From a bacterium (GTDB lineage Bacteria > Patescibacteriota > Minisyncoccia > Minisyncoccales > UBA10102): a stretch of DNA of 64,000 nucleotides. The notes beneath the pieces were generated by a model that was given only the letters and a program-made list of their open reading frames with translations, did no database searches and was not told where the DNA came from. Positions within the stretch are counted from its first letter, which is position 1. Each line of letters starts with the position of its first letter. The position numbers and the translations under genes are program-made. Below, piece after piece: positions 1 to 64,000 of the stretch. Location: assembly GCA_030647485.1 (NCBI GenBank), contig JAUSJT010000004.1:45088-109087 (forward strand). Direction: 5' to 3'.

Positions 1-1227
1 CGTTCCGTGACCACAAAAGAAGAGATGACTCAGGTTGCAACCATTTCCGCAGAAGATAAGGAACTAGGCGTTCTTATCGCTGAAGTCATGCAGGAAGTTG
101 GCAAAGACGGCGTAGTTACCATAGAAGAGTCCCAGACCTTTGGCATTCAAAAGGAAATCGTGAAGGGTCTGCAGTTTGACCGCGGGTACATTTCTCCTTA
201 CATGATCACAAACGCAGAACGCATGGAAGCTGCCCTGGAAGATCCATACATCTTAGTAACAGATAAAAAGATTTCTTCTTTGCAGGATATGCTCCCAGTT
301 CTTGAAGCGGTTGCAAAGACCGGCAAGAAAGAGCTTATTATCATTGCAGACGACGTGGACGGGGACGCACTGGCAACCATAGTGGTAAACAAGTTGCGGG
401 GTATTTTCAGTGCCTTGGCAATAAAGGCTCCTGGGTTTGGAGACCGCAAGAAAGAGATGCTAGAAGATATTGCTGTTGTGACCGGAGCCCAGGTTATTTC
501 AGAAGACCTTGGCTTGAAGCTAGACAAGATTGAGTTGAGTCAGTTGGGTTCCGCACGGAGGGTGGTTGCCACAAAAGATGATACTATTATCGTAGAAGGG
601 AAAGGCAAAAAAGAAGCAATTGACGCGAGGATTAGCCAAATACGCAGCATGATGAAAGCAACCACGTCTGACTTTGATAAAGAAAAGCTCCAGGAAAGAT
701 TGGCAAAGCTTTCTGGCGGAGTTGCGGTTATAAAAGTGGGAGCCGCAACCGAAGTGGAACAGAAGGCAAGGCAGCACAAGACAGAGGATGCATTGAATGC
801 TACAAAAGCAGCAGTGGAAGAGGGAATTGTTCCCGGAGGAGGAGTTGCATTATTGAGAGCTGCGGCTACGTTAGACGAGAGTGCTGTTCAGGACCCAGAA
901 GAGAAACTTGGCATGAGGATATTAAAGCGCGCTCTGCAAGAACCCATTCGCCAGATAGCGCAGAACTCTGGGAAAGACGGAGCCGTGGTAGCTTCTGAGG
1001 TTGGCAAAGGTAAAGATGCCTTTGGATATAACGCTGCAACAGATACGTTTGAAGATTTGGTAAAGGCAGGAGTGGTAGACCCCACTAAGGTTGTGCGCGT
1101 GGCTTTAGAGAGCGCGGTTTCTGCCGCAGCCACTCTGCTTACTATGGAAGTGGTCATTGCAGATCTTCCAGAAAAAGAAGACAAGAAAGGAAGTCCTGGA
1201 ATGGGAGGAGGCATGGGGGAATATTAG
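1..1227 (+). CDS. groEL: Chaperonin GroEL, 3' portion (5' end lies upstream of window)
   Basis: Frame open to nt 1; motifs LQFDRGYISPYM, AIKAPGFGDRKKEML, VPGGGVALL and GGM-type tail GMGGGMGEY. Confidence 0.95.
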   Translation, partial: RSVTTKEEMTQVATISAEDKELGVLIAEVMQEVGKDGVVTIEESQTFGIQKEIVKGLQFDRGYISPYMITNAERMEAALEDPYILVTDKKISSLQDMLPVLEAVAKTGKKELIIIADDVDGDALATIVVNKLRGIFSALAIKAPGFGDRKKEMLEDIAVVTGAQVISEDLGLKLDKIELSQLGSARRVVATKDDTIIVEGKGKKEAIDARISQIRSMMKATTSDFDKEKLQERLAKLSGGVAVIKVGAATEVEQKARQHKTEDALNATKAAVEEGIVPGGGVALLRAAATLDESAVQDPEEKLGMRILKRALQEPIRQIAQNSGKDGAVVASEVGKGKDAFGYNAATDTFEDLVKAGVVDPTKVVRVALESAVSAAATLLTMEVVIADLPEKEDKKGSPGMGGGMGEY

Positions 1228-1281
1228 AAAGAGAACAGAGTCTCCTTGTAGGGAGGCTCTGTTTTTGGTACAATCATTCAT

Positions 1282-1836
1282 ATGAATACAATACAAATTA
1301 TTATCGTTGCCGCAGCTCTCGTTTCCTTGTGGACGGTTGTTTTGTACAACCGGCTGGTAAACTTGCGCAACAGGGTAAAAGAGGCATTCGCAGACATTGA
1401 GGTGCAGTTAAAAAGAAGGTATGATCTTATTCCTAATCTTGTGGAAGCGGTAAAGGGATACGCGAGTCATGAGAAGGGGGTATTTGAGAAAGTTACAGAG
1501 GCAAGGACAAGGGCAATGGGAGCCCAGAGCGTCCATGAGAAAGCAGAGGCAGAGAACATGCTATCTCAAACCTTAAAATCCTTGTTCGCGGTTTCAGAAA
1601 ATTATCCTGACTTGAAGGCGTCAACAAATTTCCTTGAGCTTCAGAGAGAATTGCGTGACGCAGAAGATAAAATTCAGGCAGCCAGGCGTTTTTACAATAC
1701 CGTGGTCATGGCGCTCAACACGGGCATTGAAAGCTTCCCCGGGAATATTGTAGCTCGCATATTCAATTTCAAGCTCCAGGAATTCTTTGAAATAGAAGAA
1801 GCTGGGCAACGTGAAACTCCAAAGGTAAAGTTCTAA
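1282..1836 (+). CDS. lemA: LemA family membrane protein
   Basis: 184 aa, N-terminal TM helix, LemA-like core [20 protein letters not shown]...ARRFYN. Confidence 0.85.
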
Positions 1837-1948
1837 TATAGCGTTCGCACCGCGTCTTTTCTTGGCGCTTTACCCCACATTTCGCCTGCTGGCTCAACGT
1901 GGGCACCCACGCGTCTGCAGAAAAGCCGCAGTGCTAACGCTTTCCTCT

Positions 1949-2848
1949 ATGAATCTGTATACTCATGCAGAATCTAATGTTCGGAAAACCTGGCTGTATC
2001 TTGCAGGGTTTCTTGTGTTGGTTATCGGAATAGGATGGGTATTCAGTTATGCCCTGGGGAGTCCTGCTATTCTTTGGATTGCGGTTTCTGTGTCTGTTCT
2101 TATGAGCTGGACTTCTTATTGGTATTCAGATAAAATTATTCTTACCATAAGCAAGGCAAAGCCCTTAGAGAAGCGGGATAACCCAGAGCTCTACCGTATT
2201 GTAGAAAACCTTTCTATAACCGCAGGACTTCCTGCTCCCAAGATCTATGTTATTCAAGATAGCCAGCCTAACGCCTTTGCCACGGGCAGAGACGCAGCAC
2301 ACGGCGTAGTTGCGGTAACCACGGGTCTCCTTGCAAAGTTAGAGCGCGTAGAGTTAGAAGGAGTACTGGCACATGAACTTTCGCACATTGGAAACAAAGA
2401 TATGCTGGTTTCTGCGGTTGTCGTAGTATTGGTTGGACTTATTGCTTTACTATCAGATTTCTTTTTCAGGATTACATTCTGGGGAGGCATGGGAGGCAGA
2501 GATGAGAGAAGGGGCGGACATGCTGTTTTTCTGGTTCTTGCGTTGGTCTCCGCAATCATAGCTCCTCTTGCCGCCCAGTTAGTACGCCTCGCCATTTCCC
2601 GAAAGCGCGAACTCTTGGCAGATGCGACAGGGGCTCTGCTTACCCGGTACCCCGAAGGATTGGCACGGGCTTTAGAGAAAATTGCGGCAGACCCAAATCC
2701 CATGCGTTCTGCAAACGATGCAACAGCGCACCTGTATATTGCGAGCCCCTTTCGGGGAAAAGAGCAAACAAGCTGGCTTCATAAGTTGTTTATGACCCAT
2801 CCTCCGGTGCGAGAAAGAGTGGCTGCGCTGCGAGGATTGAAACTATGA
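1949..2848 (+). CDS. htpX: M48-family zinc metalloprotease HtpX
   Basis: HELSHI (HExxH) motif, multiple TM segments, QPNAFATG motif; ATG 1949 preferred over the TTG at 1862 given in the ORF track. Confidence 0.85.
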   Translation: MNLYTHAESNVRKTWLYLAGFLVLVIGIGWVFSYALGSPAILWIAVSVSVLMSWTSYWYSDKIILTISKAKPLEKRDNPELYRIVENLSITAGLPAPKIYVIQDSQPNAFATGRDAAHGVVAVTTGLLAKLERVELEGVLAHELSHIGNKDMLVSAVVVVLVGLIALLSDFFFRITFWGGMGGRDERRGGHAVFLVLALVSAIIAPLAAQLVRLAISRKRELLADATGALLTRYPEGLARALEKIAADPNPMRSANDATAHLYIASPFRGKEQTSWLHKLFMTHPPVRERVAALRGLKL

Positions 2849-3375
2849 AATGTCCCATTTGTAATATCTATCTGGGGAAATCCATTATAGCAAACGCGGA
2901 GGTTGACTATTGCTCCCGCTGCTATGGGTTGTGGTTTGAGGAAGGGGAGTTGGAGGACGCAAAAGATGAGAAAGACCGTGACTTGCGCTGGCTCGATATT
3001 GATTTATGGAAAGACCCTGCCAGGTTTAGAATCTCTCCTCAGAAAAAGATGTGCCCTAAAGATCGCATGCCCTTATATGAGGTGCAGTATGGAGATTCAA
3101 ATATTAAGGTAGACCTGTGCAATTTGTGTTACGGCGTATGGCTAGATCGCGGGGAATTCAAGAACATTGTCGTGTGTTTAAGAGAAAAGGCGGAGCATAG
3201 GATCTTGTATCATTATACGAAAGATCTGCTTGAAGAGGCGTGGGAGATCTTTTCTGGACCGGAAATGCTCCGTGAAGAAATACTGGATTTCTTGGCAATT
3301 CTGAAACTGTTGATGTACAAGTTTGCCGCGCAATACGGAACTCTATCTCGCATGATTACTTCCTTGCCCCGGTAA
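2845..3375 (+). CDS. Zinc-ribbon (zf-TFIIB-like) domain protein
   Basis: CPIC...CSRCYGLWFEEGEL and second degenerate copy CPKD...CNLCYGVWLDRGEF; ATGA overlap with htpX stop. Confidence 0.6.
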   Translation: MKCPICNIYLGKSIIANAEVDYCSRCYGLWFEEGELEDAKDEKDRDLRWLDIDLWKDPARFRISPQKKMCPKDRMPLYEVQYGDSNIKVDLCNLCYGVWLDRGEFKNIVVCLREKAEHRILYHYTKDLLEEAWEIFSGPEMLREEILDFLAILKLLMYKFAAQYGTLSRMITSLPR

Positions 3376-3379
3376 GGTA

Positions 3380-3409
3380 TTGACAAACTGTATTACAATT
3401 TGTTACACT
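3380..3409 (+). promoter_or_regulatory. Sigma-70-like promoter, TTGACA-18-TACACT, 6 nt upstream of ATG 3416 (leaderless-type)
   Basis: TTGACA 3380-3385, TACACT 3404-3409; the ORF-track start 3380 lies inside the -35 box. Confidence 0.4.
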
Positions 3410-3415
3410 ATTTGT

Positions 3416-3634
3416 ATGCGTACTATTGTAAATATTTCATTGCCAAGAGAGCTTGGAGAGTCTCTTGAGCATTTGATGGAAAAGGGCAACTATGCGACAA
3501 AAAGCGAGTTCTTGCGCGAACTTATTCGTGACAGAGTTGAAGAAGAGGATATTGTCAAGCAAATCAAGAAAAGCGAAGCTGAATTTCGTGCAGGAAAGGG
3601 TAAGGTATTGCATTCGCTCAAGGATCTCCGCTGA
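3416..3634 (+). CDS. Ribbon-helix-helix (CopG/ParD-like) type II antitoxin
   Basis: N-terminal beta-strand VNISLP then helices SEFLRELIRDRV; sits directly upstream of RelE-like toxin. Confidence 0.7.
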   Translation: MRTIVNISLPRELGESLEHLMEKGNYATKSEFLRELIRDRVEEEDIVKQIKKSEAEFRAGKGKVLHSLKDLR

Positions 3635-3648
3635 ATTCTGTTTGACCC

Positions 3649-3912
3649 ATGCAGATTCTCTATTCATTGGAATTCGAACGGAGATATAAACGATTACCGT
3701 TTGAGATTCAGAAAAAAGCTGAAGAAAAAGAGATAATTTTTCGCAAAGACCCTTTCGACTCCCGGCTCAAAACTCACAAACTGCACGGTCGGCTAAATAA
3801 TTTTTGGGCTTTTTCTATTGACCAGCGTTGTCGAATCATTTTTGCGTTTTTAGAAAGGAATAAGGTAAGATTCTATGCAGTAGGCGATCATTCCTTGTAT
3901 AAAAAACCTTGA
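3649..3912 (+). CDS. RelE/ParE (YafQ-like) type II toxin
   Basis: 87 aa; KTHKLHGRLNNFWAFSIDQRCRIIF pattern typical of RelE/YafQ mRNA interferases; paired with RHH gene. Confidence 0.7.
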   Translation: MQILYSLEFERRYKRLPFEIQKKAEEKEIIFRKDPFDSRLKTHKLHGRLNNFWAFSIDQRCRIIFAFLERNKVRFYAVGDHSLYKKP

Positions 3913-3997
3913 GGAGAGGTGTGCGAGCGGCTTAAACAGCAGTCCTGGAAAGACTGTGTACCGAAAGGTACCGAGGGTTCGAATCCCTCCCTCTCCG
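3913..3997 (+). tRNA. tRNA-Ser (anticodon GGA)
   Basis: Acceptor GGAGAGG/CCTCTCC, anticodon stem CAGTC/GACTG with loop CTGGAAA, long variable arm GTACC-GAAA-GGTAC, T-loop GAGGGTTCGAATCCCTC; no encoded CCA. Confidence 0.9.
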
Positions 3998-4048
3998 CTT
4001 TGAGAGTATAACGTCGAGGATATACAAACTAAATAAAATAGTAATACC

Positions 4049-4516
4049 ATGAAACCTTCATATATTCTTATAGGTATTGTTATTGCAGTCGTGGTTGTCG
4101 GAGGTGTAATAATGCTTCAGTCGAATAATAATTCTCAACTTTCTTCTTTTGAAGAAGAGGAGAATATGACGCCTCCGATGATGGAGGAGCAGTCACAGCC
4201 GTCTCCCACGGTGGTATACACCGATGGAGGGTATTCTCCCAAAGAGCTTGCGATAAAAAAGGGAGATATTGTAACGTTTAGGAATGAGAGTTCCCAGCCC
4301 ATGTGGACCGCGTCTGCCATGCACCCTAACCATACGGCGTATCCAGGAACAAATATTACGAATTGCGGAAAGCCCGCTATGATGGGTATGATGTTTGATG
4401 CTTGTGCCGTAACTTCTGCTGGATCAAGCTGGATGTTCCAGTTTAACGAGATAGGAGAATGGGGCTACCACAATCATATGCAGGCAAGCCATACTGGGAA
4501 TATAATCGTAGAGTAA
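4049..4516 (+). CDS. Secreted cupredoxin-like domain protein
   Basis: N-terminal TM/signal anchor; KKGDIVTFRNES...HNHM..H.GNIIV pattern resembling Cupredoxin_1/EfeO-N domains. Confidence 0.6.
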   Translation: MKPSYILIGIVIAVVVVGGVIMLQSNNNSQLSSFEEEENMTPPMMEEQSQPSPTVVYTDGGYSPKELAIKKGDIVTFRNESSQPMWTASAMHPNHTAYPGTNITNCGKPAMMGMMFDACAVTSAGSSWMFQFNEIGEWGYHNHMQASHTGNIIVE

Positions 4517-4559
4517 CGCGCTTGCTTTGGCCTCTTTGAGCAAGTAAGATGAAAGCGCT

Positions 4560-6326
4560 ATGATTTCTTCCCCCATTGAGGAAATAAAGGAGAAGTTGGA
4601 TGTTATGCAAGTAGTGGGAGAATACATCAAACTCCAAAAGGCGGGCGCTAACTACCGCGCGCTTTGTCCGTTTCACCAGGAAAAGAATCCTTCTTTTTTT
4701 GTAAGCCCAAGCAGGCAGATGTGGCATTGTTTTGGCGGGTGCGGAGAAGGAGGAGATATATTCAAGTTTGTCATGAAAATAGAGGGCATAGAGTTTGGAG
4801 ATGCCCTTCGTCTTTTGGCTCAGAAGGCAGGAGTTGAATTAAAGGCATTGGATCCTGCCGTAGCCCGTATGCAGTCAGAACGAAAGGGCATGGCAGAATT
4901 AATGGAGTGGTGCGCGAAGTTCTTTGAGAGGCAGTTGGCAGACTCTCAAGCAGGTAAGGAGGCGGCGCAGTATCTGTTGGACAGAGGGGTTACCAAAGAG
5001 AGTATGATAAAGTGGAGATTGGGGTATGCCCCGGATTCTGCCTTGGGGTTATGCGAGTTTTTAGAGGGCAAGGGATACTCAAGAGACGAGGTTGGTAGGG
5101 CAGGCATGCTGGCGTATTCTGAAGGAAAAACGTATGATCGGTTCCGAAGCCGCATTATGTTTCCCGTTGCAGACCTGCACGGTTCTATCATTGGTTTTGG
5201 CGGCAGGATTTTTACCAAGGCGGGAACTGCTGTTAAGGAAGGGTTTGCAAAGTACATCAATACTCCCAATACTGCGCTGTATGATAAGAGCAAGGTATTG
5301 TACGGACTAGACAAGGCAAAGATGCAAGTACTAAAGAACGATGCTTGCATTCTTGTAGAAGGGTATATGGATACCATTATGGTGTCGCAGGCTGGCAACG
5401 AGAATGTGGTTGCGGTGTCTGGCACTGCTTTAACTCCCTGGCATCTTAAGATTTTAAAGCGCTATACCGAGAATCTTCTTCTTTCTTTTGATATGGATAT
5501 TGCAGGAGATACTGCAACAAGACGGGGCATTGACCTTGCACTGCAAGACGGGTTTTCCTTAAAGGTTATAACCATGCCAGAGAAAGATCCCGCAGAGGTT
5601 ATTCAAGAGAATCCCGAAACGTGGAAAAAGTTTCTAGAAGGCGCAGTATCTATTCTTGATTTTTACTTTTCCACCGCGTTTTCCCGTCATGACGCAAAGA
5701 GTCCTGAAGGCAAGAAAGCCATAGCAAAAGACCTGCTCCCGATTATTGGAAAGATAGCGAATAAGATAGAGCAGGCGCATTGGATTCAAAAGCTTTCTCA
5801 TGAGATTGGAGTAAGAGAAGAAGTTATTCAAGAGGAATTGAAGAAAGTGAAGGGAGGAGTAGAGTCGTATGGTGGGCGTCAAGACGTTGTTCAAGGTACC
5901 GTCGCTCCCGCTTCAAGAAAGCAGCTATTGGAAGACCGCACTCTAGCCCTTTTGTTCCGGAGGCCCGAAAATCTCACGCTGATTGCAGAAGAGCATCTTT
6001 CTTTGTTTAGCGTGAAGACCCAGGAAATCCTTGCAGGGTTTGAGAAGAATCCTTCACTGGGTTTTCAAGGGTTTGAGGGGTTATTTTCTTCTGAAACCAT
6101 TGAGTTTTTAAAGTATATTGCCTTAAAGTCCGAGATTGAGGAAGAGGACGCTGACTGGGAAAAGGAGTGCAGGGTGTGCCTAGAGCAGCTTCACTCCTTG
6201 TTTATTAAGGAGAAATTAGATAGTATTGCAAAAGAGATTCAAGACGCAGAGGAGCGCAAAGACGCAGTAAAGCTTGGCGAGTTGCTTTTGCAGTTTCAGG
6301 AGATGAGCCGTAAGATTATTTTATGA
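4560..6326 (+). CDS. dnaG: DNA primase
   Basis: CHC2 zinc finger [11 protein letters not shown]...CFGCG, TOPRIM LVEGYMD and DMDIAGD. Confidence 0.95.
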
Positions 6327-7513
6327 TAAAGAAAAAGAAGAAAATTTCTAAAAAGCTGACCTCTTCGGTAAAACTCAAGACAGGCAAGAAAAGAATAAGG
6401 GCAACCTTTCGACAAGTTGGAGGTAAAGCAAAATCCACTCGGAGCAGAAAGAGAGTAGGGGTGAGGGAAGACAAGCTCTTAGAGCTTATTGAAAAGGCAA
6501 CTCCTCGCGGTTTTGTGACGTACTCTGAAATACTCTATCAGTTTCCCGACATTGAAAAAGATGTGGAGGGATTGGAGTATTTGTATGAGAAGTTAGAAGA
6601 GGGAGGCATTCGAGTGGAAGAGGTAAAAGAATACTTGAACGTAGACGAACCGGAAAAGAAAAAGATTCTTCTTGCAGACGAGGCGCCCCTAGATCCTGTG
6701 CAGATGTACTTGAAAGAGATTGGGAAGATTTCTTTTGTGACCGCAGAACAAGAGCGTGAGCTTGCCAAGAAAATTGAAAAAGGGGATCTGGAAGCAAAGA
6801 AGACATTGGCACGAGCAAACCTCCGCCTTGTGGTGTCCATTGCAAAGAAATATGTGGGGCGCTCTCCTAACCTCACTCTTTTAGATCTTATCCAGGAAGG
6901 AAATCTTGGATTATTCCGCGCGGTAGAGAAGTTTGATTGGAGGCGCGGATATAAGTTCTCTACTTATGCAACATGGTGGATACGTCAGGCCATTACCCGG
7001 GCTTTGGCAGATCAGGCGCGAACCATACGCATTCCCGTGCATATGATTGAGACTATTTCTAAATACACCCAGGTGAGAAGGCGTTTGCTCCAGGATTTAG
7101 GCAGGGAGCCTTTGCCAGAGGAAATCGCAGCTGAAATGGGTCTGGAGGTTTCAAAGGTGCACCAGATTCAAAGAATTTCTCAAGAAACAGTATCCCTTGA
7201 AACTCCGGTAGGAGAAGATGATGAAGATAGCGTGCTGGCGGAGTTTGTGGAAGACGAGAAGGTTCCTCCTCCTTCGGTGGAAGCAGCCCGTAATCTCTTG
7301 AGAGAACGCTTAAAAGAAATACTCGCCGATCTTACCGCAAGAGAACAGAAGATCTTGGCCATGCGTTTTGGATTTGACGACGGTATTACCCATACCCTAG
7401 AAGAAGTAGGAAGCGAGTTTGGCGTAACCAGAGAGCGCATACGTCAGATTGAGGCTAAATCCTTGGAAAAGATCAGAGAGCACCGTTCTCTAAAGAAGTT
7501 GAAAGGATATTAA
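6323..7513 (+). CDS. rpoD: RNA polymerase sigma-70 factor RpoD
   Basis: Region 2 [18 protein letters not shown], region 4.2 [20 protein letters not shown]; ATGA overlap with dnaG. Confidence 0.95.
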
Positions 7514-7539
7514 AACAGGGCAGTGATGCCCTGTTTTGT
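7514..7539 (+). terminator. Rho-independent terminator after rpoD
   Basis: AACAGGGCA-gtga-TGCCCTGTT followed by T-rich run. Confidence 0.6.
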
Positions 7540-7564
7540 GTCTGTAAGCTCCCAACCAACGCTG

Positions 7565-7640
7565 AGCTCCGGCGGTAGGATTCGAACCTACGACCAAGTG
7601 CTTAACAGGCACCTGCGCTACCGCTGCGCTACGCCGGAGC
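7565..7640 (-). tRNA. tRNA-Asn (anticodon GTT)
   Basis: Reverse complement folds as cloverleaf: acceptor GCTCCGG/CCGGAGC, anticodon loop CTGTTAA, T-arm GTAGGTTCGAATCCTAC; putative promoter TTGAAA-16-TATAGT upstream on minus strand (7665-7692). Confidence 0.9.
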
Positions 7641-7693
7641 TCAATTTTGGTGAGGCCATTTCTTACTATAGCAGTTCTCTCGCAGTTTTCAAC

Positions 7694-7718
7694 CCTGTGC
7701 ATATCTGATTTGCACAGG
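7694..7718. repeat. REP-like hairpin copy 1 (CCTGTGCA-tatctgatt-TGCACAGG)
   Basis: Perfect 8-bp stem; near-identical copies at 8450-8474 (inverted) and 17906-17930 (direct). Confidence 0.6.
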
Positions 7719-7743
7719 ACTTTTTGTAAGGTACAATGAGCGC

Positions 7744-8448
7744 ATGAGATACGAAATTGGAACATTCGTTCATGTATGCGCCCGTGGGACAAGAGGATTG
7801 CCTATTGTTCATGATGATCAAGACAGATGGCATTTTCTTGAGCTTCTTTATTACTGCAATCATACTGAATCTCGGCGCAACCTCTTTCGTAAACTGCAAG
7901 AGAGCAAAGAAGAAAACAAAACAAAAAAACTATTCTTTTGGCCTCCTGTATGGAGAGAACGGGAACCCATAGTAAGTGTTGTTACCTATGCCCTAGTAGA
8001 GAATCATTACCATCTGCTTTTGCAGGAGCGTGTTGAGAATGGAATATCACGGTTTATGCAAAAAATTGGCATTGGTTTCGCAAAGTATTACAACCAGAAG
8101 TATAAAACGAAAGGCAATCTTTTTCAGGGAAGATATCGTGCAAAGGTTGTGGACACGGATGAGTACCTTTCTTATGTGAGCGCCTATATTCAGGCAAAAA
8201 ATATTCTTGAGGTGTATCCTGGCGGTTTGGGATCCGCGCTCTCAAATCTAGAAAAGAGCTTCCAATGGGCAACCGAATATCCGTTTGGTAGTTTAGGGGA
8301 CTACGTTGGCGCGAGAAAGTTTCCTATAGTAGAGAAGAGCGTTCTTGGAGATATGTTTTCTAGCCCTGCGTCTTACCAAAAGTTTGCAAAAGAATGCGTA
8401 AAGGGTATGAATTTAAAAGAAAAGCTCGGTAAATTAACCCTTGAGTAA
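7744..8448 (+). mobile_element. REP-associated tyrosine transposase (RAYT, IS200/IS605 Y1 HUH family)
   Basis: HUH motif in VENHYHLLLQE, FQGRYRAK, YVSAYIQAKN; flanked by inverted REP hairpins; promoter TTGCAC(7710-7715)-16-TACAAT(7732-7737) 6 nt before ATG. Confidence 0.8.
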
Positions 8449-8449
8449 A

Positions 8450-8474
8450 CCCTGTGCATTTCAGATATGCACGC
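8450..8474. repeat. REP-like hairpin copy 2 (inverted relative to copy 1)
   Basis: Reverse complement GTGCATATCTGAaaTGCACAGG differs from copy 1 only in the loop. Confidence 0.6.
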
Positions 8475-9686
8475 TATTATTACATCACGGCTTATGGAGC
8501 AACCAAACTCCGGCGGGATTTCAAGCAAAGAGCATTGGTTCGTCATCTGGTCAACTTTAATGAATTAAAAATCTTTGAGTCCGCTCAAGGTCAGCATAAT
8601 ATGATTACAATTTTGCAAAAAGGCCAAGACGAAAACGCCGTAGCCAAAACGGCTATTACACAAAAACAAGGCGTAGCAAAACAGGAAACGCTCCGGCAGA
8701 TATTAAGCGGAAACGATCCAGAAACTCCTTATTATCAAGTCAAGCAAAAAGATTTGTATGACGGTGATGATTACCAAATTAGGTTACAGGGAACATCAAT
8801 AGAAGGTCACGATCCCATACAAACAATTTTGAGCAAAATTAAAACTCACGGGGACCTTTTAGGAGTTATTTGTAACGTAAATCAAGGTATCGTTACCGGT
8901 GCAGATAAAGTATCAAAAAAGCATATTGAAAAGTATGGCATCAAAGCAAGCGTTGGCGATGGGATATTCATTCTGTCAAAGAGAGAAATTGTTGACCTAA
9001 AACTCTCGGCTGATGAGAAAAAACTATTAAGGCCATGGTTTAAAAATTCAGACATACTTAGATGGACCGCATCAAAAGATACAAAAAAGGAAGTTATCTA
9101 TTCAAACGATGAAACTGTATCAGACATAGAAGACCTTCCAAATTTAGAACGGCATCTTGCTAAATTTAAAAAAATAATTTCGGCCTATGCTTATCGCTGG
9201 CATGATTTACATAGATCTCGGCAATTGAAGATATTTGAAGGACCTAAAATCGTTGTTCCACAGCGTAGCCCACTCAATACTTTTGGCTATAACGAAATTC
9301 CTTGGTATGCAAGTGCCGATGTGTATTTTATTACAACGAAAAACAAGGAAATTTCTTTAAAATATATCTTGGCTCTTCTTAACTCACAACTATATTACCT
9401 TTGGCTTTATTACCAAGGCAAAAGAAAGGGAGAAATATTAGAGCTTTACCAAGCACCCCTTTCGGAGATTCCAATTAAGAAAATTTTAGAAAACGAACAA
9501 AAATCATTTATTAATCTCGTTGATAAAATCCTTGCTCTTACTAAAGACAATGATTATTTAAAAAACTCTGAAAAACAAGCCAAAGTCCACGACTACGAAA
9601 AACAAGTTGACCAGTTAGTCTATAAACTCTACAGCCTTACGCCGGAGGAGATTGAGGTTGTGGAAAAGAAGGATGGTCGACCTTAA
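8454..9686 (+). CDS. N-terminally truncated Eco57I/TaqI-type N6-adenine DNA methyltransferase: only the target-recognition (TaqI_C-like) half remains
   Basis: GIVTGADKV, LLRPWFKNSDILRW, KIVVPQRS...WYASADVYFI, LLNSQLYYLWLY, LYSLTPEEIEVVE typical of the C-terminal half; no AdoMet or NPPY/NPPW motif; frame opens only 9 nt upstream, GTG start lies inside REP copy 2. Confidence 0.65.
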   Translation: MHFRYARYYYITAYGATKLRRDFKQRALVRHLVNFNELKIFESAQGQHNMITILQKGQDENAVAKTAITQKQGVAKQETLRQILSGNDPETPYYQVKQKDLYDGDDYQIRLQGTSIEGHDPIQTILSKIKTHGDLLGVICNVNQGIVTGADKVSKKHIEKYGIKASVGDGIFILSKREIVDLKLSADEKKLLRPWFKNSDILRWTASKDTKKEVIYSNDETVSDIEDLPNLERHLAKFKKIISAYAYRWHDLHRSRQLKIFEGPKIVVPQRSPLNTFGYNEIPWYASADVYFITTKNKEISLKYILALLNSQLYYLWLYYQGKRKGEILELYQAPLSEIPIKKILENEQKSFINLVDKILALTKDNDYLKNSEKQAKVHDYEKQVDQLVYKLYSLTPEEIEVVEKKDGRP

Positions 9687-9740
9687 CCCTGATAGTTGTT
9701 ATAATAAGATTGAGGCTGTGCACAACTCCTCAATGTTGAT

Positions 9741-10421
9741 ATGACTGAGAAAACCTTTGTCAAACAATTAGAGGATATTTACAAAAAAGAAGGTTTTTTG
9801 ACAAGGCAAGAGGTGGGCGTTGGTTATGGAGTAGCCGATCTTGTTCTTGTAAAACTGATTCCCGAGCAGTGCGCGATCCGTTTAAAAAATAAACAGCTCA
9901 AGCCGCTTTTGAGAGAGGATTATTTTAAAATATTCAGATATCTTCCCGAAGAAGAAAGCAGGAAAGACCCCGTGACCCTTGATCACTTAGTGAAGCGAAC
10001 TAAGTTGTCGAAATCCTTTCTCAAATATCATATACTCCAACAACTCGAGCGCGATGGTTACATAAAGAAAGTTGATGAGAGTTTTTATTTCAAAATTAAC
10101 GGCTGGATGCCAATTGCTAAAGAAATTATTGCGATTGAGGCAAAACTCAAAGATTGGAAGCGAGGATTTATTCAAGCGAACCGGTACAAGTCGTTCGCTA
10201 ATAAAGTTTATTTAGCATTGCCAGCCGATAAGGCTCATCTGGTAGACGGTGCATTATTAAAGAAGCACAATATTGGTCTGATTGCTTTTGATCCGATGGA
10301 GTCAGAAATTAAAAAAACTGTTCATCCCCGATCAGCTCAACCGCGCAATGTCTTCAAATACGATTTTGCAGCCGAATTCTTTTTGAGCCGTAGTATACTA
10401 AAAAAGTTTGCCCTTCTTTAG
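9741..10421 (+). CDS. PD-(D/E)XK nuclease-fold protein with inserted winged-helix-like segment (possible restriction-endonuclease remnant/partner)
   Basis: GVADLVLV ... AIEAKLKDWKRGFIQANRYKSFANKVYLALP (D...ExK arrangement); function inferred from motif only. Confidence 0.45.
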   Translation: MTEKTFVKQLEDIYKKEGFLTRQEVGVGYGVADLVLVKLIPEQCAIRLKNKQLKPLLREDYFKIFRYLPEEESRKDPVTLDHLVKRTKLSKSFLKYHILQQLERDGYIKKVDESFYFKINGWMPIAKEIIAIEAKLKDWKRGFIQANRYKSFANKVYLALPADKAHLVDGALLKKHNIGLIAFDPMESEIKKTVHPRSAQPRNVFKYDFAAEFFLSRSILKKFALL

Positions 10422-10871
10422 TTTCGAGAAGATATCGTTTAAAAAAGTTGCTGGATCAACGACGATAATGCCTGCGTGTTTTTTTACTCCCAAAACTTTC
10501 GTATCTTTTGAAATTATAATTTGTGCTCTTGCAAGGAGAGCGGTTCTGAAAAACAAATCGTCATCTTTATCACCATCAACGACCCTCAAATCGGCAAGCT
10601 CGCCACGAAGTGAGACCATATTAATAATTCCCCTATAGTCCAGAGTCAACTTCTCCGGCGTGTAAATATTGCTGGCTAGAATCTTCTTAAATTTTTCGCG
10701 TCTGATAACATCACAAAATTCATTGTAGGTTTCTTCACTTCCATACAATTCAATCTCATTTGTTTCTGCAAGGTTGAGTATTTGTCTTGGGTCGCCGTGC
10801 CACAAGAACCCCGAAATTATGAGGTTTGTATCGGGAACTACTTTGATGAGTTTACTTGGAACGCGCCTCAT
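10398..10871 (-). CDS. PIN-domain RNase toxin (PIN_3/VapC-like)
   Basis: VVPDTNLIISGF start, conserved acidic positions (DTN, SEETY, DGDKDDD, SKDT); 20-nt overlap with upstream gene. Confidence 0.8.
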   Translation of the reverse strand: MRRVPSKLIKVVPDTNLIISGFLWHGDPRQILNLAETNEIELYGSEETYNEFCDVIRREKFKKILASNIYTPEKLTLDYRGIINMVSLRGELADLRVVDGDKDDDLFFRTALLARAQIIISKDTKVLGVKKHAGIIVVDPATFLNDIFSKLKKGKLF

Positions 10872-12054
10872 GGATTACCTGCGCGAGATCAGCGGCCGCC
10901 TTGTCTTGATCCGTGCCGTACTTCCAGCGCTTTGAGGACTCCAAAACCCCTATCCATCTTTTGAGGTGACTTGTTTGGAGCGGTATCGCGAATCTCCCGT
11001 ATAGACCCTCTGCTAAATCTAGAGCTTCTTCAAGCCGTCCACGCATCAATCCCATCCTCTCATTCTGGCTTAAACCCGCCATTTTTCTCATTGCTTCCAA
11101 TCGTCTATACAAGAAGTGGAGTTTCTTTGATGCGTAGTCAACTGGCATCTTGCCGTCACATGACGCACAGGAGCACTTATAATTAATCAGCCTTACAATT
11201 TCATCGTTTACATAATCAAAAAGTTCGGGAATATAAGTTTGAGCTAGTTTCTTTTTTTGCGGGAAGAATTTAAGCTTCTGCTTCAGATTTTTTTCTGAAA
11301 AGGTTTCCAACCAACCCAAGCCGCTACTGAATCCACTAGCTCCGATCGCACACAAGACCTCCCCAAATGCGCCTATTGATAGAACGAAAACATCCTTATC
11401 AATCGATAACTGAAAAACAAGCCATGCCAAGCCTTTCAAAGAGTCCTCATCACTCTTTATATCGTTGAGATTATCAACCATTATGAAATAACCCGCAAGA
11501 TCAGCATTGCAATCTTTATACCTATCGATTACCTGATTCAGCATTTTGGGATTTCCTATACTTGAATTTCCGATATTAATCATTGCAAAAAGCGGCTTTC
11601 GTATTTTTTCCCTTCGCAGGTATTTGATACTGTCAGGGATGAGTGTGTGATTTAAGCGGAATTTATCTCCACTAGTATCTTCACTAAAAAGGTAGGGTGC
11701 AATTACAAAATCGGCACCCTTATCGAGCTGGAACTTTATAGATGGCTCTACGAAGCTGGTAATGCGATATTTTTCATCCCCGAATAGCTTTGGCATTTCA
11801 AAAGGTTTCTTTGGAGCATATGGTACTTTCTGAAAAGCCTTCTTTTCCGTGAACGCATCATATACAAGATTGTTTGTCATCGGATCAATAATAAACAGCG
11901 TGCTTGTATTGCGAGCTTTCGTTGCCAAATTTTTATAGTGTGCCGCGATATTTGCGGTCATCAAGCTTGCCGGCAATCTTCTGATCTTGGTGGCAACCCC
12001 GTCCTGGTTCATTAATCTAGGTATAAAGATAGGAGATGAAATAATTTTTGGCAT
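10852..12054 (-). CDS. 400-aa uncharacterised protein, predicted alpha/beta-barrel-like with TGT-type CxCxxC...H zinc knuckle
   Basis: Alternating strand/helix pattern (LFIIDP, FVIAPY, LFAMINIG, GYFIMVDN, VFVLSIG), YKCSCASCDG...KKLH, helical C-terminus; no family confidently recognised. Confidence 0.7.
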   Translation of the reverse strand: MPKIISSPIFIPRLMNQDGVATKIRRLPASLMTANIAAHYKNLATKARNTSTLFIIDPMTNNLVYDAFTEKKAFQKVPYAPKKPFEMPKLFGDEKYRITSFVEPSIKFQLDKGADFVIAPYLFSEDTSGDKFRLNHTLIPDSIKYLRREKIRKPLFAMINIGNSSIGNPKMLNQVIDRYKDCNADLAGYFIMVDNLNDIKSDEDSLKGLAWLVFQLSIDKDVFVLSIGAFGEVLCAIGASGFSSGLGWLETFSEKNLKQKLKFFPQKKKLAQTYIPELFDYVNDEIVRLINYKCSCASCDGKMPVDYASKKLHFLYRRLEAMRKMAGLSQNERMGLMRGRLEEALDLAEGLYGRFAIPLQTSHLKRWIGVLESSKRWKYGTDQDKAAADLAQVIHEARSK

Positions 12055-12128
12055 GTCGCCCTAATCTTATCAGGATACCGCCTCTTTATCAAGCCTTTGT
12101 ACTGGTCCATGACATTATGATACATCCA

Positions 12129-12169
12129 GACCCTTAAAAACATCAGATAGAACAAGGGTCCGACCCTTG
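12129..12169. promoter_or_regulatory. Palindrome CAAGGGTC-C-GACCCTTG plus extra GACCCTT copy (alternative pairings) in divergent intergenic region
   Basis: GACCCTT 12129-12135, AAGGGTC 12154-12160, GACCCTT 12162-12168. Confidence 0.4.
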
Positions 12170-12206
12170 CAACAGGGAAAAATAGTGAGTAGCAGTGTGG
12201 GATAGT

Positions 12207-12234
12207 TTGCTTTTCTCTGGCTATTTGCTATAAT
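12207..12234 (+). promoter_or_regulatory. Sigma-70-like promoter TTGCTT-16-TATAAT
   Basis: TTGCTT 12207-12212, consensus TATAAT 12229-12234. Confidence 0.5.
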
Positions 12235-12240
12235 GAGAGT

Positions 12241-12430
12241 GCAGTTGACAATATAAAAAGTGAAGTTTGTGCACATAATCACGAACCGTTTATTTCTCCC
12301 TTCGGGGTAGGCAATCTGGGAAATCTGTGGAAAGCCAAATGAAATAAGCGACTAATCGCAAAAGCGGTTGGGAGATTTCATTCAACCATGTCGAAGGTTG
12401 GATCAAAACTCTTAGCCGCTTTTTGTTTGT
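12241..12430 (+). ncRNA. Candidate ~190-nt structured RNA (unknown class) ending in long-stem intrinsic terminator
   Basis: No ORF; hairpins CCC-UUCG-GGG, GCGA-cuaa-UCGC, UUCAACC/GGUUGGA; outer stem AAAGCGG(12361-12367)/CCGCTTT(12416-12422) followed by TTTTGTTTGTTT. Confidence 0.35.
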
Positions 12431-12482
12431 TTAGTCGGCAACGGAAGCGCTGGGAGCATTATCAGATTAAGAACAAACTATT

Positions 12483-12716
12483 ATGGAAGATTCAATGAGA
12501 AAATTAGCGAGGTATGAAGGTGAGTTTTGGTTTATCGATCTAACTGGAGATAACTGGGTGGTAGACATTGTTGCTTTGGATGGAACACGACGTCCTGCAA
12601 CAAATAAAGATGGACCCTTTATGGATGTTTTAATGTATGGGCCTTGTGTCGCTAGTCCACCCGCAAATCCATCGCCTGGATGGTTTATTAACTTCTTTAA
12701 AACATATAGCCCATGA
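12483..12716 (+). CDS. Small hypothetical protein (77 aa; alternative start 12495)
   Basis: ATGA overlap with the downstream HD gene suggests coupling; no recognisable motif. Confidence 0.45.
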   Translation: MEDSMRKLARYEGEFWFIDLTGDNWVVDIVALDGTRRPATNKDGPFMDVLMYGPCVASPPANPSPGWFINFFKTYSP

Positions 12717-13492
12717 TCTACACACAAAAAATAAAAGACGCAATCAATTTCGCAGTAAAGACCCATGAGGTTTATCAAAAGCAGAAACGAAAAGGCAAGG
12801 ACATTCCGTATATCACGCATCCACTTATTGTCGGCCTTATCTTGACTGGCACTGGAGCAAAGGAGGATGTAATTATCGCAGGTATCCTTCACGATACCAT
12901 TGAAGATAGCGTGCCAGAAAAGAAAGTATCACGGGATATGCTTGCAGAGCGGTTTGGTGAGAATGTAGCTGATATTGTCGAGAGCGTATCTGAAAAATCA
13001 AAAGAGTTTTCTTGGAGTGAACGAAAACATGAAGCCCTTGAGCGTATTGAAAGTTTTTCGCAGGATTCGATTTTGGTAAAGTCGGCTGATATTCTTAGCA
13101 ACACAACCGAGCTTGTGGACGATTATGCGCGGGACAGAGACAAGATCTTTGCTAATTTCAACGCTACCAAGGAAGAAACACTCCTGCATTATCTTCGTGC
13201 AATTACTGCTCTCACAAAGAAATGGCCGGAAAGTCCTCTTAATGAAGATCTGCACAAGATTGCAAGAGAGCTTCAGTCAATGGGGGCGTTTGACTTCATG
13301 GTCAAGCATCATGTCAGGATCATTGAATACAGTGAGTACAGCGAGAATATGACGCTAGAGTGTCCTATATGCTACTGGGCGGGGACTCCAAAAGAAAGTG
13401 GCGGGATAGAGTACCACGATGACTTGCTTGATGTTTCGTGCCCAAACTGTGAAAAGATGCTTCTTGTAGTGAGCTATCCTCTTATAAAATAG
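12713..13492 (+). CDS. RelA/SpoT-type HD hydrolase (small alarmone hydrolase-like) with C-terminal zinc ribbon
   Basis: HEVYQKQKRKGKDIPYITHPL...AGILHDTIEDS matches the (p)ppGpp-hydrolase HD_4 signature; C-terminal CPIC...CPNC. Confidence 0.75.
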   Translation: MIYTQKIKDAINFAVKTHEVYQKQKRKGKDIPYITHPLIVGLILTGTGAKEDVIIAGILHDTIEDSVPEKKVSRDMLAERFGENVADIVESVSEKSKEFSWSERKHEALERIESFSQDSILVKSADILSNTTELVDDYARDRDKIFANFNATKEETLLHYLRAITALTKKWPESPLNEDLHKIARELQSMGAFDFMVKHHVRIIEYSEYSENMTLECPICYWAGTPKESGGIEYHDDLLDVSCPNCEKMLLVVSYPLIK

Positions 13493-13553
13493 TATGTAGC
13501 GGGGTGGGGTAGTTATAGGTTCAAGCGATACCTTACCCGAAAAATCGGATCAA

Positions 13554-13688
13554 TCACACAAGAGCGAGTAATTCGTTAATGTGCTTAATCGCAAGCTCCG
13601 GAACAGGGAACGCTTTCTTCCAATTATAGGTTCGGAACGCGTCCACCCAAGCAAGCAGACAAATCTTGTGAATCCGACCCGTCCCCGT
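13554..13688 (-). pseudogene. C-terminal gene remnant (TGTGRIHKICLLAWVDAFRTYNWKKAF...LLALV*), bounded upstream by in-frame TAG
   Basis: Contains 33-nt core 13654-13686 identical to 18911-18943; peptide similar to remnants at 18048-18165 and 18799-18945. Confidence 0.35.
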
Positions 13689-13744
13689 CTAGAGATTGAG
13701 CTTATCCTGACGGCGATGGGACAGGTTCTAGGCGATTGAAGTCT

Positions 13745-13776
13745 GACCTCAATTTTTTAAGACCTCAATTTTTTAA
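13745..13776. repeat. Perfect tandem duplication of 16-mer GACCTCAATTTTTTAA
   Basis: 13745-13760 and 13761-13776 identical. Confidence 0.8.
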
Positions 13777-13860
13777 TTATTATCGGTGCGGCAGTTGCGC
13801 TTATTGCATACAGTAGCTGAACTGGGCCGCTACAAAAGTGTAAAGAAGAAAAGCTAATCC

Positions 13861-13889
13861 TTGACTTCTTTTTTTGTTTACACTATAAT
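13861..13889 (+). promoter_or_regulatory. Sigma-70-like promoter TTGACT-17-TATAAT for the marR-efflux operon
   Basis: TTGACT 13861-13866, TATAAT 13884-13889; AGTC-N9-GACT (13899-13915) inverted repeat between the -10 box and the ATG. Confidence 0.6.
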
Positions 13890-13925
13890 ACTTTGAAAGT
13901 CTAACAATTTGACTATCTAAGCTTT

Positions 13926-14351
13926 ATGCCGCATACAAGTATTGAACAACTTATTTCAATGATTTTTGCCACCAGCCGCCTTATCCGAGAGCGCAGTGGA
14001 AATCGGGAGAAGCTTGACCCCATCTCTATTCTCCAAATTGAGACCTTGCGGTATGTGGATGGCAAGAGAACTCCGACTATGCGCGAGATCGCCGAGTATC
14101 TCTGCGTTAAACCTCCGTCTGCAACTTCGCTCATTGATACTCTGATCCATGCAAAAAAGCTTTCCCGTATCGTTGATAAAAATGACCGCCGGATTGTACG
14201 CCTTACTATTACCCACTCTGGCAAAAAAACCATGAAGGACGGCTTCAAAAAAATAACAAAGCGCATGGAGAGTATATTAGTAAAGCTCAACGAGAAAGAG
14301 CGACAGGATTTAATTAAAATCCTCCAGAAACTCTCTAGCACTTATAAATAA
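13926..14351 (+). CDS. MarR family transcriptional regulator
   Basis: 141 aa wHTH; TMREIAEYLCVKPPSATSLIDTLI...RLTITHSGKK. Confidence 0.8.
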   Translation: MPHTSIEQLISMIFATSRLIRERSGNREKLDPISILQIETLRYVDGKRTPTMREIAEYLCVKPPSATSLIDTLIHAKKLSRIVDKNDRRIVRLTITHSGKKTMKDGFKKITKRMESILVKLNEKERQDLIKILQKLSSTYK

Positions 14352-14353
14352 TC

Positions 14354-15907
14354 ATGATCAATTTTTTCAAAAAACCAATAGGCATTATTGCCATCATCAT
14401 CTTGATCGGTCTTATTGCCGGCGGTTACTTTTACTTCGGCCGTGAAAAAAAGACGGAGTTTGATGTGGTAGTCGCAAAACGAAGCGATCTTATCCAAGAA
14501 GTGAGCGTAACTGGCCGCGTGAAGCCTGCGCGAAGCGTTGAGCTTGCGTTTGAGAAAAGTGGCAAAATTTCTGCCGTATATGCGGATGTCGGAAAACAAG
14601 TATCAGCAGGCCAAACACTCGTTGTGCTTGAAAATGCCGAGTTTCTTGCTCAACTCAAGCAAGCAGAAGCAAATGTAAAGTTTGAGCAAGCAAAATTAGA
14701 CGAACTCAAGCGAGGCGCAAGATCCGAAGATATTGAAGTACAGCTGGTCAAAGTGAAAAATTATGAAGTCGCGCTTAAAGACGCAAAGAAAAACGCTGTG
14801 GATAAGCTGCAAGATGCATATACGAGATCTGACAACGCCGTAAGGAATGACGTGGACCAGTTTTTCTTGAATCCTCGCAGTTCCAGCCCCCAGTTACGCT
14901 TTCTTGTACTTGATTCGCAACTAGAAATAGATACTAAGAACCAGCGTATAATAGTAGAGGCTGCGCTTGTGTCTTGGAGGGCTTCGCTTGATCTTATAAC
15001 CATAGAGAGTGACCTTGCTGTTTTGCTTGTTGAGTTAAAAAGCAATCTTGCTCTTGTGCGATCTTTTTTGAGTAATGCTGCATCTGCTCTTAATAACGGA
15101 GCTCCTTTAGGCAGTGGCACTTCTTTTGCAGATATTTCTTCCTGGAAGATAGACGTGTTTTCTGCAAGAACAAGCGTGAATACCGCCGTTTCAAATATAA
15201 CAGGAGCAGAAAAAGATCTGCAGTCTGCAGAATCAGATCTCACGCTCGCAAAACAAGAACTTGTATTAAAAGAAGCCGGCACCGTTCCCGAACAAATTTT
15301 AGCTCAGGAAGCAAAAGTAGAATCAGCGGTTGCCAATGTTGAGAATCTCCAAGCACAGATCTCTAAAACTATCATTCGCGCGCCGATCAACGGCGTGGTG
15401 ACGAAACAAGACGCAAAAATCGGCGAGATCATCTCCGCCAATACGGTGATTGTTTCGCTTATTTCCGCTTCTCAATTTGAGATTGAAGCGAATGTCCCGG
15501 AAGCGGATATCGCCAAATTAAAAATCGGCAATACCGCCAAGATAACGCTCGATGCTTATGGGAACGATATCAACTTTAATGTAAAAGTTGTCGCCATAGA
15601 CCCGGCCGAGACCATTATTGACGGCGTGGCAACATATAAAACCACCTTTCAATTCACCGAAAAAGACGAGCGGATCAAATCGGGCATGACCGTAAATATA
15701 GATATCTCCACTGAAAAACGAGAAGGCGTCATTGTTATTCCGCAACGAGCAATTATCACAAAAAACGGGGACAAGCTGGTAAGGATTCTCAATACCGAAG
15801 CCCCAAAAGAAGTAAAAGTAAAGATCGGTCTTCGCGGTTCGGACGGGAATATTGAAATTATCGAAGGCGTGAACGAAGGAGATAAAGTCATTATCTTTTT
15901 CGAGTAG
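14354..15907 (+). CDS. HlyD/MacA-type efflux periplasmic adaptor
   Basis: N-terminal TM, lipoyl-like halves (VSVTGRVKP ... IRAPINGVV) separated by long coiled coil, beta-barrel C-terminus. Confidence 0.8.
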   Translation: MINFFKKPIGIIAIIILIGLIAGGYFYFGREKKTEFDVVVAKRSDLIQEVSVTGRVKPARSVELAFEKSGKISAVYADVGKQVSAGQTLVVLENAEFLAQLKQAEANVKFEQAKLDELKRGARSEDIEVQLVKVKNYEVALKDAKKNAVDKLQDAYTRSDNAVRNDVDQFFLNPRSSSPQLRFLVLDSQLEIDTKNQRIIVEAALVSWRASLDLITIESDLAVLLVELKSNLALVRSFLSNAASALNNGAPLGSGTSFADISSWKIDVFSARTSVNTAVSNITGAEKDLQSAESDLTLAKQELVLKEAGTVPEQILAQEAKVESAVANVENLQAQISKTIIRAPINGVVTKQDAKIGEIISANTVIVSLISASQFEIEANVPEADIAKLKIGNTAKITLDAYGNDINFNVKVVAIDPAETIIDGVATYKTTFQFTEKDERIKSGMTVNIDISTEKREGVIVIPQRAIITKNGDKLVRILNTEAPKEVKVKIGLRGSDGNIEIIEGVNEGDKVIIFFE

Positions 15908-15910
15908 GGT

Positions 15911-16630
15911 ATGGCAATCATTGAAGCAAAAAACCTCGAGAAAACTTACCGAAATGACGGCGTGGAAACCCCTGCGCTCCGAGGGGTTTCTTTTTCCATC
16001 CAATCGGGCGAGTTTGTGGCAATTATGGGTCCTTCGGGCTCGGGAAAATCAACGCTTCTTCATCTCTTGGGTTTTCTCGATACGCATACTGGCGGAGAAT
16101 ATCGTTTTGATGGAAAAACGATCAGCGATTATTCCAAAGAAGAGATCGCTCATGTACGAAACAAAAAGATGGGCTTTATTTTCCAAGCATTTAATCTTCT
16201 TGCGAGAACCACGGTGCTGGAGAATATAAAATTACCCCTTTTGTATTCGGATGTACCCGAATCAAAATGGGATGGACTTGTAAAACAAGCCATTGACGCA
16301 GTCGGCCTCTCGCATCGCGTGAGCCATGAATCTTCTCAACTTTCTGGCGGAGAAAAACAAAGAGTGGCTATTGCCCGTGCGCTGGTAACGAACCCGCAGG
16401 TTATCTTTGCTGACGAGCCAACTGGCAATCTTGATTCAAAATCTGGACAAATTGTTATGGATATTCTCCAACAGCTTTCTGAAAAACAGGGCAAAACAGT
16501 TATTCTTATTACCCACGAGACGTATACTGCCGAGCACGCCGAGCGCATCATTACCATGCGCGACGGCGTAATTGAGAGCAACATAGCGGTGGATAACCGC
16601 CATCGCGCCCGCGATCATTTCGAAAAATAA
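15911..16630 (+). CDS. ABC transporter ATP-binding protein (MacB/LolD type)
   Basis: Walker A GPSGSGKST, signature LSGGEKQRVAIARAL, Walker B IFADEPTGNLD. Confidence 0.92.
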   Translation: MAIIEAKNLEKTYRNDGVETPALRGVSFSIQSGEFVAIMGPSGSGKSTLLHLLGFLDTHTGGEYRFDGKTISDYSKEEIAHVRNKKMGFIFQAFNLLARTTVLENIKLPLLYSDVPESKWDGLVKQAIDAVGLSHRVSHESSQLSGGEKQRVAIARALVTNPQVIFADEPTGNLDSKSGQIVMDILQQLSEKQGKTVILITHETYTAEHAERIITMRDGVIESNIAVDNRHRARDHFEK

Positions 16631-16654
16631 TACTTGTGGTGAGTTTATCGAACC

Positions 16655-17893
16655 ATGATACTGCGACACACTTTCAAAACCGCTCTTGATGGGCTTGGAG
16701 CCCACCGATCCAGATCGCTTCTCACGATTCTGGGGATTGTTATTGGCATCACCGCCATTATTCTTGTTATGTCCGTGGGTCGTGGCGCCGAAGATCTCAT
16801 TCTGAATCAAATCCGCGGATTAGGATCGAGGACGATTATTATCGCTCCGGGCAGAGAACCTACGGGACCTTCCAGTTTTGCCGAAATCTCCACAGACTCC
16901 CTTAAACTTAAAGATGTGGAGGCGCTCAAAAACAAAGCCAACGTACAAGGGCTCAAAGAACTTACACCGGCAGTGATGCGGGTTTATACCGTGGCATTTG
17001 GAAACGAGTCTGTGCGGAAAAATGTACTTGGCGCATCAGAGCTCATTGCCAAAATTCTTGATATCTACCCCAAAGAAGGATCGTTTTTTACCGATGAAGA
17101 TATCCGCCAAAAATCGAGCGTCGCAATCATAGGTTCGGAAATCAAAGAAAAACTTTTTGGCGCCTCAGACGCCTTGGGAGAGAAAATAAAAATAAAGGAA
17201 AGATCATTTAGGGTTGTTGGTGTTCTGCCTCCCAAGGGGCAAGTCGCGCTTTTTAATGTCGATGACCTAGTGGTTGTTCCTTATACAACCGCCCAACAAT
17301 ATCTGATGGGAATTAACTATTTTAATATTATCCTCGCGCAATCGGAGAGTGAAGAATCTGTCTCGCGCGTAGTGCGGGATATTGAACTTACCTTGCGCGA
17401 AACGCACAACATTGACGATCCAGACAAAGACGATTTTCATATTACTACTCAAGCAGACGTCGCAGAGCGCGTGAGCGCTATCACCAATATCCTCACTATT
17501 CTTTTGGTGTCGGTTGCAGCCATCTCGCTTCTTGTAGGCGGCATCGGCATTATGAATATTATGCTTGTATCGGTTACCGAACGAACCCGTGAAATTGGCC
17601 TGCGAAAAGCCCTTGGTGCCACAGAAAAAGATATCTTGACTCAGTTTTTGATGGAAGCGGTAATTCTTACCGCTTTGGGCGGCATTGTGGGTATTCTTCT
17701 TGGCGTCGGATTTTCTTTTATTGCTTCCCTGGTATTATCAAAATTTTTCTTGCTCCAATGGGTATTTACGATACCGCTTTCGGCAGTGCTTTTGGGTTTG
17801 GGAGTATCTACTGCTATAGGATTGACCTTTGGCCTCTACCCCGCACGCCAAGCATCGCTTAAAAGTCCAATCGAGGCATTACGATATGAATAA
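16655..17893 (+). CDS. ABC transporter permease (MacB/FtsX family)
   Basis: N-terminal TM, large periplasmic domain, C-terminal FtsX 3-TM bundle with REIGLRKALGA. Confidence 0.88.
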   Translation: MILRHTFKTALDGLGAHRSRSLLTILGIVIGITAIILVMSVGRGAEDLILNQIRGLGSRTIIIAPGREPTGPSSFAEISTDSLKLKDVEALKNKANVQGLKELTPAVMRVYTVAFGNESVRKNVLGASELIAKILDIYPKEGSFFTDEDIRQKSSVAIIGSEIKEKLFGASDALGEKIKIKERSFRVVGVLPPKGQVALFNVDDLVVVPYTTAQQYLMGINYFNIILAQSESEESVSRVVRDIELTLRETHNIDDPDKDDFHITTQADVAERVSAITNILTILLVSVAAISLLVGGIGIMNIMLVSVTERTREIGLRKALGATEKDILTQFLMEAVILTALGGIVGILLGVGFSFIASLVLSKFFLLQWVFTIPLSAVLLGLGVSTAIGLTFGLYPARQASLKSPIEALRYE

Positions 17894-17905
17894 AAGAATC
17901 TTAGT

Positions 17906-17930
17906 CCTGTGCATATCCGATTTGCACGCC
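17906..17930. repeat. REP-like hairpin copy 3 (CCTGTGCATATCCGATTTGCACGCC)
   Basis: Same orientation and near-identical to copy 1 at 7694-7718. Confidence 0.55.
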
Positions 17931-18047
17931 AACATTTTGTGCTAAAATAGACCCGACCGAGAGGGGTCAATGAGACACCCTCAAAAGAGCCCCAATCCCT
18001 CTTAAATCCTTGGTTCTAGACCGAGGTACACAGGTAAGAAGTAAAGA

Positions 18048-18165
18048 TTAAGCATTAGCTAGCAATTCTTTCATTTGTTTTAAGACGCCTTCCGGGTATC
18101 CGAACGCTTCTTTCCAATCTAAAGTTCGAAAGTCGTTCGCTAAAGCGAGCCAGTTGACTGGTTTT
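18048..18165 (-). pseudogene. Diverged C-terminal remnant of the same gene family (…PVNWLALANDFRTLDWKEAFGYPEGVLKQMKELLANA*)
   Basis: Shares the FRTxxWK..AF...ELLA pattern with 13554-13688. Confidence 0.3.
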
Positions 18166-18188
18166 TGGAGAAAGCGTAGAATAGAGTC

Positions 18189-18383
18189 ATGAATACTCCA
18201 ACTATTGACGTAAAAGAATACGGCGGCAAGCAGGTTGCCGTTGTTGGGGGGAAAGTTGTGGCTTCTGGGCGTACGCTCAAGGAGGTTCTTGCCTTGGCCA
18301 GGAAGCTGCAGCCCTCAACCCCATTACATGAGATTAAGGTATTCTCTGTGCCCAAGAGTCTTGCTGTGATTTACTATGTCTAA
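18189..18383 (+). CDS. DUF5678-like small protein
   Basis: 64 aa; YGGKQVAVVGGKVVASGRTLKEVLALARK pattern; 8-nt overlap with the protease gene. Confidence 0.6.
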   Translation: MNTPTIDVKEYGGKQVAVVGGKVVASGRTLKEVLALARKLQPSTPLHEIKVFSVPKSLAVIYYV

Positions 18384-18843
18384 TGGCTATGTATTTCCGT
18401 ACGGTATTACCCTGAGCGAGGGAGGGAAGATTACTACATTTCCTGTTGCTGAAGTTGGCTTTACCACAAGAGAGGGTGAACGAATAACCCTCTTTTTGCT
18501 TATAGATTCTGGAGCTACTATCTCTGCTCTTCCCAAAACTGACGCCGAAGCGCTTGGGATTGTAGCTGAAAATGGTGTACCCGTTCTAATAGTTGGTATT
18601 GACGGAAAATCAATCCAGGGGTGGCGGCATGAAATATCCACTACCTTGCAGAATGAGCAATATAATCTGCCATTCGTGTTTTTGAATAACGAGGAGGCTC
18701 CCCGTATTTTGGGAAGAGAGGGTACTTTTGACCGTTTTACTGTTATCTTCCAAGAAGATAGGCAAAGAAGTGCCCTTGTGAAAACCCAGGCTGAAGAATC
18801 AAGCGCTATTGGCAAAACGATTGATACATTGGCTTCGCAATAG
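18376..18843 (+). CDS. Retropepsin-like (single-lobe) aspartic protease
   Basis: LLIDSGATISALP catalytic DSG motif, ILGREG near C-terminal flap region. Confidence 0.7.
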   Translation: MSNGYVFPYGITLSEGGKITTFPVAEVGFTTREGERITLFLLIDSGATISALPKTDAEALGIVAENGVPVLIVGIDGKSIQGWRHEISTTLQNEQYNLPFVFLNNEEAPRILGREGTFDRFTVIFQEDRQRSALVKTQAEESSAIGKTIDTLASQ

Positions 18844-18945
18844 AGAAGAAGTCTTGAACTCTTCCCGTATCTGTTTCCAGTTAAATGTTCTAAATACGTC
18901 CAACAGGGGGAGCAGACAAATCTTGTGAATCCGACCCGTCCCCAT
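18799..18945 (-). pseudogene. 48-codon remnant MGTGRIHKICLLPLLDVFRTFNWKQIREEF..., overlaps 3' end of the protease gene
   Basis: Contains 33-nt core 18911-18943 identical to 13654-13686. Confidence 0.3.
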
Positions 18946-19029
18946 CCGAGACAGGCCTAGAATCTCCCCTTAAAAGATGGTTCTGGATTCGCTTGGGGAG
19001 CCAGATTTGCTTTCTTCGAGAAGAGTGGT

Positions 19030-19230
19030 ATGCTTAATCATATGGCAACTATTACTTCTGATAAAAAGCTACGCTCTCTGATAAAAGAGAGTGTTCGAGA
19101 AGTACTGGGAACGGAGCTGATGAAGCTTCGAGCTTTGGCCTTGCCCGAGATTGCTATGAGAGAACAGAGAGATATAGAAAGGCGGTACGGTAAACCTTCT
19201 CGAAAGAGCGTCAAAAGCTACTCTCTATGA
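19030..19230 (+). CDS. Putative type II antitoxin (small helical protein)
   Basis: 66 aa directly upstream of and overlapping (ATGA) a RelE-like reading frame. Confidence 0.5.
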   Translation: MLNHMATITSDKKLRSLIKESVREVLGTELMKLRALALPEIAMREQRDIERRYGKPSRKSVKSYSL

Positions 19231-19500
19231 GTTGGAGCATCAATACCTCAAGAAGTTCAGAGAAATTTCTCGCAAAGAATGAGCTTACAGTTGACTGACG
19301 AAGTAAAAGAGCTTATCGAGAAGACTATCCGATATTTTCAAGGAGGGAACACTAATCTAGATCTCAAGAAGTTAAAAGGAGAGTGGGAAGGATTCTATCG
19401 TATTCGTAGTGGAAGAATACGTATTATTGCCGAGTTTAACTTTGAGAGCTCGGTTGCTTTTATTGAGGAAATCGACTGGAGAGGTAATGTTTATAAATAG
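19227..19500 (+). pseudogene. RelE/ParE-family toxin, apparently frameshifted
   Basis: ATG 19227 gives MSWSINTSRSSEKFLAKNELTVD* (stop 19296-19298); the rest (…LKKLKGEWEGFYRIRSGRIRIIAEF…IDWRGNVYK) continues in the +1 frame from 19279. Confidence 0.6.
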
Positions 19501-19524
19501 ACAGAACAAAACATCGCCATGAGG

Positions 19525-19568
19525 GCCCGCCTCGACTCGCCAGTCGATGGCGAGGCGGGCGGTTTTTT
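19525..19568 (+). terminator. Rho-independent terminator
   Basis: 10-bp GC stem GCCCGCCTCG/CGAGGCGGGC followed by GGTTTTTT. Confidence 0.8.
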
Positions 19569-19626
19569 GATATGATAAAAGTATGCGTAAACGATATACG
19601 TTGAAAGTCTTGACACAATATCATAC

Positions 19627-20007
19627 ATGATATATACTGGAATTATAGAAGAGTACAGAGTAAAGTTTTATACAGATAGAACAACGGGCAAAAGTCCGGT
19701 TCTTGATTACATTGAAGAGCTGAACGATAAAGAAAAGGCAAAAATAGCAAAGTACATTGAGTTTTTACGAATCAATAAAGGATATCTCGATGAGCCGCAC
19801 TCTCGGCATATTGCAGGGAAAATCAGGGAGTTGCGAGTTGATTTTAGTAAGAATAGGTATAGGGTGTTCTATTTTATATTTGTGAAGAAGACCATCATTT
19901 TACTTCATGCCTTTTTGAAGAGTACCGCAAAGACGCCGATTGGTGAAATCCAGAAGGCGCAAGAGAATTATCAAGAAGTCGTAAGAAATCCTAAAATCTA
20001 TGAGTAG
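19627..20007 (+). CDS. higB: HigB/Gp49-like (RelE superfamily) type II toxin
   Basis: 126 aa; IRELRVDFSKNRYRVFYFIF..IILLHAF pattern; toxin-first order with overlapping XRE antitoxin. Confidence 0.7.
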   Translation: MIYTGIIEEYRVKFYTDRTTGKSPVLDYIEELNDKEKAKIAKYIEFLRINKGYLDEPHSRHIAGKIRELRVDFSKNRYRVFYFIFVKKTIILLHAFLKSTAKTPIGEIQKAQENYQEVVRNPKIYE

Positions 20008-20293
20008 AAAAACATACAAAGCACTGGACTTTCAGAAGTATCTCAAAGAAGAACTAAAAGATCCAGTATTCCGCAAGCATTACGAAGAATATGGCAAGCA
20101 GCTTGAAATTGCTTACCAGATTTTGCAATTGCGCAAAAAGCAAGGTTTTTCCCAAACACAATTGGCAAAGAAACTAGGTACCAGTCAAGGTAATATAGCA
20201 AGGATGGAAACAGGTCAGCAGAATTTTACCACCGATACTCTCCAGAAAATTGCCTCTGTTTTTCAGCGCAAGCTCAAGATAGAGTTTGTGTAA
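20000..20293 (+). CDS. higA: XRE-family HTH antitoxin (HigA-like)
   Basis: FSQTQLAKKLGTSQGNIARMETGQQNFT HTH_3 motif; 8-nt overlap with toxin. Confidence 0.75.
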   Translation: MSRKTYKALDFQKYLKEELKDPVFRKHYEEYGKQLEIAYQILQLRKKQGFSQTQLAKKLGTSQGNIARMETGQQNFTTDTLQKIASVFQRKLKIEFV

Positions 20294-20514
20294 GAGTATT
20301 TTTCTTTGTCAGTTTTTCTGCTATACTAAGAACATAAGTAACTCATTGGTAAAATACATATATGGCAAAAAGAAGCACGGGGCTGGGCCAACATATAAAA
20401 TCACGTCATTCTCGCAAAACCAAGAAACGATTGGAAACAAAAAGATTGATGTTGGCAGCAAAGAAGAAGAAAAGAAGCAGGTAGCCTTAAACTTAGTGAG
20501 ACTAAGTTTCAAAG

Positions 20515-20548
20515 AATCGTCCTGAGCTTTATCGAAGGACGATTTTTT
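20515..20548 (+). terminator. Rho-independent terminator immediately upstream of thrC
   Basis: AATCGTCCT-N12-AGGACGATT followed by TTTTTT. Confidence 0.7.
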
Positions 20549-20562
20549 GATAGAGTACAATC

Positions 20563-21639
20563 ATGAATATGACTGGAAAGAAAATAGGAATCATAGAAAG
20601 GTATCAGAACTTTCTTCCTCCTGTAGATCCCACCTGCATTATTTCCTTGAACGAAGGGAATACGCCCCTGATCTTAGCTGAAGCATTGCCCAAATACCTT
20701 GGTTTGTCAGGTGTTAAAATCTACTATAAGTTTGAGGGATTAAACCCGACAGGTTCTTTTAAAGATCGCGGCATGACTATGGCTGTTTCAAAAGCGGTTG
20801 AGCAGAAAGCAACTTCGGTCATTTGCGCTTCTACAGGCAATACGTCAGCTTCCGCCGCCGCATATGCGTCGCGATGCGGATTACGGTGTTTTGTTCTTAT
20901 ACCCGAGGGGAAAATCGCAAAGGGAAAGCTTCTCCAGGCGTACCGATACGGAGCTAAAGTTATGATGGTGAAGGGAAATTTTGATCAAGCCTTGCAACTC
21001 GTAAAAGAAGTGGCAAGCGCAGAAAATATTGTTTTAGTCAACTCGGTAAATCCTTACAGAATTGAAGGACAAAAGACCGCTGCCTTTGAGGTGGTTGACG
21101 ATCTGGGAGATGCGCCAGACTATCATGCGCTTCCCGTGGGAAATGCTGGGAATATTACGGCGTATTGGAAAGGATATACAGAGTACAAAAAACATGGAAA
21201 GTCCTGGATGCTTCCTAAAATGATTGGCATTCAAGCTGCGGGAGCCGCCCCCTTGGTTATTGGAAAGCCGGTAGAAAACCCCGAAACCGAAGCCACTGCT
21301 ATCCGGATCGGGAATCCTGCGAGCTGGAAAGGAGCTATTGCAGCACGAGATGAATCCGGGGGATTGATAGATTCAGTCACGGACGAAGAAATCAGATTCG
21401 CTTATCGATTTATTGCAGAACGCGAAGGAGTGTTCGCGGAGCCTGCATCTGCCGCTGCGGTAGCCGGAGTTATGAAACTGGCAAAAACCGGATACTTCAA
21501 AGAAGGCTCACGAGTTGTCATTACTCTTACTGGCTCTGGCTTAAAAGATCCAGATTATGCGCTGAATTTTCAAGATGAGTTGACCGTCGTCAAAATAGAT
21601 GCAAGGGCATTGAGCAAGATTGTATCAGCTAAGACGTAG
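20563..21639 (+). CDS. thrC: Threonine synthase
   Basis: PLP lysine motif TGSFKDRGM, STGNTSASAAAYA, overall ThrC length. Confidence 0.9.
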   Translation: MNMTGKKIGIIERYQNFLPPVDPTCIISLNEGNTPLILAEALPKYLGLSGVKIYYKFEGLNPTGSFKDRGMTMAVSKAVEQKATSVICASTGNTSASAAAYASRCGLRCFVLIPEGKIAKGKLLQAYRYGAKVMMVKGNFDQALQLVKEVASAENIVLVNSVNPYRIEGQKTAAFEVVDDLGDAPDYHALPVGNAGNITAYWKGYTEYKKHGKSWMLPKMIGIQAAGAAPLVIGKPVENPETEATAIRIGNPASWKGAIAARDESGGLIDSVTDEEIRFAYRFIAEREGVFAEPASAAAVAGVMKLAKTGYFKEGSRVVITLTGSGLKDPDYALNFQDELTVVKIDARALSKIVSAKT

Positions 21640-21641
21640 TA

Positions 21642-22295
21642 ATGGCTCTAACTGTTTTATACGAAGATAACCATGTGATTGCGGTGCACAAACCAGCGGG
21701 GCTTCTTACGCAAGGCGACAAGAGTAAAGATCCTTGCCTCATGGACGAGGTGAAGGTGTATTTGAAGAAGAAATACAGAAAGCCCGGCAACGTATTCTTG
21801 GGCCTTGTGCATAGGCTAGACAGGCCAGTTTCAGGTATTGTGCTGTTTGCCAAAACAAGCAAGGGAGCCTCGCGTCTTTCAGAACAGTTCAGGAGCCACA
21901 CTATTGAAAAAATATATCATGCCTTGGTGATAGGGAAGCCAGATGCGGGAACTTTAACCCACTATCTTGTTAAAGACGAGGGTAGGCGAAAGACAGAAGT
22001 TCGAGGAGAAAGGGGACAGAGGGCAGAGTTGGAGTATGACGTTGTTGCGCCGTATGGGCCGTATACTCTTGTGAGGATACTTCTCAAGACCGGGAGGTTT
22101 CACCAAATACGAGCGCAGTTTTCTTTTGCGGGATTCCCGGTACTGGGAGACACGAAATACGGCGCGCCTTTTGCCTTGCCTGACAAGAGCATTGCCCTTT
22201 GCGCAACTTCCATTGCTTTTACATTACCTACACGAGACGAACGAAAAATAATCTCCATTCCAATCCCAAAAGGTTGGAATCAATACAAGGCGTAG
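21642..22295 (+). CDS. RluA-family RNA pseudouridine synthase
   Basis: Catalytic HRLDRPVSG, GRFHQIRAQ motif. Confidence 0.8.
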   Translation: MALTVLYEDNHVIAVHKPAGLLTQGDKSKDPCLMDEVKVYLKKKYRKPGNVFLGLVHRLDRPVSGIVLFAKTSKGASRLSEQFRSHTIEKIYHALVIGKPDAGTLTHYLVKDEGRRKTEVRGERGQRAELEYDVVAPYGPYTLVRILLKTGRFHQIRAQFSFAGFPVLGDTKYGAPFALPDKSIALCATSIAFTLPTRDERKIISIPIPKGWNQYKA

Positions 22296-22298
22296 TCG

Positions 22299-23066
22299 CT
22301 AGGCACCCTCCTTGAGGAAGGAGAGAGAAAGCCAGATGACGATAACGCCCAAAAAGAGAAGCGCGGTTTTTGTAAGGGCAACGCCTCGTCTTTTCTCATA
22401 ATGTATCTCTGGGATTAAGTCGGAAGCTGCAATGTAAATAAAGAATCCCGCGGTAGCTGCAAGGGCTATCGGTAGGTACGCTTCCAAGACATTTCCGAGA
22501 AAGTAAGTGATGAGAGCCCCCAAGAATGCAGCAGACGCGCTTAAAATATTTACCAGAATGATCTTTATTTTCGAGAGCCCTTTGTGAAGCATGAGTCCAA
22601 AGTCTGCAATCTCTGCGGGTATTTCATGCGCTGCAACCGCCAGAGTCGTCACTATGCCTAGTTGAATGTCTACTAAAAAAGTTGCGGCTATAACAATGCC
22701 GTCAACAAAATTATGAACAGTGTCTCCTATGATAATAAGGGGAATGGTTGATTGGCCTTCTTTCTCATGCTCATGGTATTCCTCGTGGTGATGAAACCAA
22801 TGAATGAATCTCTCTATAACAAAAAAGAGAAGCATCCCCATGAGTGCCCAAAAGAACACATTGGTTCCTGTCTTCTCTCCTGAATGAGCCGCTTCTGGAA
22901 GAAGGTCAAAGAATGCTGATGCCAAAAGAACTCCTGCGGCAAAAGAGGCTAAATAATGGGAAATCTTGAGGGCGAACCTTTCCCTGGAAAGGAGAATAAG
23001 TCCTCCGATAAGGGCCCCTACGCTTCCCAAAAAGGTAAAGAGTAAAATGTATGCTAGAGTTGGCAT
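22299..23066 (-). CDS. ZIP-family metal transporter (ZupT-like); alternative upstream ATG at 23102
   Basis: Multiple TM segments, His-rich loop HWFHHHEEYHEHEKE, AAHEIPAEIADFG motif. Confidence 0.8.
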   Translation of the reverse strand: MPTLAYILLFTFLGSVGALIGGLILLSRERFALKISHYLASFAAGVLLASAFFDLLPEAAHSGEKTGTNVFFWALMGMLLFFVIERFIHWFHHHEEYHEHEKEGQSTIPLIIIGDTVHNFVDGIVIAATFLVDIQLGIVTTLAVAAHEIPAEIADFGLMLHKGLSKIKIILVNILSASAAFLGALITYFLGNVLEAYLPIALAATAGFFIYIAASDLIPEIHYEKRRGVALTKTALLFLGVIVIWLSLSFLKEGA

Positions 23067-23158
23067 CTCTTTTAGTATAGAAGATTCTGATGCTTTGCAC
23101 AATTCAGGGGCTTGACAGCTGTATATACCACGTTATACAAAAGAATTACACCTTTACC

Positions 23159-23446
23159 ATGAAAAAAAATCTTAAGGTTCCAAAACTAAAGAATGAGGAT
23201 CGTGAGAGAGATTTTTGGGCAAAGATAAATCTTGCTGATTATTTTGAGTCTTCTGATTTTGAGAAAGCGTCTTTCCTAAACCTAAAGCCTGTTTCGTATG
23301 CCATCTCTATCCGCATCCCAAGCCACATCCTGATTCGATTAAAAGAGCATGCCAACGAGATCAATGTGCCATACCAATCTCTTATCAAGGAGTATATTGC
23401 AGAAGGCGTAGTGCGAGATCGATCTGATTCCGTATATAAAGCATAA
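23159..23446 (+). CDS. CopG/RHH BrnA-like antitoxin, no adjacent toxin
   Basis: EDRERDFWAK...ISIRIPSHILIRLKEHANEINVPYQSLIKEYI resembles the BrnA/COG3514 pattern; promoter TTGACA(23112-23117)-16-TATACA upstream. Confidence 0.55.
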   Translation: MKKNLKVPKLKNEDRERDFWAKINLADYFESSDFEKASFLNLKPVSYAISIRIPSHILIRLKEHANEINVPYQSLIKEYIAEGVVRDRSDSVYKA

Positions 23447-23490
23447 TTCTAAAATTTCAAAGTATAGCCTCGAGTTTTAGAGGCCAGAGT

Positions 23491-23519
23491 TTGACATTCA
23501 AGGATTTTTAGTGTACTAT
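23491..23519 (+). promoter_or_regulatory. Sigma-70-like promoter TTGACA-17-TACTAT
   Basis: TTGACA 23491-23496, TACTAT 23514-23519; argues against the ORF-track start at 23518. Confidence 0.55.
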
Positions 23520-23565
23520 GCTCGTATGCGACTTCTCAAAGAGGGCAGGTCGCGTATTTTTTTGC

Positions 23566-24849
23566 ATGATACAGCAAACAAAAACAGTGCAAGTTCGCAA
23601 TCCAGAACCCCAGAGGGGATTTTCTGGTTTAGGTATTGCGCCCAAGCTTCTTGAAGTATTGGTAAACTTAAAATTTCAGACCCCAACGCCTATTCAATCC
23701 AAGGCGATTCCGACTGCCATAGAAGGCAAAGACATTATCGGCATTGCGCAGACAGGCACTGGCAAGACCCTTGCCTTTGGCATACCGCTTATTCAGCGTC
23801 TCATGCAGACAGGGCAGGGCATGGGGCTGGTTATTGTGCCTACTCGAGAGCTTGCATTACAGGATAATGAGTCGTTGGAGAGTTTGGGGCGCGCGTTTCA
23901 CGTGAAAACCGCGGTATTGATAGGGGGCGTTGCTATGGGGTACCAGCTGCGCATGCTCCAGAGGCGTCCCAACATTATCATTGGAACTCCGGGACGCATC
24001 ATTGACCATTTGCGCCAAAGAACACTTGATCTCCGTTCGGTAAAGATTCTTATTCTGGATGAAGCAGACCGCATGCTGGATATGGGGTTTGCTCCGCAGG
24101 TGAATCAGATATTGGAAGCGGTTCCAAAAGACCGTCAGACCATGTTGTTTTCTGCAACCATGCCAGAGAACATTGTACGCATAGCAACGCGGCACATGAA
24201 GCTGCCCGTGCGCGTGGAAGTGGCGCAGTCTGGAACCGCGGCAGCGAGCGTGGAGCATGAACTGTTTGTGGTGAAGAAAGATCAGAAGACACGTTTGCTT
24301 GATAAGGTGCTTTCCGAGCACAAGGGAAGCGTGCTCTTGTTCTCTCGCACAAAGCACGGGGCAAAGAAAATATGTAGAGACATTAAAACCATGGGCCATA
24401 GCACAGCTGAAATTCATTCCAATAAATCGTTGGCGCAGCGAAGAGAGGCGTTGGAAGGTTTCAAGTTAGGGAAATACCGCGTGCTTGTTGCAACCGACAT
24501 TGCGTCACGGGGCATTGATGTGAAGGGAATTGAAGTGGTGATTAATTATGATCTTCCAGAGAACCCGGAGGATTATGTGCATCGCATAGGGCGTACCGGA
24601 AGAGCGGGGCTCACGGGACGCGCCATTTCCTTTGTGGTGCCAGAACAGCGCTACAAGATTAGAGAAATTGAACGGTTGACCAGATCTTCTTTTCCCATTA
24701 CTCCCTTACCAGAACTTCCTCCTGTTCGGCCTGGCGTGCATGTTATCGATGAAGATCGTCGACCTGTGTTTTCACGCAGGACCCAGACTCATGCTCGTCG
24801 AGCTTTCGGCGGGCAGAGAAGATTTACTAAACCTTCTTCTCGATATTAA
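23566..24849 (+). CDS. DEAD-box ATP-dependent RNA helicase
   Basis: Q-motif, AQTGTGKT, DEAD, SAT, HRIGRTGRAG. Confidence 0.92.
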   Translation: MIQQTKTVQVRNPEPQRGFSGLGIAPKLLEVLVNLKFQTPTPIQSKAIPTAIEGKDIIGIAQTGTGKTLAFGIPLIQRLMQTGQGMGLVIVPTRELALQDNESLESLGRAFHVKTAVLIGGVAMGYQLRMLQRRPNIIIGTPGRIIDHLRQRTLDLRSVKILILDEADRMLDMGFAPQVNQILEAVPKDRQTMLFSATMPENIVRIATRHMKLPVRVEVAQSGTAAASVEHELFVVKKDQKTRLLDKVLSEHKGSVLLFSRTKHGAKKICRDIKTMGHSTAEIHSNKSLAQRREALEGFKLGKYRVLVATDIASRGIDVKGIEVVINYDLPENPEDYVHRIGRTGRAGLTGRAISFVVPEQRYKIREIERLTRSSFPITPLPELPPVRPGVHVIDEDRRPVFSRRTQTHARRAFGGQRRFTKPSSRY

Positions 24850-24851
24850 CC

Positions 24852-26684
24852 ATGGCGCAGAATATTAGAAACATTGCCATCATTGCCCATGTTGACCATG
24901 GGAAAACCACTCTGGTGGATGCTTTGCTGCGTCAATCAGAAGATTTTGCAACCAAGCAGGAGAACACCACGCTTATCATGGATTCCAACGAGTTGGAACG
25001 AGAGCGCGGAATTACCATTTTCTCCAAGAACGCGGCCATTAAATACAAGGATTTCAAGATTAATATTGTTGACACTCCTGGCCATGCAGACTTTGGAGGA
25101 GAGGTAGAACGCATTATGTCTATGGTGCAGGGCGTGCTGCTCTTGGTAGACGCCAAAGACGGTCCTATGCCTCAAACAAAGTTTGTATTGAAAAAGGCTT
25201 TGGAAGCGGGACACAAGGTTATTGTTGTTATTAACAAGATTGACCTGCCGCAGGCGAGAGCAGAATGGGTCTTGAACCAGACTTTTGACTTGTTTGTGGA
25301 GTTGGGGGCTTCCAGCCAGCAAGCAGAGTTTCCAGTGCTGTACGCTTCAGCCATTGCGGGAAAAGCAGGTTTTGAGCCGAGCCTAGAAAGCATGCAAGAC
25401 GTTCAGCCGCTGTTTGAAACTATTGTAAAAGAAATACCAGAACCAAAGATTGGAGAAGGTCCCACCCAGATGCTTGTGGTGAACGTTTCTTATGACAACT
25501 TCAAGGGGCAAATAGCAGTAGGATTTTTACATGCAGGGAGCTTGAAGAAAAATCAGCAGGTCATGCGTATTCAGACCAATGGGGAGAAGATGCCCTCAAA
25601 GGTTAGCGCAGTCATGACGTTTGACGGGCTGAATCGCAGGGAAATTGAGGAAGCGCAAGCAGGGGACATTATCGCAATAGCTGGTATTGAGGGAATCAGA
25701 ATAGGAGAAACCATTGCGGATTATGAGAACCCTATTGCCTTGCCCCCCATACATATTGACGAGCCTACGGTGAAAATGAATTTCTCGGTGAATACTTCTC
25801 CTTTTGCGGGCCAGGAAGGCCAATATTCTACTGCTAGATACCTGAAGGAGCGTTTGGAGCAAGAGCTTCTTAATGATGTTGCTTTGCGCGTGGATCCTTC
25901 TGGAAGTAATTCTGACTCTTCATTTGTGGTTTCAGGAAGGGGAGAGTTCCATTTGGCTATTTTAGTTGAGAAAATGCGCAGGGAAGGGTATGAGTTCCAG
26001 GTGGGAAAGCCCGAAGTCATTTTCAAAGAAAAAGACGGAGTTACAATAGAGCCGTTTGAAGATATGTATGTGGAATGCCCAGAGCAGTATGTGGGCACCG
26101 TCATTGAAAAAATGGGAAGCAGAAAAGGAGAAATGGTAGACATGAAGCAGGACCGCGGAATAGCTCACCTGCATTTTCTGGTTTCCACGAGAGGGCTTAT
26201 AGGTTATCGTTCCGAGTTTTTGACCGATACGAAAGGAGAAGGTATTTTCAATACACTGCTCCATGGATACAAACCCTCTGTGGGGCAAATAAAATCGCAA
26301 AGCCACGGTTCTCTTGTTGCTCATGAAACGGGATTGAGTAATTCGTATGGATTACTAAATGCCCAGAACAGGGGGCAGCTGTTTATAGGTCCCGCAGTGC
26401 CGGTGTACGAAGGCATGATAGTGGGGAAGAACGCAAAGCCCCAGGATTTGGTGGTGAACATATGCAAGGAGAAGAAGCTTTCTAATATGCGTTCAAGAGG
26501 AGAGGGTGTTTCAGAGCATTTTGACACTCCATTGGTGCTAAGTTTGGAGGAATGTATTGAATACTTGGGAGACGACGAACTTCTTGAGGTGACGCCAAAG
26601 AACTTGCGTTTGAGAAAAGCCATACTCACGGCCTTGGAGAGAAAGCGCGCGGGATTCCAAGAGGTTTTGGAATCAGGGGATTGA
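24852..26684 (+). CDS. typA: Translational GTPase TypA/BipA
   Basis: [21 protein letters not shown]; 610 aa with BipA-type C-terminal domain. Confidence 0.93.
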
Positions 26685-26776
26685 CCTCTCTTTTGTGGTC
26701 TCTTGACAGCATGGTATACTATATCAAAAGGTCTTTTTCTCTCATACATAAATAAGGATAACAACATAGCTTCATT

Positions 26777-27829
26777 ATGAAGATATTCTCAATCTTTTCT
26801 GTGCTTGGGATTATGGGCGCTGTTTTGGTTTTTGGTTTCTTGCCCACGAACGGCATGGCTCAAGAAATGCAGGAAGGGCAAGTCCAGCCGCAGGAAAAAC
26901 AAACCCAGCAGCAAACTCCCCAGTCATTCTTTGAGGGAGAAGATCTGGGGCAAGAGGAGTTTGTTGATGTTGTAGATCCAAGAGAACTAAAACAGGTTGT
27001 GTCCCAGATTAACGATCTGAAGCGGCAAATTAAGCAAGTCCTCAAGAAGGCCCAGAAAGCTGTCGCATTTGCAAACGAGGTTAGCGAGCTCAACAACTTG
27101 CTTTCCGAAGTTGATAGATTCTCAAATACAATCAAGAATGCCGCTCCAGAAGATCAACGAGATGCGCTCCAGGAATTTTATGATGCCCAGCTTTGGGAAA
27201 CGCTCAATGGCATACGAACAAAGATTGAGTTGCCCCAGGAGTTAAAGTCTATTGAGAAAGACTTGAAAAGGCTGGAGAAGCTGATAGCGTCGAAAAAATT
27301 CTCCATTGAAAGGATTGACCTTACTGTAGTCAGAACAACAATTGAAGAGATTAAGAATGCTGTTACCCAAGCGCGTAGTGAATTCAACCAGGGCAATTTT
27401 GAAGATGCAAGAGAAGCGCTCCAAATAATTCATGAAGGTGCGCATCCCGGAGAAATTTACGGAGTTCTTCAGCAGTTGCGCGAGATGAACCAGCGGTTCA
27501 AGAGATTTACAACAGAAGTGAAAGACGTATTCCATGAAGCGCTAGAACCGGTATATGAAGCTGTGAATAGTGGTGATTTCAGGGAAGCAAACATGATGTT
27601 GCAGGATATAAGAAATGATCTGTGGCGGTTGTTTGATAAGGTGAAGGGAAAATCTCGCGTGAATGAAGATATGCAGCAAAAACTGCAAAAGCTTGAGGAA
27701 CGGTTGCAACAAAAGCAGCAGCAGATACAAGAAGAACAATCAGGGTCTGAGCCCCAAAGCTACCAGCCCTATCAGGCTTCAGTTCTTGATGCCCTTTCCA
27801 ATTGGCTGAGCAATATTTTTGGCAGGTAG
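26777..27829 (+). CDS. Secreted, Q/E-rich all-helical (coiled-coil) protein of unknown function
   Basis: N-terminal signal/TM, heptad-like helical sequence, Q-rich ends. Confidence 0.6.
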   Translation: MKIFSIFSVLGIMGAVLVFGFLPTNGMAQEMQEGQVQPQEKQTQQQTPQSFFEGEDLGQEEFVDVVDPRELKQVVSQINDLKRQIKQVLKKAQKAVAFANEVSELNNLLSEVDRFSNTIKNAAPEDQRDALQEFYDAQLWETLNGIRTKIELPQELKSIEKDLKRLEKLIASKKFSIERIDLTVVRTTIEEIKNAVTQARSEFNQGNFEDAREALQIIHEGAHPGEIYGVLQQLREMNQRFKRFTTEVKDVFHEALEPVYEAVNSGDFREANMMLQDIRNDLWRLFDKVKGKSRVNEDMQQKLQKLEERLQQKQQQIQEEQSGSEPQSYQPYQASVLDALSNWLSNIFGR

Positions 27830-27846
27830 TATGGTATACTGAAAGT

Positions 27847-28254
27847 ATGATGAAATCTGGACTTGCACTATATATGCTTTTGAGCTTTGTCGGTATGGCC
27901 GGCTTTGGGTTTTTGGCCATGAGCCCTCAAGGCGATATGCATGGGTGTGTTGCAGCACTTACTCGTGGTGGCGAATGCCCCGTGGGAAGTGATAGTTTTG
28001 CGTCTTTGACATTCCACGCAGGCGCGATAAAGGGTTTTTCTACTGCAACCGTGAATGCCGGCTTTCTCGCAATATTCTTCTTATTTGCCATATCCGTTCT
28101 AGCTTTTGTGCATAGAAATGATGAGAGTGTTGCAAAACCGTTTCTTGTGTCGTACTCCCGCTACAAGCAAGAGGTGCGGTTCTTTGCTTCTCCTCTCGCA
28201 CAACGAATTCAACGCTGGTTTTCTTTGCATGAAAACAGCCCCGCTGTTTTGTAA
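27847..28254 (+). CDS. Small membrane protein (hypothetical)
   Basis: Two hydrophobic segments; ATG 27847 preferred over 27802, which overlaps the upstream gene. Confidence 0.5.
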   Translation: MMKSGLALYMLLSFVGMAGFGFLAMSPQGDMHGCVAALTRGGECPVGSDSFASLTFHAGAIKGFSTATVNAGFLAIFFLFAISVLAFVHRNDESVAKPFLVSYSRYKQEVRFFASPLAQRIQRWFSLHENSPAVL

Positions 28255-28343
28255 GGCGGCGATAGAGAGCCATGGTCGCTTGGCTTTGTATCGTGCGTCT
28301 TTTTCCCTCTTGAGGGGTTTTGTTTTATTATGAACTAATATAT

Positions 28344-28844
28344 ATGAATAAGAATATCATTACGAGTATAGTAGTAGGAGCCGTGATATTTGCGGGCATT
28401 GTCTGGATTGCGCGGCCTGATGCAAAGGATCAAGAAGCCGCAGCAGTGCAGCAGAATTCTTCTGGAGTGTTAAGCATTGAAGATCAGGGCTTTGATTTTG
28501 GCACTATTTCCATGGCCGCGGGCCCAGTTACTCATGCCTTTGTAATTAAGAATACGGGCGCAGATCCCGTGAACATAAGCAAGATGTACACTTCATGCAT
28601 GTGCACCGTAGCCGTGTTGCAAAAAGGAGATAAAAAGTTTGGGCCGTACGGCATGCCGGGTCATGGCTTTATCCCTAAGATGAATGCGCAGATTGATCCG
28701 GGAGAGGAAGTGTCTGTGAATGTTACCTTTGATCCTGCGGCTCACGGTCCAGCTGGAGTGGGTAGTATTCAGCGTGCGGTTATTTTGGAGAATAACGCGG
28801 GAGAAAACGTAGAACTTCAGATAAGCGCAAATGTGAAGCCGTAA
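28344..28844 (+). CDS. DUF1573-domain secreted protein
   Basis: FDFGTISMAAGPVTHAFVIKNTGADPVNISKMYTSCMCT typical of DUF1573. Confidence 0.7.
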   Translation: MNKNIITSIVVGAVIFAGIVWIARPDAKDQEAAAVQQNSSGVLSIEDQGFDFGTISMAAGPVTHAFVIKNTGADPVNISKMYTSCMCTVAVLQKGDKKFGPYGMPGHGFIPKMNAQIDPGEEVSVNVTFDPAAHGPAGVGSIQRAVILENNAGENVELQISANVKP

Positions 28845-28848
28845 CCTT

Positions 28849-29631
28849 ATGAATAAAAAACTTGCAATTCTTGTCGGTGCTCTTCTGATATTCCTTGGCT
28901 TGGTAGTGTTTTTCAAGTCCGGAGGCGTTGGAACAGCCGCGCTCTGGAATCTTTCCAATGAAGGTACGTGGCTTTTGCCGTTAGTAGGGGTGTCCGCGCT
29001 TATTGACAGCATTAATCCTTGCGCATTCTCTATTCTCATCCTCACCATTGCGTTTCTGTTCAGCATAGGGAAGCTGCGCTCTAAAATTCTTCTTATAGGG
29101 GGCGTCTACATCTTGGGCATTTTCTTGGTTTACCTGCTTATAGGATTGGGGATTCTGCAGACCCTTCATTTCTTCAACACGCCGCATTTCATGGCAAAGG
29201 TTGGGGCATTTCTTCTTATGCTATTTGGCGTAATAAGCTTGATAAACGAGTTTTTTCCGGCGTTTCCCGTAAAGCTTCGCATTCCCCATGCAGCGCATCA
29301 GAAAATGGCAGAGTTAATGGAAAAGGGGTCTATTCCCACCGCATTTCTCTTGGGAGGATTGGTTGGGTTGTGCGAGTTTCCGTGCACCGGCGGGCCATAC
29401 CTTATGGTGCTGGGGCTGTTGCATGATCAGGTAACGTACCTGAAAGGATTGAGTTATCTCATTCTCTACAATCTCATCTTCGTTTTGCCATTAGCGCTTA
29501 TTCTTTTCATTGCGAGCAACAAAGCTCTCTTGGATAAGGTGCAGTCTTGGCAAAAAGAGAAGAGAATACTCATGCGCTTTGGCGGAGGAATTGCTATGAT
29601 AGCGTTAGGTTTGGTTATATTCTTTCTCTAA
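28849..29631 (+). CDS. CcdA/DsbD-like thiol-disulfide membrane transporter
   Basis: 6 TM-like segments with NPCAFSIL and CEFPCTGGPY Cys motifs. Confidence 0.6.
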   Translation: MNKKLAILVGALLIFLGLVVFFKSGGVGTAALWNLSNEGTWLLPLVGVSALIDSINPCAFSILILTIAFLFSIGKLRSKILLIGGVYILGIFLVYLLIGLGILQTLHFFNTPHFMAKVGAFLLMLFGVISLINEFFPAFPVKLRIPHAAHQKMAELMEKGSIPTAFLLGGLVGLCEFPCTGGPYLMVLGLLHDQVTYLKGLSYLILYNLIFVLPLALILFIASNKALLDKVQSWQKEKRILMRFGGGIAMIALGLVIFFL

Positions 29632-29637
29632 ACCACT

Positions 29638-30075
29638 ATGCTTACCATTGTTATAGCTTCAATCGTTGTGATTACGTGCGCTGCGTGGCTTGTCAATAAG
29701 GTTTTGCCTTTCAAGGTGTGCCCCATATGCGCTGGAGTGAGCGGAACATGGCTGTGGATGCTGGTCGCGTTATTCGTTGGGTATGAGATTGACCGCATCA
29801 TTGTAGCAATGCTGTTGGGAGGTTCGGTTGTGGGTATTGCATACCAGTTAGAAAAGCGTTTGCCTGCAGGACGTTCGCCTATTTTATGGAAGGCGCTGTT
29901 CATACCTGCGGGTTTTGTTGTTGCATACAGCTTGGTTTCGTTGCAATGGGCCTTGCTGGCAGTGTCTTTGGGAGTTGTGGGAGTTATCGTATGGGCGTTT
30001 GTCATGGCTGTTCCAAAACAGCGTGCAAACCAGAAAGTCGAGGAATTGAAACAAAAAATGGAGAACTGCTGCTGA
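29638..30075 (+). CDS. Membrane protein with CPIC motif in a TM helix (unknown family)
   Basis: 4 hydrophobic segments; VCPICAGVSGTWLW. Confidence 0.5.
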   Translation: MLTIVIASIVVITCAAWLVNKVLPFKVCPICAGVSGTWLWMLVALFVGYEIDRIIVAMLLGGSVVGIAYQLEKRLPAGRSPILWKALFIPAGFVVAYSLVSLQWALLAVSLGVVGVIVWAFVMAVPKQRANQKVEELKQKMENCC

Positions 30076-30076
30076 C

Positions 30077-30433
30077 ATGAGAAATGTGATTATTATCGTC
30101 GCCATTGGAGCGGTTATCGCGGGAGTTAGTTTTCTTGTTGTTAAGCCAGAGCAGCAGGTAGTAGCTGCGCTTGATTCTTTTGCCCAGTGCCTGGCGGACG
30201 AGAAAGTAATCATGTATGGAGCCGACTGGTGCCCGCATTGCCAGAATGAGAAAAAGGCGTTTGGAGGTTCGTTCCGTCTGGTGCCGTACGTGGAATGTCC
30301 GGACGATCCCCAGAGATGTTTGAAAGAAGGCATTACGGGGTACCCAACGTGGGTGTTTGCAGACGGCACAAGGTTGGCGGGAGAACAAGGTCTTGAAAAA
30401 TTATCAAAAGTAAGCGGGTGCCCGCTTCGTTAA
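30077..30433 (+). CDS. Membrane-anchored thioredoxin-like protein (WCPHC)
   Basis: N-terminal TM; MYGADWCPHCQNEK...GYPTW resembles the Trx-like domain fused to bacterial VKOR homologues. Confidence 0.7.
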   Translation: MRNVIIIVAIGAVIAGVSFLVVKPEQQVVAALDSFAQCLADEKVIMYGADWCPHCQNEKKAFGGSFRLVPYVECPDDPQRCLKEGITGYPTWVFADGTRLAGEQGLEKLSKVSGCPLR

Positions 30434-30456
30434 AGCGAGGCGAGTCAATTACCACA

Positions 30457-31347
30457 ATGAAACAAGATATTTCTTTTTGGATGAACATAGTGGTTGCGGC
30501 AGTGGTCGTTTCCGGCATATGGCTCTATGCAACGGGAGCGTTGGTGCTAGACGCAAATAAGGGAGAAGCGGAGAATGCTGTTGTAAAAACAGGAGATTTG
30601 GAAAGTCAGGTTCTGCCTGCAGATGGCATTGTTTTGCCAATTCAGTGGGGAGACCTTGGCATGCAAATGATGGAGACAGGGGTTATTGACGAGGAGAAGC
30701 TCACGGCGTTATACGAGAGCAGGGGCGGATTGCCAGAAGACATGAGAAAACTGTTGTACGAATCTGATACGCAAGAAGTTCGTATGACGTATGAAAACTC
30801 CGGCGTTCTTCTAAATTTGCTTTGGGGATTTGGCTTGGGCAACAAAAACAGCATTCTGGAAACAGGCCCCATGATGGACCCCAGATTTAACGGAGCAGGG
30901 AACTTTGCCTCTACCGGCGGCTGGACCCTGGCGAGAGGGAATGCCATGGATCATTACTCAAAGTATGCGTTTGTTGCGTTAACTCCAGAACAGCAGGCAT
31001 TGGTTGAGAGAGTCTCTCAAGGCATTTTTCGGCCGTGCTGCGGCAACTCCACATATTTCCCTGATTGCAATCATGGCATGGCAATGCTGGGACTTTTGGA
31101 GCTCCTGGCATATAACGGGGTGAGTGAAGAGGAGATGTACAGGGTTGCCCTTCAGGTAAACTCATACTGGTTCCCCGATACGTATTTGACCATTGCGTCA
31201 TATTTTGCCAAGCAGGGAGTTTCGTGGGACAAGGTATCTCCAAAAGAAGCGTTGGGAAACGAGTATTCCAGCGGATCTGGATACCAGAGAGTTCGTGCTC
31301 TCGTAGAACCCGTTCAGCAGCAGGGAGGAGGCGGTTGCGGGTTATAG
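30457..31347 (+). CDS. Extracytoplasmic protein with PCCGNSTYFPDCNHG motif and C-terminal GGGGCGL (unknown family)
   Basis: N-terminal TM; Cys/His cluster; start 30457 preferred to avoid overlap with the Trx gene. Confidence 0.55.
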   Translation: MKQDISFWMNIVVAAVVVSGIWLYATGALVLDANKGEAENAVVKTGDLESQVLPADGIVLPIQWGDLGMQMMETGVIDEEKLTALYESRGGLPEDMRKLLYESDTQEVRMTYENSGVLLNLLWGFGLGNKNSILETGPMMDPRFNGAGNFASTGGWTLARGNAMDHYSKYAFVALTPEQQALVERVSQGIFRPCCGNSTYFPDCNHGMAMLGLLELLAYNGVSEEEMYRVALQVNSYWFPDTYLTIASYFAKQGVSWDKVSPKEALGNEYSSGSGYQRVRALVEPVQQQGGGGCGL

Positions 31348-31349
31348 GG

Positions 31350-31378
31350 TTGACATGAATACCCCCAGGGGGTATCAT
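31350..31378 (+). promoter_or_regulatory. Promoter TTGACA-17-TATCAT containing a perfect CsoR-type operator ATACCCCC-A-GGGGGTAT
   Basis: TTGACA 31350-31355, TATCAT 31373-31378, palindrome 31359-31375; ATG 31385 is 6 nt downstream of the -10. Confidence 0.65.
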
Positions 31379-31384
31379 GAAGCC

Positions 31385-31654
31385 ATGAAGACGGTATCCA
31401 AAAAAAGAGCGCTCCACCGCTTAAAAATCATCGAGGGACAGTTGAGAGGGCTTCAGAAGATGGTGGAGGAAGATGTGTATTGCATTAATGTTATTCATCA
31501 ATCTCTTGCCGTAAAAGAGGCGCTTTCTGGCGTGGAAGATCTTCTTTTGGAACGCCATCTTGCAACACATGTAGCGGACCAAATGAAATCCGGCAAAGAA
31601 TCAAAAGCAGTAAAAGAAATTTTGGCAATTTATAAATTGTCAAAAAGAAAATAG
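31385..31654 (+). CDS. csoR: CsoR/RcnR-family metal-sensing repressor
   Basis: RLKIIEGQLRGLQKMVEEDVYCINVIHQ...H (DUF156 signature with Cys/His ligand positions). Confidence 0.8.
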   Translation: MKTVSKKRALHRLKIIEGQLRGLQKMVEEDVYCINVIHQSLAVKEALSGVEDLLLERHLATHVADQMKSGKESKAVKEILAIYKLSKRK

Positions 31655-31656
31655 GC

Positions 31657-31875
31657 ATGCTTAAAAACATCTGGCAAAAAATAAGACAAAATCATTTATT
31701 GTTGATGGCAGTTTGTTGTTTGGCGCCGGTTATACTGATCATTGGTTTTATCTCGTTATACAAAGACAGTAGTAATTATTGGATTTTGTTAATTATCTTG
31801 CTTTGTCCTTTTTTGCATATTTTGATGATGAGAGGGCATAAAAAGGTCGAGAAAAAAGAAGTAATTAAAAATTGA
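31657..31875 (+). CDS. DUF2933-like small membrane protein
   Basis: 72 aa; CCLAP...LLCPFLHILMMRGH. Confidence 0.55.
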   Translation: MLKNIWQKIRQNHLLLMAVCCLAPVILIIGFISLYKDSSNYWILLIILLCPFLHILMMRGHKKVEKKEVIKN

Positions 31876-31887
31876 ATTTTTAAAATT

Positions 31888-32061
31888 ATGTTTAATCTTT
31901 TTAAACAAAAATGCCCGACCTGTAAAATGGAGCTTGGAAAAGAAAAAGATTATCCTGAAGGGTTTGGCAAAAAGTTTTGTTCAGAAAACTGCAAGGAGGG
32001 ATATCGGAAACAGGTAGTCAAAGAACAGTCACGGCATTCTGGCGGCGGTTGCTGCCATTAA
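31888..32061 (+). CDS. TRASH/YHS-type zinc-ribbon metal-binding mini-protein (57 aa, below ORF-track cutoff)
   Basis: MFNLFKQKCPTCK...KKFCSENCKEGY...SGGGCCH: C-x2-C-x18-C-x3-C plus C-terminal GGGCCH. Confidence 0.5.
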   Translation: MFNLFKQKCPTCKMELGKEKDYPEGFGKKFCSENCKEGYRKQVVKEQSRHSGGGCCH

Positions 32062-32098
32062 AAGGTCGAACATATGATTAACCTTAGCTAAAAATTGT

Positions 32099-32299
32099 AT
32101 GAATCAAAACTTAGGCAAATTAGACAGAATTCTGCGGTTTGCGTTGGCAGTGTGGTGGCTTGGCCCGTGGGCTCCGCAGTTTGGCGCCGAATGGGCAAAC
32201 CTGCTTATTGCTGCCGTGGGTTGGATTTCCCTTGCCGAGAGTTTTCTGGGTTGGTGCTGGTTTCACCGTCTGCTTGGCATAGACAATAAAAATCAATAA
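32099..32299 (+). CDS. DUF2892 (YgaP-like) small membrane protein
   Basis: LGKLDRILRFALAV...GWISLAESFLGWCWFHRLLGI. Confidence 0.6.
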   Translation: MNQNLGKLDRILRFALAVWWLGPWAPQFGAEWANLLIAAVGWISLAESFLGWCWFHRLLGIDNKNQ

Positions 32300-33165
32300 T
32301 GGAACTCTTGCTAAGCGCGTCAATCATTGCGGCATTCGTAGCCGGGGTGGCCGCCCTTTTCGCGCCGTGCTGCATTACCGTACTCTTACCGTCGTACTTT
32401 GCTTCTATTTTTCGCGAACGACGCAAGGTGTTTGTGATGACTTTTATTTTCTTTCTGGGAATTCTCGCGGTTTTTCTACCGATTGGATTGGGGGCGGCGG
32501 CTCTCGGCAAATTCTTCAGTCAGTATCACAATGCGGTGTTTGGCGTCGGCGGTATTTTCCTTGCAGTGTTGGGCGTGATTCTTCTTACCGGCAAGCATTT
32601 TTCATTGCCGTTTCAGGTGCACCCGGCGCTTAAAAAGCATAACGCGGTTTCGGTATTTACGCTCGGCATATTTTCAGGAATTGCCACTACGTGCTGTGCG
32701 CCGGTGCTTGCGGGCGTGCTCGCCCTCGCCGCGCTTCCCGGATCGGTATTTTGGGGCGGCATCTACACCTTAAGCTATGTTTTTGGAATGGTAGCTCCGC
32801 TCTTTCTCATATCGCTTTTTCTTGACAAAATCAATTTTGAACAAAAGTTCCAGCAAGTCTTTAATAGGCCGATTCAATATCGATTGGGTAGCAAGGAAAT
32901 ACGCATTACTGTTTCCGAAGCAGTATCGGGCCTTACATTTCTTGCCATGGGCGTTTTGATTCTTTATCTTGCGTTTACCAATAGACTCTTTATGCAGGCC
33001 GGAGGATATCAAACAAGCATTAATATCTATCTTACAAAGGTCTTGCAATCAATAAGCGGGGTTGTGCAAGCAATTCCCGAATACGTATGGGCGTTTTCAT
33101 TAATTATCATTATTAGCGGAGTCGTCTGGCGCGTCGCTCACCAATTTAACAAAGAAAAACCATGA
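32299..33165 (+). CDS. CcdA-family cytochrome-c-biogenesis-type thiol transporter (second copy)
   Basis: FAPCCITVLLP, ATTCCAPVLAG; about 7 TM segments. Confidence 0.55.
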   Translation: MELLLSASIIAAFVAGVAALFAPCCITVLLPSYFASIFRERRKVFVMTFIFFLGILAVFLPIGLGAAALGKFFSQYHNAVFGVGGIFLAVLGVILLTGKHFSLPFQVHPALKKHNAVSVFTLGIFSGIATTCCAPVLAGVLALAALPGSVFWGGIYTLSYVFGMVAPLFLISLFLDKINFEQKFQQVFNRPIQYRLGSKEIRITVSEAVSGLTFLAMGVLILYLAFTNRLFMQAGGYQTSINIYLTKVLQSISGVVQAIPEYVWAFSLIIIISGVVWRVAHQFNKEKP

Positions 33166-33794
33166 ACCAAAAAATAAACGTTTCTACAATCATTATTGTA
33201 ACAGTTGTTGTTGCCGTAATAGGTCTTTTGGCTTGGGGCGGCAGCAAGAATAAAACTAGCGCGCCTGCGGTAGATCAGCATGGGATGCCTTTAGTCACCA
33301 ATACTTCTGCCACGCCGCTTAATAAATTAGTCAATAAATCGGCGCCTGACTTTACCTTAGTTGACAAAGATGAAAAAACATATTCTCTGAATGAATTGCG
33401 GGGTAAAAACATTATCCTTTTCTTTAACGAGGGGTTGATGTGTTATCCGGCATGCTGGAATCAAATTGTCGCGCTCGCCAAAGACGAGCGATTAAAGAAT
33501 ACCGGCACAGTTGTTTTATCAGTAGTTGTTGACCCGCCAGGGGAGTGGCAGAAAGCTATTAATCAAATGCCAGAGCTGGCCGAAGCAACGGTTGTGTTTG
33601 ATAAAAATGCGGTGATATCTAATAAATTCAGCATGCTCAAAACTCCGTCCTCAATGCATTATGGATCGCTTCCTGGGCATACTTTTGTACTGATTGATAA
33701 AGAGGGAGTAATCAAGCATATTTTTGATGACCCCAATATGAGCATCCACAATGACCAGCTGGTCGTAGAACTTAGTAAACTAAATCAAAACTAA
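33162..33794 (+). CDS. Membrane-anchored redoxin/AhpC-TSA-like thioredoxin-fold protein
   Basis: APDFTLVDKDEKTYSLNELRGKNIILFF...CYPACW. Confidence 0.6.
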   Translation: MNQKINVSTIIIVTVVVAVIGLLAWGGSKNKTSAPAVDQHGMPLVTNTSATPLNKLVNKSAPDFTLVDKDEKTYSLNELRGKNIILFFNEGLMCYPACWNQIVALAKDERLKNTGTVVLSVVVDPPGEWQKAINQMPELAEATVVFDKNAVISNKFSMLKTPSSMHYGSLPGHTFVLIDKEGVIKHIFDDPNMSIHNDQLVVELSKLNQN

Positions 33795-33798
33795 ATTT

Positions 33799-34095
33799 AT
33801 GAACAACGAAAAACATTACTGCCAAATAAATAAAAATGGCTTTGCTTTGGCCGCCGGAGGAGTGATGGGAGTTATTTATATTGTCTGTGCTGTATTTGTC
33901 GCCTTATGGCCAGGCTTTGCTTTGCAGCTTTTGGGCTGGCTTGTTCACCTGGTAAATGTAGAAAAGTTTGCCGGTGATGTTGCGATAACTTTTGGCGGTT
34001 TTCTAATAGGTCTGGTGCAGGCGGTACTGTACACCTACGTAGGCGTTTGGCTTATTGCATGGCTTCACAATAAATTCTGCGGATCGAATAAATAA
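33799..34095 (+). CDS. Small membrane protein (DUF5676-like?)
   Basis: 98 aa, three hydrophobic segments. Confidence 0.5.
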   Translation: MNNEKHYCQINKNGFALAAGGVMGVIYIVCAVFVALWPGFALQLLGWLVHLVNVEKFAGDVAITFGGFLIGLVQAVLYTYVGVWLIAWLHNKFCGSNK

Positions 34096-34106
34096 ATTTA
34101 ATACAT

Positions 34107-34802
34107 ATGCAGTATGCGTGGCTTATTTGGAGCATAATACTTTTGGTCGTTTGGGCGGTTGTCTATCTTTCGCTAAAAAGCAAAGAAAGCAAAAAGGAGA
34201 TGCTCGTTGTGAGTCTTTGGACTTCGCTTTTAGGATTAACCGAACCGCTTTTTGTTCCCGAATATTGGAGTCCGCCGTCACTCTTTGATTTAGCGCAAAA
34301 AACCGGTTTTGATTTTGAAAGTCTCCTTTTTGCTTTCGGTGTTGGCGGGCTTGCAGTTGTCATATACGAGAGAATTTTCCATATCAAGCATGAACGAATG
34401 AGCACGGAGGAAAAGCACGAACAGCGCCACAAATACCATTTCCTCGCGCTTTTTTCAGCACCGATAATTTTTGCCTTGTTGTTTATTTTCACAAATTTAA
34501 ACCCTATTTATTCCACATTCATTGCGCTAATTGGCGGCGGACTTTTTACTTGGTATTGCCGCCCAGACCTGAAAAAGAAAATGTTTGCCAGCGCTTTTAT
34601 ATTCTCTGGACTTTATTTCGTATATTTTCTCTCACTCATCGCGGCCTATCCCGGTTATATTCAGCAGGTCTGGAATCTTTCGGCAATTTCCGGGATTTTG
34701 GTTGTAGGCGTGCCCCTAGAAGAACTTATGTTCGCTTTCGGAGTGGGATTTTTATGGTCAAGCGTGTACGAACATATAAAATGGTATAGAATAAAACTGT
34801 AA
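34107..34802 (+). CDS. Polytopic membrane protein, possible lycopene-cyclase-domain protein
   Basis: Two hPxEE-like motifs (LTEPLFVPEYW, VPLEELMFAFG). Confidence 0.45.
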   Translation: MQYAWLIWSIILLVVWAVVYLSLKSKESKKEMLVVSLWTSLLGLTEPLFVPEYWSPPSLFDLAQKTGFDFESLLFAFGVGGLAVVIYERIFHIKHERMSTEEKHEQRHKYHFLALFSAPIIFALLFIFTNLNPIYSTFIALIGGGLFTWYCRPDLKKKMFASAFIFSGLYFVYFLSLIAAYPGYIQQVWNLSAISGILVVGVPLEELMFAFGVGFLWSSVYEHIKWYRIKL

Positions 34803-34809
34803 GAGATTT

Positions 34810-35925
34810 ATGAAAAAAGAAAAGCAAATTATTGAATCACTTCTTGAAGGAACTGGCATTACCATCAACGGGAATAATGCATATGACCCGCAAGTACACA
34901 ACGAGGATTTTTATGGTCGTGTATTGCGGCACGGGTCATTAGGACTCGGTGAATCCTATATGGACGGCTGGTGGGATTGCGCAAGATTGGACCAGTTTTT
35001 TCATAAAATTCTTGCGGTCGATCTAGATAATCGATTCAAGTATAACTGGGATGTGATTTCTAGATTTGTTTGGAATTCTCTTTTGAACGCGGGGAGAAAG
35101 TCAAAAGCTTTTGAGATAGGAGAAAGACATTATGACATCGGTAATGACTTATATCGCGCAATGCTTGATAGGCGCTTAACATACACCTGTGGATATTGGG
35201 AAAACGCTGAAAGTTTGGACGAAGCGCAGGAAGCAAAACTAGATCTTGTTTGCAGGAAGATCGGACTCAAGCGCGGTCAAAGAATACTCGATATTGGTTC
35301 TGGCTGGGGGAGTTTCATAGGGTACGCGGCCGAGCGATATGGCGTGCACGCAGTAGGTATCACGGTCTCAAAAGAACAAAAAGCGCTAGCTGACGAATTG
35401 TATAAAAACCTTTCTGTCCAAACTCGTCTTCAGGACTACCGCGATATCAATGAAAAGTTCGACCATGTCGTATCGTTGGGAATGTTTGAACACGTGGGGT
35501 ATAAGAACTACCGTACCTTTATGAAGGTCGTGCACAATGCCCTTAAAGATGATGGTATTTTCCTTCTTCACACAATAGGATGCAACAAGTCAGATCAAGT
35601 TGGAGATCCCTGGATTGATAAATATATTTTCCCCAATTCTATGTTGCCGTCGATAGTGCAGATTGCTAAAGCGAGTGAAGGTTTATTCGTTATGGAAGAT
35701 TGGCATAACTTTAGCGCAGATTATGATAAAACCTTAATGGAATGGCATAAAAATTTTGAGAATAATTGGAATAGAATAAAATCAAATTATGACGAAAGGT
35801 TTTATCGAATGTGGAGGTATTATTTATTAGTTGGCGCCGGATCGTTTCGTGCCAGGAAAAATCAACTATGGCAGATTGTTTTATCAAAGAGGGGGATTCC
35901 TGGTGGATACAAATCGATTAGATGA
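34810..35925 (+). CDS. cfa: Cyclopropane-fatty-acyl-phospholipid synthase-like SAM methyltransferase
   Basis: ILDIGSGWGSF motif I, HYDIGNDLY, FEHVG, YLxxCxxxF-like C-terminus. Confidence 0.85.
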   Translation: MKKEKQIIESLLEGTGITINGNNAYDPQVHNEDFYGRVLRHGSLGLGESYMDGWWDCARLDQFFHKILAVDLDNRFKYNWDVISRFVWNSLLNAGRKSKAFEIGERHYDIGNDLYRAMLDRRLTYTCGYWENAESLDEAQEAKLDLVCRKIGLKRGQRILDIGSGWGSFIGYAAERYGVHAVGITVSKEQKALADELYKNLSVQTRLQDYRDINEKFDHVVSLGMFEHVGYKNYRTFMKVVHNALKDDGIFLLHTIGCNKSDQVGDPWIDKYIFPNSMLPSIVQIAKASEGLFVMEDWHNFSADYDKTLMEWHKNFENNWNRIKSNYDERFYRMWRYYLLVGAGSFRARKNQLWQIVLSKRGIPGGYKSIR

Positions 35926-36368
35926 TTGAACATATTGTAATGATTGTTAGATCCACAATTTATGGATTGATAGGCATGGCTACTTTGCTGGCCGTGTATT
36001 TTTCCGTTCTCAGTCTCATCTCTGGCTGGCCGTATGCCATAGATCAATTCGGCCATTTTTGGTACTTTATTGTGAGCCTTGCCATAGGATTTGGTATTCA
36101 GATCGGTTTATATGTTTATTTGAAGAATCTTATTAGGGGCGGTTACGGAAGTGGCAAGGTTTTAGGAGTGACTGGCACGACATCTACTGCCGCAATGCTT
36201 TCCTGTTGTACTCATTACATTATCAATCTGCTTCCTATTCTCGGCGTGGCTGGAGTGGTAACCTTTATAGCGCAGTATCAAGTACAACTTTTTTGGGTGG
36301 GATTGCTGTTTAATCTTGGAGGTATTGTTTATATGGTGAGTAGGATAATTAAGTACAAGCGGGCATGA
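35922..36368 (+). CDS. Membrane protein with SCCTHY motif (unknown)
   Basis: 4 hydrophobic segments; overlaps neighbours by 4 nt on both sides. Confidence 0.55.
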   Translation: MIEHIVMIVRSTIYGLIGMATLLAVYFSVLSLISGWPYAIDQFGHFWYFIVSLAIGFGIQIGLYVYLKNLIRGGYGSGKVLGVTGTTSTAAMLSCCTHYIINLLPILGVAGVVTFIAQYQVQLFWVGLLFNLGGIVYMVSRIIKYKRA

Positions 36369-36790
36369 AATATTTACTGTACGTAGTTATTGTTTTGGTA
36401 GCAGTTCTTTTTCTCTACTACGTTGGAGCTTTTCAGCCGAGCGAAGTTCCGCAAGAACAATGGGAGACAAAAACTGATGATCAGCCGCCGGTAACCGTTA
36501 CAGTAACTCCTCTTGAATTCGGTGCAGATGCTCAAATATGGAAATTCGCTCTTGTTTTTGATACTCATTCTGGAAGTTTGGACGATGACCCGCTCGCAGT
36601 GGTATCCTTAGTGGATAACAAAGACAATACATATGAGCCGACCGCTTGGGAAGGGCCGGGGCCCGGCGGCCATCACCGTGAGGGCATACTGTTTTTTGAA
36701 GCGGTAAACCCGATGCCGTCCTATGCCGAGTTAAAAATCAAAAATGTCGGAGGTATTCCTGAACGTTTATTTACATGGAGCATAAAATAA
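36365..36790 (+). CDS. Secreted protein with GPGGHHREG motif (unknown)
   Basis: N-terminal TM/signal; beta-rich sequence; stop codon ends 1 nt before the ATPase start. Confidence 0.55.
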   Translation: MKYLLYVVIVLVAVLFLYYVGAFQPSEVPQEQWETKTDDQPPVTVTVTPLEFGADAQIWKFALVFDTHSGSLDDDPLAVVSLVDNKDNTYEPTAWEGPGPGGHHREGILFFEAVNPMPSYAELKIKNVGGIPERLFTWSIK

Positions 36791-36791
36791 T

Positions 36792-38894
36792 ATGAAAGAA
36801 ATGATTTATACTTGTCCAATGCACCCGGAGGTGCGCCAAGAAAATCCTGGTATGTGCCCGGAATGCGGCATGTCTTTGATTAAAGCGCAGAATAACTCGG
36901 AACAACACGCGGAACCACGCAGAAACGGACACGATAAACATGCAGGGCATAGCACACGGATGTTTTTGCAGAAATTCTGGGTGAGTTTTGTTTTGACCAT
37001 CCCTATTCTTGCGTATTCTAACCTGCCAGAGCTCTTGCTCGGCGTGAAAGCCCCGCAGTTTCTAGGGTCAGAGTACCTTGCGCTTGTTTTAGGCTCTATC
37101 ATCTTTTTTTATGGAGGATGGGTGTTTTTAGCAGGAGCAGTGAAAGAGTTGAGGGCTTTTCTGCCTGGCATGATGACGCTTATCGCCCTTGCGATTTCTG
37201 CTGCATACTTGTGGAGCGTGTATGCGGTTGTCGCGGGCGAGGAACCTTTGTTCTGGGAACTTGCAACGCTTATTACCATTATGCTTTTGGGACATTGGAT
37301 TGAGATGAAAGCAGTACAGGGCGCACGAGGAGCGTTGCAGGAATTGGCAAAACTGCTTCCAGATACTGCAGAGGTTGTGACTGGAGGCGCAACAAAAATC
37401 GTTCCGCTCGGAGAATTGCGAGTTGGAGATGTTGTACTGGTAAAGCCAGGAGCAAAGGTTCCTGCCGACGGAAAAGTAATTGAAGGGCAATCTGATGTGG
37501 ACGAGTCTATTGCTACGGGAGAATCAAGACCTGTGGGGAAGAACTCTGGAAGCGAAGTCATCGCGGGGACCATGAACGGCGACGGCAGTTTGCATGTTCA
37601 GGTGACCAAGATAGGGGAGAATACGTTTCTTGCGGGAGTGATGCGTCTGGTTATGGAAGCCCAAGCCTCAAAGTCCCGGCTTCAGATATTGTCTGATAAA
37701 GCAGCTCTTGTGTTGACCGTAGTTGCCGTTCTTGCTGGATCCATTACGCTGGTTGCATGGCTTGTCGCGGGCAAAGAAGTCTCGTTTGCAGTAGCCCGTT
37801 TGGTGGCGGTACTTGTGATTGCGTGCCCTCATGCCTTGGGATTGGCCGTGCCCTTGGTTGCGTCCATTTCCACCAACATGGCAGCACGTCATGGGTTTTT
37901 GGTAAAACAGCGCCTGGCCCTGGAAGCAGCCAGGAACATTGATATCGTGCTGTTTGATAAAACAGGGACCCTTACAAAAGGAGAGTTCGGTGTGGCTGAA
38001 GTGATTCCCGGCCAGGGATTCAGCGCAACAGACGTTATGCAATTGGGAGCTTCTGTAAACCGCAATTCAGAACACGGCATCGCAAGAGCAATGGTGAAAG
38101 AAGCTGAAAGGCTGGGAATTTCAATACTTCAAATCTCTGGCTTTCAACGCATTCCGGGCAAAGGAGCCCTCGGGGCCATAGAAGGCAAAGAGGTGCTAGT
38201 GGGAAGCGAGGCGCTGCTCAAGGAGCGTGATATACGGGTTGAAGATAATGTTGCTTCAAGGGTTGCCGCCTTAGAGTCCCAAGGAAAGACAGTTGTATAT
38301 GTTCTTTCTGGCAGTAGTCTTGTCGGAGTTGTTGCGTTGGCAGATGTTATACGCGAGGAATCCAGAGAAGCGGTAAAGACATTGCAAAGCCAGGGGATAC
38401 GGGTTGCAATGATAACCGGGGATTCTGCAGATGTTGCCTCGTTTGTTTCCAAAGAGCTTGGCATTGATGAGTATTTTGCCAGGGTATTGCCGGGCCAGAA
38501 GGCAGACAAGGTAAAAATACTCCAAAGCCGCGGCCTGAAGGTTGCCATGGTGGGAGACGGGGTAAACGATGCGCCCGCCCTAACGCAGGCAGACCTTGGC
38601 ATTGCTATTGGAGCTGGCACGAACGTGGCTATTGAGTCCGCGGGGATTATCCTTATGAGAAACGATCCCAGGGATATTCCAAAGATTATCCGCCTTTCCA
38701 AGCTTACCTTCAGCAAAATGATCCAAAATCTGTTTTGGGCAACGGGGTATAATATAGTTGCCTTGCCCTTGGCAGCAGGAGCCCTCGCGTTCAAAGGAAT
38801 AGTTCTGGAGCCAGCGCTTGCCGCCCTGTTTATGTCTTTAAGCACCGTGATTGTGGCTGTAAATGCAATGCTTTTGAAGAAAAAAGTGCTATAA
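36792..38894 (+). CDS. copB: Heavy-metal P1B-type ATPase, CPH (CopB-like) subtype
   Basis: N-terminal YTCPMHPEV...CPECGM metal-binding ribbon and His-rich stretch; TM CPH motif IACPHALG; DKTGTLT; GDGVNDAPAL. Confidence 0.92.
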   Translation: MKEMIYTCPMHPEVRQENPGMCPECGMSLIKAQNNSEQHAEPRRNGHDKHAGHSTRMFLQKFWVSFVLTIPILAYSNLPELLLGVKAPQFLGSEYLALVLGSIIFFYGGWVFLAGAVKELRAFLPGMMTLIALAISAAYLWSVYAVVAGEEPLFWELATLITIMLLGHWIEMKAVQGARGALQELAKLLPDTAEVVTGGATKIVPLGELRVGDVVLVKPGAKVPADGKVIEGQSDVDESIATGESRPVGKNSGSEVIAGTMNGDGSLHVQVTKIGENTFLAGVMRLVMEAQASKSRLQILSDKAALVLTVVAVLAGSITLVAWLVAGKEVSFAVARLVAVLVIACPHALGLAVPLVASISTNMAARHGFLVKQRLALEAARNIDIVLFDKTGTLTKGEFGVAEVIPGQGFSATDVMQLGASVNRNSEHGIARAMVKEAERLGISILQISGFQRIPGKGALGAIEGKEVLVGSEALLKERDIRVEDNVASRVAALESQGKTVVYVLSGSSLVGVVALADVIREESREAVKTLQSQGIRVAMITGDSADVASFVSKELGIDEYFARVLPGQKADKVKILQSRGLKVAMVGDGVNDAPALTQADLGIAIGAGTNVAIESAGIILMRNDPRDIPKIIRLSKLTFSKMIQNLFWATGYNIVALPLAAGALAFKGIVLEPALAALFMSLSTVIVAVNAMLLKKKVL

Positions 38895-38901
38895 TAAAAG
38901 C

Positions 38902-39663
38902 ATGTTTGAACTAAAAAACAAAGTTGCATTGGTTACTGGAGCCAGGCGCGGCATGGGGAAGTCCCACGCTTTGGCGTTGGCGGGGCAAGGAGCAAAGGTC
39001 GTTGTGACCGATATTGATGTACAAGGGTGCCAATCCGTGGTGAATGAGATAAAAGCCAGTGGCGGAGAAGCGGCATGTTTTCAGTTGGACGTATCAAACG
39101 CAAAGGAAGTAAATCAGGTTTTTGATGAAGTAGCAAAGCAGTATGGTCGGCTGGATATTCTTGTGAACAATGCGGGTATTTACTTTTCTAAGCCAGCTCT
39201 TGAACTTACTGAAGCGGATTGGGACAAGATGATTAGTATTAATCTGAAGGGCCAATTTCTTTGTGCGCAGAGGGCGGCAAAAGAGATGGCAAAGAATAAG
39301 TGGGGGAGGATTATCAATATTGCTTCAATTGCTTCTGGCGGGGTTGGTGTTGGTATCAGCGGCGGAGCTCATTACACCGCGGCGAAAGGAGGAGTTATTG
39401 GAATGACCGAAACAATGGCGGTTGAGTGGGCGCCGTTGGGCATTAACGTTAACGCCATCGGACCGGGCGCCATTGATACGCCAATGGTGGGGGCGGCGCA
39501 AATTCCAGAAGAAGCGATGAAAGCGATGCTGGCCGGTGTTCCGCTAAAAAGAATCGGCAGACCGGAAGAAGTTTCTGCCATGGTCGTCTTTTTGGCGTCA
39601 CAGGAAGCGAGTTATGTCACCGGAGCTACTTTCTATGTAGACGGCGGCTGGCTTGCGGCATAG
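38902..39663 (+). CDS. SDR-family oxidoreductase (FabG-like)
   Basis: TGARRGMG, NNAG, YTAAK catalytic motif. Confidence 0.85.
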   Translation: MFELKNKVALVTGARRGMGKSHALALAGQGAKVVVTDIDVQGCQSVVNEIKASGGEAACFQLDVSNAKEVNQVFDEVAKQYGRLDILVNNAGIYFSKPALELTEADWDKMISINLKGQFLCAQRAAKEMAKNKWGRIINIASIASGGVGVGISGGAHYTAAKGGVIGMTETMAVEWAPLGINVNAIGPGAIDTPMVGAAQIPEEAMKAMLAGVPLKRIGRPEEVSAMVVFLASQEASYVTGATFYVDGGWLAA

Positions 39664-39692
39664 TTCTCTAAAAACTATAAACTAAAAACTAG

Positions 39693-40172
39693 ATGATGAC
39701 ACAATTCCAAAAACTATCGTTATTCTTTCTTCGTATAAGTTTGGGTTGGATGTTTTTGTACGCGGGGATTACGAAGATATTGAATCCCGAGTGGTCTGCG
39801 GCGGGATACTTGAAAGGCGCAAAAACATTTGCCGGGTTTTATCAGTGGCTGACGCAGCCGGAAATCATACCGTTTATTAATCTCATCAATGAGTGGGGTT
39901 TAACCTTGCTTGGCATCTCATTGATTTTGGGCGTGTTCGTCAGGTTGAGTGCGGTATTGGGAGCTGCATTAATGGCTATGTATTATTTCCCCATTCTGCA
40001 GTTTCCGTATCCGAATGCGCATGCATATATCGTGGATGAGCACGTGATCTATGCTGCTGCATTATTGTTCTTGGCCGCGATAAGGGCAGGCCGCGTGTGG
40101 GGATTAGAGCGTTGGTGTTCTAATCTTCCCGTTTGTTCAAAATTCCCTTGGTTGCGCAGTTTACTTGGGTGA
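39693..40172 (+). CDS. DoxX-family membrane protein
   Basis: LRISLGWMFLYAGITKI; 4 TM segments. Confidence 0.7.
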   Translation: MMTQFQKLSLFFLRISLGWMFLYAGITKILNPEWSAAGYLKGAKTFAGFYQWLTQPEIIPFINLINEWGLTLLGISLILGVFVRLSAVLGAALMAMYYFPILQFPYPNAHAYIVDEHVIYAAALLFLAAIRAGRVWGLERWCSNLPVCSKFPWLRSLLG

Positions 40173-40200
40173 AAATTAACTGCTTAATAAGGTCTATTCT

Positions 40201-40389
40201 ATGAATCAAAAAACATTTTCTTTAGTAGTAGGCACCATTTTTCTTCTTATCGGATTCTTGCATGTTGCGAGAATCGTGTTCGGATGGGAGGCGCAGATTG
40301 CAGGTTGGCAGATCCCTATGTGGGTTAGTTGGCCTGCGGTTGCTGCAGCTCTGTATCTTGGTTTTCAAGGCGTAAGATACGGAAAATGA
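40201..40389 (+). CDS. Small two-TM membrane protein
   Basis: 62 aa hydrophobic ORF with its own intergenic spacing. Confidence 0.5.
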   Translation: MNQKTFSLVVGTIFLLIGFLHVARIVFGWEAQIAGWQIPMWVSWPAVAAALYLGFQGVRYGK

Positions 40390-40422
40390 GAAAGAGAGTA
40401 TAGAGTATAATAGGAAGAATCT

Positions 40423-41337
40423 ATGTTAACCACTCTTCTTATCATTTTGGGTTTGGTCGTGTTTGAGATAGTGAATTCCGTTGACAACGCAATTGTCAAC
40501 GCTCACATGCTCAAAACTATGTCGGTGAAAGCACGCCGATGGTTTTTGCTGTGGGGGATATTAACCGCAGTCGTTCTGGTGCGTGGACTCCTGCCTCTTC
40601 TTATTGTATGGCTCTCCACCCCTGGTATTACGCTTCTTCGCGCTATTCAAGCAACCTTTGGGAATGATCCTGTCGCAAAGACTGCCATGGATGCTTCTGC
40701 TTATATCCTGCTTGTTGCAGGGGGAATGTTTCTTTTATTGCTTTATCTTCACTGGTTGTTTTTGGAAAAGAAAGAGCCCTTTTTCGTGCCAGACAAGCTG
40801 GTAAAGCCGCACCATGGGATATGGTTTTTTGCCCTTGCTGCGTTGCTTTTGGTAACGGTTCTCTGGTTTGCGAGGGAAGAACCTCTCGCAATGCTTGGTG
40901 CTGCGATAGGAAATGCGGTATTCTTTATTATCTACGGATTCCGAGAACAGGCAGAACGTCAAGAGCACGCTATGCAAGGCGTGGGGAGCGATGTTTCCAA
41001 GCTTCTGTTTTTAGAGGTGCTTGACACGTCATTCAGCATAGACGGAGTCATCGGCGCATTTGCCTTTACCACGAATGTTGGTCTTATCTTTCTCGGGAAC
41101 GGGATCGGGGCTTTGGTTGTTCGAGATTTGACCATTCGAGGCATTGAGAAAGTTTCCCAGTACCGCTGGCTAAAGAACGGGGCAATGACGTCCATTGGCT
41201 TTTTGGGCGTGTTCATGATTCTTAAATCTTTTGGGGCCCATATCCCAGAATGGCTTCCAACTATTATAACCGTGGGAATCGTTGGTATGACTTTCTGGGC
41301 ATCACACAGGTATCTTAAGAATAACGGCCATGCTTGA
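40423..41337 (+). CDS. TerC/DUF475-like integral membrane protein
   Basis: EIVNSVDNAIVNA and LEVLDTSFSIDGVIGAF repeat motifs. Confidence 0.55.
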   Translation: MLTTLLIILGLVVFEIVNSVDNAIVNAHMLKTMSVKARRWFLLWGILTAVVLVRGLLPLLIVWLSTPGITLLRAIQATFGNDPVAKTAMDASAYILLVAGGMFLLLLYLHWLFLEKKEPFFVPDKLVKPHHGIWFFALAALLLVTVLWFAREEPLAMLGAAIGNAVFFIIYGFREQAERQEHAMQGVGSDVSKLLFLEVLDTSFSIDGVIGAFAFTTNVGLIFLGNGIGALVVRDLTIRGIEKVSQYRWLKNGAMTSIGFLGVFMILKSFGAHIPEWLPTIITVGIVGMTFWASHRYLKNNGHA

Positions 41338-41833
41338 GCTGCAAGCACAGGTTGCCATTCAGTCTTCTCTTAGGATGATCTGGGAGTATATGAATAATGT
41401 GGAAGGATGGTGGGTTCTTTCCAGTTCAGATCATGTAAGTTTGGAGTTTTTCTCACAAGAACATTCCTTGCAGAAAGGCATGCGAGCAATGCTCAAAGAG
41501 CAGTTTGGAGGCATCCGTGGAGAATCTAGGGGAATGATTGCGCAAGTCATCCCGGAGAAAGAGGTTGTATGGGAATCTGAAAAAGCTGTATACTCACACC
41601 TTTTTTTTCATATCCCAGTGAAACAAACTGTGATATGGATCATGGAGGAAAACGGCAAAGAAGCTGTATTATCAATGAAGGTTCGTCTCATATTCTCCAA
41701 TACGGCGTGGGGAAGGGTTTCCGAATGGTATTTTGTCCATGTGTTGAGAGGAAAGCAGTTGGTTTCTGATCATTCCCTAAAAGAATTGCTGTATATAAAG
41801 AAGGCGATTGAAGGGGTTGACAAAAGCAGTTAA
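41330..41833 (+). CDS. Hypothetical protein (possible SRPBCC fold)
   Basis: 167 aa, overlaps the upstream gene by 8 nt; weak resemblance only. Confidence 0.45.
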   Translation: MLELQAQVAIQSSLRMIWEYMNNVEGWWVLSSSDHVSLEFFSQEHSLQKGMRAMLKEQFGGIRGESRGMIAQVIPEKEVVWESEKAVYSHLFFHIPVKQTVIWIMEENGKEAVLSMKVRLIFSNTAWGRVSEWYFVHVLRGKQLVSDHSLKELLYIKKAIEGVDKSS

Positions 41834-41920
41834 AGGGTATAGGATACATCTTGTATTAGGTCGAGATACTTTAGTGCCCCATTTAGAGTGGGCAACAAGT
41901 GAAGTTACATCGCAGATTTT

Positions 41921-42130
41921 TTGAGCTCGTTGTTACTTCGAAATTATTCAGTGGACCAAAGAAACGAAGGCGGAAGATCTTTCGACAGGCCAATGTTCAA
42001 AGGAGAATGGACATGCGCCGACTGTGGTACTGCTATTACTGAACTTCCTTTTCAACCAAGAGAAGGAAGCGAGGTATACTGCCGTGACTGCTATCGGAAC
42101 AGAAAGCCAGCTCGAGATTTCCGCAGATAA
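41921..42130 (+). CDS. CxxC-x17-CxxC zinc-ribbon protein (start uncertain: TTG 41921, GTG 41951 or ATG 41993)
   Basis: CADCGTAITELPFQPREGSEVYCRDC followed by a basic tail. Confidence 0.6.
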   Translation: MSSLLLRNYSVDQRNEGGRSFDRPMFKGEWTCADCGTAITELPFQPREGSEVYCRDCYRNRKPARDFRR

Positions 42131-42139
42131 ATCACACAC

Positions 42140-42170
42140 CCCCGCCAGAAATGGCGGGGTTTGTGTTTCT
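42140..42170 (+). terminator. Rho-independent terminator
   Basis: CCCCGCC-agaaat-GGCGGGG followed by a T-rich tract. Confidence 0.8.
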
Positions 42171-42240
42171 TTTATTTTTTGCTAGACTATAAGCAGTTTT
42201 GTGGCTTTCCGCTATCCTTTTATATGGGAGGAACGGCAAT

Positions 42241-42483
42241 ATGCAAGACAATATGCCAAATGAGGAGAGGGAATGGAAACAGTGCGTGCAGTGTGCAACC
42301 ATCACCGACAAAGATGAGAATCATTGTTCTGCCTGCTCTGGGGTAGATATGAGAATTTTGCGCCTCTCCCCGAAAGAGGTGCTGGAAAGAGTAGGCCCGA
42401 GTGGGGTGCGGACCAAGCAACCAAACCTCTTTTATCCTGTGCTCTATGATCTATCAAGACAGGGTAAAGTAGGTGTGTCATGA
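42241..42483 (+). CDS. Small zinc-ribbon protein (CVQC...CSAC)
   Basis: GGGAGG SD 8 nt upstream of ATG 42241. Confidence 0.6.
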   Translation: MQDNMPNEEREWKQCVQCATITDKDENHCSACSGVDMRILRLSPKEVLERVGPSGVRTKQPNLFYPVLYDLSRQGKVGVS

Positions 42484-42484
42484 A

Positions 42485-42517
42485 AGCTGTGCTCTGGTAA
42501 GGTGGCACGGCTTTTTT
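42485..42517 (+). terminator. Rho-independent terminator
   Basis: AGCTGTGC-N12-GCACGGCT followed by TTTTTT. Confidence 0.7.
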
Positions 42518-42546
42518 CTTTGACAAATTCATGATACAGAATTGAT

Positions 42547-43359
42547 ATGCAAAGATCACGAATATCACAAGAGATACAATGGCTTTTGGGAGAAAAGCAT
42601 CATGGGTTGCTTACGCCCTTTGCAAAAAAGGATATTGCCAAATTGCAAAAAGGGGAGCACGTGGACTACGTGATCGGTTTTGTTGATTTCTTAGGATGCA
42701 AAATTGACCTTTCTTTAAAGCCTCTTATCCCGCGGCCAGAAACAGAGTATTGGGTTGAAAGAGCGATACAAGAGATGAGGGGGAAGGGGAGTAGATTACA
42801 AACTAAAAACTACAAACTAAAAACTCTCGATATGTTTGCGGGATCAGGGTGTATTGGGGTTGCGATATTAAAACATATTCCCTGGGCTGTGGTTGACTTT
42901 GCAGAAAAAGACAAACGCTTGCTTTCGCAGTTACGCTTAAATGCAAAAAAGAACGGCATTGAAAAAAAGAGGTACCGTGTTTTGCATTCCGACATGTTTT
43001 CTGGAATCAAGGGGAAGTATGACTATATCTTTGCGAACCCTCCATATATCGCAGAATCCAGAAAGAGCAAGGTTCAAACATCAGTATTGAAGCATGAACC
43101 ACGAGAAGCTTTGTTTGCCGGCAAAGACGGTTTACGCGTCATTCGTCCATTCCTTAGCCAGGCTAAGGATTTTTTGGTTGAAGGAGGGAGTATATATCTT
43201 GAGTTTGATTCTCCACAGAAAAAAGAGATTGAGAAACTTCTTAGGAGGTTTCAATATCAGCATTGGCAATTCTGTAGAGATCAATACGAAAAGTGGCGAC
43301 TTGTTGTCATCCAAGAAAATCCTAAGAACGGAGGTGTTCTTCCAGCGCCTTTCTCATAA
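42547..43359 (+). CDS. prmC: Release-factor glutamine N5-methyltransferase PrmC/HemK
   Basis: DMFAGSGCIG motif I and FANPPYI catalytic motif. Confidence 0.85.
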   Translation: MQRSRISQEIQWLLGEKHHGLLTPFAKKDIAKLQKGEHVDYVIGFVDFLGCKIDLSLKPLIPRPETEYWVERAIQEMRGKGSRLQTKNYKLKTLDMFAGSGCIGVAILKHIPWAVVDFAEKDKRLLSQLRLNAKKNGIEKKRYRVLHSDMFSGIKGKYDYIFANPPYIAESRKSKVQTSVLKHEPREALFAGKDGLRVIRPFLSQAKDFLVEGGSIYLEFDSPQKKEIEKLLRRFQYQHWQFCRDQYEKWRLVVIQENPKNGGVLPAPFS

Positions 43360-44122
43360 TCTCTATAGGAGCATTCTGTTTAGTCCAAAGCTCAAATTGT
43401 TTTGCGGCCTGCCATAAAAACATTTCTTTCCCGCTGATCGCCTTAGCTCCTCTGCGTTTTGCTCGTTTCAGGAGTTCTGTTTGCGGGGGAGTATATATAA
43501 GATCAAATACAATCTGTCCCTTGTGAAGGTATTGATCTGGCACCAGGCATTCTTTTATATTCGGCATCATGCCGACCGGAGTAGCGTTGATAACAACATC
43601 TGCAGTCTGTATCTCAGAGATTTTCGAATAAGGGAGGTATCGGTCGCCAAGATTTGTGCGTTTTCTATCAAAGATCGTGATAAAGGCCCCCTTTCTTTTC
43701 AGAAAGTATATGACTGCTTTTGCGGCACCTCCGTTGCCCAGTACCATTACTTGTTTATTCTTCAAATTTACTTTTTGGAAAACCTTTTCTATACCAAAAA
43801 GATCGGTGTTGTAGCCACGTAAGACCCCCCTTCCATTTATTACTGTATTTACTGCTCCAATTTCTTTCGCTTGAGGTTCAATTTTATCAAGATATCGGAG
43901 AACCTGTTTTTTGTGGGGTATGGTTATAGCGTATTGAGCGATGTTGAATATGCGCATTGCCTCCATCGCTGTATGCAATTCTTCTGGTAGTACATCAAAA
44001 GCGAGATAGAGAGCGTTGATCTTATTCTTTCTAAATGCTGCAGAGTGGATGAGTGGACTCAGAGAATGGCCGATAGGATGGCCAATGACTGCGCATACAC
44101 TGGTTTTCTTGTGTTTGTTCAT
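43322..44122 (-). CDS. aroE: Shikimate dehydrogenase
   Basis: GHPIGHSLSPLIHSAAF, NTD, GNGGAAKA. Confidence 0.9.
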   Translation of the reverse strand: MNKHKKTSVCAVIGHPIGHSLSPLIHSAAFRKNKINALYLAFDVLPEELHTAMEAMRIFNIAQYAITIPHKKQVLRYLDKIEPQAKEIGAVNTVINGRGVLRGYNTDLFGIEKVFQKVNLKNKQVMVLGNGGAAKAVIYFLKRKGAFITIFDRKRTNLGDRYLPYSKISEIQTADVVINATPVGMMPNIKECLVPDQYLHKGQIVFDLIYTPPQTELLKRAKRRGAKAISGKEMFLWQAAKQFELWTKQNAPIEIMRKALEEHLRS

Positions 44123-44176
44123 GGCGTAGAGTTAAGTATATCAAAGTTTTGGCAAAAGTCGTGTATAATAGAAAGA

Positions 44177-45802
44177 ATGAATCTTGTTAAAGAACTCCGC
44201 GCAGTGGTACGGGGAGAAGTAGACGATTCTGAAGAAACGTTAGTGCGTTGCAGCCGTGACTGGAGTTTGTTTCAGGTTACTCCAAAGGCAGTGGTCTTTC
44301 CCAAAGACGAGCAGGATATAGAGTCGCTCGTGTCTTTCGCAAGCGCAAACCGTGTTTCTTTGACATGCAGGTCTGGGGGATCTGATATGACCGGGGGGCC
44401 GCTTTCAGATTCCATTGTGCTCGATATGCAAAAGTATTTTCGCGGTATTCAAGAAATAGGCAAGGATTTTGCCGTAGTACAGCCCGGAGTATGGTATCGC
44501 GATTTTGAAAAGGAAACCCTCAAGCATAATCTTATTCTCCCTTCGTATCCTGCATCGCGTGATTTGTGCACCATTGGAGGTATTGTTGCCAATAACTCGG
44601 GAGGAGAGAAAAGTTTGGCATACGGGAAGACTGACAAATATGTGCAAGAGCTTCGCGTGGTACTTGCAGACGGAAAGGTCCATACGATACGTCCGCTTTC
44701 AAAAGAAGAATTTGAAGTGAAGAAGAAAGAAGATGGGTTCGAGGGGGATATGTATAGGAAGGTGTTTGCGCTGGTAGAAGAGCATAGAGAGGTGATTCGT
44801 AACGCAAAGCCAAAAGTTTCCAAAAACTCATCGGGGTATGCGTTATGGGATGTATGGGACGGAAACACATTTGACCTTACCAAGCTTTTCGTAGGGTCCC
44901 AGGGGAGCCTCGGTATTATCACGCAAGCGCGTCTTCATCTGGTTCCGCCAGAAAAGTATTCAGCGCTTCTGGTTATGTTTGTGCATGACACGAGTCTTTT
45001 ATCTCGCATTATTGAAAAGATAGGACCGAAGAAACCCGAGAGTTTTGAATGTTATGACGATAGGGCATTAAAACTTGCCCTCCGTTTTCTTGGGGATTTT
45101 CTCCGAATCTTAAAACTTTCAAACGTACTTTCTTTAGCGTGGAGATTTCTTCCCGAGTTTAAGATGTTTTTGTTTGGAGGACTCCCCAAACTTGTCTTAC
45201 TTGCAGAGTTCACGGGTGATTCGTTTCTAGGCGCTCAGAGAAAGGCACGGGAAGCTGCGCAAGGGCTTGCAGGCATTCCCATTTCTTGGCGCGTCACAAA
45301 AAACGAAGAGGAGGAAGAAAAGTATTTTGCAATACGCCGTGCATCATTCCAGCTTTTGCATGAGCATCCCCAAGGGAAGACCGCGGCAGCGTTCATAGAT
45401 GATATTATTGTAAAGCCGGAAGATCTTCCTCGATTTCTTTCTCGACTCCAAAGCCTTTTAGAACCCTACGAAGATGACATCATCTACACCATTGCGGGGC
45501 ATATAGGGGATGCGAACTTTCATATTATTCCCCTTATTGATTTAAAAAATCCAGAAGCCAAGATGATTATCATAGAGCTTATGGAAAGGGTGCATCATTT
45601 GGTGTTTGAGTTTGGAGGCTCAATGTCAGCTGAACATAATGACGGGTTGTTGCGCACCCCGTTCGTTTCTGAAATGTATGGAGAAAAAGTATATGAGCTT
45701 TTTTTGAAGGTGAAAGATATATTTGATCCTTTGCGCATTTTCAATCCTGGCAAAAAAGTGGAAGGAGACATTAAGTTTGCGTTTCACCACATAGCCCCGT
45801 AA
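44177..45802 (+). CDS. FAD-linked oxidase (GlcD/FAD_binding_4 family)
   Basis: FAD-binding PCMH region RSGGSDMTGG...GGIVANNSGG; ATG 44177 avoids overlap with aroE. Confidence 0.8.
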   Translation: MNLVKELRAVVRGEVDDSEETLVRCSRDWSLFQVTPKAVVFPKDEQDIESLVSFASANRVSLTCRSGGSDMTGGPLSDSIVLDMQKYFRGIQEIGKDFAVVQPGVWYRDFEKETLKHNLILPSYPASRDLCTIGGIVANNSGGEKSLAYGKTDKYVQELRVVLADGKVHTIRPLSKEEFEVKKKEDGFEGDMYRKVFALVEEHREVIRNAKPKVSKNSSGYALWDVWDGNTFDLTKLFVGSQGSLGIITQARLHLVPPEKYSALLVMFVHDTSLLSRIIEKIGPKKPESFECYDDRALKLALRFLGDFLRILKLSNVLSLAWRFLPEFKMFLFGGLPKLVLLAEFTGDSFLGAQRKAREAAQGLAGIPISWRVTKNEEEEEKYFAIRRASFQLLHEHPQGKTAAAFIDDIIVKPEDLPRFLSRLQSLLEPYEDDIIYTIAGHIGDANFHIIPLIDLKNPEAKMIIIELMERVHHLVFEFGGSMSAEHNDGLLRTPFVSEMYGEKVYELFLKVKDIFDPLRIFNPGKKVEGDIKFAFHHIAP

Positions 45803-45923
45803 AAATCTCAATTCCCAATAGGTCATGGGTTGTACTCTTGACATGAGTTCTTGGTGAGGTCAGAATAAACCCAGCCCTTTCAGGAATGCTCTTTGTCCTA
45901 ATCACCTTCAGGACTTTTTTTCT

Positions 45924-46343
45924 ATGAAGCCCCTTCCTTTATTTTTGTTCGTCGCACTCATTGGTTTGATAGTTTTAGGTGTAGTCTCAAGAGATAGGAC
46001 AAGAACAGATGTCCTACCCTTTCAAGAGTCTCAAATACAGGAAAACCTCATTGAGGCAACGCTTACGGTTGAAGGGAAGACATACTTGGTTTCTTTGCCC
46101 AAAGGCAGTTCTGCGTACGACCTTATGGTTGTGGCGCAGGAAACCTCTGATTTTCAGTTCAGGGGACAAGAGTTTCCCGGCCTAGGATTTTTTATCCAGG
46201 AGATAAACGGCTTGGAGCAAAGTCCTAGACTAGGGAAGTATTGGATTTACTATATCAACGGTAAAAAGGCCGAGGTCGGAATATCAGCGTATACGGTGGA
46301 CACTCATGATATCATTTCATGGAAATATGAAGACGAAGAATAG
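45924..46343 (+). CDS. DUF4430 (transcobalamin-like) secreted protein
   Basis: GFFIQEINGLEQSPRLGKYWIYYINGKKAEVGISAY. Confidence 0.7.
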   Translation: MKPLPLFLFVALIGLIVLGVVSRDRTRTDVLPFQESQIQENLIEATLTVEGKTYLVSLPKGSSAYDLMVVAQETSDFQFRGQEFPGLGFFIQEINGLEQSPRLGKYWIYYINGKKAEVGISAYTVDTHDIISWKYEDEE

Positions 46344-48216
46344 CATCTCAAACTTAATTCCATTAAGTTATCCACAACTTAGTTTCATTAAGTTACAAGG
46401 CATTGCAGTTGTTGTTTTGGCGGCATTCTTTTTGTTGCCAGGGTTAGTATTAGCAGATGTGAACAGTGTCCTCTATATCCAGGGGCCAGGAGGATCCGTT
46501 CTCGTGAATACCTCCCTTGTTGTCCCGGAGAGTTGCACGGTGGTAGATAATGTTGGGGGGTCGCACAACTTTTCAGGTCACAAGGCGCCCTGTGCGATTC
46601 AAGCGGCAAAAGACACGAATCTGATCTCAAGTTTTGAGTTCAAGGATTATGGGGACCCTCTAGGGCTGTTCTTAAAAAGCATAAACGGTATTACAGACGG
46701 TCCAGCCCCAGATTTTCCGTATTGGAATTTGTGGCAGAATGGAGTTTTTGCGGAGGTCGGTATCAGCCAAGTTATTCTTGTTACGGGGGGCGACCTTCAG
46801 TTTACATATGGTCCCTATAAAACGGGAATTATTTCTGTTCCCCAGAAAGCGTCAGGGGGTCCTGTGGTTACCGATATCTATCCAAAGCGCGTAGCCGTGG
46901 AGGAAGCGATTTCGTTCCTTGTTGTGAATCAGCAAGATGACGGATCCTTTGGCCACTCTCTCTTTACCGATTGGGTCGCTATTGCTTTGGGCGCGTACAA
47001 CGGGAACAGCGCCTCTGCATTTTACGCAAAGAATGAGCTAGTACAGTGGATGAAGGAAAACCCGATTCCAGAAAGGAGCAGCCTCACTGATTTTGAAAGA
47101 AGGGCAATGGCATTGATGGCTCTAGGCATCAATCCTTATAACGGCACCAGTACAGATTATATCCAAGCTATTCTTAGTGAGTTTGACGGCCAGCAATTCG
47201 GGAACTCAAATCTGGTGAATGATGACGTTTTTGCGTTATTAGTGCTTTTGAAAGCGGGATACCAAGAAAAAGAAAAGCCCGTGGCGAGTGCGCTTCAATT
47301 TATTCTTAGCTTACAGCGAGAGAACGGTTCCTGGGGCGATGCGGATATGAGTGCGGCTGCAATTCAGATGTTAGATCTTGTTTCTTCTACAAAAGAGCGA
47401 GATCAGGCGGTTGAAAAGGCAAAAAAGTATTTGGAGGGAAAGCAAGAGAGCACGGGAGGATTTGGGAACGTGTATTCTACATCCTGGGTGCTGCAGGCCA
47501 TTTCTGCCATGCAGGGGAACGGCGACTCCTGGGTTATTGATAATAGAACGCCGGAACACTTCTTGGCGCTTCGCCAAGCCATCGATGGGGGATTGCTTCA
47601 ACTAGAATCAAAGGAGAATCGAATGTGGGCTACTTCCTATGCTGTACCCGCAGCCCTTGGGAAATCTTGGGGTTCTATTCTTAGTGCATTTGAAAAACCA
47701 TCAGCTCTTTCTTCACAGGAAAGTTCTTTCGCTCTTTCAGTTGTAAAAAAGGATAATGGAGTTCTTGAAACCATCAAACAGCAGATCATGGCTTTGCAGC
47801 AAGAGGTTGCCGTACTGCAAAAGCTTGAACAGATTCAAAGCGAACTCGATCTCATCGCCTTTCAAGTCAAGGCGGTTCGGGTTAGGGTTATAGCGTTTCA
47901 AGTCCAACAGCTTGCGCAGAAGGTGGGACAACCTAGGACAGAGGTTTTGGCGGAGGCACCAAAACTTCCTCAGGCATCTCCTATCGCAAAGGTGAGCCAG
48001 CCACAAGCTCCTTCTCAAGACCTATCTGGAATAACGCTCGTGCAGGAAGACGAGGCAGCTCCTTTGACTGCAGAGGCAAGAGAAGCAGCGGGTGCGCAAG
48101 GATTATCTCCTCAGCTTATTATTCTCCTTGTGATTATAGGAGGAGCGGTGTTCGTATTCTCTGGAGGCATGAATACCCTGCTTCCATATTTGCGCAGGAC
48201 TTTCTCTAAGGTATAA
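46327..48216 (+). CDS. Surface protein: DUF4430 domain + prenyltransferase/terpene-cyclase-like alpha/alpha-toroid repeats + coiled coil + C-terminal TM anchor
   Basis: FLKSINGITDG...YWNLWQNGVFAEVGIS; repeats QQDDGSFG, QRENGSWGD, QESTGGFGN; C-terminal LIILLVIIGGAVFVF. Confidence 0.65.
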   Translation: MKTKNSISNLIPLSYPQLSFIKLQGIAVVVLAAFFLLPGLVLADVNSVLYIQGPGGSVLVNTSLVVPESCTVVDNVGGSHNFSGHKAPCAIQAAKDTNLISSFEFKDYGDPLGLFLKSINGITDGPAPDFPYWNLWQNGVFAEVGISQVILVTGGDLQFTYGPYKTGIISVPQKASGGPVVTDIYPKRVAVEEAISFLVVNQQDDGSFGHSLFTDWVAIALGAYNGNSASAFYAKNELVQWMKENPIPERSSLTDFERRAMALMALGINPYNGTSTDYIQAILSEFDGQQFGNSNLVNDDVFALLVLLKAGYQEKEKPVASALQFILSLQRENGSWGDADMSAAAIQMLDLVSSTKERDQAVEKAKKYLEGKQESTGGFGNVYSTSWVLQAISAMQGNGDSWVIDNRTPEHFLALRQAIDGGLLQLESKENRMWATSYAVPAALGKSWGSILSAFEKPSALSSQESSFALSVVKKDNGVLETIKQQIMALQQEVAVLQKLEQIQSELDLIAFQVKAVRVRVIAFQVQQLAQKVGQPRTEVLAEAPKLPQASPIAKVSQPQAPSQDLSGITLVQEDEAAPLTAEAREAAGAQGLSPQLIILLVIIGGAVFVFSGGMNTLLPYLRRTFSKV

Positions 48217-48222
48217 TGAAGG

Positions 48223-48681
48223 ATGATCTATGTTGCTGCGGATCACGCAGGGTTTGAGTTGAAAGAGGAGATAAAAAAATATCTTCAAGAACAGGGAAAC
48301 AAAGTTGAAGACCTTGGTGCTTTTGAGTTTAATTCAGATGACGATTATCCGGACTTTATCGCGCCCGTGGCGAAAGCGGTAGCCCTTCGACAAGCTCAGG
48401 GCGAAAACAATACTAAGGGTATCGTTTTCGGGGGTTCAGGGCAGGGAGAGGCGATTGTTGCAAACAGACTCAAAGGAGTTCGCGCAGCCGTGTATTATGG
48501 AGGGAATCTCGACATCGTGAAACTTTCACGCCAGCACAACAATGCAAATATTCTTTCGCTTGGCGCCCGTTTCCTTAAGACAGAACAGGCGATTGAAGCC
48601 GTGGATCTCTGGCTCACAACTCCTTTTGAGGGAGGCCGGCATAAGAGAAGAATAAATAAAATCAAGGAATTAGAAAACTAA
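48223..48681 (+). CDS. rpiB: Ribose-5-phosphate isomerase B
   Basis: MIYVAADHAGFELKE..., GSGQGEAIVANR, LSLGARF. Confidence 0.9.
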   Translation: MIYVAADHAGFELKEEIKKYLQEQGNKVEDLGAFEFNSDDDYPDFIAPVAKAVALRQAQGENNTKGIVFGGSGQGEAIVANRLKGVRAAVYYGGNLDIVKLSRQHNNANILSLGARFLKTEQAIEAVDLWLTTPFEGGRHKRRINKIKELEN

Positions 48682-48715
48682 GCCTCGCTTAGTTATCCAC
48701 ACCTAAGCGAGGCTT
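48680..48715 (+). other. Perfect 13-bp stem hairpin (no U-tract)
   Basis: AAGCCTCGCTTAG-N10-CTAAGCGAGGCTT. Confidence 0.7.
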
Positions 48716-48738
48716 AGGCAGACTACTTAGGCAGACTA
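48713..48738. repeat. Perfect tandem duplication of 13-mer CTTAGGCAGACTA
   Basis: 48713-48725 and 48726-48738 identical, ending 2 nt before the rpe ATG. Confidence 0.8.
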
Positions 48739-48740
48739 TC

Positions 48741-49382
48741 ATGCAAAGAGTTGTCCCCGCTATCCTTACTCAAGATCCAAAAGAGCTCAAAGAAAAGCTT
48801 GAGTTGTTCCAAGGCCATACAAAATGGATGCATATTGATATTATGGACGGAACACTCGTGCCGGGCAGAACCATGAACCTATTTGAATTAGGAGAAGCTT
48901 CCAAGTTTTTTAATCTTGAGATTCATCTCATGGTGGAAGACCCCTTCAAGTATTTTGAGGATTGCGCAGGTCTTGGAGCCAAACGAGTTATTTTCCACCA
49001 GGAAGCCATACGAGCAAAAGAGCCCATGCTTTCTGCACTTGATTCTCATGAGTTCCAAAAGGGGATTGCGTTAAACAAGGTAACATCTCCAGAACTCATA
49101 TCTTCGTATGGGAAAAAGATTTCTTCTATACTTTTAATGGGTATTGAACCTGGGGCACAGGGCAGGCCGTTTGACTCTGTAGTTTTGGCAAGGGTAAAAA
49201 AGATGAAGGAGATGTATCCTTCTGTTTTGTGTGGTGTGGACGGAGGCATTGGGAAGGATAACATTCAGTCGGTTTTTGGCATTGGAGCTGATTATGCAGT
49301 GGTGGGGAGCGAAATAATGCAAGCCGAAGACCCGATTGCAGCTTTCAAAAAGTTCGAGGAGATGGTAGACTTACAGAAATGA
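48741..49382 (+). CDS. rpe: Ribulose-phosphate 3-epimerase
   Basis: HIDIMDGTLVP, HLMV, DGGI motifs. Confidence 0.8.
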   Translation: MQRVVPAILTQDPKELKEKLELFQGHTKWMHIDIMDGTLVPGRTMNLFELGEASKFFNLEIHLMVEDPFKYFEDCAGLGAKRVIFHQEAIRAKEPMLSALDSHEFQKGIALNKVTSPELISSYGKKISSILLMGIEPGAQGRPFDSVVLARVKKMKEMYPSVLCGVDGGIGKDNIQSVFGIGADYAVVGSEIMQAEDPIAAFKKFEEMVDLQK

Positions 49383-49996
49383 ACTCTCGTAATTCTCAAA
49401 TTTTGATTGGAGTATTGCTTATCCTTGTTGTAGGAGGAGTTTTCGTCTGGCAGTATTTGGGAACACCAAAGGAGGAAGCCAAAGACGAAACCGCCGATTG
49501 GAATATTTACCGAAATGAACTGCTCGGGTTTTCTTTGAAAGTACCCCTTGAATACCAACGATCGTATGAGGAACCGCAGGCTTCATACCCTGTATATAAG
49601 CTCTACACGGACGATAAAGAACAGGCGATAGAGGAAAAGGGAGGTAAGCTTGTTGCTTCGCAGATTTCAATTGTCTTTGCGCCAGTCGGAGGGGTAACCC
49701 TAGCACAAATAAGAAAATCAATAGAGGAACTTAGAGTGTTGAACGCAGGAGAAAAAATACAAGAGGATGAGGCATTTGAGAAAATAGGAAATAAGGACAT
49801 AGATGGCTGTAAGGGCGTTACCTTTCAACAGCTTGATTCTCTCCAAAGCAGATTAGTTTTTTCTTGCTTACTGGAGGTTGATGTAGACGAAGCCACCTAC
49901 GTAACGACTACTCTTTCCTCAAGAAGTGAATTCATTGGTAAGTACAAGGAGATATACGACAAGATCTTGTCTACGTTTCAGTTTGTTGAAAAATGA
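49379..49996 (+). CDS. Secreted/anchored hypothetical protein
   Basis: N-terminal TM; 4-nt overlaps with both neighbours. Confidence 0.6.
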   Translation: MNSRNSQILIGVLLILVVGGVFVWQYLGTPKEEAKDETADWNIYRNELLGFSLKVPLEYQRSYEEPQASYPVYKLYTDDKEQAIEEKGGKLVASQISIVFAPVGGVTLAQIRKSIEELRVLNAGEKIQEDEAFEKIGNKDIDGCKGVTFQQLDSLQSRLVFSCLLEVDVDEATYVTTTLSSRSEFIGKYKEIYDKILSTFQFVEK

Positions 49997-50880
49997 AAAA
50001 AGAATATTCCACCAAGGATTTAGAAAAGAAGGCGAACGAGATTCGCCAGGATATTATAAGGATGCTTGTGAAAGCAGGGTCTGGCCATTCGGCAGGGCCC
50101 TTGGGCATGGCAGATGTTTTTACTGCTTTGTATTTTAACGTATTGAAACATGATTCCAAGCGCCCTGACTGGGAAGAGAGAGATCGTCTGATCCTTTCTA
50201 ATGGACATATTTGTCCTGTTAGGTACGCTGCTATGGCTCATGCGGGATATTTCCCAATACAGGAATTAGATACGTTTCGAAAGTTCGGTTCCAGATTACA
50301 GGGGCATCCAGAACGAGAACGGCTCCCTGGACTTGAAACCACATCAGGGCCTTTGGGTTCTGGGTTGTCGCAGGCTTCAGGCATAGCATACGTGGGAAAA
50401 CATATTGATAAAACAACATGGAGGGTATATTGCGTGATGTCTGATGGCGAGCAGGAAGCCGGCCAAACATGGGAAGCTGCAATGTTTGCGGGAAAGAACA
50501 GGCTTGATAACCTTTGCGCTATTATTGACCGCAACAACATTCAAATAGACGGGTTTACCGAAGATGTCATGCCTCTGGAATCCTTGAAAGCAAAGTACGA
50601 GGCGTTTAACTGGCACGTATTGGAGGTTGACGGCCACAACATTGAAGGCATTGTTGACGCATGCAATCAGGCAAAGGCAATACACCAAAAACCCACTGTT
50701 TTTATCTGTCACACCATTCCTGGCAAAGGAGTAAGCTTTATGGAGAACGACTTTAAGTGGCACGGCGCTCCTCCCGGAGTTTCTAATATGCCAGGGGAGC
50801 CGGCAAAAGAAGACCAGGTGGGTATTGCCTTAAAAGAATTGAGAACATTGCAAGGGAAAATCATTTCAGAACATGAATAA
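49993..50880 (+). CDS. tkt: Transketolase, N-terminal (TPP-binding) subunit
   Basis: GHSAGPLGMADV, SNGH, GPLGSGLSQA, SDGEQEAGQTWEA. Confidence 0.9.
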   Translation: MKKEYSTKDLEKKANEIRQDIIRMLVKAGSGHSAGPLGMADVFTALYFNVLKHDSKRPDWEERDRLILSNGHICPVRYAAMAHAGYFPIQELDTFRKFGSRLQGHPERERLPGLETTSGPLGSGLSQASGIAYVGKHIDKTTWRVYCVMSDGEQEAGQTWEAAMFAGKNRLDNLCAIIDRNNIQIDGFTEDVMPLESLKAKYEAFNWHVLEVDGHNIEGIVDACNQAKAIHQKPTVFICHTIPGKGVSFMENDFKWHGAPPGVSNMPGEPAKEDQVGIALKELRTLQGKIISEHE

Positions 50881-50886
50881 TAAAAT

Positions 50887-51084
50887 ATGAATGTGCTTTC
50901 GAATATTCTTATTGGATTCGCCCTTTTCTTTCTTGTTGTGTTTGGCGTTGGTGGTCTCTTTGCATTCGGTAATCAATGCAACGATCCGATAATCTGTTTC
51001 TCCAATAGAATGAATATGGTTATCGGGTTGCTTATTGCACAGTGTTCTATTCTACTTGCCATTTATTTGAAGAGAAATGATTAA
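50887..51084 (+). CDS. 65-aa two-TM micro-protein between the transketolase halves
   Basis: Hydrophobic ORF, 8-nt overlap with tktC start. Confidence 0.45.
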   Translation: MNVLSNILIGFALFFLVVFGVGGLFAFGNQCNDPIICFSNRMNMVIGLLIAQCSILLAIYLKRND

Positions 51085-52066
51085 TCCAAAAGCATATTTA
51101 ACTGAAAAGCTGTTTCAGGACGATATTGAGAAAGTCCCAACCAGAAACGGGTATGGAGAAGGGTTGGTCCAGGCCGGAGAGGAGAATACGCAGGTGGTAG
51201 TGCTGTGCGCTGATTTGACTGAATCAACACGATCTGAAGCGTTTCAAAAGAAGTTTCCAGAACGGTTTATTGAAGTTGGTGTGGCAGAGCAGAATATGGC
51301 TTCTTTGGCAGCTGGTATGGCATTGGCAGGGAAGATTCCTTTTATTTCTTCCTATGCAACATTCTCTCCTGGAAGGAACAATGAGCAAATCCGCACCACT
51401 ATTGCAATTAACAATGTGAATGTGAAAATTGCAGGAGCGCACGCGGGAGTTTCGGTTGGCCCTGATGGCGCAACGCATCAGGCCTTAGAAGATATTGCGT
51501 TAATGCGTGTGATGCCACGCATGAACGTTATATATCCTTGCGATGCGTTAGAGGCAAAAAAGGCAACCCTAGCTGCCGCGCGCATGAAGGGACCCGTATA
51601 CTTGCGTTTTGCAAGAGCGGGAACCCCGCAGTTCACAACAGAAAAAACTCCTTTTCAGATAGGTAAGGCGGAGGTGTTTCATGAAGGTAAAGATGTCACT
51701 ATCGTTGCGTGCGGGCCCTTGGTATATGAAGCTCTGCTTGCAGCTCAACAACTTGAAGGGGAAGGAATTTCTGTTGAAGTGATAAATAATCATACTATAA
51801 AACCGCTCGATCAGAATACGATTTTAGAATCGGTGCAAAAAACAAAAGCGCTTGTAACCGTTGAAGAGCATCAGATTGCGGGAGGAATGGGGAGCGCAGT
51901 TGTAGAAATGCTTGCCCAGCGTTTTCCAGTTCCAGTTGAAATGGTGGGAATAAAAGACCGCTTTGGGGAATCAGGGGAACCTAGTGAGTTATGGGATGCT
52001 TTTGAGTTAAGCTGTCCTCATATTATGCAAGCAGTACAAAAAGTAATAAAAAGGAAAATAGCATGA
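51077..52066 (+). CDS. tkt: Transketolase, C-terminal (pyrimidine-binding) subunit
   Basis: FIEVGVAEQNM, GPDGATHQALEDIA. Confidence 0.9.
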   Translation: MINPKAYLTEKLFQDDIEKVPTRNGYGEGLVQAGEENTQVVVLCADLTESTRSEAFQKKFPERFIEVGVAEQNMASLAAGMALAGKIPFISSYATFSPGRNNEQIRTTIAINNVNVKIAGAHAGVSVGPDGATHQALEDIALMRVMPRMNVIYPCDALEAKKATLAAARMKGPVYLRFARAGTPQFTTEKTPFQIGKAEVFHEGKDVTIVACGPLVYEALLAAQQLEGEGISVEVINNHTIKPLDQNTILESVQKTKALVTVEEHQIAGGMGSAVVEMLAQRFPVPVEMVGIKDRFGESGEPSELWDAFELSCPHIMQAVQKVIKRKIA

Positions 52067-52272
52067 GGATTGTTATCATTTCTTTTGTATTAGTGGCAAT
52101 ATTGCTTGTTGGTTTTCAATATTGGCAGTACAAAAACATTGGAGATATGAGTTGCGGGGGAGATTTCTCCTATAACACGCAGTGCCCCCTGGGAACATTT
52201 TGCAAATCTCTTAATCAAGGTTCTGGCGCCGGAGGGATCTGCGCTACATATCTTTTTTTGAAACAAAAATGA
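52063..52272 (+). CDS. 69-aa anchored Cys-containing micro-protein
   Basis: N-terminal TM, 4 Cys; 4-nt overlaps with both neighbours. Confidence 0.5.
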   Translation: MRIVIISFVLVAILLVGFQYWQYKNIGDMSCGGDFSYNTQCPLGTFCKSLNQGSGAGGICATYLFLKQK

Positions 52273-53252
52273 TAAAGCCAAAGTTTGATCTTATCTCTGT
52301 AGGGGACACGCAGTATGACGTGTTTCTTGAGTTGGAAGAGGAGACAAAATTATTGAAAGATCCAGAATCCGGCATAGAATACTTGGGCTTGGTGTCTGCA
52401 GAAAAGATTCCCGCAAAGTCGTATACTCCGGTAGCCGCGGTGGGGAACTCTGCCAATGTTGCTATTGGCTGCTCGCGCCTCGGATTGAAGTCTGCGTTCT
52501 ATACGCACTTGGCAAAAGATAACATTGGGAAAGAAGAAATTGAGGTGTTCAAACAAGAGAAGGTTTCAACAGACTATGTCGTGTGGGACTCAAAACGGGG
52601 CAGCAACTTTTCCGCAGTGCTCAATTACAAGGGAGAGAGGACAATTGTAGTGCATCATGAGCCCCGAGATTATAATTTGCCAAAGCTAGCTCCAAGCCGT
52701 TGGTTGTACTACAGTTCGCTTGCGGCAGGGCATGAGAAGCTCCATACGCAAATTCCAGAGTATGTAAAGCAGTATGGGGTTCAGTTTGGATTTAACCCAG
52801 GATCTCATCAATTGAAAGAGGGGCTTGCGGTGTTAAGCTCTATCATGGAGGTTACCACTGTATTCTTGGTGAACAAAGACGAAGCAAGAGAGCTTTTGGG
52901 GAATTCAGATGACATCAAAGAACTTCTGCAAGGATTAAAGAGCAAGGGTCCTCGCATAGTGGTTATTACCGACGACGGAAAGGGATCATACTGTTTTGAC
53001 GGCACGAATTTCTATCACCTGGATATTTTTCATGTTCCCGTAGTTGAGATGACCGGGGCGGGGGACGCGTATTCCACTGGATTCGTCTCTGCGCTAGCCC
53101 TGGGCCTTGATGTAAAAGAAGCGATGCGCTGGGGAGCAATGAACGGAGCCTCTGTTATTCAGAAGATTGGAGCAAGGGAAGGTTTGTTAACAAGAAAAGC
53201 GATGGAAACCCTTCTGGAGCAGAACGAGAGTTTCCAGCCGGTATTATTTTGA
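52269..53252 (+). CDS. PfkB-family carbohydrate kinase
   Basis: TGAGDAY motif, GNSANVA N-terminal motif. Confidence 0.8.
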   Translation: MIKPKFDLISVGDTQYDVFLELEEETKLLKDPESGIEYLGLVSAEKIPAKSYTPVAAVGNSANVAIGCSRLGLKSAFYTHLAKDNIGKEEIEVFKQEKVSTDYVVWDSKRGSNFSAVLNYKGERTIVVHHEPRDYNLPKLAPSRWLYYSSLAAGHEKLHTQIPEYVKQYGVQFGFNPGSHQLKEGLAVLSSIMEVTTVFLVNKDEARELLGNSDDIKELLQGLKSKGPRIVVITDDGKGSYCFDGTNFYHLDIFHVPVVEMTGAGDAYSTGFVSALALGLDVKEAMRWGAMNGASVIQKIGAREGLLTRKAMETLLEQNESFQPVLF

Positions 53253-53253
53253 T

Positions 53254-54165
53254 ATGAAAAAGTACACGGTGTTTATCACAAGTAAAATACCAGAAGAGGG
53301 GATAAATCTTTTGCAGCAGCAAGGATATGTTCTCAAGTTTGGTTCCTTGAAAAAGGCAAAGGGAGCGCATGCGTTGTTATGTCTTTTGACAGATACGATT
53401 GATGCAAAGGTTATGAATGCCATAGGTCCCCAGCTCAAGATTATCTCCAATATGGCTGCGGGGCTAGATAATATTGACATTCATGAGGCAGTGAAACGAG
53501 GCATTACCTTTACCAATACGCCCGGGGTTCTTACAGAGGCTGTCGCAGAGCACACCGTTGCTTTGCTTTTGGCTGTGTCTCGCAGGGTGGTAGAGGGAGA
53601 CCAATTTGTCAGGGAAAAGAAATACAAGGGATGGCAGATTGACCTGCTTTTAGGTCAGGAGTTAAGGGGAAAGACCGTGGGGATTGTTGGATACGGAAGA
53701 ATCGGAAGCAGGGTTGCCGCAATCCTAGAGAAAGGATTTGGCATGAAGGTTGTGTATCACGACGAGCACAGAAACGAAATCGCAGAGAAAAACAATGCAC
53801 AATATGTCTCGTTTAGAGATCTCTTAAAGATTGCAGACGTAGTGAGCTTGCATGTTCCCTTGTTAGCTACTACCCTGCATCTTGTTGGAGAAAAAGAATT
53901 GCGCATGATGAAGAGAACCGCGTATCTCATAAACACCTCAAGGGGAGCGGTGGTGGACGAAAAAGCGTTAGCTCGGGTGTTGAAGGGAAACAGTATTGCG
54001 GGAGCCGGCATTGACGTATTTGAACACGAGCCCAAGATTGATGACTCTCTTTTGAAAGCCCAGAACGTAGTGCTTACTCCGCACATTGCGTCGGCATCTC
54101 ATGAGGCGAGAATAGCCATGGCAGAGCTTGCCGCAAAGAATATTATCAATGTATTGAAAGTATGA
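53254..54165 (+). CDS. D-isomer-specific 2-hydroxyacid dehydrogenase (glyoxylate/hydroxypyruvate reductase-like)
   Basis: GIVGYGRIGSRVA NAD site, NTSRG, TPHIASA. Confidence 0.85.
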   Translation: MKKYTVFITSKIPEEGINLLQQQGYVLKFGSLKKAKGAHALLCLLTDTIDAKVMNAIGPQLKIISNMAAGLDNIDIHEAVKRGITFTNTPGVLTEAVAEHTVALLLAVSRRVVEGDQFVREKKYKGWQIDLLLGQELRGKTVGIVGYGRIGSRVAAILEKGFGMKVVYHDEHRNEIAEKNNAQYVSFRDLLKIADVVSLHVPLLATTLHLVGEKELRMMKRTAYLINTSRGAVVDEKALARVLKGNSIAGAGIDVFEHEPKIDDSLLKAQNVVLTPHIASASHEARIAMAELAAKNIINVLKV

Positions 54166-55130
54166 TCGAAGAAGCAGTCAAAAATTTCCCAAAGCAGTTT
54201 GCATGGGAGCCAGAGCTTCAGAACGCAGAGAACCTAGGGCTTAAGAACATTCTGGTTGTTGCGGGCATGGGTGGGTCTCATCTGGCAGCTGATATTTTTC
54301 AGATGTGGCAATCGTCCTCTGATATCATAGTCCACAGTGATTATGAGTTGTCTGGCATTCCAGAGAGCGTTCTGCAAAATAGCATGGTAGTTGCGGTTTC
54401 GTACTCTGGCAATACAGAAGAGGCAATCAGTGCGTTCGGAGCATCTCTGAAAAAGGGCATACCAGTGGCTGTCATCGCCAAGGGAGGTAAGCTTCTGGAA
54501 TTGGCACGAAAAGAACGTATACCCTATGTGCAGATTCCAGATACTGGAGTCCAGTCGAGAGCTGCTCTCGGCTTTTTGCTCTTGGCATTATTGAAAGTTG
54601 CAGGAAGGGAAGATCTATTGAAAGAAGCGCAGCATCTTCAGAACTCGCTTTATCCAGAAGTATTCAAAGAACAAGGAGAAGAAATTGCGAAAGAGCTCTC
54701 CGAAAGGATTCCTGTCATTTATGCTTCTAGAGCGAGGTATCATTTAGCGTACATTTGGAAAGTAAAGCTTAATGAGGGAGCAAAGATTCCTGCTTTTTGT
54801 TCCGTGCTTCCTGAAGCAAACCACAACGAGATGAACGGCTTTGACGTTGTAGAAAATACTCGAGAGTTGTCTGGAAAATTCTACCCCGTCTTTTTGTTGG
54901 ATGAACAGGACGACCCGCGCGTCCAGAAGCGCATGGCTATGACTAAAAAGATGTATGAAAAAGAAGGGTTAAGTTGTTTGGAGATTCCCGTGCAAAAAGG
55001 ATCCTTCCTGCAAAGAGTATTCTCTTCTGTCTTGCTTGCTGATTGGGTTGCCTTCTATCTTGCGCAGTACTATGGTACGGATCCAGAACAGGTGCCCATG
55101 GTGGAGGAGTTCAAGAAGTTGATCGCATAG
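54162..55130 (+). CDS. Bifunctional phosphoglucose/phosphomannose isomerase (SIS)
   Basis: GMGGSHLAAD, SYSGNTEE, about 320 aa. Confidence 0.75.
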   Translation: MIEEAVKNFPKQFAWEPELQNAENLGLKNILVVAGMGGSHLAADIFQMWQSSSDIIVHSDYELSGIPESVLQNSMVVAVSYSGNTEEAISAFGASLKKGIPVAVIAKGGKLLELARKERIPYVQIPDTGVQSRAALGFLLLALLKVAGREDLLKEAQHLQNSLYPEVFKEQGEEIAKELSERIPVIYASRARYHLAYIWKVKLNEGAKIPAFCSVLPEANHNEMNGFDVVENTRELSGKFYPVFLLDEQDDPRVQKRMAMTKKMYEKEGLSCLEIPVQKGSFLQRVFSSVLLADWVAFYLAQYYGTDPEQVPMVEEFKKLIA

Positions 55131-55198
55131 GGTACAGGGCACTGGGGAAAACTTTGTTTTGCAGCCATGTGTGCTCATGGTGTAGTATAAGGGTATGA

Positions 55199-55329
55199 AT
55201 CCCGTTAGAAGTCCTAGGAAGAAAAATTTGAGAAATTTTTCTTCTGCAGGATATACGGGGTATGGTGTAATAACAATAAATAATATAGTAGGGACGTCTG
55301 AATCTATAAAGACGGACTTCTAACGGGAT
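55199..55329 (+). promoter_or_regulatory. Structured 5' leader: 16-bp long-range stem closing on the start codon, with an internal 12-bp hairpin
   Basis: ATCCCGTTAGAAGTCC (55199-55214) pairs with GGACTTCTAACGGGAT (55314-55329, includes AT of ATG 55328); GAAGAAAAATTT-gag-AAATTTTTCTTC at 55218-55244. Confidence 0.5.
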
Positions 55330-55588
55330 GAATAAAAACATCATTATAGGAGTCGTTGTACTCCTAGCTGTCGTCGCAGCCGCGTACTATTTCTTTGTGT
55401 TGCAAAAACCAGCGCCCAAAGTTACTCCCCTAGAAAAGGAACAGGGGTTGGGAAGCTCGTTGTATGAGGGAACAGGGAATCCGGGAGGGGTCGTTCCGGA
55501 GACCAACCCATTCCAAAATGTACAAGTAAACCCGCTTGGAGGAACCAATCCATTCGAGGGAGGATACAAGAATCCCTTTGGGGAGTAA
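55328..55588 (+). CDS. Small anchored G/P/N-rich protein
   Basis: N-terminal TM, low-complexity NPF/GG tail. Confidence 0.55.
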   Translation: MNKNIIIGVVVLLAVVAAAYYFFVLQKPAPKVTPLEKEQGLGSSLYEGTGNPGGVVPETNPFQNVQVNPLGGTNPFEGGYKNPFGE

Positions 55589-55600
55589 CGTATTTTATAT

Positions 55601-57316
55601 ATGACACATTCTAAGTTTTCTCTTCTGCTTCTTATCGGCCTTGGGCTTATTCTCTCGTGGGGAGCTTTGGCGTTAAGTGAAGATGATATTACGTATCCTG
55701 TCGCCGATCTTGAAAGTTGCCAAGATGAAGAAGAATGTCGTGCGTATTGCGATGATCCTGCCAATATTGATCAATGCATTGCCTTTGCAGAGAAGTACAA
55801 CCTGTTCTCTGAGAGCGAACTTGAGAAGGCAAAGAAGTTTCAGAGTATTGGAGCAGTAGGGCCAGGAGGATGCACAAGCGAGCTTGCGTGCGAGACATAC
55901 TGCGAGGACATTAATAACATTGAAGAGTGCTTGGCGTTTGCAGAAGAGAATGGGTTTATGGACGAAGATGAGTTGGAGGAGGCAAAGAAGGTTGCAGCAG
56001 CCCTGAGAGCGGGAGCTCAGCTCCCAGGAGGATGTACGGGCAAAGACAAATGTGAGGAGTATTGTTCAGATTCTTCGCATATGAAAGAGTGTGTTGAATT
56101 TGCAGAGAAGGCGGGGTTCATGAGTCATGAAGAATTGAAGGAGGCAAAACAGGTGCTCAAAGCATTAGATGCGGGAGTTGCGTTTCCTGGCAACTGCAAG
56201 GGCAAGAATGAATGCGAGGCGTATTGTGAGGATCCTTCGCATATGGAAGAGTGCTTCAATTTTGCTGTCGCGGCAGGTTTTATCCCAGAGGAAGAAATTG
56301 AGCAAGCAAGAAAGATAATGCCATTGATGACGGCAGGGAAAATGCCTGGAGGATGCAGGGAAAAAGAAGCATGCGAGGCATACTGCTCTGATGCCGCAAA
56401 CGTTGAAGAGTGCACCACATTCTTTACTGAAGCAGGATTTATGACACAAGAAGAGGCGCAGATGTTCCGCAAGACAGGAGGCAAGGGGCCTGGCGACTGC
56501 AAAGGGAGGGAGGAGTGTGAATCATTCTGCAATGATCCAGCCAATCAGGAAGCGTGCTTTGCATTTGGGAAAGAGCACGGCCTTATCTCAGAAGAAGACC
56601 TGCAGAATATGAAAGGGGGTATAGAACAATTACGTGAAGGTTTTGAGCAAGCTCCTCCCGAAATTGCAGACTGTCTGCAGCAAAGAGTAGGTACAGAGGT
56701 TTTGCAGAAGATTGAAGCTGGAACGTTTATGCCAAATCCGCAACTCGGAGAGGATATGAGATCATGTTTTGAAGAGTTTATGCCAAGACCACAGGAGGGA
56801 TTTGGACCGGAGGGATTTGAACAAGGGCAGTTTGGCCCCGGAGAGAGTGGGGAGTTTGAGCCTGGGACTTCATTCCCAGAAGGATTTGAAGGGCGTGTGC
56901 CAGAAGAGTTTCGCCAGTTTATTCCCGAAGATACAAGGGGGTTTACTCCGCAGGATCTAGAAAGGGTTATCAGGGGGCAGCAAGACAGCCGTTCTGCGGC
57001 GTGCGCGGAAGAGGGGGGAGTATGGGATGGAAGTACGTGCCGTCCTGCAGGCACGTCTCAAGAATTCTTCCCAGAAACGGGGCCATCACAAGACCAACAA
57101 ATCATTCAGCAGACCCAAGAACAAATCCAGAGGCAAATTCAGCAGCAAATTCTAGAGCAGCAAATTCAACAGCAGCAACAGCAATTACAACAGCAGCTGC
57201 AATTACTGCAACAGCAGACATCTCCCCAGCAACCTTTTCCTTCAACCTCAACGGGCGGATCAATCATTGACGCCACCTCGTATTTTCTAAAGCAATTGCT
57301 TCCAACGGGAAGATAA
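55601..57316 (+). CDS. Secreted protein with six tandem 4-Cys modules and a poly-Q-rich C-terminus
   Basis: Signal/TM; 6x [C-x5-C-x3-C-x8-C...FAE..GFM..EEL.EAKK]; tail QQIQQQQQQLQQQLQLLQQQ. Confidence 0.75.
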   Translation: MTHSKFSLLLLIGLGLILSWGALALSEDDITYPVADLESCQDEEECRAYCDDPANIDQCIAFAEKYNLFSESELEKAKKFQSIGAVGPGGCTSELACETYCEDINNIEECLAFAEENGFMDEDELEEAKKVAAALRAGAQLPGGCTGKDKCEEYCSDSSHMKECVEFAEKAGFMSHEELKEAKQVLKALDAGVAFPGNCKGKNECEAYCEDPSHMEECFNFAVAAGFIPEEEIEQARKIMPLMTAGKMPGGCREKEACEAYCSDAANVEECTTFFTEAGFMTQEEAQMFRKTGGKGPGDCKGREECESFCNDPANQEACFAFGKEHGLISEEDLQNMKGGIEQLREGFEQAPPEIADCLQQRVGTEVLQKIEAGTFMPNPQLGEDMRSCFEEFMPRPQEGFGPEGFEQGQFGPGESGEFEPGTSFPEGFEGRVPEEFRQFIPEDTRGFTPQDLERVIRGQQDSRSAACAEEGGVWDGSTCRPAGTSQEFFPETGPSQDQQIIQQTQEQIQRQIQQQILEQQIQQQQQQLQQQLQLLQQQTSPQQPFPSTSTGGSIIDATSYFLKQLLPTGR

Positions 57317-57323
57317 ATTCCGC

Positions 57324-58229
57324 ATGTTTCATCTTTTTACACTAGTATCGTTTCTTGCCCTCTACACGAGTGCGCTTAGTTTTGGTTCCCTTGCGTTTCA
57401 GTTTATTGAGCGGGTTTTTCCAGACCCCCTCAGTTACGGATATGGAAGAATGTTTGGCGGGGGGCACAACGCAATCGCAGGACTCATTGTTGCTTTTCCT
57501 CTGTACGTGTTTTTGATGCGTTCGATATGGAAAGAAACCAAGGGAAACGCAAAAAACCTGGAGTCCAGAGTCCGTACATGGTTCACGTACATTACTCTTG
57601 TGGTGGTAGCAGGCATTATGCTTGGAGACCTGATCGCGGTGGTTTCCAGCGTGCTTGGAGGCGAGCTGGCCTTGAGGTTCATGCTCAAGGCGCTCACTAT
57701 ATTCACGATTGCAGGCGCCATATTCAGCTATTACCTGCATGACCTGAAAAGGAAGGCAGAAGACTCCTTTTCTTCAAGAGCAAAAGCGTTTTCAGGCATT
57801 GTTGCAGCTCTCGCCCTTGTTTTTATTGCATATGGGATTGTTCTCACCGGTACCCCAGGCCAGCAGCGGGCGCTTCAGTTCGATCAGAGAAGGGTTTCTG
57901 ATTTGCAGCAGATTTCGTATTCCATAGATTCTTATTGGCAGAACAGCGGAAAACTTCCGGCAAGTTTTGAAGATCTCAAGGGTCAACCTTATTCCTACAT
58001 CCAGTCGGTAACAGACCCCAAGACAGAGGTTGCCTACGAGTACAGAGCGCTTGGGGACAAGTCGTATGAACTGTGCGCTGCCTTTGAAACGGATTCCTCT
58101 AAGATCGCAGTACGAGTCAAGGCGCAGGTTCCTTTTTCAGAACAGTCGTGGGATCACGCGATAGGAAGGGCGTGCTTTGAACGGGAAGTTCAAGAGTTAA
58201 GGAAGGATGCTATGCCATCCTTACGATGA
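57324..58229 (+). CDS. DUF5671-type membrane protein with pilin-like C-terminal globular domain
   Basis: 5 TM-like segments, then RRVSDLQQISYSIDSYWQNSGKLP...YELCAAFE. Confidence 0.65.
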   Translation: MFHLFTLVSFLALYTSALSFGSLAFQFIERVFPDPLSYGYGRMFGGGHNAIAGLIVAFPLYVFLMRSIWKETKGNAKNLESRVRTWFTYITLVVVAGIMLGDLIAVVSSVLGGELALRFMLKALTIFTIAGAIFSYYLHDLKRKAEDSFSSRAKAFSGIVAALALVFIAYGIVLTGTPGQQRALQFDQRRVSDLQQISYSIDSYWQNSGKLPASFEDLKGQPYSYIQSVTDPKTEVAYEYRALGDKSYELCAAFETDSSKIAVRVKAQVPFSEQSWDHAIGRACFEREVQELRKDAMPSLR

Positions 58230-58417
58230 AAGACTATTCTTCAAAGCAAACTCATCATGGAAAAACAGCATTTCGCACATCCCGTGCTTTCATTGGAAGG
58301 ATAGTACGGCAGGTACCTTTGCATATTCATAGAGCGTGGGGATTAGCCAAGAGATTCCCAGGACACTTTAAACGATATTTTGAGGGGAAGCATAATAAAT
58401 AATCACAGATCAATATC

Positions 58418-60103
58418 ATGCCCATGCCAAAGTATCTTATATCTTTCCTGTTAGGCGGTCTTTTTGTCGCAGGAGTCGCCTTTGCAGATCACGGAGAAGA
58501 AACTGGCGTTGACGCAGTGGATCCTGCAGAAGTAGTCACCTCTACAGATTTAGGAGTTGAAGATGCAGGGATTCTTCCCACATCTAGACTCTATTTCTTT
58601 AAAGAATGGGGGAGGGGTATTCAGAATCTCTTTACATTTGGTTCTGTGAAAAAGGCAGAATTGGAATTGCGTTTCACTAATGAAAAAATCGCAGAAGCAA
58701 AGAAGGTGCAGGAAATCAATCCAAATAATGAGCAGGCTATTACAAGGGCGCTGGAGAATTATCAGAAGTCTCAAGGGCGTTTGAAAGTACGCTTGGAGTC
58801 TTTGAAAGAGACCTCTCAAAATCCAAACATAGATCGTCTGCTCGACCAATTAGCCGAGAAAACAGTGAGACACGAGAAACTACTGGAGGAAATTGCGCTG
58901 AAAGCAAAAGACGTGGCTGGCGTTGACGAGCTTATTCAAAAGGCAAAAGAACGCATTGAAGAATCCGCAGCTTCTGGGGCCAAAAGGGATGATCCGGCAA
59001 AATTCGCTACACGGCTTGAAAAATCCCTAGTGGATTCGAAGGGTGGAGAATTGAAGCACCTCCGCTCCATAACCCTTATTGACCGCATCAGTGAAAAAGC
59101 GTCAGAGGAGATGAAGAAACCTTTAGAAAGATTGCGAGAAGAGTTTTCCGAGAGATTCCAAGGGGATCTCAAGGCAATACTAGAGAAGAAGACTTCAGAT
59201 GATCTTTCCCATGCCTTAGAAAAAGTGCCAGGAGATAGTGCTCGCCATTCCGTGATCTTGGGAGAGATCCAAGCCAAGGAAACGGGAAAGATTGCAGATT
59301 CTTTGAAGAAAAGCGCAGAGAAGCTTGGAGAGGATGTAAAAGACGAAAAGAATATTGCCAAAAAAGCATCAGAGCAGATTCGTCATGCGGATGAAAGAGT
59401 TCAAAAATTAGAAAGAAAGCTTGCTGAAATCCTAGAACCTCCAGCAGTGGTAAAGAATATCCTTGCAAAAGCAAAGGAACATCTTACGTCAGCGCAAATT
59501 GCTTTGCAAGGAGGGAAATATGGGGAAGCGTTTGGCCAGGCAAGATCTGCAGAAGTTTTAGCACGCAACGGTCTTCGTGTCCTCGAGGAATCTCAAGAAA
59601 AACAAGAGGTGATCGAGCGGGGATCGCGAGTACCTTTTGAACCGCCATCAAAAGGAAACGTTGTATGCGCGCAAGATTTTAATCCTGTGTGCGGAATTGA
59701 TGGCAAAACATATTCTAATCAATGCGTGGCAAAGGATCAGAATGGTGTAAGGATAGCTTACAGGGGAGAATGCAATGAGACAACAGTAGGAACAGGAGAA
59801 AAAAGGTGTGGAACATATAGTGGAGATGGCGTATCTAAAAAATACTGCGCGGTCTGCGGGAATAGGGTTTGTGAACCCCTAGAAACCTGCACTCCTTCTG
59901 TCGTTGGTGGTTCAATGCCTGGCGGAATGTTTGCTACCGCAGACTGCGGTTCTCTGTATTGCGAGCAAGATTGCTATCCTGATAGGGTTCAAGGGAAAGA
60001 AGAGATAAACTTGCCTCGTCTTGAGTTAGATCAAACTAATATTCTTAAAAGATTGATTCCGCAAGAGTTGACTCCAAACTCTGTCCAGAAAGTGCAGGAG
60101 TAG
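58418..60103 (+). CDS. DUF5667-type secreted helical protein with C-terminal Kazal-type domain and a second Cys-rich module
   Basis: LPTSRLYFFKEWGRG N-terminal motif; VCAQDFNPVCGIDGKTYSNQCVA...YRGEC Kazal pattern (about 59660-59775). Confidence 0.75.
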   Translation: MPMPKYLISFLLGGLFVAGVAFADHGEETGVDAVDPAEVVTSTDLGVEDAGILPTSRLYFFKEWGRGIQNLFTFGSVKKAELELRFTNEKIAEAKKVQEINPNNEQAITRALENYQKSQGRLKVRLESLKETSQNPNIDRLLDQLAEKTVRHEKLLEEIALKAKDVAGVDELIQKAKERIEESAASGAKRDDPAKFATRLEKSLVDSKGGELKHLRSITLIDRISEKASEEMKKPLERLREEFSERFQGDLKAILEKKTSDDLSHALEKVPGDSARHSVILGEIQAKETGKIADSLKKSAEKLGEDVKDEKNIAKKASEQIRHADERVQKLERKLAEILEPPAVVKNILAKAKEHLTSAQIALQGGKYGEAFGQARSAEVLARNGLRVLEESQEKQEVIERGSRVPFEPPSKGNVVCAQDFNPVCGIDGKTYSNQCVAKDQNGVRIAYRGECNETTVGTGEKRCGTYSGDGVSKKYCAVCGNRVCEPLETCTPSVVGGSMPGGMFATADCGSLYCEQDCYPDRVQGKEEINLPRLELDQTNILKRLIPQELTPNSVQKVQE

Positions 60104-60106
60104 CTC

Positions 60107-60781
60107 ATGGTAGATTCTTTGGAGGAACGTAGGGTGCGCGCGAGGAAGGTCGTTTGGAAATTAAAAGAACTATTTCCGAAAGCAAGGATTGTTTTAAAGT
60201 ATGGGAATAATTGGGAACTTTTGGTTGCAGTCATTCTTTCTGCTCAATGCATAGACAAGAAAGTAAATGAGGTTACAACAAAACTTTTCAAAAAATACAA
60301 AACTCTTCAAGATTATGTGAAGGCATCTGCTAGCCTGCGAACCATAACAGAGTTCGAAAAAGATATTCACTCGTGCGGCTTTTTTCGCAACAAGACCAAG
60401 AATATTCTGGCTGCAGCTAAAATGGTGAAAGAGAAATTCAGAGGAAGGGTTCCAGAAATAATGGAAGAAATGCTTACGATTCCAGGAGTAGCAAGGAAGA
60501 CTGCAAATGTTGTACTAGGGAATGCGTATGGCGTGGTGGAAGGGATTGCCGTGGATACTCATGTGAAGCGCCTTTCCCAGAAACTCGGTCTTACCGACCA
60601 CAAAGATCCAGTGAAAATTGAGCAGGACTTAATGAATCTTTTGCCAAAGAAAGATTGGTTTTTCTTTACCTATGGTATGATTGAGTACGGTCGCCACATC
60701 TGCCCGGCTCGTAAACACAAAGATTGTGAGAGCCATCCATTAATAAAAATCTATCCTCAAGCTGCAACTATTTGGCCTTAA
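60107..60781 (+). CDS. nth: Endonuclease III (HhH-GPD glycosylase), Fe-S ligand set incomplete
   Basis: LVAVILSAQCIDKKVN, IPGVARKTANVVL, VDTHVKR; C-terminal C-x7-C-x2-H instead of C-x6-C-x2-C-x5-C. Confidence 0.85.
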   Translation: MVDSLEERRVRARKVVWKLKELFPKARIVLKYGNNWELLVAVILSAQCIDKKVNEVTTKLFKKYKTLQDYVKASASLRTITEFEKDIHSCGFFRNKTKNILAAAKMVKEKFRGRVPEIMEEMLTIPGVARKTANVVLGNAYGVVEGIAVDTHVKRLSQKLGLTDHKDPVKIEQDLMNLLPKKDWFFFTYGMIEYGRHICPARKHKDCESHPLIKIYPQAATIWP

Positions 60782-60812
60782 CCTGTGTATAACTTAATGG
60801 AATTAAGTTTTT

Positions 60813-61145
60813 ATGGAAAAGCTCACCGAGAAAAAATGTGTTCCTTGTGAGGGTGGGGTGAAACCTTTCACAAATAAGGAAATACGGGAATATTTGCTTC
60901 AGCTCAAAAAGGGATGGGATGTTATGAACGGGAAGAAAATCAAAAAGAATTTCAAGTTTGAAAACTTTAAAGAAGCAGTAGAATTTCTCAATAAAGTTGC
61001 CAAGATTGCAGAGCAAGAAGGACATCATCCGGATATGAGGGTGTTTGGGTGGAATAAGGTTGAGATTGAACTTTCTACTCATGCCATTGGCGGTCTCTCT
61101 GAAAATGATTTCATTCTCGCTGCAAAGATAGAACAGTTGCAATGA
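60813..61145 (+). CDS. Pterin-4a-carbinolamine dehydratase (PCD/DCoH)
   Basis: FKFENFKEAVEFLNKVAKIAEQEGHHPD...VEIELSTH. Confidence 0.8.
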   Translation: MEKLTEKKCVPCEGGVKPFTNKEIREYLLQLKKGWDVMNGKKIKKNFKFENFKEAVEFLNKVAKIAEQEGHHPDMRVFGWNKVEIELSTHAIGGLSENDFILAAKIEQLQ

Positions 61146-62338
61146 AACAGCGAATCTTTCTTTTAGTTTTGGGATCATGCGTAGGTATTGGCGTATTCTT
61201 ATACTCTGTTTTTAGTTGGTATTCCGGCATTCTTTCAGTTGCTCAAACGCCATCGGAGGAAACTATTAAAACCATGGAAGAGAAAGAGGTGTTACCGTCC
61301 CTTTCTCTTGAGGATAAGTTTGGGCAAATGCTCATCATCGGTTTTGAGGGGACCGAAGTTACGCCAGAGGTTTCTTCGCTGTTTTCCAGTATTCGTCCCG
61401 GAGGAGTCTTGCTTCTTGGAAGAAACATTGTCAGTAAGGGCCAGGTAAAGAAGCTTATTGCCGATCTTCAAGAGATCTCAATGCGTGCCACAGGGCTTCC
61501 GCTCTTTGTTGCCGTAGACCAAGAAGGCGGCATTGTTTCAAGGGTTCCTTGGGCGGAGAATACTGGTTCGTCTGCGTTAGAAGATTCAGAGGAGGCATTT
61601 CTTGTCGGAGAGAGAAGGGCCCGGGATTTGAAAGAAGTGGGAGTGAATATGAATTTAGCTCCGGTGTTAGACAGCAGCGGGGAGGACGATTTCCTATTCA
61701 ATAGGTCTTTTCAGAAAGACCAGGATTCTTCCTTTGCAATAGCGCAGGGGCTTATTCTGGGCCACGCGCAGGAAGGCGTTATTGCTGTTCCCAAACACTT
61801 TCCCGGGTACGACGGAGTTTCTTTCAATCCGGAAACTGGCGTGCTTCCTACAACAAAGAATTTCCCCAGTGCGCCTCTTTTTAAGGAAGTATTAGAAGGT
61901 TCTAGGGTTCCGTTTATTATGCTTTCACATGTGGTGTATCAGGCGGTTGACCCTGACAACCCGCTCCCGCTTTCTGTAAAAGGCATGGAGCGCGCACGGA
62001 AAGAGTTGGGAGATCAATTTCTCTTCATGTCAGACGACCTTACCAGCAAGTCGTTCATGGCGCACTATTCTCTAAGAGAAATTGGCAGAGCTGCTTTAAA
62101 TTCTGGGGTGAATATCTTGTTAGTGGGGGGATATCCGAATACCGCTGTCGTTGGGGAATTCTATCAGGTTATTCGAAGTGAGCTTGCGCAAGAGCAATTG
62201 TCTCTGTTTAAAGCCGCTAGTATGGGAGGGCTGTACGAGATGTTGTCTGGCATGGTTGAGGGCGACGGTAAGCTTCAAGAACGCATTGAAGAATCCGCAG
62301 CTAGAATTATCAAGTTCAAGCAGGATATGATACGGTAG
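61142..62338 (+). CDS. Glycoside hydrolase family 3 (NagZ-like beta-N-acetylhexosaminidase), membrane-anchored
   Basis: VAVDQEGG, KHFPGY, N-terminal TM. Confidence 0.8.
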   Translation: MKQRIFLLVLGSCVGIGVFLYSVFSWYSGILSVAQTPSEETIKTMEEKEVLPSLSLEDKFGQMLIIGFEGTEVTPEVSSLFSSIRPGGVLLLGRNIVSKGQVKKLIADLQEISMRATGLPLFVAVDQEGGIVSRVPWAENTGSSALEDSEEAFLVGERRARDLKEVGVNMNLAPVLDSSGEDDFLFNRSFQKDQDSSFAIAQGLILGHAQEGVIAVPKHFPGYDGVSFNPETGVLPTTKNFPSAPLFKEVLEGSRVPFIMLSHVVYQAVDPDNPLPLSVKGMERARKELGDQFLFMSDDLTSKSFMAHYSLREIGRAALNSGVNILLVGGYPNTAVVGEFYQVIRSELAQEQLSLFKAASMGGLYEMLSGMVEGDGKLQERIEESAARIIKFKQDMIR

Positions 62339-62344
62339 GGTTAT

Positions 62345-63118
62345 ATGTCTGACTACTATTCTGGAAAACGAGGGAGGAATTTATACGAACCTCATGCAAG
62401 AGAGTCCTTTCGGCTTTCCAGGTCTCGTATTGAAAATTTCTTGAAGTGTCCACGGTGTTTTTATGTTGACCGTCGCCTTGGAGTAGATCAGCCCCCAGGG
62501 TATCCCTTCTCTTTGAATTCTGCGGTGGACGCCCTGCTTAAAAAAGAGTTTGACGTTCATCGCGCAGAGCATTCAAAACATCCGCTGTTTGAGCGGTACG
62601 GCATTGACGCCGTGCCTTTTTTGCATCCCATGATAAATACTTGGAGGAATACGCTTGAGGGGTTGCAGTATGAGCATAAGCCGTCTGGATTTTTGGTAAC
62701 TGGAGCGGTAGACGACATCTGGCAGAACTCCAATGGGGAGTTGTATGTGGTTGACTATAAGGCAACAGCCAAGAACGGAGAAGTGAACATAGACGCCGAA
62801 TGGCAAAAAGGATATAAGAACCAGATTGAAATGTATCAATGGCTTTTGAGGCATCAAAAAGACGCATTCAAGGTTTCTTCTGTAGGGTATTTCGTGTATG
62901 TGAACGGAAAGACGGATGCAAAAGCGTTTGACGCAAGATTGGAATTTGACATGAAAGTGATCCCCTACGAAGGGGATGACTCATGGGTGGAAGGGAAGCT
63001 TATAGAGATTAAAGAATGCTTGATGTCAGATAAGCTTCCTTCTGCTTCTGCGGATTGCGACTTTTGCGTCTATCGCAAGGCAGTGCAAGACGCCTTGGAG
63101 CCCTATCTGAAAAGTTGA
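62345..63118 (+). CDS. PD-(D/E)XK nuclease, Cas4/RecB-like with Cys cluster
   Basis: GAVDDIW...LYVVDYKAT (D...D-x-K), N-terminal CPRC and C-terminal C...CDFC. Confidence 0.65.
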   Translation: MSDYYSGKRGRNLYEPHARESFRLSRSRIENFLKCPRCFYVDRRLGVDQPPGYPFSLNSAVDALLKKEFDVHRAEHSKHPLFERYGIDAVPFLHPMINTWRNTLEGLQYEHKPSGFLVTGAVDDIWQNSNGELYVVDYKATAKNGEVNIDAEWQKGYKNQIEMYQWLLRHQKDAFKVSSVGYFVYVNGKTDAKAFDARLEFDMKVIPYEGDDSWVEGKLIEIKECLMSDKLPSASADCDFCVYRKAVQDALEPYLKS

Positions 63119-63139
63119 CAGTAGGTTTTATGAATGCAA

Positions 63140-63165
63140 AAGATCGCCAAGCAGGCGATTTTTTG
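63140..63165 (+). terminator. Rho-independent terminator
   Basis: ATCGCC-aagca-GGCGAT followed by TTTTTTG. Confidence 0.7.
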
Positions 63166-63376
63166 TTCCAGGGTAAAAGAATATGTCTTAACCTATACAT
63201 AAACTTGGACGATCGTACAGATTTATGTAAAGGTGCAGCGGATCTACGTTACATAAAAGCGTATAAACAATATTGGACAGATTCACGCATTTCCTTGACA
63301 AAAATTATTCTTCTTGTATGATTAAAGTAGCATGTAAGCAAAACAAACCACTCGGAGATTGAGAAAGGAGAAGAAT

Positions 63377-64000
63377 ATGACTAGTCGGATTACTCAGACC
63401 GAAACAGCTCAGGGTCAAACTGAGAGTCGCAGAAGGGCAATTGAAAACCTCAAAGCAGATGTTGCGCTGTTAGAAGAAGTGAGTGAAAAACTCGAGGGGC
63501 TTCGCACCAAGACGGCCAAGAATGCGATTGGGGACTTTGTTCCAAAAGCGAAAGGCGCTATCCTAGGTAGCATAAAAGCAACGCAAAGAGTACTCTCGAT
63601 TGTGGAGGCCGGGTACCCCAAGGTCAACTTACCAAATGGATGGGTTGAGGGATTCCTCGAACAAGACCCACGACCTTATCTCAAGACGACTCCACGTTGG
63701 GCCTGGCCAATTGCTGCAGTAGTCGGACTGATGATCTTTGCTGCCGTGGAGATACCGCTAGCCCTGTTTACAGCACCACTCGAGGGGATCGAGGAGGTAG
63801 AGGATGTCCTGAAAGGGATAGTGGTATACATAGCTTTGCCGGTGGCACTAGCATGGTTTTGCGCAACAGTAGTGAAGAACTGGGCAAGCAAACCATATAT
63901 GAGGAGGAACAGGGAGAGCTTAGAAGCGGCGGGATTCCCTCCTAATGCAACCCTGTTTCTCAAGCAAGCACCGTTACCAGAAGCATTGGCTTCCGTGGAG
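63377..64000 (+). CDS. Hypothetical membrane protein, 3' end beyond window (not in ORF track because no stop is reached)
   Basis: AAAGGAG SD 8 nt upstream of ATG 63377; frame open to nt 64000 by manual translation; two hydrophobic segments. Confidence 0.6.
   Translation, partial: MTSRITQTETAQGQTESRRRAIENLKADVALLEEVSEKLEGLRTKTAKNAIGDFVPKAKGAILGSIKATQRVLSIVEAGYPKVNLPNGWVEGFLEQDPRPYLKTTPRWAWPIAAVVGLMIFAAVEIPLALFTAPLEGIEEVEDVLKGIVVYIALPVALAWFCATVVKNWASKPYMRRNRESLEAAGFPPNATLFLKQAPLPEALASVE

Follow-up and report, generated by a model that had tools for sequence, protein, structure and literature searches.

A conserved structured RNA upstream of HD-hydrolase genes in Patescibacteria: a candidate terminator/antiterminator leader of an undescribed class

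Introduction

Several described RNAs offer points of comparison for the element analysed here. The ykkC-subtype 2 RNAs are the ppGpp, PRPP and ADP/CDP riboswitches (Rfam ykkC-yxkD clan), and the ADP/CDP subtype controls a nucleotide hydrolase (NUDIX). In cobalamin riboswitches, a regulatory kissing loop forms between the expression platform and a conserved loop in the sensing domain. T-box leaders act through transcription read-through, and their most conserved segment is the 5' arm of the terminator. The 6S RNA gene of E. coli is syntenic with ygfA (ssrS-ygfA). Patescibacteria are thought to have very few regulators; to our knowledge, gene regulation in this group (CPR) is almost entirely undescribed, and we found nothing relevant in the literature on Patescibacteria/CPR riboswitches or RNA motifs tied to HD/small alarmone hydrolase genes.

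The stretch of Patescibacteria DNA analysed here (the window, 64 kb) carries at 12207-12432 on the + strand a promoter with an extended -10, followed by ~190 nt of structured RNA and a long hairpin with a U tract. The folded RNA is genuine and very strongly conserved, and it lies before an HD-domain gene in many ultra-small Patescibacteria. Like the ykkC-subtype 2 riboswitches, it would act as a 5' leader that senses a phosphorylated nucleotide and carries an intrinsic terminator; unlike them, it is built from a hairpin (P0), a three-way junction and a putative loop-to-platform pseudoknot, occurs in Patescibacteria, where it would control HD/small-alarmone-hydrolase-type genes, and has no sequence or structure match to that clan at E<=10. 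As in T-box leaders, regulation would proceed by read-through, and conservation is greatest in the 5' arm of the terminator, presumably because this arm must also form an antiterminator; the window RNA, however, lacks Stem I, a specifier loop, the T-box sequence and an Rfam match, and its proposed antiterminator lacks the 7-nt bulge for the tRNA CCA end. As in cobalamin riboswitches, a loop (GAAAUCU, in P3) may pair with the platform (AGAUUUC), to judge from complementarity, but fold and size are unrelated, there is no B12-box, and the partner of the loop is a terminator helix arm rather than a second hairpin loop. Finally, the locus shares with ssrS-ygfA a promoter-proximal RNA of ~190 nt followed by a conserved co-oriented gene, whereas the RNA itself is not the long interrupted hairpin with a central bubble that is typical of 6S RNA, has no Rfam 6S match, occurs in only some lineages and contains competing terminator pairings.

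Results

The features of the element and of the genes that follow it are collected in Table 1. The promoter had been described as near-consensus, which holds for the perfect, TG-extended TATAAT (12229-12234) and for the 16-nt spacer that separates it from TTGCTT (12207-12212) but is too generous for the latter, which shares only three of six positions with TTGACA; our promoter scan, which needs at least four, omitted the site for this reason. Among homologues, -35 scores vary and the extended -10 is kept, with at least five of the six TATAAT positions in 123/131 and the TG in 95/131; these -10 boxes lie mostly 75-95 nt upstream of the invariant GGGAAATCTG.

Table 1. Coordinates of the RNA element and downstream genes in the window
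Feature	Position	Strand	Remarks
-35-like hexamer TTGCTT	12207-12212	+	read directly; 3/6 match to TTGACA
Extended -10 TGCTATAAT	12226-12234	+	read directly; -10 perfect and TG-extended
5' leader	12241-12264	+	probable start ~12241 (GCAGTT), from alignments; homologues have GTAGTT 6-7 nt after the -10
P0 hairpin GUUUGUG-CACAUAAU-CACGAAC	12265-12286	+	abuts P1
P1, 5' strand CGUUUAUUUC	12287-12296	+	pairs with 12341-12350
P2 hairpin CCC-UUCG-GGG	12298-12307	+	covariation; length variable among homologues
P3 (GGC/GCC + UCUG/UGGA) with invariant loop G-GGAAAUCU-G centred at 12319-12327	12310-12336	+	stem covariation
P1, 3' strand GAAAUAAGCG	12341-12350	+	covariation with 12287-12296
Linker ACUAAUCGCAAAA	12351-12363	+	12352-12359 (CUAAUCGC) is the 5' strand of the proposed antiterminator hairpin
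P4, long terminator hairpin	12362-12421	+	12362-12387 paired with 12396-12421; apex loop 12388-12395
Switch sequence GCGGUUGGGAGAUUUC	12364-12379	+	5' terminator arm; possible partners are the 3' arm, the linker and the P3 loop
U tract UUUUUGUUUGUUU	12420-12432	+	directly after P4
Post-terminator spacer to first ORF	12433-12482	+	contains UAGUCGGCAACGGAAGCGCUGGGAGCAUUA, kept in a subset of loci
77-aa ORF, no functional label	12483-12716	+	gene nearest to the RNA on its 3' side; its end overlaps the start of the HD gene (ATGA)
HD_4 phosphohydrolase, small-alarmone-hydrolase type, with C-terminal Cys4 zinc-ribbon-like domain	12713-13492	+	Pfam HD_4 1e-16

The original prediction of ~190 nt free of ORFs is borne out in substance: the ORFs that overlap the region are mechanical, unconserved and 36-55 aa long. 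A protein-coding reading was rejected on these grounds and because homologue indels are not multiples of three, with P2, the linker and the P4 apex all carrying insertions of arbitrary length. Leader-peptide attenuation was likewise rejected, as the sole + strand ORF (12388-12498, 36 aa) begins in the P4 apex, which varies through such insertions. The + strand is much more stably folded than its shuffled versions (z = -4.24, with 0/200 shuffles as good), which is not true of the - strand (z = -1.81). The suspicion that no known RNA class is represented held against Rfam 15 at every level searched: across the whole window at gathering thresholds, the sole match was a tRNA at 7567-7638, leaving the element unmatched; in the RNA region at E<=10, we found chance-level snoRNA, miRNA and CRISPR-repeat matches far below their gathering scores; and in 16 homologous loci at E<=1, nothing matched the RNA. 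The family models that it fails to match include ykkC/ppGpp/PRPP, T-box, GEMM, ydaO, preQ1, 6S, SRP, tmRNA and RNase P.

From 5' to 3', the RNA comprises the P0 hairpin, a three-way junction of P1, P2 and P3 in which the P3 loop (GGGAAAUCUG) is invariant, the linker GACUrAyCG and the P4 terminator. Structure is conserved in homologous loci: RNAalifold finds compensatory changes in 24/43 pairs, and in an alignment of 100 sequences 95.6% of cells pair and 27/40 pairs show double changes, for a covariation score of 0.465 compared with at most 0.117 for slid controls. P1 and P3 are fixed in length (10 nt in 93% and 29 nt in 96% of sequences, respectively), and all ten P1 pairs show compensatory changes among the 100 sequences; P2, the linker and the P4 apex vary in length. 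At the P0 position, 96/100 homologues have a hairpin of different sequence, the few exceptions having short leaders. Two of the local hairpins noted at the outset find a place in this architecture with covariation support, CCC-UUCG-GGG as P2 (a hairpin in 94/98 homologues, diverse in sequence and from 3 to over 15 bp long) and UUCAACC/GGUUGGA as the P4 apex. A third, GCGA-cuaa-UCGC, is not kept as a hairpin among homologues: P1 includes its 5' half, and the 3' half contributes to an alternative hairpin with the P4 base. The long composite stem and its U run are confirmed and conserved: P4 has a base of fixed length and an apex of 10 to 59 nt, and in the homologous loci listed, from which our script dropped any without a run of at least four T, it is followed by U5-8, with at most two pyrimidines between the stem and the T run.

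Homologues were sought from two directions. Among 80 HD-gene loci from Patescibacteria species genomes, whose HD proteins are 48-66% identical to that of the window, a single-sequence nhmmer search detects the RNA in 25, upstream of the HD gene and in the same orientation, with E values of 1e-12 to 1e-32; a covariance model scores these 25 at 105-139 bits and finds nothing else. In the other 55, the RNA is absent from the expected place, both by the covariance model at E<=1 and by a fuzzy two-box pattern with up to 2+3 mismatches. We considered and rejected the idea that these loci hold diverged copies: the RNA is either present with a near-identical core or absent. Metagenome contigs that match the exact two-box pattern number at least 120, bringing the RNA instances collected to at least 146. 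In the metagenome set the invariance of loop and arm is imposed by the search pattern, so that only the 25 loci found through the protein alone are unbiased in this respect; in these, both the P3 loop and the 5' arm of P4 (UUGGGAGAUUUC) are invariant, and the 3' arm varies.

The association with downstream genes is directional. Among the 93 loci that were found through the RNA alone and include 800 nt or more of downstream sequence, an HD-family ORF follows in the same orientation within 700 nt in 64, and in no case does one lie upstream or on the other strand. Thirty of these 64 ORFs begin no more than 130 nt from the motif, ~25-70 nt past the U tract, often leaving no space for a second promoter, and in several loci a ribosome binding site lies directly 3' of the U tract. 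In the window, the RNA element ends at ~12432, 51 nt before the small ORF (12483), in agreement with the predicted distance of about 50 nt; the promoter scan found no consensus promoter in the intervening spacer, and RNAalifold found no consensus structure in the conserved post-terminator segment. A separate observation concerns the linker GACU and the (A/G)GUC that frequently follows the U tract, which could pair in many loci, though not in all. We leave this pairing as unproven, given that GAC never varies and flanking positions are often mismatched.

The 77-aa ORF has no family match in Pfam or NCBIfam; its homologues occupy the same position in loci L161 and L198. The HD protein, which has more than 1600 homologues, matches the spoT_relA N-terminal region in NCBIfam, and its nearest solved relatives are the small alarmone hydrolases 7qoe/7qoc, Mesh1 and Rel/SpoT hydrolase domains. 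Other genes found downstream of the RNA encode a second HD family, histidine phosphatases (His_Phos_1), one HAD-family hydrolase and small proteins without an assigned family; in about one-third of RNA-bearing loci, small uncharacterised proteins rather than hydrolases come directly after the RNA. In several loci, the small ORF that directly follows the RNA encodes a stand-alone version of the Cys4 domain found at the C-terminus of the HD protein.

The 5' arm of P4 has three potential partners. Besides the 3' arm, there is the linker, whose CUAAUCGC pairs with GCGGUUGG (12364-12371) when the window RNA is folded to minimum energy, and across the 100 sequences 94.8% of the cells of this hairpin are paired. 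The linker varies only between pairing-preserving bases, and a G-to-A change in the partner is always met by U (7/7), although variation in this hairpin is mostly one-sided against an otherwise invariant partner and the seven compensated cases may be related sequences. The third partner is the P3 loop: AGAUUUC (12373-12379) is complementary to GAAAUCU (12320-12326) over seven perfect pairs, for a duplex of -7.8 kcal/mol. Covariation cannot test this pseudoknot because both partners are invariant, and an RNA that is near-identical in its core or else absent offers no natural variants for the purpose. Together, the linker and P3-loop pairings of the arm can make up a complete candidate antiterminator.

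Discussion

We posit that 12207-12432 is the 5' leader of the small-ORF/HD-hydrolase operon and acts in cis as a terminator/antiterminator switch of an undescribed class, which makes it an orphan riboswitch candidate; we consider this reading probable, if not by a wide measure. Of the three roles first proposed for the RNA (an independent small RNA, a terminator-type regulatory leader and a processing substrate), the leader is favoured by the position of the RNA, which always precedes members of a small set of gene families on their own strand and often ends only 25-70 nt before the start codon, and by the mutually exclusive pairings predicted for the 5' arm of the terminator. The independent RNA may survive as a by-product, since a terminated species of ~190 nt should exist, and nothing in our analysis supports a processing substrate.

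On this model, transcription would start ~7 nt after the TG-extended -10, and the nascent RNA would fold into P0 and the three-way junction. The switch segment GCGGUUGGGAGAUUUC would then be captured in one of two ways. In Fold A (read-through), its first half would pair with the linker 3' of P1 (CUrAyCG with CGGUUGG) and its second half with the invariant P3 loop, GAAAUCU with AGAUUUC, in a pseudoknot; these partners would be transcribed 30-40 nt ahead of the competing strand, and the resulting compact fold would leave the 3' arm of P4 unpaired and let RNA polymerase read into the genes. In Fold T (termination), the whole segment would pair with the 3' arm in a 15-bp-based hairpin followed by U5-8, stopping transcription and releasing the ~190-nt RNA. 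Without the pseudoknot, Fold A is computed to be less stable than Fold T by 9.6 +/- 2.6 kcal/mol; because Fold T is the thermodynamic ground state, a bound factor would be expected to lock Fold A and turn the genes on. The conserved structure, the terminator, the directional link to genes and the complementarity behind the alternative pairings are observations; the occurrence of switching and its direction, and likewise the nature of the ligand, we infer. As the controlled genes encode phosphohydrolases, the ligand would most likely be a phosphorylated small molecule that these enzymes remove; our guess is a phosphorylated nucleotide or alarmone, and an alarmone-like ligand would be consistent with the apparent kinship of the HD protein to Mesh1 and the Rel/SpoT hydrolase domain. 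A riboswitch does not sit easily with all observations. The expression platform is more conserved than the junction, which is unusual for riboswitches, and P4 could be a binding site for a protein or an RNA; about one-third of the RNA-bearing loci have no hydrolase directly downstream, and 55 of the 80 HD loci have no RNA.

The element may also be a conditional terminator set by a protein or another RNA instead of a small molecule, a reading that we regard as unlikely. All of the cis-regulatory evidence applies to it equally, and the most conserved parts of the RNA, a hairpin loop and a long helix arm, are of the kind that typically serve as protein or RNA recognition sites. Candidate factors include (i) a binder of the invariant P3 loop and the P4 arm, (ii) the zinc-ribbon of the HD protein, acting in autoregulation, and (iii) a tRNA. 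The stand-alone Cys4 ORFs would suit the second candidate, but it could not be general because many RNA-linked genes lack the domain (28 loci with HD only, others with His_Phos, HAD or unrelated small proteins). Against a tRNA, the T-box model of Rfam 15 finds no match, and Fold A leaves just one nucleotide of UUGGG unpaired, with no T-box-like bulge for a CCA end.

The ~190-nt RNA could instead be an independent stable small RNA, either sequestering a protein or acting in trans with GGGAAAUCUG as its seed, and merely syntenic with the HD gene. A strong conserved promoter, a strong terminator in the ground state and an invariant single-stranded loop would all suit such an RNA, and the terminated species is expected under any model; still, we judge its chances to be low. 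The downstream ORF is always co-oriented, and in 30/64 HD-linked loci it starts too close to the U tract (25-70 nt) to leave room for a promoter; the downstream families change while the arrangement stays constant; and the RNA is missing from most HD-bearing lineages, unlike a housekeeping RNA. The sequence exactly complementary to the invariant loop (CAGATTTCCC) is found at no other place in the 64-kb window. A 6S-type RNA in particular was tested and rejected: the RNA has a three-way junction and a strictly co-oriented downstream ORF in place of a 6S-like architecture, and the Rfam 6S model does not match.

A more specific version of the riboswitch model, equally low in our estimation, holds that the RNA combines the aptamer and the platform of a new riboswitch class, and that it binds an alarmone such as (p)ppGpp or (p)ppApp, or a related pyrophosphorylated nucleotide, and thereby switches on the small alarmone hydrolase that destroys the ligand.

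That the RNA belongs to neighbouring defence-like or toxin modules, for instance as an RNA antitoxin for the PIN protein, or is a processing substrate, is very improbable: it has in its favour only proximity to two - strand genes of the window, PIN_3 (10398-10871) and a 400-aa ORF (10852-12054; earlier labelled TGT-like, with no Pfam or NCBIfam match), whereas this upstream module is divergent from the RNA, the consistent partner in other loci is the same-strand gene downstream, and Tandem Repeats Finder detects no ToxI-like array near the RNA, just a trivial 2.2-copy, 21-nt array inside P3. A Type III (ToxI-like) toxin-antitoxin RNA was rejected on the same grounds, the repeat array being absent and the PIN gene being on the opposite strand and not adjacent.

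The terminator/antiterminator leader that we favour would belong to a large class, with at least 146 instances, that is sharply conserved, backed by covariation and amenable to a clear two-state model, and its downstream set is focused on small-alarmone-hydrolase-type HD proteins and other phosphohydrolases. A ligand, if found, would point to a signalling nucleotide that these reduced organisms monitor and would help to assign function to the several small-protein families that share the leader. If the alarmone reading is true, Patescibacteria would possess a self-contained RNA feedback loop for stringent-type signalling, built on a second alarmone-sensing RNA fold that is structurally unrelated to ykkC subtype 2a. 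If the factor is a protein, the element would still be a ready marker for a conserved regulon. The leader would also give the genetics now emerging for Patescibacteria a native regulatory part.

Structure and conservation of the putative leader

The intergenic RNA has a promoter, a set of helices (P0 to P4) and a terminator, and its coding content is limited to mechanical ORFs of 36-55 aa; Tandem Repeats Finder reported a single trivial array there (2.2 copies of 21 nt, within P3). A scan of the whole window against Rfam 15 at gathering thresholds matched only a tRNA; at E<=10 the RNA region drew chance-level snoRNA, miRNA and CRISPR-repeat models, far under their gathering scores, and 16 homologous loci gave zero matches on the RNA at E<=1, in agreement with the original prediction that it belongs to no known class. 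Full-text literature searches yielded no description of a leader RNA from Patescibacteria or of an RNA motif tied to small alarmone hydrolases, and two large motif catalogues (a 224-motif survey and a 50-genome survey) mention neither these taxa nor HD-domain genes. The RNA is a candidate for a terminator-type regulatory leader of a new class, or orphan riboswitch.

Features of the putative leader locus and its surroundings (window positions)
Feature	Position	Strand	Remarks
tRNA gene	7567-7638	-	adjoins transposase ORF
IS200-like Y1 transposase ORF	7744-8448	+	
TaqI_C specificity-domain ORF	8454-9686	+	after transposase ORF
PIN_3 domain protein ORF	10398-10871	-	overlaps 400-aa ORF, downstream of it
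400-aa ORF	10852-12054	-	divergent from the RNA
Intergenic region	12055-12482		between 400-aa and 77-aa ORFs
-35 element	12207-12212	+	TTGCTT
-10 element	12229-12234	+	TATAAT
Folded RNA	12240-12432	+	
P0 hairpin	12265-12286	+	in 96/100 homologues, sequences differ
P1	12287-12296 with 12341-12350	+	covariation at 10/10 pairs
P2	12298-12307	+	hairpin in 94/98, 3 to >15 bp
P3	12310-12336	+	stem covaries; loop G-GGAAAUCU-G invariant
Linker	12351-12363	+	ACUrAyCG...
P4	12362-12387 with 12396-12421	+	long terminator hairpin
Opposite-strand matches	12357-12446	-	over P4
U tract	12420-12432	+	U5-8 immediately 3' of P4
Post-terminator stretch	12429-12465	+	just after U tract
77-aa ORF	12483-12716	+	first gene after the RNA; overlaps HD gene start (ATGA)
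HD-domain gene	12713-13492	+	
Cys4 zinc-ribbon-like domain	13280-13492	+	C-terminus of HD protein

The RNA folds at -60 kcal/mol (z = -4.24 against dinucleotide shuffles); the opposite strand is unremarkable (z = -1.81). RNAalifold predicted 43 pairs from the 25 unbiased (protein-derived) sequences, and 24 of the 43 show compensatory changes. Among 100 model-aligned sequences, standard pairs fill 95.6% of cells, 27/40 pairs change on both sides, and the covariation score is 0.465, versus 0.04-0.12 with partners slid by 1-3 columns; zero shuffles reached the observed pairing and covariation values. Length is constant in 93-98% of sequences for P1, P3, the 4-nt J3/1 junction and the P4 base; P2, the linker and the apex of P4 are free to vary. 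The GCGA-cuaa-UCGC hairpin of the original prediction is not conserved, its halves falling in P1 and in an alternative hairpin between the linker and the P4 arm. Weak covariance-model matches (17-39 bits) lie on the opposite strand over P4, as in most homologues; P4 and its flanking A/U runs are nearly symmetric, so that termination of transcripts arriving from either side would be possible in principle.

The predicted promoter elements are present with a 16-nt spacer, the -10 being perfect and TG-extended (TGCTATAAT), but the -35 is not near-consensus: it matches at just 3/6 positions, which is why a simple promoter scan does not list it. Homologues retain at least 5/6 of TATAAT in 123/131 cases and the TG extension in 95/131, with -10 positions clustering 75-95 nt 5' of the loop box. 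Upstream, the 400-aa ORF had been called TGT-like, a label for which Pfam and NCBIfam provide zero matches. The islet farther upstream (tRNA, transposase, TaqI_C ORF) may be an insertion hotspot or of defence type.

Distribution

Homologues of the HD protein number more than 1600, mainly in Patescibacteria MAGs, with 54-69% identity among the 120 best. Eighty species-representative loci were gathered via protein alignment, so the RNA had no role in their choice. With the window RNA as a single query, nhmmer matched 25/80 loci (E 1e-12 to 1e-32), in every case upstream of the HD gene and on the same strand. Trained on 39 sequences, a covariance model gives the window and these 25 loci 105-139 bits and at E<=1 finds no RNA in the remaining 55, where a fuzzy pattern search likewise revealed no diverged copy. 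The RNA thus comes with a near-identical core or not at all, and it is more conserved than the neighbouring HD protein. Carriers go by labels such as Nomurabacteria, Taylorbacteria, Staskawiczbacteria, Falkowbacteria and Paceibacteria. The RNA is missing from Moraniibacteriota, Kaiserbacteria and Lloydbacteria loci: HD homologues from these MAGs (RNA-less loci among L003-L081, for example, L024, L039, L045, L052, L042 and L048) show no trace of it within 3 kb upstream.

The invariant box pair (GGGAAATCTG, 30-60 nt, TTGGGAGATTTC) occurs in at least 120 metagenome contigs and one IMG/VR contig; because this set was picked by the boxes, only the 25 protein-derived loci inform on box invariance. 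In the viral-classed contig (L202, IMGVR_UViG_3300025323_000435), the RNA (4876-5022, minus strand) is almost the same as the one in L019, a Nomurabacteria MAG. Two ORFs come after it, one of 79 aa and one of 279 aa, the latter starting with ~20 residues similar to the N-terminus of the HD protein. The contig may be a piece of Patescibacteria DNA wrongly classed as viral, or the RNA copy may be carried by a phage.

Linkage to downstream genes

The set found by RNA pattern only comprises 121 loci, 93 of which have at least 800 nt downstream. A same-strand ORF of the window's HD family lies within 700 nt in 64/93, and none of the 93 has such an ORF upstream of or opposite to the RNA. In 30/64 loci the ORF starts at most 130 nt from the motif, that is, 25-70 nt past the U tract, and several loci carry an AGGAG-type ribosome-binding site immediately 3' of the U tract, leaving no space for a separate promoter, so that their genes would be expressible by read-through only. 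This arrangement is evidence that the RNA acts in cis on downstream genes.

The post-terminator stretch (UAGUCnGC-AAC...rrGAG-yAUUA) is conserved in sequence in 30/137 loci, being found at the same position in 29 loci besides the window (L028, L116, L161 and L175 among them). RNAalifold found no consensus structure in it; by eye, it may hold a small hairpin that covaries and has a purine-rich loop (GCUC-UGG-GAGC / ACGGC-nAAGA-GCCGU). It is too distant from the start codon for an ordinary ribosome-binding site.

Two proposed, mutually exclusive folds

The P4 5' arm (UUGGGAGAUUUC) is invariant in the unbiased set and the 3' arm varies by G-U/G-C/A-U exchanges, as would be expected if the 5' arm had to suit several partners. 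One further partner is the linker, whose CUrAyCG (12352-12358) can pair with CGGUUGG (12365-12371) in a hairpin that the window RNA forms in its minimum-energy fold. In 100 sequences, 94.8% of the cells are paired, linker variation is limited to pairing-keeping bases (A/G opposite U, C/U opposite G), and where the partner G becomes A (7 sequences) the linker base is U in 7/7. The second is the P3 loop, in which GAAAUCU (12320-12326) is perfectly complementary to AGAUUUC (12373-12379; duplex -7.8 kcal/mol), a pairing that covariation cannot test because the partners never vary. Jointly, the two pairings span 15/16 nt of the switch segment (the P4 5' arm, 12364-12379), and both are possible before the P4 3' arm is transcribed.

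With P1 and P3 enforced and the P3-loop pseudoknot left out of the count, the stability of the terminator fold exceeds that of the linker-hairpin fold by 9.6 +/- 2.6 kcal/mol, which makes the terminator the ground state; an antiterminator would need a bound factor or kinetic trapping. The fixed length of P3 is about that of P1, and the strand after the linker hairpin would emerge at the P1 base; with P3 alongside P1, the P3 loop would sit there, near that strand, which agrees with the P3-loop pairing. In the proposed switch, a bound factor would lock the antiterminator and turn the genes on.

Downstream genes and the putative signal

The HD protein matches Pfam HD_4 (1e-16) and carries HDxxED and SADxxxN motifs; among solved structures, the small alarmone hydrolases 7qoe and 7qoc come nearest to it, followed by Lmo0812, human/fly Mesh1 and Rel/SpoT hydrolase halves, and NCBIfam matches only the N-terminal part of spoT_relA. 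Its Cys4 domain (~65 aa) is a separate small ORF directly 3' of the RNA in L088, L108, L121 and L146. In loci free of this family, the first gene may belong to a second HD family, whose members stand alone or are fused to a CHLW...CxxC domain, itself also present on its own; this family shows the same split, involving another Cys-rich domain (L119 against L101, L147 and L149). Other first genes encode histidine phosphatases (His_Phos_1, 2.6e-29), one HAD-family hydrolase and several small-protein families without a Pfam match, one of which includes the 77-aa ORF (no Pfam or NCBIfam match), with homologues placed identically after the RNA in L161 and L198.

All of the cis evidence would fit an attenuator set by a protein or RNA rather than a small molecule, as would the unusual degree to which a loop and a helix arm are conserved; the zinc ribbon cannot be a general autoregulator of this kind because many linked genes lack that domain. 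An independent small RNA is disfavoured by the strict co-orientation with the downstream gene, spacers without a promoter, changing downstream families and a patchy lineage distribution; a terminated ~190-nt species is nevertheless expected under any model. A tie to the upstream PIN/400-aa module has proximity in the window as its sole argument. For the candidate leader, the recurring theme among linked genes is phosphohydrolases, and a phosphorylated small molecule is therefore the favoured candidate ligand.
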